64,000 bases of DNA from assembly GCA_051362555.1 (NCBI GenBank), contig CM120647.1, positions 12,066,651 through 12,130,650 on the forward strand. The letters are read 5' to 3'. The translations under genes and the position numbers were made by a program. Of the stretch, positions 1 through 64,000 are shown piece after piece (the first letter of the stretch is position 1; the number at the start of each line of letters is the position of its first letter). The notes beneath the pieces are model-generated. The model did not search any database, had not been told where the DNA came from, and saw nothing but the letters and a program-made list of their open reading frames with translations. The DNA comes from Lingula anatina (taxonomy: Eukaryota > Animalia > Brachiopoda).

Positions 1-104
1 ATAATATTTTATAAATGAGTATAAATTAAAACGTACAACTCAATGAGAAAGAGAAAGAGTGAAATATAAATGATTATTCGATAACTGATGACATTATTTC
101 TCAC

Positions 105-11492
<11,388 letters not shown>

Positions 11493-11570
11493 ATTTGCAA
11501 GATTCGGTACTCAAGGTGTAATTTTGAATGAATCCACAAACCAACTGTAAAGTCTCCGAAGAGGAGGAGC

Positions 11571-11580
11571 TTTATTTATA
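11571..11580 (-). promoter_or_regulatory. TATA box of paralogue A
   Basis: GGGG-TATAAATAAA-G on the minus strand about 80 bp upstream of the ATG; same position in B. Confidence 0.6.
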
Positions 11581-12430
11581 CCCCAAAAATGTTGTCGACG
11601 TGTGCCGTTCACAACCAATGTCAATATCATTTCGGATGCAATTAAAAAGAGCAAATTTTCAACCCTTCTTTGCATTAATCCGTAATTAGTCATTAGCGTT
11701 CTGCCTACATTTCCTTTAAAAATTAATGCAAAGTTGATACAAAATCAACGAAAGTTTGTACAGCTTGGGTAATTTTTTTTTTTGTTTAATTTTGCGTGAT
11801 ACAGTGCGACTTGATGCCGTGATACACTGCGACTTGATGCATACTGTACATATACATTTTAGATTTCTCTCTCTCCCTCTGTCTATTCCTCTATTTTTGC
11901 ACTTTTTCAGCGAGTAATTATTTTTATGATTCAAGGAAATCCACCACTAGACATCCCCCCTTGACAATCCCCCGTTAAATTCCCCACCCCCTCGCACAAG
12001 ACACCCCTCTTCCCAGGAAAGACAATGCACTTATTTTGAATAACCTATTTGAGGAATTTATATATTGAACATTTTACTGATAATAAGAAAGCAGTCAGAA
12101 AATGAAATAAAACGAAAAGTATTGTTTTAATTATAAGATTCAGAAAACTCACTCAGGTGTATAAACATAGAGAGCTAATCTTGAATTATTGGATGTTGTA
12201 GATCCAAATCTACCTCAAGTGGCCTAAACTTACGGAAGATAAGATATACTTAACATGTTTTGCCGTAACAAAATAACATATATTATTTCTATTTCATTTT
12301 TCTAAAACTGTGATCTGTCCCACAGTATTATATTTGATTACATTCAGAATGTGACAACTGGTCTTCTAATGAGACAATTATCCATCTGTAGGAAGAGTAG
12401 AATTGATTCAGTTACCACTAGCAGATATCT

Positions 12431-13107
12431 CATATCAGGGTGGGAGGCTTTGAGATAGTTCAGATTACAATTTAATTAATTAATTAATTAATTAATTAAT
12501 TAATTAGCTAAGTTGTCAGTACATTTATACATTTATTTGTTTACTTTATTTTCTTATTATTTCATTTCCTTAAATAATGATCAAAATACAGCGAATTTCT
12601 GCTTCAAGCTCAAAGGGTAAAAATAAAAATGTTATGTATTAATAGTACATAATGATGTGGATCAAAATACCACCTGCAGGTGGAAAAAAGGAAGACGTAT
12701 AACGAATAAAAAAAAACAAGAAAACACGTGTAATAATTTCTAATCTTTGAGATGGAGTATACATAAAAACATCGGCTGCTGTCTAGGTTAAGCGTTGTAA
12801 GGTGTACTTACAAATAATTTAATACTATCTATTTGATAGTTGATATTTTCCTATTCCAAATGTTTGTTATAAACACAGTATGTGTAATAAGTAAACTGTT
12901 AGTGCAAAAACCAATTACTTTTTGCGGACTGATGGTTCGGAGCGATGAAATATTATGGTCATTCTTGACCAAACGCCTGTTTTACATTGTTAAAACGTGT
13001 CTTAACACAAAATGTATAATTCATTGTGGCCTTTTTGTTCATAAGCTGTAGGTGAATACAAACGTTCTCGCTTGGTGAGTTTCTTTTAAGAGGGTCCCAT
13101 GCGTGTG

Positions 13108-13151
<44 letters not shown>

Positions 13152-15842
13152 GTGTGTGTGTGCGCTTGTGTGTGTGTGGGAGAGTTTAGTGATCACAGTC
13201 CTCGGCAAATACAGACATGGCATATCAGGGTGGGAGGGTTTGAGTTAGTTAAGATTACGATGTAATCCATTGGCGTATTTATTTATTACAACATATTTAT
13301 TCATTTCTACATGTTTCTAAAGAAATTCATTTATTGATCGCCCTTTTAATTAATTCATTAATTTATTTATTTATTTCCTTTATTTTCTTATTTTTTCATT
13401 TCATTAAAATATGATCAAAAATAACGTATTTCTGCTGAAAGCTGAAAGGGTCAAAAAAATAAAAAAAAAACGTTATGTATTATAGTACATAATGATGTGA
13501 ATCAAAATAACACCTGCAGGAGAAGAGCACAACTGAAAACAGGAAACATAAAGATAAAATAATTAGAAACAAGAAAACACGTTTATAATTTCTAATCTTA
13601 AAGATGGATTTTTCATAAGATCATCAGCTGCCGTTGGTTAAGCGCTGTAGGGTACACTTACGAATAATTTAATACTATCTATTTGATAGTTGATACTCTC
13701 CTATTCCAAATGTTTGTTATAAACACAGCATGTGTAATAAGAAAACTGTTAGTGCAAAAACCAATTACTTTTTGCGGACAGATGGTTCGGAGCGATGAAA
13801 TATTTATGCGTCATTCTTGGCCAAACGCCTGTTTTACATTGTTGAAACATTTGTGTAAATAAAGCTTCTAATCATTGTGGCCTTTCGCTTCATTATCTGT
13901 AGGTGAATAAAAACATTCTCTCTTGGTGAGCTTTCTTTTAAGAGGGTTTTATGTGTGTGTTTCTGTCTGTGTGTTGGGGAGGGGGGGGGGGGTAGTGATC
14001 AAAATCCTCGGCAAATAAAGACATGGCATATCAGTGTGAGAGGGTTTGAACGAGTTACGGTTACGATGTAATCAATTGACGGATTTATTTAATTATTTAT
14101 TACAAAATACTAATTTATTTCTATTTATTTTTAAGAAATTCATATATTGATCCCCCTTTTATTTTTTTATTGATTTATTTTTATTTTTTGGTTTTATTTA
14201 TTTTCTTATTATTTCATTTCAATAAAATGTGATCAAAAACAACGAATTTATGCTTCAAGGTCAAAGGGTAAAAATAAAAATGTTATGTATCTATAGTACA
14301 TAATGGTGTTGATCCAAATACCACCTGCAGGAGAAGAGCACCACTAAAAATAGGATACATAAAGATAAAAGAATTAGAAACAAGAAAACATGTACTATAA
14401 TTTCTAATCTTAAAGATGGATTTTTCATAAGATCATCAGCTGCCGTTGGTTAAGCGCTGCAGGGTACACTTACGAATAATTTAATACTATCTATCTGATA
14501 GTTAATACTCTCCTATCCCAAATGTTTGTTATAAACACAACATGTGTAATAAGTAAACGGTTAGTGCAAAAACCAATTACTTTCTGCGGACAGATGGTTT
14601 GGAGCGATGAAATATTTATGTGTCATTCTTGGCCAAACGCCTGTTTTACATTGTTGAAACATTTGTGTAAATAAAGCTTCCAACTCATTGTGGCCTTTCG
14701 CTTCATTATCTGTAGGTGAATAAAAACATTCTCTCTTGGTGAGCTTTCTTTTAAGAGGGTTTTATGTGTGTGTTTCTGTCTGTGTGTTGGGGAGGGGGGG
14801 GGGTAGTGATCAAAATCCTCGGCAAATAAAGACATGGCATCTCAGTGTGAGAGGGTTTGAGCGAGTTACGGTTACGATATAATCAATTGACGTTTTTATT
14901 TTATTATTTAATACAAAATATTAATTTATTTCTATTTATTTTTTTAAGAAATTCATATATTGATCCCCCCTTTTATTAATTTATTTATGTAATCAATTTA
15001 TTATTATTATTATTATTTTTTTTTTTTTGGGTTTTCTTTATTTTCTTATTTTTTCATTTCATTAAAATATGATCAAAAACAACGAATTTCTGCTTCAAGA
15101 TCAAAGGGTAAAAATAAAAATGTTATGTATTAATAGTACATAATGATGTGGATCCAAATACCACCTGCAGGAGAAGAGCACCACTGAAAATAGGATACAT
15201 ATAGATAAAAGAATTAGACCCCATTCCCACAGATTTTAGATCTATATATCCCTGTAGGGAGTCTCACTAGATTACTGTCAGGTTAGCAGGCTTAAGCGTC
15301 TGTCCCGCCCACTAAAAGCTGTAAGGGGGTAATTAACTGCGCGCTCGACCGACTGCAATTTCGCGTGAACCCCCAGGGAGATAGGTCGATCCGGATGGAT
15401 CGATGTAAATCTCTGGGAATGCACTCTTAGAAATAAAAAACACATTTCTAATCTTAAAGATGGATTTTTCAAAAGCTGCCGTTGCCGTTGCCGTTGGTTA
15501 AGCGCTGTAAGGTAGACTTTCGAATAATTTAATACTATCTATTTCATAGTTGATACTGTCATGTTTGACATGTTTGTTGAAAAACACAGCATGTGTTAGT
15601 AAGTAAACGGTTAGTGCAAATACCAATTACTTATTGCGGACAGATGGTTCGGAGCGATGAAATATTTATGTTGCGTCCTTGACAAATAGCCTGTTTCACA
15701 TTGTTGAAACATTTGCGAACACAAAGCTTCTGATTCATAATTGCCTTTCGCTTCATTATCTGAAGGTGAATAAAAACGTTCTCTCGTGGTGAGCTTCTTT
15801 TTAAGAGGGCCCCATGGGGTTAGTGATCACAGTTCTCGGGAA
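12431..15842. repeat. Four tandem copies of an about 800-bp unit upstream of paralogue A
   Basis: Units start at about 12431, 13221, 14027 and 14838. Each has CACCTGCAGG, TTAAGCG(C/T)TG, TTAGTGCAAA..CCAATTACTT and GGAGCGATGAAATAT. One copy upstream of B (about 41745-42312). Confidence 0.9.
15217..15426. mobile_element. MITE with 3-bp TTA target duplication (PIF/Harbinger-like)
   Basis: TIRs GACCCCATTCCCACAGATTT / AAATCTCTGGGAATGCACTC, TTA on both sides. The empty site is seen in the other 800-bp repeat units. Confidence 0.75.
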
Positions 15843-18800
15843 ATTCACAAATCACAATAATTAAAACTCAATTCATATATTTCATTCAGAATGCATTAAA
15901 TGGGAGATGAAAGTCACGAATAACTGAGTATAATGACATCGTTCTTCGAACGACAAAGAACAAAAAAGCCTTATTCTCGAATCACTATAGAATTGGGTTC
16001 TTCACGGATCACGCTTTATAAAATGAACAACACGCGCTTCTCGGGAATTAAACATAGCCTTTACGGGTAACGAAAATACCCAGATAGACTCTCTTTTAAC
16101 AGGACGATCCGCTGAGAAGGGTAGACGGAAAGTTAGCGTCACGTTAGACGTTAGAAGTGTTTAAAGACCAAGGAAGAGAAAGGTGTGTCTGAGGGAAAAT
16201 AACTCCTATGGCAATCATAGAAACTGCGAGACCGTCGAGGTAAATGACACCCTTCTTTATACACGTACCGTAAAATCAGCTTAAGAATACAAGGCCATTA
16301 TATTAATCATTTTACTTAAACAAATCGCACTACGTGAAAAATGCAAATGCGTTAAGGTCAATAAAATGTGAATAACACGGTACCTAGTGTTATAAAATAC
16401 ATCTTCACTTTAGATTCAAATATAAATAACGAATGAAAGGCCAATATTATAAAACAAAGTCTGTTCAATTTTATAAATTCAAATAATAAACGCCCACCCA
16501 TTTAAAGCTATCAGAAAGGGGACACCCTAAAATTGTGGAAATGGTTTGGCTTCATTGTTGTCATTTGACTCTTTTGGTCTCTTCCACCAAAAACAATCAT
16601 CACACCTGATATATTTTGGGTAAAGCCAGTCTTAGGTCCGAGCGTTATGTAACCTTCCTACCCTTGGAATATATTCATGTTTAGGGCAATTAAAAAAAAT
16701 AAAACAGCCCAAGTCTTTAGTTTTATTAAACCTTTTTTTTTTGTAAGTCGGACATAATTATACACTGTATATTCAATTATAGGGTAGAGAAAATATAATA
16801 TTTAGTCCTTTCCCATGTACGCCAACTCACATATGGAAATTGACAAGTTTACTTCGTTGTAATTAGCCACGCCTGATAGATTTGTGGCACGCAGGAATTA
16901 GTAAGATTCCATACAAACTCTCGGCCTCTCAGAAAGAGGCTTGCGTACCTGACCTGTAGCCCGCATGAGTGCAATAAATAACGCTGGCTGCTGTGTTCTT
17001 TTTGTGTACCTGCAGTCACTTCAAAAATGGGTACCCAAACAGCCCGGAAGCCACTGGTCTGCCGCTAGGTGGCTATTAAACAAACCGGAAGTTCGAGAAT
17101 TTGAATTGGGCAATATTTTTTGAGATTTATAGGGTGTCATAAACGGTGTATTATCTCGGCTATAAACGTACTTGGGGTTACAATATGTACATTGTCATAT
17201 TGAGAAATAAATTTCGAATAATGTGAGATGACCCAAAAGTTGATCTACAGCATATTTAATGTTGAAAAATGAGTTTGAAATCGAAATTTTATTAAAGCTA
17301 TTACGGAAGTTCGTTTTTGATTTTGATTTTTGTACCTATAGAGGCCTCCGCACAACTTGAAATTACTACAAGTTGTGGAAAATTTATTCAGCTTTCTGTC
17401 AATGTAAGCATGTAAAGAACTTTGCCTTAAGCTGTGAATGGCACAAATCAATTCACGGCCATGTCAGCCTGAAAACTCTCACTTACGATATCCGCATATA
17501 AGCCTCGCTTTGACTTAGTGCTTTCTCATGAGCTTCAGTCTCGTTTTAGTTTTTCCTTCACACAGTATTACTTATATAGAGCAACTGGGTATTGGAAATA
17601 ATTTTTTTCTTGGCACTTACCACGGTGCTAATACAAATGAACTTTAACATTTTTTTTCATTGTAGATAAACCTTTTTATTACATGAGGCCAACTGATGAG
17701 GGTATTCCTTTCATTAAATATGAAACATAACAAATGAAAGACAATTTACATTTAATCACATTGCTATATATTTTATTTTAATTTTACATAAAATTCAACT
17801 AGCCTGAAATATTTTACCAGTGAGACAAGTAAAGGAGCATACCAACGTTGTTTTGAAACGATGTGGTAAGCCTGTCAGTGGCGAGTTGGGGAGAAAAGAG
17901 CAGCACTGATAGCAAGGTACTGTGTACACGTGAACCGGCAAAGTTAATGATAATTTCATGTTGCAAAAGCATAATTAAATCAGTTAGTTATTTTCCAAAC
18001 GATATTATTTGAATAGCAGATACATAGATCAAACTAAAAACATTAAAAAATTTTGATGAAATTGAAAATCAAAACCTGCGGTGCACGATAGGTTGAGGAG
18101 GACACTGCCACAGTAAGTAATGCATGAATTTTGTTACATAACACCATATGCTTGTGTCGTTGTTAACTCTGTGGTATTATTACTGCTCATATTAATACCT
18201 GATATTATTTCTCAGGCTACCAAGTACAAATCAACTTATTTTGTGGCAATTGACCTCCATGTTTCATCATGTGTGCAGGCTGTTTATTATTATTATTATT
18301 ATTATTTGTTCAAGCACATTTTGATAAAGTGGCTATGCTTTAACAAGAGAAAGTCAAAAATTATGCTGAAGTTTAAAAGATTAAATCATCAGTAGTATGT
18401 ACAATTAAAGCTATTTGATTATGCATATTTGATTTTCAATTATCTTGATTATGGTATGAGGTTTCTGCCTTTTTCTCTTGCCCTCAAAGCAATGTATTAC
18501 AAGTAAATTGATAGTGCTTTATTACAATTTTGGCTTAATACTTTCAGATGTAAAACTGTTTAGATGTTGGTATAGCTGTAGAGATTCATGTGAGCATAGA
18601 TCAGGGGAAATGGTATTAGGGAAACTAGGAGGACAAGACAGATAATGTACTAGTAGATCCATCATCACAGCAAGGGTAGATGGTGTGATCTTGCCCCTGA
18701 GGCTGTGCCACAAGTTTTCTACTGGTTGAGTCCTTACTAAGACAAGCAGCTGCGGTGTGAATCGCAATATGTACACTATAGCTAATAAGTCCCCGGTCAC

Positions 18801-20679
18801 TTTAATAGCACACGCTGTCTACATCAGACGCGCTAATGCGCACGTCCCCGACAGTGTTAATGATAGGGGGATTACGATGGACAGCGCATGTTGCTCACAG
18901 CAGTAGGCACTGCCGCCGAAGTTAAACCGGTAATTAAGTCTTTAACTTGACTAAACATGTTTTGCTTTGTAACTTGCGTCCTTCAGTCTTGCTGTTGCGG
19001 AAGCGCCGGCGGGACATATCTCCACCTTGCCGATATTTATCCCGACTCTCGACTTTAAAAGTATAATTGGTTTTGATTTTATCAAAGTCTTATTATATCA
19101 GAAAACCTGCATATTTTCATACGTACATCAGGGATAAAAAACAACACCTTGCAGCACTATTACCTATTATTCATCACCAGAAGTTACTGTTTCACTTTTT
19201 TCTCCCAAATTACAAAGTCTGATGACAACTGAAAGCCATACCTCAGGGCAGTGGGAGATAGTCTGGATTTGATTAAATGTAATAAAAGTATATTTTGAAG
19301 AATTTTCGTAGCCTTCGGCAATTTCCGCAAAGCTTCGGCATGCGCGGCAATACAGAGCTGTCGATATCTGTAAGCGTGAACAATAGAATTGGTGGAACAA
19401 CGGGTAACGTCGTTGAGTCGTCTGTAACCTACCCGACGGGAGTTCGTGTCCCTGTCGCTACTTTTGAAGATTTTGAAATTGTCATTATTATAAATATCTA
19501 TTAATATATAAAACAGTCGTGGCTAATTGTTTTTGCAACGGAAAGCACAGTAGGAAGGTTTGTTGTTATTGTTAAAGTTATTATTACTGGGGACATAAAT
19601 TAGTATGCTAATCTCTTATCATGGTACAATGATTGATACGATGGGTATCAAATAGTTTTCCTTTGATATAAACAACAAAAGAGCGGCCTTCCAAATATCT
19701 TTGCTGAATGTTTATAACGTTGGTACTATTATGCGCAAAAATATTGATACATGACGCAAACGACATTTACTAATTTTGGTAATATCAATTTTAATTAAAA
19801 TTAAATTTAATTGAAATTAAAATTAAAATTTGTCTAAACGTGCATATTACCATTCACCTTGTTTAAAGGGTTCGCAACACTTTACATTCTAATACATTTT
19901 GCCAATTTTCATGTTTGCTAGTTTATTTTGATTTGAGAGAAAGCTAGAGAAGACCCTCTACTAGGGCCGCAAATTAATTGAGTATTTTTCTTCAGTGCAA
20001 GAGACTCTGTAATGAAAAATCAATCTGTAACTCTGGTATAGGGTGGCCTTGTGTGTGTAATAATATACAAGTAGGGGCAGGGGTACAGTTTTATAGTACA
20101 AATAGTCATTTTATACATCTCATCGTCGGGTCATTGTTTACAATAGCGCTTTGTCGCTGTGCGTACCTTTTTGCATTTGAGTTAGACTCAGTCAGTAACA
20201 GCTGGTGATTTTGTCTTTTTGCGTTTCATTGACAATATTTTGGCCACCTAAGTAGGGAAATGTGGCTCTTTGTTTTGAAATGACATTTCCATTGTTCCTT
20301 TGAACATGCAAAAGTCAACACACTTACGTCAACATACTTACTTTGTAATACCAACCCAGGGGAAGAAACAAAAGCCTCATAAGGTGTCGTCATTCACACT
20401 GTAAAAGGTGTTAATATCATGCTTCTATTGTTTGCCCATGAATCATTATGACAAATTTGTAGGGTTGCCAGATCACTGGCGCTTCATTCAATTCTCTATA
20501 TCTGCCCTGCAGCCTGGGATGAGTGATACTTGACTGACCTTTGTTTACATCTGGAGATTTTCTTTATAATTCGATCAGTGTGCATAAATTATGATATTTT
20601 CCATCAGGAAAAATACGTGATAATGTTACGATTCTTATTTTACGGATACATAATTACAAAAATTAATTCCTGATTTAAT

Positions 20680-21700
20680 ACCCCCTATTTCAGCGCCTAT
20701 TCCTGGCTGCGTTAATTATGGGGGGTTGGAAAGTAATCCGTTAGAACGCAGGAGTGATGATTGCTACTCTTACCAACGGTGCATCACCGATCAACTAATC
20801 TCAGCCACCTGAAGCAGAATCACCTACAAAAGACAAATTGGACTACATCTGCCTTCTTGTTGAGACATCTTATGTAAAAAAGGCGATAACGGTCAAAACA
20901 TACGTGCTTCGTGGTTTATAAAATGTTAATCGTATTTTTTCGTTCGTTATTCTTATGAGTTAAGCAGCTTCACCTCCGTGACTCCCTTTTTATTTATTTA
21001 AACCATTGTTAGATAAACCATGGGTTTCACTCCAGATTTTACGATCGAGCAGCTGATCATGAGGAGAGTGTAGCATGCTATAGTAAACTACCCCAAATAT
21101 ATATACAACACCTCCAGGGTTTCACGATCGAGCAAGTGATCATGAGGAGAGAGTGTAGCAGAGAACTTCATTAATGGTCGTCATAATTGGTGGTTGCCTT
21201 GGGAAAATGAGTTACATGATTACATAATACAGATACATAATAACATAAGATTAATACTAAAATTTTCCCTGATACAAAAACCCCTATTTGAGCGCTTATT
21301 CCTGACTGCGTTAATTACGGGTGATTAGAAAGTAATCTATGAGGACGCAGGAGCGATGATCGCTACTTTTACCAACGGTAAATCACCGATTTACTTGACT
21401 CCGCTACTTCGAGCAAAATCACACACCACCAAAAGACAAATTAGACCACGTTCGTCCTCTTATTAAAACAAAGAATGTAAAAATGTGATGTCGGTCAAAG
21501 AAGAGGCCTAGACTACGTGCTTCATGGTTTATTAGATAGGCCTATTCATTGGATTTTTTTATTTCATTATTATAGCTTCACCTCGCGAGACCCTTTTTTA
21601 TATATTTAAAACACAGCACCCCACTGGTTTCGCGATCATGAAGAAAGGGAGTGTAGCAAAGAACCTCATTAATGGTCGTAATAATAGGTGGTTGCATTGT
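20680..21700. repeat. Diverged tandem duplication (starts about 600 bp apart)
   Basis: CCCCTATTT..GCGC.TATTCCTG.CTGCGTTAATTA at about 20681 and 21281; CATTAATGGTCGT.ATAAT.GGTGGTTGC at about 21170 and 21668. Confidence 0.75.
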
Positions 21701-24700
21701 AGGCCTAACCTTGTTCATTTTAGTCGACAGACTAAGCTAGAAGAAAGAAAAGATCATTATCGCCTCTCTTTACTTAGGAACAATAAGGATGGCTAGTGGC
21801 AGCATTTATAAGTTCTTTTATTTAGAAACTTTCCGATCCTTTGTCTGGGACTGCGTCCGAGAAACGGCGATAACGACAGAGACGTCCTCGAACATTTTGG
21901 ACTCAGTGCAAATAAAAAAAAAATCCGTTAAGAAGTAGCCTTTAAATGTCCTGGCAAATAATTTTGCGATGGCTCAGAGAGTTCTAGAATGAATGACAAG
22001 CATCGACATTAGGGTTAATAATAGACTAAAAACTATCAGAGTGTAGGCCTGTCTTACTTCATTTCTAAGGCCATCTTGTGATACGAGTCATGCTACACTA
22101 CAAAAGAGGGGGTAGCAGTGGATGATTTAATACAGGGATACCATCGAAAGTATATAAATAGAAAATCGCAATCCTCAAATGTTTTTTAATTCATTAAATA
22201 TAAACGGTCTTTTCTCGTACAATGGGTCTGGTATAGTTGTATTGGCCTATCAGTTGGAAACACGTGGTTCGTCTACAATTGCAAATGGCGGAGGTGCCGT
22301 GGTAGTTATTGTCGTAAAATTAGCTGGATACGGTGCACGTGAGAAAATTATTCATTAAATTTAGTTTTCGAGCGTCAGCTTAATCTGGTAAAATGCGAGA
22401 CGAAAAAAATGATAGATAGAGCCTTATGACCCACTGTAGAATGATGCCGAATAATACATCAACGACGTACAATGTAGTTTATAGGCAGATAAACGTGTTT
22501 CCATTCTCGGCTGACTGAGGAAAGGTTTGAGAGAGCATTTAAAGAAGAGGCGGTCGAACCAATAGTGAGTAGGAAGTGTGCTGCAATCAAGACGAACAAT
22601 ACCGATCATAAGTGGACAGCTAATAACCCCTAATTAACCCCGGGTTACGCGCTGCTGTGTTGACTCCTTGCTGGGAAGGGGTAGCGGCCTCCTACTGCTG
22701 TGCGTAATCAACATGCGGCTACACGACGGTTGCATTGTATTAATAAAGTAATACCTATTCATAAGGAAGGGGGCGGATAGTAATCTTACGAGAATAAAAT
22801 CAGTTATCGATCATACGCGTACCAATAGTCGTGTTTTTTTTTAGCTATACGGTACATTCAGGTTATACGTGACAGATTTATGACAAAAGAACCCTTCACA
22901 ATATACTTACTAAGGAGTTATTCTTGTGTCTATGCCTCATCAAAAGTACACAGTTACAGTGACTAGAGCATTGTCTGCAAATAGTGTGGCAGTGAAGGCT
23001 GCAAGGTGCCATTGTTTTTCAGTATTAAGAATGACAGTATCTGTTTTTTATTTATATATTTATTTTTTTATTATTCATTTTTGATGGGAAGGAGACTCAC
23101 TTTGTTCTTTCTATGCCCATTCAGTTAAGGGTTGGTGGCAATATATGGTAAATCTGTCATGCCTGTATGTAGAATTTCTCTTGCTCAAATTTCTACATTT
23201 ATTGAATGCAATATGAAGTTTCCTGACTGATTAATGAGGTTACTTGTAGAAACATCTTGCCTACACACATTTTGTGATATTTTTACTACTTTATACATAT
23301 GATTAATATTTTATTCACATTTCATCAGTGGTGTGTGAAAGGTATTTGCATTTTAGAACTGTAGATCTGTGTACCAGCAGGGTTATACTGCAGTAGTATC
23401 TGTTAATATTTCTAAAAATAAGCTTCATGTTTGATAATTAATTGGTTTGAAATAAATAAATAACCCAAATAAAATCAATTCATTTTATATTTCACATAAT
23501 CTGTTTTTATTATTTCTTCTAAGCATTTAATCATAACATCTCCCATCATTATACTGTTATTGTGTAATAACATTGAAAGTTTCCAAGTTTTTATTAACAG
23601 GTTGATGCTAACGTATTACAAATAAATATAAGCATCAAAGCATATTTCCTTACTCAAAGGTAGCAAACCTACCACTGGTATAATACCGGTAATGATACAG
23701 GTAAAGATGACAGCATTGATAACTGGGTTTACAGCATGGTTGCATAGTTAGTGTCAGATTGTTATCTGATAAAGTTTGCTACTAGTACCTAGGAACAAAA
23801 GGTCTGGCACTTGACAATCAAGTTGATAAAATCACAAAACGCCTGTAGAAAATAGTGCATACCTGCCCAACATTGATTTGTTCAGATTCTTGACTAAGGG
23901 GTGCATTACTAGTGTCAAGGGCCAAGACTTGAACTTAGGGGTTTGGCATGTCACTGGACATTCCTCTCGATTTCTGCCCAAATCTAATAAAGCCTCAGTT
24001 GCTTAACTTTCGCCAAATTTCCAATATCTACAGGTCGTGTTGTTTAATGCTTGGGGTCTCTTCTCTGGCGGCGGTTAATTGGGGACACCTGTGCGGCCTG
24101 TCAACGCACCAAGACCCACTTTTGCCAGTGTCACATTTTCCATTGCCGTAAATATCAATTTTGTGAAAAGAATGAGGAATAATGACAGTTATGAAAAATG
24201 TTTGGAAGTACCTGTCACCTTCGCAACAGTATCATGGGCTGTGCTGCCCCCCCACCACAGGCGACACCTTGCGGAGCAAGCGTGCGTAATCCAGGGTGCA
24301 ACTGAAAATAACCTTGTCGCGCGACCTTATTGCATCCTAATGTCCACTAAGGTAAAGCTTGTGTCAACTCTGTTCTAAATGATCACAGACACTGTTCCTC
24401 TATGTTCATAAAAGACACAGCTGTTCACTTATTGTGCATTCGAATTCCAGCAAATATCGCGAACATCTGAGTAAACAGTCACAGGCGATCCATCGTATTC
24501 GACTATGACACCCGTTCTGAAAATTTTAAGCATTATCACAAGAGAGAGCAAAGCGTTTTTAATTGAATCGATTTTAGTATCGTAGCTGTATTCTAGCCCC
24601 TGATATTCTTGCCGAGTGTAATAATACTCCTTTTTCCTAGCTATGACCGAGTTCTAATTTCTCCAAAGTGAGGCATCGACAGGTCGAAGCAAGATTGTAG

Positions 24701-24773
24701 GCTTGTAAAATGGGATTTCTTTTATAAAGTTTATAGCGTGGCAAGCATCACAACTATTTTTTTATTATTTCTA

Positions 24774-24813
<40 letters not shown>

Positions 24814-26022
24814 GATTCAACTCTAACATCTTTAAAAGTTTATGAGACTTCACAATGATAAAACGCTAAAACATTGCAGTATTAAAAACAAACTGTAAAA
24901 TCACAGTAAAGGCGTCAACTTACATGTATAGTTTTGCACTTAAAAAGCTTTAACCATAAAATTTATTTGAAAATGGCGCTAAACCATAATAGTTAACACA
25001 TTAGATAAAATATAAATTTAAAATGACATTTATTGTTTAAACTTAAATCAACTTCAATTTCTTAAAATGATGTGTTATGTGTTGTTTTCTAAAACCATAT
25101 TTTTATGCTGAAGGGCAATATCTTCCATTGCACTACAGCCGATACCTGTCACCTGCTTTCAGTCTGCCAGTTCTTTGTTTAAAAAATAAGTGATCAGATG
25201 AACGCAACTGACGCGAAGGAGAATAAATAGAAAACAATCTACAATGAAAACAATTTTATTGTTCTTTTTAATAAATTACCTGAAACTGATCCATTGTAAA
25301 AATAATAGCCTCAATCACACCAAAAATGCTTGCGTGACCAAGGTCACTGGTGTGTGTGTGTGTGTTTTATTGACGTTGATGACCTTACTCCGGGTAGGTT
25401 GGTCATTTAAGGACGATTATCTGTACTAATAAAGGGTCAATAAAATTGGTGTGAAAACAAACAAACCTTCAGGACAATTTGAATTTTCACAAGATTCTAG
25501 TTTCTATTGCGCCTTCGAGAGATAAGAACTGGTGGTCAAAACGCGAAAATCGAAATTTGAACGTGATGTCCGTCATATTTGTTGTCCAGACGTCCAGATA
25601 AATAGCTATACATTTTGAATCAGAACTTATTATTTGTAAGTTTTAAACCTAAAATGTATCCAGTCGCAGTTTAACAATAGACCCAAATACTCACTGCACT
25701 TTTTTCTCATGTACACAATACAAGGAAACTGTTTTTTCCATAATGTGCTTTCCAGTTTGTGTGCCTTCCAGGAAAATAATCATGTTCGTGACTTTGTAAT
25801 ATTTTAATTGATCTTTAACTTTAAAGTCACTGTTGCCGATACGGCAGAAATTACATAGTTATTATTTTAATTTATTTCCACGATGTTCTTATGTTTATTT
25901 AGATTGTGTTAGATGAGAAACTACTAACACAGCTCAATTAGGTAACATCTGTTCAATTATTCATGTGGTCAACCGTATAAAAGGCGATGTCACACGTGCT
26001 CTGCGCGGTCATTTATTACTTA

Positions 26023-26245
26023 TACCCCCTTTACACTGGACGGCGTCCTTTCTGCGTCCTTTCTGCGACCATGAAATTTGGCATCGCTGTGGTCTTAATA
26101 AGGAGGCACAAGCATCGATTTTGTATCAGAATGAATGCTCAATGATCGGCCAGTTGTCGGCCGTAAAGTATTACAATTTTTTTAACTCTCAAATGGGGCC
26201 GTACTGCTGGACGCAGAAAGGACGCCGTTCAGTGTAAAGGGGGCT
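26023..26245. mobile_element. MITE, CCTTTACACTGGACGGCGTCC TIR family, TTA target duplication
   Basis: About 35-bp TIRs CCCCCTTTACACTGGACGGCGTCCTTTCTGCGTCC, flanked by TTA. Confidence 0.8.
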
Positions 26246-27379
26246 TTACTGGCAGAGTGAAGGTATGGTTTGATATAACATTTACCTCTGTAAAATTTAT
26301 GTATTTAATACAGTGTAATTTATATTTCACTTTATATAGAAGTATTTTGTGTAATTTACATAAATTTACATGTTTTTGATAATTATAGTCAGTAATGTAG
26401 GCTAAAGGCATTGTGTTTATCAAAGTGAATGTTGAAATGGGTGTGGCATTTTCATGAACAATACGTACATGCATTTTTTTCGTCAAATAAAATTACAGTA
26501 ACAGCTCAGATAGTCATGGCCGTCTCTGGGCAGCCAGTTGGCAGCGGAAAAACGGGTATGGATATTGTTTTAGTAAAAGTGTTTGAAGTTAAATAATTAG
26601 TGAAATAAACTTTACACGTATGTAAAGATTTTTTTAGATCACATAAATTAAATTACTTAGTATATTAAGTTTATTTATTTCAATATTTCACTGTGTTGTT
26701 GTTATTATTTTTCTTTTTATAGTTTTCACCAGTTTCTGTTCAGTTTCTGTTCAGTTCAGTTCTGTTTAGTTGAATTCGGCTGTGAACAGTTCATACTGCG
26801 TGAATGAACAGCAGTCATATCCAACGGTGTTTCTTTGTTTTATCACGTGGTCTGCTACAGTTACATTTGAAGCAAGTGCGGATTCCATAGGATGCATAAC
26901 AACTGCTACCCGGGGGCCGTTTCGGATGTCCCTACGATTCAGAAAAAAATCTACATGTACATACCGGGGGATAAACTATATTAAAATCTGGATCAGCCAA
27001 AAATATCTTTAAAAACTTTTTTCAGTTTCTGGTCTTAAACTTAACCTATTAATCAGTCCCTCCAGTTCACAAAACCCAATCTGGAAATGACGTATTAATG
27101 AATGTATGACGCGTTAGGGATTCTGTTGCGCGCGCAATGACATACATATTTTACTCATGGGTTAAATACACAGCACAGAAAGAGTGCAAATATCTGTTCA
27201 GAAGGCTTTTTTCGGGAAATGTGAGACGATATAACCTTTGGAACTTCTAAAAGTTATACTATTTGAACTTCAGGTATATATTGGCTTTTGGTTGCGATTA
27301 CCTGCAAAGATTTAACTCTAATTTCAACTTATTTTATTGGGATAATCCATATAACATTACATTACATGCTGCTCTTCGT

Positions 27380-27430
<51 letters not shown>

Positions 27431-28449
27431 CATATTGTTAAAGGCAACAATGATTGTGGGTATTTGTCGTCAGCTACTTTATCTAAATCATTACTGAGCG
27501 AGATCAAGAATTTTACCAAGGGGCTAGGACTTCTGAAAAGCTGTGTAGGGGGTATCCGTCACCCTTTTCCCTATGAGTTTGGTACTTTGCGTGTGATTTT
27601 AATTATTTACATAATTCAAAGCCCGTGTTTCCCATACTGCGTTGCGTTCATATAATCCGCCTCATGCCCTTGACCTTTAAATCAGATCACGTGACTTATT
27701 GCGACCCCACTGTTGAAACACCATTTATAATAGTCAAACATATAACTGAATGATATCGTAATTTGGATTTTTAGCACTCTGGTTAGTAAATCTATTAATT
27801 TTATCCTGGCAAATACACCATATAAGTTTAAAAAAAAACACATGTTCATAAAATAATAAGAAAGCAAAATGCAATTTATGCTTTGCAACCGTTTTATTTA
27901 ACCCACTTATTAAGATTTTACAGACAAAAAAATATATTGGAAATACTAATAGGTAATGGAGGAAGTGAAGGAATATCAAGACAAACAGAACTGGAAACGT
28001 TAACTTAGTCTATAGGGTATAGTTCTACATCTGATACATCCAGTACGCCAACTAATACAGCTGTACTTGTGAAGCGCATCAACAAAGTATGAAGGCGCAG
28101 TTCTCTGAAATATGCCCCGATGAACCTCAGTGTTATTGTCTTATCAATATTAGGCCCAATACTACGACCCCCGTCGCATTTTAGTCTTGGTTATAGCAAG
28201 TTAGTTACGTCTTAACTGCAATATTATCTTTGTACCCAAAAATTCATGTGAATTCATCATTAACAAAAACCCAAAAGCAGGCAGTACAGCAAAGTTAAGT
28301 AAATGGATAATATTGAAAGAATCAAAAAGTAACATTTATATATATCTTGATCACAAATAAGGATTATATGTTTTCAAATCAAGAACGGTCATCCAAACAG
28401 TCCGTCTGTAAGCTCCAGTCTACCAGTTGACCAAGGTCCAGATAGTCAT

Positions 28450-39625
<11,176 letters not shown>

Positions 39626-39703
39626 ATTTTCAAAATTCGAAACTCAGTGTTTACTGTCGAAGGAATCCGCAAAGCAAGTGTAAAGTCTGCGAAGAGTAGG
39701 GCC

Positions 39704-39713
39704 TTTATATATA
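39704..39713 (-). promoter_or_regulatory. TATA box of paralogue B
   Basis: GGGG-TATATATAAA-G about 80 bp upstream of the ATG, homologous to A. Confidence 0.6.
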
Positions 39714-40272
39714 CCCCAAGCGTCTTGTAGACGTGTTTCTTTCGTTGCCAATATCAACATCATTTTGGATGCAATTAAAAAAAGCAAATTTTCAACCCTT
39801 CTCTTCATTAATCCGTAATTTGTCATTAGTGTTCTTCCTACTTTTGTGTTAAAAAATGAATACAAAGTTGTTACAAAGTCAACGAATGTTTGTACAGCTT
39901 GGGTAAACTAGTAAACAAGGTTTTGCGTCATGCAGTGTGTGACTTCATGTATACTGCAAATGTACATTTTCGATTTTTCTCTCTCTTTCCTTCTCTCTCT
40001 CTCTCTCTCTCTCTCTCGTTTTGCACCTTCTCAGTAAGTGATTTTTATGAGTCTAGGAGAACCCCCACCCGGACAATTCCCCTACCTCACAATTCCACTG
40101 CGGCAAATCCCCTTCCCCTAAGACGATTCCCCGACAAGACACCCCCTTCCCAGAAAAAAATACACTTATTTTGCATTACCTAATTGAAGAATTTGAACAT
40201 TTCTTGAATATTTTACTGAAATTAGGAAAGAAAAGAATTGGCTTTTAACTACAGGATTCAGGAAGCTCATTA

Positions 40273-41249
40273 AAACCACCTTTACACTGGACGGCGTCCT
40301 TTTCGCGTCCGTTGTGCGGCCATGAAACTGTCTATGTCGGCGTTGGACGACCAAAGAACGCTCAGTGATCACTAAGATCGCAAAAAGAAGCATCACCGAG
40401 GACGCCGTGGTAGGCTTCAAGTTTTGAGCATGTACAAAAAAAAAAAAAAAAGAAAAAAAAAATCGCGCAGAAAACGCGATGGAGAATGGACGCTGCAGGG
40501 CCACTCGTGGTACAAAGAGAGGAAGCACACGCATTGTTTTAGTCCTAGAAAGGAGGCACAAGCATCACTTTAGTTGCAGAATGAATGTTCAAGATGCAGT
40601 TCTTGTGGCAGTTTTTGCAGAATACGTTGTGTCAGTTGGCCTTTTTTGTCTTTGGCGCCAGTCGACCCTTCTTGTAAAGACAACATTGGTCATATGGCTT
40701 ATTATCAGCCCATGCAGAACTTGCAATACAGTAGTTTGAAAAATGAAGGTTATTCCTGATTAATTTTTTCTTTTTCTGAAGATGTTCTTAACTGGGTGAC
40801 CGGTTTAGAATTGATTATAAAAAACATTATAGAGAGAGAATATATAGGAAGGACGCCCAAACAATGCTCGTCGGTCTAGCAGGAGACAGAAAGATCTTAG
40901 AATGGTTGCCACTGATCGCCGACGAAGGTACAGATAACGCGGGCAAGGACGCTCAATAGTTGCTCAAACATCTAAGTCGACACCGTGGGTTACAGGGGAC
41001 GCACAAGGGAGGGAGGCAGGTCGCTCAGAGGACACACAGGTCGCTCAGTGAACGCACAAGTGGCTTGCAGTTAAACACAGGTAACAGTGGTTACAAGTAA
41101 AATCGAGATTTGGTCGTTCAAAGGACGCACAAGGGACGCAGAGACATTTATAATGAGACACGGTTGCTTTGGCGACTATTGAGTGTCCTGAGCATATTTT
41201 TGATCGTAGAAGGGACGCAGAAAGGACGCAGTCCAATGTAAGGTGGGCT
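40273..41249. mobile_element. About 1-kb non-autonomous element with the same TIR family, upstream of paralogue B
   Basis: CCTTTACACTGGACGGCGTCCTTT...AAAGGACGCAGTCCAATGTAAGG ends, TTA flanks; absent at the homologous site upstream of A (about 12155). Confidence 0.75.
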
Positions 41250-41331
41250 TTACGCGCATGGACATATCTGAGAGGTAATCTTGGATTATCAGATGCTGTG
41301 CCTCAAGTACACGTACATGAGCCTGGCCTTA

Positions 41332-41569
41332 AGCCTAGGTCCCAACCGAGCGTACGGGCTGCTGCGTGTGGTCTACGAGCAAAAAAATGGGGAAAACGTA
41401 GGAGTTCGTGCGTGAGGAGCACGTCCATCGTGCGACTTTTGGAGCACGCAAACCGCACGTAGAAACTTTTTACCAATTACTTGATTTCTTCCCTGCGATC
41501 TAGCTACGTCCTAGCCGGACGCAATGAACCTAAAAACCGTGCGTCTAAAACGTTGTTGGGACCAAGGCT
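41332..41569. mobile_element. MITE with AGCCT(A/T)GGTCCCAAC TIRs, TTA target duplication
   Basis: AGCCTAGGTCCCAAC...GTTGGGACCAAGGCT flanked by TTA; empty site upstream of A (about 12230). Confidence 0.75.
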
Positions 41570-43638
41570 TTACGGAAGATAAGTTATACTTAACGTTTTG
41601 CCGTAATAAAAGAAAATATGTTACCGTTATGTTATTATTATTCCATTTTTTCAAACTTTTTTATCTCTGTTTTGATTAGTTTTTTTTTTATATATTTGTT
41701 TTTTTCTTTTTAGATAATATTATTATGTCATTTTATTAATAATGATGAAATATTACGAATGTCTGCGTCAAGCCCAAAGGGTAAAAAAAAAATAAAATGT
41801 TAAGTATTTATAGTACAACAATAATACCACCTGCAGGAGAAGAGCACCATGAGGAAAAAAAAGGATGCATGTAGATAAACGAATAAGAAACAAGAAATCT
41901 CGTATGATAATTTCTAATCTTTAAGATCGATCATACAAAAAGGCATCAGCTGCTGCTGGTTAAGCGTTGTAAGGTATACTTACGAATAATAAACTACTAT
42001 CTATTTGAACGCTGAACCTCTCCTGTTTGGAATATTTGTTGAAAAACACAGCATGTGTTAGTAAGTAAACGGTTAGTGCAAATACCAATCACGTATTGCG
42101 AACAGATGGTACAGAGAGATGAAATATTTATGTGGTGTCCTTGACATAACGCCTGCTTTACATTGTTGAACACATTTGTGAATACAAAGCTTCTAATTCA
42201 CCTTTGCCTTTCATTTCATTATCTGAAGGTGAATACAAATGTTTCTTCTTGCTGAGTTCGCTTATAAGAGGGTCCCATGGAGGGGGGGGGGAGTGATCAC
42301 AGTTCTCAGGAAATAAAATCACCAATTCACAAATCAATGTGAATAATATCTTATTAATATTTAATTAATGCACTTACATGCACTTACATGTAAATGCGAG
42401 TTGAAAATCTTAACTACTGGGTTGGACATCGTTTAGTGAGTGACAAAGAACAAAATACAGCATTCTTGGGTTCTTCACAGATCATGCTAAATAAAATGAA
42501 CAACTCACGCATCTCGGAAAATAAAAGTTCTTTTGACGAGCAACAAAAAATAAAAAGTGGGACCCCTTTTTTACTCAACATTCCGTTGAGAAGGACAGGG
42601 TGAAAGTAAACGGCATTGTTAAATGGTATAAGTTTTCAAAGACCAAGGAGAGAAGATCTTGTCTACGGGAAAATAATGTCTATGACAATCACCGAAACTG
42701 TGTCGCTGGATAGGCACCGGGTACCAGGCGCCCTGGTTATTTGTTAACATTTAAAGGGTAATATTATGCCATCTGATAACGAAATTTCAAAACGATCATA
42801 ACCACATTAGCGTTCTAACCTGAAGTTCTTCAGGATCGTGCTTTCATCAAAAATTAAAATTTAACCGAAACTGCATGTACAATATCTTATCAATTATTCG
42901 TTAAATAGCCATGGCGTGAATGGCGACAAATGGTTAGAAATCTACCACACGTAAATGATCTCACATGGAACACACCAAGATGGACATTTCGTTAAAATGG
43001 GCGCTTTTCGCTCTCCGAAACTCGCTTTCAGACTAAAGCTTGGAGCCAACTAATTCAAAATTAGATGTTCTTTTAATGAACATGTGAAGCTTTTTGTATC
43101 TTTTTAGTTGAACCAATTTCGGTGGCATTAAATCAAGACTGAATTTTGATCGGGAGAAAAATATTTTGACCAAAAGAGAAGTGCATTTGCGCCCCCTCCC
43201 TGCTAATTTAACACTCCATTCTAGCCTACGCATCTGACGTTTGATCTGTAAAAAGTGCATACAGTTTTTTTCTAATTTACATTAGAGCCATCATCCAATT
43301 TTCTGGTCCCATGCATCATAATTAATAACCGTTTATCAACATTTACGGAACAAATTAAAAACGGCTATCATCACCGATAAGAATGCGTCAACATTTACCT
43401 TAGCAACCCAATGTCCACTTAGACAAAGCTCGTGTCAACTCTGTTCTAAATGATCACAGACACTGTTCCTCCATGTTAATAAAAGAGACAGCTGTTCACT
43501 TATTGTGCATGCAAATTCCAGCAAATATTGCGAACGTCTGAGTAAACAGTCACAGGTGATCCATCGTATTCGACTATGACACCGGTTCTGAAAATCAAAT
43601 CATTATCACAAGGGCGAGCGTGCTTTTAATTGAATGTA

Positions 43639-45306
43639 CAGACTTGACATTTAATATGGAATATTTCAGTTTCGAAGGTATGCCTAGGCAAAAATGCGTT
43701 CTTTTTTCAAAAAACTCCGATCTCATATAAGATTTGTGAATGGAGAAGTGTGTAGTCAGGTGTGTCGCTACCAATAGTATGACTTTCATGTCCGTTGCGC
43801 TGCTACATTATGTAATTTGCAGTGATTTAATTGGGTAGTGTTCATTTGGGCTGGTCAAAGCTTGGCTTAGGCAAAGTTTGGTTCTGTCAAAAAAGTATCC
43901 ATATGTCGGCAACTACTGCATAGAAGAATTTGAAATTTTGCATGCAAGCGGTCGGTTTTGCAGTGCGTAAGATGAGTCAAGTAGTGCATTAAAAATTTAT
44001 TAATCTATGGCAGAATGGCGCGAAAAAGACAGACATTACCAGACAGATCATAGCGCCAAACGGAACAGTCCCCACAGTTTTATAGAGTAATGCCCAGACT
44101 GATGTACTTACACAGATGTCACCCCCAATGTATCAAAATCTTACCTATTAGCTACAGGGTACAGGACCCACTGTCTTTCGGGATACGCTGCTGCAACTAA
44201 ACAAATAACACTTAGTCCGTTCAGAACGAGGGGTAAATTGCCATCAAAATGCGTTTTTCAAAGCCCTTAGCGAACACCAAACTGGTTTTAGCAGGTAAGA
44301 ACACCAAACGACCTCCGAGGCACCCACTGTAAACAGCAAAACATCGTCGTCTGTTTCTCTAATTAATTGGAGGCCATAATCGTTTCTTGGTAGAACACTG
44401 AAACAGCGTGGCTTTCTTTATTGATGTCAGATTTCACCTGTACCGCCCAATAAGTCAAAACAGAGTTTACAGATATCCAGAAGAGGCCTACGACGAAGCA
44501 TATGCCGGGTCTAATGTGACAAGGGTGATTGACAGCGTCAGTATTTGGATTGGATACCACATTGGTGCCAAAACACCAATGGTAATCATCGACGAAAACC
44601 TGAACCAGATCAAATTAAGGAATAATCTCGGAACCACTTGCCTATCATTTGATAGGGGACACCTTAGGAACAATTTTAGGTTGCACGGTGAGGTTGCCGG
44701 TTCACACAGAGCACTTTTAATAGCAGATAACTTACAGAACCACGGGAATGAGCAGCTACCCTGGTCATAAAAATCGCCACATTTGAGCCACATAGACAAT
44801 ATTTCGGTAGGCCATTACTCGCCGAATCAACTGCCTACATGTCCTTCAATAAAACTGGACCAAATTGGACAATTTTAGACCGATGCCCGGAATGTTATTC
44901 CAGATTGAACTCAAAAAACCTACCCCAAGGAATGCCTTGCCGCTTGAGAGCGCTGGCAACAGCCAGAAGAGGCCAGGCGTAACAGCGACCAATACTGTGA
45001 CTAGCACCTGACATGAGGGTCTTTTGTGGAGCGTATAACTCTTTTACAGACGATAATTTGGAAAATATGGAGATCCAAAATACCTCTTTTAATGGAAAAC
45101 GTATGACATAGAATAGGCAATGTGTTTTTGTTTGCTTCTCTGGCGAATTCCATTAATGAATTGATGTCACAGTGACATCAAAGAGATAATTTAAAGTTAT
45201 TAAAACACGACTGTAATCCTTATTTTCATTTATCAGTCAGCAAAATAGGAAAAAACTGATAAAAAATTACTTGGAAAAAAATATTCCATATTAAATGTCA
45301 AGTCTG
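43639..45306 (+). mobile_element. Second copy of the same decayed Tc1/mariner element, opposite orientation
   Basis: Perfect 28-bp TIRs and TA target duplication. ORF 44408-44770 resembles the Tc1 catalytic region (VMVWGGI...TPLVVIDGNLN...LPWP-KSPDL-PIEN consensus). The empty site is visible in the paralogous sequence near 24569. Confidence 0.88.
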
Positions 45307-45454
45307 TATTAGCATTATTGGTGTATTCTAGTCCCTGATATTTTTTTCGGGCGTAATAAGCCGATAAAACAAGTGTTACCTCTATTTCCGAGCAATCACC
45401 CAGGTCTAATATCTCGAAAGCGAGGCAACGGTCAAGAACGTTAGCTCGAAATAA

Positions 45455-45897
45455 GGTTGTTAGCTCGTAAAATTGGCCTATTTCATGAAGTGTATAGCGT
45501 GGCAAGCATTAAATGCATTTCTAAATCTCAAACAATAATGAATAATAAAATCTTACAATGAAAATTATTCTTGTTGGTCTACCTGAAATTGATCCATTGT
45601 AGACGTTATAGTTTTAAATATGCAAACACGCCTGCGTGAACTAGTTCTCTAATGTTTGTGTTACCTTGACTTGTATGACCCAATTACCCGGGTAACAAAA
45701 TGTATGTCGGTCATTTAAGGACGCTGCATGACCTGCATATATATATTGACAGAGTTATAATTTCTCAAAAATTTGGCAGCAGCAACCAACAACTTAAGCT
45801 CGAAATAAACTCGTAAGCTCGTTAATTGGATTTATTTAATAAATTTTATAGCGTGACAAGCATCAACATTTAGTATTTTTATTTCTAAATTTTCAAC

Positions 45898-45946
<49 letters not shown>

Positions 45947-46150
45947 TGTACAATGAAAGATATTTTGTTCGTCTTTTGATTAATTGCCTAGAATTGATCC
46001 ATTATAGAAATTATAGTCTCAAACACGCTAAAATTGCCTGCGTGTTCTAGTTCTCCAGTGTTTGTGCTCTCTGGACATGGATGACCTTATTGGGTATTCA
46101 GGTCATTCCGGGACAGGTTACTGCAATTGATATTAACAAACGAACCTTGA
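45455..46150. repeat. Two tandem copies of an about 350-bp unit (single, interrupted copy at about 24700-25430)
   Basis: TATAGCGTG.CAAGCAT, AATTGATCCATT.TAGA and GCCTGCGTG recur about 350-400 bp apart. Confidence 0.7.
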
Positions 46151-49100
46151 AGACAAAGCCAACGTGCGCAGTTCTGACGGGTGCACGTAGCGCTTAAAGA
46201 CTCGATCCTCTATTCACGATGCTACAGAAAGCAGTGTTTCGTCGCAGTTAGGTTGAATTACATTTGGAAGCTAGGGGATCAATTAGGTAAGTTTTTCTCA
46301 AGGCACTGTCACTCGTAGCGTAAAGCAATAATTGAAGTATGAGAAAATTTTATCCATCTGCAGACAAACGCAAGAGGTTAAGTTTGTAAGACTTCGCATA
46401 CACGCTAAAAGGTGTGCGATACTCATGTGTACTACGATAAGTGTGACAGAGCCTTAAAATGTTGATATTTATACACAGATGGGAAGATAATGTCGCGGGT
46501 CATTTAAAAGGAGTTTTCCTGACTTAATTAGAAAATAAAACGACTGAAAGGTTGGTCGCTCTCAAAATAAACAAAACCTGATGACCTCAAGCCCGGTCAG
46601 TAGGTTTAATACGAATTAAGTGTTTTTGAGGCTGTAAATATACGCATCTTATTCATGAAAAATGCGATATAAAATACTCAGTACGACGCAGGGAGATGAT
46701 TGGAAGTGACATTTTGGCCCTTTTTTCAACCAGTTATCAATGGCCGCCCTCTTGAATACACATTTTTCATAGAGAGATTTGTATTCTTCACCAATCATAG
46801 TAAACATGAAGACCTATAAGCTAGGAGTTATAGTTTTAGTATGATGATATTTTACCATTAGGATGTTGGAAAGATAGATCTTGCAATTGGTAATAAAAGA
46901 AAAAAAATCTTAAATTTTGAGGGCAATTCCGTTGCTAGTATTTGCTGGCATTGTTGCCTTTTGCCAGTAGTGTCACATGTTTACTTTGGTCATTGCATTA
47001 TAAATTTACATCAGTCAATTGTGAGAGGATATCGATGCTACCGGTACATGGGCTTTTGAACCCTGGGTTGCCCTTAGAATTTCTCTTTTTCCTAAGCTGA
47101 GGGTCCATATTTACCATGACCCATAGGAGCCTACGCGTATCTCTCAGACGCTCCTTAACATGCGAAAAACGACATGCACCGTGTCTATTTCGTATGTGAT
47201 TAAGCACAGCCGTGTCAATCTCGTATCTATAGAGTTCAGTAAGTGGTAGAAGGTAGCTAGATATTAACTTGACAACCCCTTCTATGCCACCCTCCCCCCC
47301 CCCCCCTTCCCCCATAGACTGAAACTTTAATCGAGCCTGTCTTGATATTTTTAAAACAGAAGCGATGTTTTGTTTACAAGGACCATTAAATATTACTGAT
47401 TTATCTTGGGTTATATTAGTACTGGCAGTATATATACCAGTATAATATTTCCTGGGCGAGGCGTTTTAAAAGGCCAATTGTCCGGCTGGAGGTATATTGT
47501 GAAAAACTCATTTGTGTTTCGTATAAAGAAAGGAGAATTTCACTCATGACTGAACTACTTCGGCATAAAAACTAGAAAGGGGGTTATATATCGTATGATC
47601 ATGTACTTTTGCAACTAGTTTGGTAAATTATATCTTGGTGAAAAAGTAAAATTTCCGAGATTTCCTCTGGTAATTCATCGCAACTATATGAAGAGAAGGG
47701 TTAACGTGCACTGTAAGGCACGTTCAATATCACACACGCATCGTACTAACTGTACATGTCGCCAAAGTGAAATCAGTCGAATCAGCTTAATCAGCACATG
47801 ATAATTATAGTTACGCCCTAGCTGCTGAGGAAGGCGTGTTGGCACGTGTACACTTAAGCGAGGATTCCCCTACAGAGTTCGACCGACCCAACCTGTACAT
47901 GTACGTTGTGTGAATCTTAATGCGGTTTTAGTCATTATATTTGTTTCCGATTTATTCATCATTGGCAGACCAAACATTTGGCCATTCTCAGGGCTAAAGC
48001 GCTTTAATTAAATGGGAAATAAGAGTTATTTAAGGTGAAATCTGAGTGCTTCTATTTAGCTGACCGACGGCTGTTTTGTGTGGACTCGCCTCTCTGCCGC
48101 TTGTTTACTTTGAGTAGGGTCGTGCTTACAATGCATTATGGAGGTGGTCGGTGGCGTTGTATACACGTTCCTTGGCCACGAGGTTAGTGGGCTAAAGTAT
48201 CTGGGTTAGTAGGCTAACATAACATATCGATAGTGCCCAAACACGTGGCTTATCAGTCCATGTCAGGGAGGTCAACATGGGGAAGGGGGGCATTAACTGA
48301 CCAAGGTCATTTTTATATAGGCCTAATAATAATAATAATTTATTGAGCACAAAACATGGTTTACATTTACAGGCTCTCCAACTAATTCAAATATTAAAAA
48401 GAATAATTTAAGTAGTAAACTATGTTTATCCACACAGGGATACGCGCTTTTTATTTTTTTTATATTAGAGCCAGCACCGTGTGCATACACTGGATGTCAC
48501 ATATTTATTTACAATGGTGAAAGATGCGTCATCTTTTGTCCCTTTGGCCTTTGGGAGGGGAAATTATAATTACTGTTGCATGTCTATACCTAGTTGTCAG
48601 CGTTTGAACCGTTTATGTAGATTAAAAAGTATATGCCTGTATAAATTTTTGGTTATAATCTGTAGCATGTGCTTGAATTAGACCTACTATCTCAAGTTTA
48701 AAGGTTATATTAAACCACCCACGTATTATATAATTGGACACGGGACATTTGGGGCAGCAGGCTAACATAACTGGGCCATCACATCAAAGCTTTGCCGAAG
48801 AAAACGTACGGATTTTATATCCCTGTTCTTCGTCCAAGGTAAAAACCAAACAGTAAGTGTCCAGTGACAAAACTGAGCTAGCATTTGAAATGAAGAAAGT
48901 TCAACCAAAAGACAGTTACAAATTCCCCAAATTATCAGGTACGTACTCAGTAGCAGAGGGGGGGGAGGGGGGGCGCGTTAGATTTTTTTTTTTACGTTCT
49001 TTATGTTAAGATGTCAAGGAAATTGAAGCCTATTTACTGTGTAAAGTTTTGATTTTTTAACTACGCAAAAGACGATGGAAGGACATATGGAGATAGTTGA

Positions 49101-49756
49101 GAAGGTGAGACCGCCCGGGTTAGTTGGACCCCGGGGTAAGCTGTCCCCTAGTCAATTTATGGAAATTAAAAGTTCACAGTTTGCATCTAAAAGTTAGTTT
49201 TTTTAGGGAATTTTCTTTATTACCCATGTGATTGAAATATTTTAATGAGAATAATCCAACGGCAGGATCGAGCGTTCCCATCCTTCAAGTGCACTGACAT
49301 TGTCAAGGACACATGCACATTCCTTATGATAGGTCTATCAATCTCCAAAGCGTCAACTCCCTTACAAAAATAGTCTAGGGGGAGATGGCGGAGGGACGCA
49401 CAGAAGATCGGGATAACATGATCCCTGACAAAAGTGCAGTGACCATGATAATGTAAGTTTGTATCACGCTATGCGGTATAACGTGTACGCAAAACTGAAC
49501 AATTAATTGCAATGCCTCGTGACCAAGAGGTTTAATGCTTCCACATCAATCCCCACATCAATCCCCTAATCCCCCACTCCTATGATCTAGGAGGATATTT
49601 CAGAAATAAATCATGTTGAATAGTTAGAATCATTCCCATCCCAAAGGATTTTTTTTTTTTTTTTTTTTTTGGGGGGGGGAGGTGGTGCGGCAGCATTAAT
49701 TATTAGGATCTCATAACATAAAATCTTCCTTATTGATCGTCGGGACTTTGGCCTTC

Positions 49757-49910
49757 ATCGGATATAATACCGCAGTTTTAATGTTTTCAATTTATGTCTT
49801 TTATTATGTACAGACACAGATGTGTCTGTACACAATAAAGCACATAAATGTGTCTGTACATAATAAAAGACATAAATTGAAAACATTAAAACTGCGGTGT
49901 CATATCCGAT
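49757..49910. repeat. About 154-bp near-perfect palindrome
   Basis: ATCGGATAT..ACCGCAGTTTTAATGTTTTCAATTTATGTCTTTTATTATGTACAGACACA is followed by its reverse complement around a short, partly duplicated loop. Confidence 0.9.
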
Positions 49911-50097
49911 ATAGCCGTCACCTGCGTCTGTCGTCGCCGTTGCTGTCGCCGTCGCCATCGCACTTTTACCGATAACACGATAAGTGAAAAACCGTTTTTT
50001 CTTTTGGCTTGAAACTTACAGAACTGATGAATATTCATAATACGCAGGTCCAGTTCGAAAATCAGCTTGTTCGGGCCATTTTTAGGGAAGTTGTGCT

Positions 50098-50139
<42 letters not shown>

Positions 50140-50430
50140 ATATATGCAACGCCGGTAAAACGATAAGTGGAAACACGTTTTTCCTTTTGGACTGATTAAT
50201 ATTCATAATACGTAGGTCAAGTTTGAAAATCAGCTTGATTGGACTATTTTTACAAAAGTTATGCTGTTTTTTTTCTTTATTTAGCATATATGCAACACTG
50301 ATAACGCATTTTAAGGAAAACCAATCGGCCTTTTGTCTTGCAACTCACAGGAGTGATCATCCGACTAGTATACATATCAAGTTTGAAAATATATAAGCTT
50401 GATAAGTTAAGTTTTGATGAAGTAGTGTAA
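49911..50430. repeat. Composite repeat: (GTCGCC)-like tract plus 2-3 diverged 150-180-bp units
   Basis: CGATAAGTG.AAA..CGTTTTT, AATATTCATAATACG.AGGTC.AGTT.GAAAATCAGCTTG recur. The layout is reminiscent of Helentron/DINE-like non-autonomous elements (inference). Confidence 0.5.
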
Positions 50431-51399
50431 GTGGTTTCTCTTCAGATTTAATTCTTAGGCATGTTAATAGTCTTATTATGGAACTAATTAGATATGTAAA
50501 AGTGTTGTTTTGACATTCTGCTTCTTAATAATATTATTAGTTGATTATGTAAAAATGACAGTAAACCTGTTATCGTGCATGCTGTTATATAGTATCATAT
50601 CATTGCAGTTCGTCAGATTCCTTCTTTCACTAAGTTAAGAACCTCAGAATGGAGCAAGTTGGATATTTAAAATTGTTCCATTGATATCTTTCTTTTGACA
50701 ACATTTTTTAATTGATCATATAAAATATAAATGACGGTAAATTGATCATATTGTTTTATGTAAAAAAGGTGTTGAATTTTTTTTAACATATTTGTTTCTA
50801 CAATAAAGATATACATAATAAAAACATTCAAAGCATGCGGCACGTCGCCACAGCATTATGTGCTCGCCTGCGTTAATATAAGTCATAGTAACAAAATGAA
50901 TTAATTATATGATTATATAGAAGTAATGATAATATTTGTGATAACACTAATTAGTACTCATTATTGTAAAGGAGAGCAACAGGGAAGGGGGCATAGACAC
51001 GGGGCGATATATGCAGGAAGTGCTAGTTGATCAGCAGAGGGAGAGGGTCGGGAGGGTGAACTTATGAAAGCAAGTAAGCATTATCAATTAAGAACGTTGA
51101 AACAATAGCGAAAAAATTATCGTTCTGTCCCGTTGTTAACGTTTTGTGACCGTGTAGAAACAAAGAAATCTTGTCAAGCTGCGTTCTAAAATATGTATTG
51201 TTAGCACCCAGGATATTCTCAGTAGACAAATGAAAATCACGATACTTTAACTGCCTCAGTGGGCAATGGAAGAAAAAAATGGCGTATAGCCTCAGGTTTC
51301 CCACAGGAGCAGTTCGGAGAATTCACTGAGTTCCAATTATGGTTATATAATTGGGATTTGAACAAAACAATAGATCTACACGCGCACGGTTAAGACATT

Positions 51400-53475
51400 T
51401 TTCATTCTTTCTTTCTAACTTTAGGGTGGTGGTAGATAACGAACCAGAAAAGAGTTCGGATTTCAGAGAATGCTTAAGGACGCGACATTTAGGGCGTACT
51501 TTTGTTCGAGACTGAGACTATTCCATGAAGACACGAGTAAGTATTCAGGACCCTGGAATGTAAACTTAGCTTGGGTAATGTAATCTCTGTACGACGACTC
51601 TTGTTTGCGGGATTATTGGAGTTTCAAAAGACAGGGGATCTTCGAAACAGGCAAAGCACCCAAAACCAGCAGACCAGCTTGATAGTAAATAAAAGAAAGT
51701 TTAGAAAGATTCCTTTTAGTTGCTGAGTGATAGAGGATGTCGCAGTAATCAAGCAGAGACAGAACGTAAGCGTTATATAGTATATTCAAGTGCCTAGATA
51801 TGAGCCCATGGGGCAGGGACTTAAGAGGATTCAGGGCCTTTTGGGCCTTAGTAGCTAAATAACTTATATGCTCGGCACAAGACAGTTTTGAATCTAGTAC
51901 GAATCCGAGATGTTTGTGGAATGATTTCCGGGGTATCGTTAAATTTCAAAATATTAGATTTCTTTATTTATTTGCTGTAACCTTGGTAGAGAATATAACC
52001 CCACAACCGTATCAGGTTTGAACTCCAGTTTCCACCTGGTAGACCATTCCTCGAACTTTGAGAGGTCAGATTGAAGTGCATCGTGCAACTGGCTGTCAGA
52101 AGGGATAGAAGATTGAAAAATAGACGTGTCGTCGGCATATAGAAAACAATCTGAAGAAAGGTTGTCTGCTAGATCATTTATATATAGGAGGAAAAGTAGA
52201 GGACCGAGAATGCTACCTTGTGGAACACTAGTATTGATATAAGATTCTTTGGAAGATTCAGATAGCGTACCGTTAATACGGACTTTGACTTTTCTATCGC
52301 TCAAATAAGAGGATAATAGTGACAGTAGGTTACCTGTAATACCATAGGCTGACAGCCTGTATAATAATAAATTATGCGGGACTTTATCACAAGCGGCTGA
52401 AATATCAAGAAATATTCCTCTTACATCTCGGCCCTTTCTAAAATTAGATCTAATCAAATTTTGAATTGCCGTAATTGATGTTCAGTGCTATGACCCTTAA
52501 GAAACCCGTATTGTTTTTCAAACACTAAATTATTATTAACGACATGGTTAATCGTCCTCTTATATATAATTTTTTTCCAATTTTTTGATAAGACGCTCAA
52601 AAGTGACACTGGTCTATAGTTATCTATGCAACTTCTGTCCCTTTTCTTATAAATCGGGCAAATAAACGCCATTTTCCACAGGTCAGGGTAGGTGTTAGAT
52701 TGAATTATATAATTGAATAAAATACATAATGGTTTCACAACGACGTCTTTGCTTAGTTTTAACATTTTTATCGTCACCGAGTCCGGACCACTTGCCTTAG
52801 ATGCATCCATATCATGGATTATTACTTTGATCTCAGTGTCATTGACATCAATTTCTGACAAAATTGCATTTTTTTATTGGTGAAGTTAACTAATGCTGTG
52901 GATGTCACTACATCGGAATGGTACCTTTCTGAAAAATATTCTAGGAAAACTTTGGCCTTTTCTAAATCTGTGATCGCAATTTGACCAGTCGTATGGTTTA
53001 AAAGTGTTGGAATTGACGTAATGTATATATTTTGAATCCATAAGGCTATTAATAGTCGACCAAAATAGTTTACGACCATTGCCAGGTTTTTCATCAAGGC
53101 TTTCAATTAGACTGTTAAAGTAGGATTCTTTCATATCCCTTATAAGTTCCCTAACCAGCACAGACTGAGTATCATAACCGAGTATATTGCCACCCAGGTA
53201 CCAGTTCCGTGAGTGAGCGTTAAATTCCCCGTTGATGATTATTCCGTCAGATCGGGCTAATTTGGCTCTATAGAGACAATCAGATAATTGGCTTATACAT
53301 TGGTTTCTTTCATTTACAGTTTAGCTTGGAGATATGTTAACAATTCCGTACAAAAACGTTTTATGTTTAAGCTGTAGTTCAATCCAAAAGCAGGCCAACT
53401 CCGTGTTACATAAGTCCTCTCTTATTTTATATATCATGTCATTTCCCGCATAAATTATAAAGCCACGTCCCTTTT
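51400..53475 (-). mobile_element. Degenerate CR1/L2-type non-LTR retrotransposon (APE endonuclease + reverse transcriptase remnants)
   Basis: Frameshifted ORF pieces: CFWIELQLKHKTFLYG and GIIINGEFNAH (APE); KASGPD, NYRPVSLLSVLSK, QYGF, FLDISAACDKVPH, VPQGSILGPLLFLLYINDL, YADD, KHLGFVLDSKL (RT). Boundaries approximate. Confidence 0.9.
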
Positions 53476-54221
53476 CCGAGTATATGGTTACTCGTCCATG
53501 AACGGTGTACAGTGTAGCTTACGCATACGGTCCAAAACTACAAAAATATAAATAAATAAACAAGATTAAATAAATGAATTGTGAATGTAGTATATAATTA
53601 AGTAGAATGTAACAAAATTGAAATAAGTAATGGATTAATGCTTACTTTTTACGCCCCTGCTTATACATGTAGTTCATAACGTGTGTCCACCTGTGCCGTT
53701 CATTCGTTCAAAGTATTGTTCTTATAATAAGTGCGCATTACCACTCTGCGCCCATCCGGTGCATTTTCACTGGTAATAGCAGACTGTGCCATCTTTTGCT
53801 AGCATCCAACCACGCACAAACTCTGCTTAAAGACTTTATAAGGTAGGTCGACTCCTCAAATTTCAACCAAACAGCAGCCAAACTAAAGAAAGATACTCGA
53901 ACGTCCGAGCCTCCCTAATCCTTTGTGACCATTACATCATGTGACAAAGAATCCGTACCAAGTTGAAAATGGAAAACAACTCTTTTCAATACAATTATCT
54001 CTTTTTTACATTTGGGGATTTTCAGAGTGTGACTCTGAACTCTATGGGCTAGTCACATTTTTAAAATATCCATGATACTTTTATTTTATTATTAAAAAAA
54101 TGATGTTTATTATGCTGTTAAGCATTGTGTGATATTGCATCAAAATTGAACATAACCCTTTTTTGGGCACTAGTAGTATGGAATCAGGCTGACAGTTACT
54201 ATCGTGAAGAGTGACGTGAGG

Positions 54222-54378
54222 ATTGTTTGTTTGTCTGTCTGTCTGTTTGTTTGTTTATTTGTCTGTTTGTTTGTCTGTCTGTCTGTTTGTTTGTTTGTTT
54301 ATTTGTCTGTTTGTTTGTCTGTCTGTCTGTCTGTTTGTTTGTTTGTTTGTTTGTTTGTCTGTCTGTCTGTCTGTCTGA
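54222..54378. repeat. Compound (GTTT/GTCT)n microsatellite
   Basis: Direct reading. Confidence 0.95.
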
Positions 54379-54637
54379 TTATTATTTTTGGGGAAGGGGC
54401 AGTGGGGTGGGGTTTTGGCGGGAGAGGGAGGTGAAAACGGAGTCTGTGATTAAATATTCGGTTCATGGATCTTAAATATTTGAATACTTTTACCAATGAG
54501 TTTCAACAGAAAAATCCTTGCTTTTACATACAGGGGTAGGGTGGACCTTGATAATTAAGCGAAGATATTGAAATTTTCATGAAAATTATCTATCTTTTTA
54601 GGAATTAATTAATCAATTTATTATTTTTAGGTACGTC

Positions 54638-56212
54638 ATGGAGACGGATATTCCACCGGACGTGTGCTTTCTTGTTGGAGACAGAAGAGAGTCCATTTAC
54701 GCACATCGAGCCACATTGGCCTGCCAGAGTTCGGTTTTCCAAGCCATGTTCTACGGATCACTTCCGGAATCTTCTAAAATTGTGATACCGGATATAAGTC
54801 CAGATGTTTTTAAAGTGATGTTAAGGTGGGTCTCCAAACCATAATGGCAATAAACATGAACACTAGCCCCCCCCCCCCCCTCTCTCATGCTTGGTTGTCA
54901 TGAGTTGGTTCATGAATCTGTAGCACTTACAGTATATTCAAAGCAGTTGTAGTTATATGCCGGGAGTTGGTTTACGTTTACTGTGGCTATTTTTAAATGC
55001 CCTCTGCAATACTTGTAAAGAACAGTGTCTCTACTAGTAATGTGTCACAGAAGTAATGCATGGATCCTCTGTAAACGCCATTTTCTACTCCTTTTCATAC
55101 ACAGGTTCTTGTATTATAAGAAGACGGAGCTCAGTGGAGAAAATATAGTTCACGTGTTACTTGCCTCAAAGAAATATCTTATTCAGAGTTTAATCGGTGC
55201 GTGCAGGGAATATCTCCTCTCCAACATAGATACCGGAAACGCGTGCACTGTTGTGGAGGTGGCTTTGGAATTAGACGAGGAAGTAGTGCTTAAACCCTCA
55301 TTAGACTTCGTGGATCGCAACACTAAGGAATGCCTGCACTCGGACAGTTTTCTTGACTTGAACCCTTCGAATCTATGTGTAATTATAAAAAGAGACACCT
55401 TGAAGATAAACGAAGACGAGCTTTTCACATGTGTAATGAATTGGGCCAAGTACGCGTGCGAAAAATTCGGTCTAACGCAATCCGGTTTCGACAAGAGACA
55501 CGTTTTAGGTCGGAGTTTGTATCTTATACGTTTCGCTCTAATCAAAGTCTCGGTCCTGTGGGAATATCTTATGTCAGAGGAAAATGAAGGGTTACTTAAC
55601 ACCGAGGAATTGCAGTGTCTTAGGGGTGACCACTCAGGTTGTCGCCAGCGAGCAAAATTTGGAGAGTGTTTTTTCTCGTCTCGTCCTAGAGACACATTTG
55701 GTGACGTCATCAAGTGCACGAGGTTCACTACATACAGCGCACGGAAAAACATCGATTTTAACAGAAGTGAAATCAAAAACGACACTGAAGCACCAAGTCA
55801 ACACACCCTCTTTTCATTATCTTTCAAATGCAGCAGACCAATTCTGTTGACGGGCCTCGGTTTGTACACTGGGTTGAGCAATATAAGCAAATGCGGAATG
55901 GAGGTCAGAGTCGAAAACGAGGATGCAGGAGAAATGACGGCACAAGAACACCAAACAGCATTCGTTTTACTATTTCATGGCACAAATGAAATTCTGCTCA
56001 ATACTGGAGTTTATATTGACGCCGGTATTTGGCATACAGTTTATGTCAAACTTTCGGGACAAGTACTTGTCGAGGGTCAAAGCGATTTGTGTTCCTGCGT
56101 TTTATCTAAGGCAGGAAATACGTCATTCGAGTTTAATTATGACGCACATAAAAACAATATCCATGGACAAATTCCCTATCTTCTATTTAAAGAACAGAAT
56201 TCCAATGAATGA
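54638..56212 (+). CDS. BTB/POZ-BACK-PHR domain protein (BTBD1/2/3/6-like Cul3 adaptor family), about 431 aa
   Basis: Exon 54638-54825 (DVCFLVG...IYAHRATLACQSSVFQAMFYGSLPE...IVIPDISPDVFKVMLR) joins exon 55105-56212 (FLY...VLLASKKYLI...NACTV; BACK: SDSFLDL...IIKRDTLKINEDELFTCVMNWA...LYLIRFALI; PHR-like: LSFKCSRPILLTGLGLY...GQIPYLLF) across a GT-AG phase-2 intron. An acceptor (tttttag) at 54630 implies an unlocated upstream exon. Confidence 0.88.
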
Positions 56213-56556
56213 TTCATACATGTTTAATACATTACTGGACACACTTGAAATCAAAAGCTTATGTACCGTAGCATAAAATGCATTGCACAATTGTTAATTT
56301 GTTGCCTATAAACACTGCAGCAAGAAAGTATTAATGTTTCCTTAACATATGTCACTAAAAGAAAGCTATTGGTTTGTAATTGAAATGTGTAACCTCATCC
56401 TCAGTGATGATGGTTTTAATGAAGAAGTGTTCTGTACGGGGTATATTATGATATAAAAACGCATAAGACAATGTTCTGATGTCAGCTGTGAAGCCCTTTA
56501 ATACATATTGATTACGCAAATGTATGCTTGTCAGAGGAAGAGTCCGAAGTGTTTTT

Positions 56557-59500
56557 TCAACCACGTGAGGATGTCAAGAATTTAAAGGTTGGTCCTGCCG
56601 TGGGTCCTCTAATGTCCATGGTGGCAGGAACCGCTGCCAGAGCCTTTCCTTGCAGGGACAAGGCGTGCATTAAAGCAATGCAATCCCGAAGCCTGTCGGG
56701 TTTCCCCGAAAAGCTCTCCTGAAGACAATGTAAGAGATTCGTGTACATTCGGTCAAAAATGAGTGACATCGCAATCGCTCGGGGATTTCCTGCCAAATTA
56801 AGGGAGTTGGGATTATCAATTGTGGGCCATACGCCGTGTTTGTTAAAAGGGATGCGTGGTCCGGTGTATTCGTATTTAACATGGCATTGGATTTCTTCTT
56901 CCTGACGGACACTGTAGAGGTTGTGTTCGCATTTTCCATTTCCCTCTTTTTGTCCACTTTTACTCTGACCTCCGTGCGCGTTATTATTCCTAGCGTTCTT
57001 CTGTATCAAAGTCTCAAACGTAAACCGGTTTTTATTACAAGACTCACTGTTTGGATTCAGGCGTTCTTCAGGAAACTCCTTACCATTGTCCATCTTACCT
57101 GTGACGCGAATTTCTCTCCCCTGAACGATCTGTGCAAATTTATAATAGTGTGAAAGATCACCCTGGTCTCTTGTCAATGGCAAACACGCGTCCCCACCCT
57201 CCCCTTGTTCGGTTATCAGAGCAATGGCGTCTAGGGCCGATGACAGGTTGAAAATTGGAAAAGGTCTTATGCTTTCTCTCATACCGTACCAGAGGCTCTC
57301 GTTAATTTGATAACCCGGATCGCCCGTGAATATATCAATGTCTTTTTTCCTCAAATTGACTAGAAGGGATTTGATTCGGTTATAGAATGATGATATGGTA
57401 TTGCTGTAGTTAGATGACAAAGACTGGTAACAGTTCGTGCTGATGTCCTGATTCGATGCCTTCACTGCACTGTACTTAGTGTAGGGTTCGTGAGAAAGAG
57501 AACACGATGGAGGTGCTGCACTGTCCTGACAATCTGACTTCTCATGACCGGGAACAATATTACCGTTACTTCTGGAACAGCTCGCCGAAATTTCCTGGGC
57601 AGGTTTCTCCATTTCCATAAATACCGATTCAATGTATTCTATAGATACGTGCTCCAGGGAAATCAGTAGATCGGGGCGGACACCCCCGGGTAACTTGGTC
57701 GGATACTCGGGGACCACCCCGGGGGAGGTGACATCAGGTGCCCCGCCCACTGCGTTGAGGATATTAGCAACCAACACCATGTGCAGCATCTCTTGCACTA
57801 CAACACTGCGTATGATTTGTGCTATATAGGTATTACTCCCGTCCTTGATGGACATTAGGGCGGACAGATAAGGCGGTATGGTTGTGAACTCCAGCATCAG
57901 GGCCTGCTGTAGAAGTTGCCGAAGTTTGGTTACGGATGTTGAGTCGGCGCCAAGCAAAGGATTATCAAGCCAATTAAGTATCATTTCTTTCTTTTTTTGT
58001 GAAAGATCCCTCGTCACAGGCATGTGGTTTGGGTGGTGTAGGGGAAGATCAAGAACAAATCTGATCTTGTCCGCGTTTCTTACCACGCTTTCATAGTTCG
58101 TCAGCTCGAAGAATTTCCCCATTACAGGGTACAGTTTGCTGTAGGGTTCAAATATTGGTAACACGTGGTCGTACCACGTTGGAGCATTTGGTATGTCGTA
58201 TTCCTGAAACACGTGGATGCCAAGGACAAATACGGCAGAATCGCCTGATACTGTTTCGTCGGCAAGACCAGTGGTAACAGTGAAGTTCACATATAAAAGA
58301 TATAATTGAGACCCCTGCAAAACCACCCTATTTCTGTAGTCTCCGTTCTCTTCTATTGGGTCATGGGCTGTGATTTCAATGTAAGCGATACCATTTTCAT
58401 CAGTTTCCACTGGTTTCGGTAGCGACAGAGCCCGTTGGGGGATGCTAAAGCCAGGAGTACACGGGCCACATAACTGGAAAACGCTTGCGTCCCCTGTGTC
58501 CCCAAATGTCACGCTTATTGCAACACCTGAAATCGGGACACCAAACTTGCTGGCAAATACGGTAAAATTCCACCTGTCACCTGGATCTTTTTTAAAGGTG
58601 TTGTTGTACATGGCACCAACAACTATACCGTGGGCACGTTCGGCGAGGACAACCTGCTTACACTGCGACACGCTTATGAAGTTTTTGTCACCTACGTTGA
58701 CACTTTCATCAGCACCATTCTTTTTGTTCGTCAGGTTCATGTCACCGGGCAGTGTTATTCTGAACAGAATCATAGGAAATCTAGATACATCAACTACTTG
58801 GTCTTCAGAGAGGTCAAAGGTCACGACTCCTGCCGTGTCCTGATACCATTCCGGGGCAGAATAGTTCACCTCTGAAATAACACGTACGATATCATCACAT
58901 TGGGCCACTTCGATTGGGTCAAGGTCGCCGCTGAGTTCAAGGTCAGCAATCTTCCTCTTTTTGTAGACGCCGAGAGCAATCCTGCCTATCTTGTCAGGGT
59001 CAAACTGGCCCTCCATGGTCGTTCTCAGACTGTTCCCCAAATCAACGGTGAGCAATTTCAGTTCAGTGTTCAGAACAAAGGGAGCGTGGCAAAATGGAAG
59101 ACCAGCACACTCAATTTCTTCGGCACGTAGTATTCGGCTGCTGCGCATGTGTGGAATGGAATCGCTGGAGTGATGAGGGCCAATGGTGCCAGTCAACCGT
59201 CCCATCAAGAAGTCTTCACTGGTGGTGTTGAGAGCGCTGTCGAACATGTCCATGTTGAATTTGATTGACAGTGCCTGGCCACTGGCCTCCGAGATCTCGT
59301 CTAAGAAACGAGACTGATAGGTCGGGTCTAACCACTCGACGTCTCCGAGGACGGACTTGAAGTGCGCAGCCGCAGAGGCTGTATACAATGACGCGGTCTC
59401 AGCGCACTTAAACCAGAAATTCTGGCTGGGCGTTGGGATCATGGTGGCCCGGAACCCCCCAGGGATGTGTAGTGTAAGACCGTAGAGTGACGGGAGGGTG

Positions 59501-61471
59501 TCGCAGATGGTGTAAATATCTATCAGTTTGGCAGGCGAAGCTAGGAACCAGTCTTAGAGAGAAGAAGTTATATTAAGTTAATACGCATTTGCAAAAAAAT
59601 GTATGAAATTAATTCTGGAACTTACATTTAGCGACTAAACGATTTTGCGGTCTCATTGTTTCAGTGAAAGATAGAAACATGTACTCTAAGAAGAAGAAAG
59701 AGAGGAAGAAGTAGAAGAAGACGTACAAGAATGCACAGACCTAAACTATACGTCAGCAAACAGTTACGTGACAGTGTTAGAGAAAGCAAAAAAAGGTCTG
59801 GTAAACAAAATCTATTCTTTATAGTATTTCCAAACAATGTATTGTGTTAGAGAAGACAAGAGAATCCGATAAACACAATCTTTTCTTTTCAAATACCACA
59901 AGCGTATAACCTGCATATCTTGAAAGCACAATGCAACGTATCTCAATTTATTTACAATGCAACACAACATAAGTAATTATAAAGGAATAATAACCAAGCG
60001 TGAAACATCCGTCAGTTTTACCTTCCACCTTTTCTCCAACGATTGCGTCATTGTAGGTACACGTCCCATCGCCATAGCATACTGATGTCACATACGTCTC
60101 GTAAAATATAAAATTGCCACTTCCCTGGAATTAAGGAACAAGGCATTTCATGTAGAAAAGTGTTAAAAAAAGGACGTACGTAATTGTAAATAAGGCAGCT
60201 TATTTGCGTAACCGCCATATACGCATACTAAAAGAACACACCCGTCAGCCTACGCTACTGTTATTTTCTTTTTCACTCTCCCTAAACTAATATTAAGTGA
60301 TGAAATTTATGCCTTCCCTGTTGTGTTAATGAAACGTTTATAATATATTGTCCGAGGCTTTATATGTCTAAGGGTAGTTTGTGATGTATACATGTCTGCT
60401 ATCAACATTTTGATGCTACAATGTAGAAACCAAACGTGGATTCTGACATTGGCTGCCGAAACGCACGTAGGTCATGAGAAGCCAGAGTACAGAGATATTA
60501 CCTGAATATTGAACCCGTGGCGTTCGCTTGGGAGGCGGGGCCCATTGTAAAGGCTCATATTGAGGTTATATACGTAATTGTTGGAAGTTATGGGATCGAC
60601 ATAAAAACGTCCAGCAAAATGTAGGCGAGGAAAGCCAAGATAGGAGTAAATGGCATCTGAAAGTGATATAAAACGTCTACATATATATACGTCTGACATA
60701 CTGTAGAATCAACCTTTGCGCCTTCATCTAATAATACAGCTTTCAATGCAGATATAATGTATCACTTTATGACCCCATTCCCATACATAGATCGATCTAT
60801 CAGGATCGACCCATCTCCGAGGGATTTCTCGCTAAATTATATTGGCTTAAGCGACTCAGATGTCTGACACGCCTACTGATGCTGTTACGGGGTAATTAAC
60901 TATCGTGTAGCAGCTTTAATAGGCGTGCCAGACACCAAATCTCCTTAATCCGAATGTAATTTTGCAAGAATCCCCTCGGAGATTGGTCGATCCTGCTAAA
61001 TTGATCTAGGTATGGGAATGGGGTCTATGAAATAAGACATTGCCAGTGATAATGGGAAGATACATCTACCAGCAGACACGACCGCCTATTCTATGACAGA
61101 CAATTATTAACATTGCTATACTGCCGGATACAAGTACATACAGGTTATGTCTTAAAATGAAGGACACAGGGAAAAGAACATGTTGACTCATTTAATTTAG
61201 TGAATTTGATTACAAAAACTATGATGGGAAGCTACAGGACGTAATATGTAGACTTCAAAAACTGATTCTGGGTTTTCTTAAGGTGATGGATAGATAAAAA
61301 AAAGATAATGTCTCAGTTCATAAGCGTAAGTGACTTGTTAACGATATCAAACTGAAGACCAAGAACTGCTAACAAATATCATTTACCTGATCCATCGTCG
61401 GTGCGAAGACAGGGGAAGGAGGACACCAGCATTGTCACCATGAGGCCAAGGGTAACTGAAATAGTCCCCAT
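56557..61471 (-). CDS. VioB/RebD/StaD-like (indolepyruvate-imine dimer synthase family) protein with C-terminal ferritin-like domain and predicted signal peptide, about 1112 aa, 4 exons
   Basis: Exons 61387-61471 (MGTISVTLGLMVTMLVSSFPCLRTDDGS), 60502-60656 (SYLGFPRLHFAGRFYVDPITSNN), 60022-60124 (GSGNFIFYETYVTSVCYGDG...DAIVG) and 56557-59552 join in frame via GT-AG introns (phases 1,0,1; 3339 nt). Family-type motifs: N-terminal PRLHFAG; LYPVM...HMPVTRDLSQKKKEMILNWL; ferritin-like LQQALMLEFTTIPPYLSALMSIK...QEMLHMVLVANILNAVGG...FMEMEKP...TISSFY...EQGEG...SHYYKF. Exon 1 is the least certain. Confidence 0.85.
60771..61025. mobile_element. Palindromic MITE, same family as 15217-15426, in intron 1 of the VioB-like gene
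   Basis: GACCCCATTCCCATAC...GTATGGGAATGGGGTC, fold-back over most of its length, TAT on both sides, shared core GGGGTAATTAACT. Confidence 0.8.
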
Positions 61472-62107
61472 TGCTCTGCGTTTTCCCCCACTTCTGATAC
61501 CATATGACGAACGTGATGTTTATTGCTTTATTCCATTACAAATGCGTATTGTATGAATGTGATAGGTTCACGTATGTTACAACCCACATTCTATACGAAG
61601 AAACATGATCAAGTGTTCACGTTGCTAGAACTGAAAAGGCACCTTCAGTTATTTTGATTGCTCTTATCATCAGGTTTTTAGATGGTTGGGCCTCTCGTCC
61701 GTCACAATCATATCCCAGGTCGTAGATTGCTGAGCGGGCAACCTAGCTACAATATCAATTATTCAGTTATATTAAGAACGACGTACTTTAGACCCTGTTT
61801 ATCATTGCCCGTGTGAATGTGACTCTCCATATAGACAAATGCATTTAACATCCTTAATGAATAACAACCATTGGCAAGGATTAGCTATAATTACACTTCA
61901 TTTCAATAAAGCTTACAACGGTACGTTTGATATACGGACATAATTAGAAATGATAAAAAACACCATTATTTGTTATTAATATACCCGAACAATATGGTAG
62001 ATGGAAGATACAATTTTACACTGTATCATTACAGATTATTTGATTGTCTGTATGAAATATAATTTTGAATGATTAGAAATTCTATTTTCTTTCTCCATAG
62101 CATATTA

Positions 62108-62150
<43 letters not shown>

Positions 62151-64000
62151 TTATTTTTTTTTTGTGAATAGCCAATCACTCTATATTTACCACGAACCAT
62201 TGCTGATGTATTCATTGATATGAATTTTGATTGTATCGGGAAAAGGTTGGGAATTGTGCTTGAGACTGAGAAACTGTTTTCACTGGAATCTAAATTATCC
62301 CCAATATAGGGATGGTGCTATGTTGCCTATTCGTTTCATTCACTTGCTTCATCCACAATTTATTTGTTTAAGGGATGGTTTTCCAGGAATTATTAACAAT
62401 TGCTTCATTTGGCTTTTTTTCATAATTACTATCATTCGTTTATTTGTATTTAATTTCTTAATTTTCTAGTTCATCTTCTACTAAATATTATTAAAAAGAT
62501 TATCATTATGTATTTTCATGAAGGGTGATCTTGAATTTTTAACCTTTATTGAGGCTTTTTCTGAAGTACATTTGTACCTTGGGTCAATTAAATAAGAGCG
62601 TATATATGTTTTTGCCTGACCACTAGAGCTACGACTTACTTTGGGCTTATTGGGTTCTTTTCCGCAAGGTACGCCTTGTACTTGTTTCAACAATTGACTT
62701 TCCGGTTGATTTGGAGCCACAATAAATATAGCTGACATCAGTACATAATAAAGACTGCCTCAATACAAGTATATATTGAAAAGTAACAAAGGTGATGTGA
62801 GTTGTGCCCTATAGATAGCATATTTATCAATTACCAAAACCAGTTCTATCTAGTAAATGAATTATTCTCGTGAGAGAAATGTCCCCACCCAAATAGTAGG
62901 ATGCAGCTATCTAAATGGGGTCTAGTTTAGTTAGCGAAACAACGCAGCTGATAAAATCTGGCCAATCTAAACGACTTCTACACAGTTTAGACTCAAGCAA
63001 AACTACATAATCGGATGAGAAAGGACAATTTTTCATGATTTCAATAAAGTCTAGACATATCATACCAGTACCTATCAAGAAAGAACAATGTATAGTTCCT
63101 TTGTGTAAGTAGATGCTTTACTGCGTTTGTCTTACTCAACACACATATGTTTTCCTTTCAGTCTCATTTCTCAAAACAATTGTGTCATTGTTTTCATGTC
63201 TTGTTTTCCCGTTTGTCAGCAAAGTGTGCACAACTCATCATGCTGGCTTTTTGCAGTCTTCAGGATAGAAAAATGTAGATAATTTTTAAGAATCTGATTG
63301 GACCAGATGCTTGTTATGGCGGAATAGACCTTGACATATCTGAGATATCATATGGTGTTTTATACACTTCTCTATAATTTAAAAGGACCTAAGGTCGAAA
63401 CATATTGATTTTGCGAACAGCTATTTTCACGGTAAGTAATGCGGTCTTTATACATGTAGTATTTTTTCTTAAGAATAGGCGTTTACTGTAAAAATGCAGC
63501 TGTATTTATACTGTTTGTCTAAATATCTTTTATTGTTTATTTCGTCATCCTTTTGGTATGTACCCGGCATCCCAGGGATTTCTTGTCAATATATTTCACG
63601 CAACATTAAGCGCAATGAATTCTGTCAACAGATGAAATATCGTGATATTGAATGTCTGTTTCTGTCTATTTGGAGTTGTATTCTATGTATCCCTGTTCTA
63701 CGTTTGGTAAGGTATTGCAGACCGTGTTTGGGTAGTTGGTACTGTTACGCCCATCTCTACATATCTAGTTCATAACTCAATAGCAATGTTTGCCACTTTT
63801 CCCAAATTCCTTTGAAAGCTATTTCCCTTTAGATAAATAATCATTTTCTTATATCCCTTGGATTTCACATAAGTACATGTAGATTACACATCGTTTAAGA
63901 AGGAGGTAATTAACCTACCTATAATATGGTGCTTACGAGCATAAAATAAATACTCTCTCGAAGAAAATAGTATATTTATACATGCACCTTTCTTACAGGT

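Follow-up and report, generated by a model that had tools for sequence, protein, structure and literature searches.

The closest described systems for the gene analyzed here are the bacterial proteins VioB, RebD and StaD. VioB contains heme b and has catalase activity, according to PMC9705886, and a 2021 review lists no VioB structure. In all five StaD loci tested, a gene for a flavin L-Trp oxidase (StaO-like) is located directly upstream. Another known relative is CC_0557 (PDB 3hl1, PF12902), a stand-alone protein of 317 aa that matches the C-terminal bundle of the animal protein described below and, unlike it, has neither a beta-rich half nor a Met domain. As for the bacterial "ferritin-like" sister family of VioB/StaD, whose members are either fused (~900 aa) or split (~600–670 plus 350–420 aa), no studied member was found in a literature search. 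The bacterial range of this family is broad, with 519 and 459 matching stretches from many phyla in the species-genome collection.

In the window, i.e., the whole analyzed stretch of 64,000 nucleotides of Lingula anatina DNA, the presence of an intact intron-bearing gene integrated in the host genome was confirmed (Table 1). The four exons, separated by three GT...AG introns in phases 1/0/1, join into a frame of 3339 nt that encodes 1112 aa and has no internal stops, as the first-pass annotation had proposed. The following motifs were all located in the spliced protein: SYLGFPRLHFAG at residue 33, LYPVM at 588, MPVTRDLS at 625, ALMLEF at 665, EMLH at 702, EQGEG at 896 and SHY at 915. The spliced N-terminus aligns without gaps with that of a Lingula anatina homologue over junctions 2 and 3, far beyond chance. 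The neighbouring sequences are of animal type (EGF exons, BTB-BACK-PHR, RT fragments), and the gene was found in 10 DNA runs from four studies, all of one organism, with a share of at least 0.35 in seven of the ten; no RNA run was listed in this search. Four RNA runs contained 4, 9, 18 and 2 matching reads (33 in total), which were of mixed direction and lay in exon 4, none of them spanning a junction.

Table 1. Features of the gene and of the encoded protein (positions in the window)
Feature	Position	Strand	Description
Exon 1 (85 nt)	61387..61471	-	ATG and hydrophobic, signal-peptide-like leader, residues 1–28
Intron 1 (730 nt)	60657..61386	-	GT-AG, phase 1; contains MITE-like palindrome
Exon 2 (155 nt)	60502..60656	-	N-terminal motif of the family, SYLGFPRLHFAG, plus conserved TxNN
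Intron 2 (377 nt)	60125..60501	-	GT-AG, phase 0
Exon 3 (103 nt)	60022..60124	-	Residues 81–114; Cys96 and Cys102 animal-enriched
Intron 3 (469 nt)	59553..60021	-	GT-AG, phase 1
Exon 4 (2996 nt)	56557..59552	-	Residues 115–1112 and stop
Beta-rich region, residues ~115–564	58204..59552	-	Weak Ig/MG-like Foldseek matches only
Small helical domain, residues 565–650	57946..58203	-	Weakly cytochrome-c-like; predicted heme site
Met592	58120–58122	-	
Met625	58021–58023	-	
Ferritin-like four-helix bundle	57124..57912	-	PF12902, E 4e-55; predicted di-metal site

The protein had initially been assigned to the VioB/RebD/StaD type, and this assignment stands with respect to homology outside the ferritin-like domain but not with respect to membership. 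According to hhalign, the family aligns with a StaD-type protein over 851 columns (E 5.6e-39), and VioB matches the sister-family profile at positions 1–634 (55 bits), so the homology reaches beyond the ferritin-like domain. Exon 4, however, reaches 10.5 bits with the TIGR04492 model, whose cut-off is 1250 (StaD-type genes, ~470–520 bits for the best stretch; true VioB, 1856), and pairwise comparisons of the window protein with VioB or StaD give only 35–38 bits. For the spliced protein, the CPA-synthase/VioB profile gives 51 bits and the profile of the bacterial sister family 728 bits, the latter match being full-length (profile positions 2–897). The sister-family motifs TxNN, K.xDxD, YPxM, MPVTRDLS and EEMxH are present, and the trees place the protein on a long branch outside the CPA-synthase clade. 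Judged by sequence, the window protein is not a member of VioB/RebD/StaD but belongs to their sister family, the bacterial representatives of which are 28–38% identical to it. Pseudoduganella violacea encodes both a true VioB and a sister-family protein, at separate loci. With VioB/RebD/StaD the protein shares the overall layout, the length, the PRxHFxG start, two invariant Met residues around MPxxRDL, the E/EMxH/E/EQGEG/SH ligands and full-length profile homology. It differs in its identity of ~20%, in a score far under the family cut-off, in the lack of a Trp-oxidase partner at the bacterial loci of its family, and in the leader, sequons, extra Cys and introns of the animal form.

The ferritin-like C-terminus with candidate metal ligands, also reported in the first-pass annotation, was recovered: E669, E702, H705, E763, E899 and H916 are common to the window protein, StaD-type proteins and true VioB. 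The bundle superimposes on PDB 3hl1 with Z 26.6 and rmsd 2.3 over 254 aligned residues, and its structural neighbours include Dps, bacterioferritin and Mn-catalase. Sequence searches of the PDB gave matches confined to this part; neither the Met domain nor the beta-rich half has a match in Pfam or among PDB sequences, and a search of the Atlas returned only clusters without names. The conserved beta-rich domains cover ~560 residues, with invariant N54, N55, R254 and E419. In the small helical domain, Met592 and Met625 are invariant in the sister family, StaD and VioB. The top structure for this domain among 48,161 chains was the cytochrome PccH (rmsd 3.1, 76 aligned), the only match with Z of at least 5, its Z of 5.4 lying below the trust level of the tool (8–13). 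Four heme-c proteins are among the top 50, namely PccH and, at ranks 2, 10 and 28, FoxE, YhjA and MtoD. No Foldseek match at E ≤ 0.001 and no other significant structure-search match was obtained for the domain. The CxxCH heme-attachment motif of class I cytochrome c is absent, and YxxLYPxM occupies its place.

Unlike the animal form, which is predicted to be secreted, the bacterial proteins are cytoplasmic; their genes stand alone or within clusters of the ebo or telomycin type. A Trp-oxidase gene adjoins none of the 177 bacterial sister-family loci, and no L-Trp oxidase (VioA/RebO/StaO-like) is found among the long ORFs of the window. Genes of ebo adjoin 28 of the 177 loci, and most loci show no readable pathway. 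The Pseudomonas tryptophan side-chain oxidase is a two-subunit heme enzyme; its identity with the split form found no support. A search of 301 genomes of the genus showed the family in one, that of the query itself, and named Pseudomonas matches belong to the cichorii group only. Approximately 10 of the 22 actinobacterial loci have a telomycin-type context. At one of these, the gene sits between a P450 and an aminotransferase-methyltransferase, with an acylase and an 11-module NRPS nearby. The NRPS pockets, by their specificity codes, read Asp-Ser-Thr-Thr-(Ala)-Gly-Pro-x-x-x-Pro, where x denotes modules 8–10. Telomycin contains dehydro-Trp, as stated in PMC6331918, and PMC10880069 describes the origin of this residue as still unanswered.

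The search with exon 4 yielded 367 representatives at E ≤ 1e-30, the best match being a Lingula protein (48–53% identity). Besides this brachiopod, the named animal members come from other Bilateria (the acorn worm Glandiceps, the lancelet Branchiostoma, the sea squirts Styela and Ciona), Cnidaria (the corals Oculina, Desmophyllum and Dendronephthya, the jellyfish Rhopilema and Sanderia) and sponges (Corticium, Oscarella). The database-predicted proteins Lingula LOC106173762, Branchiostoma C3ZH50, Ciona LOC100180317 and Corticium LOC134196459 are orthologues; some predicted animal orthologues carry the automatic label "iminophenyl-pyruvate dimer synthase domain-containing". None of the named matches is from vertebrates, arthropods or nematodes, and none of the named full-length matches is from a non-animal eukaryote. 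The family is expanded in corals and lancelets and probably in sponges. A large unnamed clade, for which a targeted profile search gave 16 ENA rows without names, might be guessed from its tree position to be demosponge. A number of the rows without names may come from eukaryotes other than animals. No publication dealing with the animal family turned up in a literature search, and the terms ferritin and VioB are absent from the text and one supplement of a survey of horizontal transfer in tunicates (PMC13390645).

Phylogenetic trees were constructed for hand-picked subsets of 55, 43 and 23 rows. In the C20 mixture tree (43 rows), SH-aLRT support was 99 for Bilateria, 99 for Cnidaria, 96 for both joined and 93 for all animal-side rows. 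In the 23-row tree, the split between animal and bacterial sequences had a support of 99, and the AU test rejected placement of the window protein and its Lingula relative with bacteria (p-AU 0.0016). The family tree matches the broad animal tree, and with orthologues from sponges to tunicates the first-pass idea of domestication by this animal falls; the vertical inheritance that it had counted against a transfer is seen in part, from sponges to tunicates. The root varies: bacteria are paraphyletic in a further tree (from which 31 near-redundant, mostly actinobacterial, rows were omitted), the root is unresolved in the C20 tree and lies among animal rows in the 55-row tree, and therefore the trees do not fix the direction of transfer.

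The leader encoded by exon 1 has a hydropathy of 2.36 over 11 residues; by this heuristic, 18 of the 23 named homologues from animals reached 2.0 or above and none of the 37 bacterial-type rows did. In addition, the window protein contains 10 N-glycosylation sequons and 21 Cys, features that, like the leader, are absent from the first-pass annotation. Per 1000 aa, animal proteins have 8.1 sequons and 19.6 Cys versus 2.5 and 6.4 in bacterial-type ones. Relatives carry extracellular-type fusions: EGF in Dendronephthya, FN2 in one Branchiostoma member and, in tunicates, repeats that we take to be TSP1-like, their motif being read off the sequence. From the leader, sequons, Cys and these fusions we infer that the animal protein enters the secretory pathway.

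The explanation that we favour, at about even confidence, is a single ancient acquisition, likely from bacteria, which gave rise to a secreted heme/di-iron oxidase of a sister branch of VioB/StaD acting on a Trp-type side chain. This acquisition would date back to the ancestor shared by sponges, cnidarians and bilaterians, or earlier still, and the animal form would have been refitted by gain of a signal-peptide-like leader, glycosylation sites and Cys. A b-heme, ligated by Met/Met, would be bound in the small helical domain. The E/ExxH/E/E-H di-iron bundle, with which this heme would exchange electrons, would handle O2 or H2O2; the substrate would be held by the beta-rich N-terminal half. The predicted reaction is oxidation of the side chain and not the coupling of two indole-pyruvate imines.

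Such coupling, in which a functional VioB/RebD/StaD-type synthase would let the animal make bisindole pigments or defence compounds, is rather unlikely. It agrees with the full-length StaD homology and with the shared ligand set and Met pair, and animals can supply imines via secreted L-amino-acid oxidases. Against it stand the profile and pairwise scores given above, the separate retention of both genes in P. violacea and the StaO-like neighbour of every StaD locus tested; with no Trp oxidase beside the 177 bacterial loci and an animal protein that appears to be secreted, the bisindole synthesis earlier proposed is left without support. It is possible, if doubtful, that the protein is a secreted catalase- or ferroxidase-like handler of peroxide or iron with no role in small-molecule biosynthesis. 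The complete di-metal site and its structural neighbours, the catalase activity of VioB, the extracellular fusions and the missing pathway context at most bacterial loci would fit such a role, but ~560 conserved beta-rich residues exceed the needs of a detoxification protein, and the readable bacterial contexts are biosynthetic.

As for the origin, a bacterial source, as first annotated, is most likely: both the VioB/StaD outgroup and the split forms occur in bacteria, across many phyla. Old eukaryotic inheritance with wide loss, or an earlier exchange between bacteria and a unicellular relative, is compatible with the unstable root, with the naming of only some matches and with the long-branch unnamed rows P0155, P0169, P0162 and P0202, which might be protists; given the named full-length matches, this appears unlikely. 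A recent transfer into this animal lineage, or bacterial contamination, can hardly be right: exon 4 is long and its GC content exceeds that of the window (~46–47% vs. ~37%), but the closest relative is from Lingula and the AU test rejects a separate transfer into this lineage, and the gene is not a contaminant since it has introns, animal-type neighbours and a presence in DNA runs of four studies.

Within the favoured explanation, Trp side-chain desaturation is the lead for the predicted chemistry of the animal enzyme, because the telomycin-type cluster is the only bacterial context tied to a product, and its Z-dehydrotryptophan has no assigned enzyme. A fuller version, improbable as a whole, is that the family are aromatic-residue alpha,beta-desaturases with a CxxCH-less bis-Met heme of cytochrome-c fold and a di-iron bundle, forming the telomycin Z-dehydrotryptophan in bacteria and dehydro-Trp and dehydro-DOPA in animals. 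The latter would then be units of metabolites from sponges, corals and tunicates such as aplysinopsins, barettin, halocyamines and tunichromes. If so, the same architecture would explain heme binding in VioB/StaD, and the secreted animal form would have been active since the common ancestor of animals.

The two invariant Met residues provide a testable heme-site hypothesis for VioB/StaD, and the bacterial proteins are candidates for the dehydro-Trp step of telomycin. For animals, these data indicate an overlooked metalloenzyme family of 1000 residues, likely carried since their origin and refitted for secretion, which may be a host-encoded candidate for the indole chemistry of marine invertebrates usually credited to symbionts.

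The first-pass annotation had described a four-exon gene with an intact frame, and this was borne out: the spliced frame runs through 1112 codons without a stop and contains every motif cited for it. All three introns are of the GT-AG type (phases 1, 0 and 1), and the N-terminus encoded by the small exons aligns without gaps with a Lingula anatina protein across junctions 2 and 3. The stretch was present in 10 DNA runs of one organism from four studies. RNA reads numbered 4, 9, 18 and 2 in four runs, part of them in exon 4 and in mixed direction; no junction reads were found in these runs, and this evidence is thin. The gene is real and intact. The window is animal DNA: it also holds 14 single-exon EGF modules, a BTB-BACK-PHR ORF and reverse-transcriptase fragments.

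Exons of the gene and neighbouring features of the window
Feature	Position	Strand	Description
Exon 1	61471-61387	minus	spliced frame
Exon 2	60656-60502	minus	spliced frame
Exon 3	60124-60022	minus	spliced frame
Exon 4	59552-56557	minus	spliced frame
EGF cluster	3400-7900	minus	8 single-exon calcium-binding modules
EGF cluster	31300-35700	minus	6 single-exon calcium-binding modules
Reverse-transcriptase fragments	51954-53320	minus	LINE-type, broken
BTB-BACK-PHR ORF	55019-56212	plus	intronless, 397 aa stop to stop
Palindromic element	60756-61041		intron 1, ~290 bp, MITE-like; 73-nt arms, 86% complementary

With blocks of 73-90% DNA identity, the two EGF clusters are duplicates of one another and represent a fibrillin/nidogen-like gene that is tandem or duplicated internally. 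The BTB-BACK-PHR ORF lies directly downstream and converges on the 3' end of the gene; since its BTB domain is covered only in part, it may be truncated or retroposed. The palindrome has no second copy within the window.

The Pfam Ferritin-like match (PF12902) proposed as a check was recovered in exon 4 (E 4e-55). The assignment to VioB/RebD/StaD-type enzymes held for the common scaffold and failed for membership. A profile of the sister family (uncharacterised bacterial relatives, fused or split) aligned with a StaD-type protein over 851 columns (20% identity, E 5.6e-39). Exon 4 scored 10.5 bits on the VioB model TIGR04492 against a cut-off of 1250; 47 scanned homologues reached 54 bits at most, and the true VioB of Pseudoduganella violacea gave 1856. 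On profiles built here, the spliced protein obtained 51 bits with CPA synthases plus VioB versus 728 with the bacterial sister family, and pairwise comparison with StaD-type proteins and VioB gave 35-38 bits only. The StaD-type genes came from 14 of 301 Streptomyces genomes, and each of the 5 tested follows immediately after a gene for a flavin amine oxidase. P. violacea carries its VioB and a sister-family gene at separate loci. Because of the profile homology, the low VioB/StaD scores and this coexistence, the window protein, as judged from sequence, shares the VioB/StaD scaffold and is not a member of that group.

In the structure model of exon 4 (pLDDT 80), a beta-rich half is followed by a small helical domain and then by a ferritin-like bundle similar to CC_0557 (PDB 3hl1, Z 26.6). 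E669, E702, H705, E763, E899 and H916 show 97-98% conservation at filled positions and, like Met592 and Met625, are common to StaD, VioB and the window protein. No strongly conserved His was found outside the bundle (highest, His41, 46%). Folded alone (pLDDT 83), the Met domain matched cytochrome PccH as the only structure with Z of at least 5, and three further heme-c proteins stood among its top 50 matches; both signals are weak, and Foldseek gave no backing for cytochrome-c likeness. Since VioB contains heme b and has catalase activity (PMC9705886), a Met/Met heme coupled to a predicted di-iron site may be proposed; it would be held in a cytochrome-c-like fold lacking CxxCH.

Of the 23 named animal proteins, 18 have a hydrophobic leader, versus 0 of 37 bacterial-type rows, and the density of sequons and Cys is ~3 times higher in animals. 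Cys96, 102, 333 and 412 are conserved across animal rows (71-95%) and almost never occur on the bacterial side. Relatives carry additional EGF (Dendronephthya) or FN2 (Branchiostoma) domains, and those of tunicates TSP1-like repeats, recognised by their sequence. The animal members thus appear refitted for predicted secretion.

Named animal homologues belong to a brachiopod (the best match, 48-53%), a hemichordate, lancelets (several paralogues), tunicates, stony and soft corals, jellyfish and homoscleromorph sponges. In three trees, Bilateria and Cnidaria formed separate, well-supported groups that joined together, with sponge rows outside both; LG+C20 support was 99 and 99, 96 for their union and 93 for all animal-side rows, including unnamed ENA rows, among which there could be protists. 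The window protein was sister to Lingula (support 100). Capture by this animal, as first suggested, is contradicted by orthologues from sponge to tunicate and by the rejection of a bacterial placement of window plus Lingula (p-AU 0.0016, 23 rows); one ancient acquisition is likely. The bacterial side comprises 519 and 459 matching stretches from many phyla, in fused and split forms. The root shifts between analyses, and therefore transfer from bacteria to animals is at most the parsimonious direction. A large, diverse unnamed clade (homologue rows P0066, P0130, P0134, P0137, P0143-P0145, P0171, P0213, P0392-P0406 and others), mostly of ENA rows, some on Mb-size contigs, groups with named sponge rows (87, LG+C20) and is possibly a demosponge expansion.

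Among 177 bacterial loci (~14 repeat a contig; 132 span at least 12 kb), none contained a StaO-like gene. At least two ebo genes accompany the family gene in 28 loci, a TonB receptor in 20, and a 335-aa protein without Pfam match lies just upstream in 27 (e.g., L108:4894-5898). Genes for LodA-like quinoproteins, together with a flavoprotein partner, occur nearby in four loci (L146:2-2260, L077, L215, L217) and are a possible source of imines or H2O2.

About 10 of the 22 actinobacterial loci group the family gene with those for a P450, an aminotransferase-methyltransferase and an acylase. In the actinobacterial genome G002 it adjoins an NRPS of 11 modules (4+5+2), whose pockets correspond, by their specificity codes, to Asp-Ser-Thr-Thr-(Ala)-Gly-Pro-x-x-x-Pro (x, modules 8-10). 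The cluster fits a telomycin type: it agrees with the telomycin system in residues, P450s, acylase and a two-module terminal NRPS (PMC6331918; tem23 and tem29, PMC8471579; Tem25, PMC13592322; PMC9113097). No enzyme is known for the Z-dehydro-Trp of telomycin (PMC10880069), and the family gene suggests itself as a candidate; therefore, Trp side-chain oxidation is the lead for the putative chemistry of the family, resting on one cluster type, and the function of the animal enzyme is one we infer. A link to the Pseudomonas tryptophan side-chain oxidase was sought and found no support. Since a GH95-like gene occurs in the G002 cluster (C1:555000-615000, L062-L064) and glycosyltransferases in related ones, glycosylated telomycin-type analogues may exist.

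No paper on the animal members or the sister family was found in the full-text literature searched, which took in passages of PMC4417212, PMC5133447, PMC10459833 and PMC13449250, subscription papers being mostly outside this scope. PMC13390645 with one of its supplements does not mention the family; supplements of HGT surveys may list these genes. The animal proteins are already in databases under automatic names. The window gene represents a new form of the VioB scaffold, pan-animal and predicted to be secreted. The capture of a pigment enzyme in recent times would have been more dramatic, but the enzyme family is ancient, had gone unrecognised and is directly testable.
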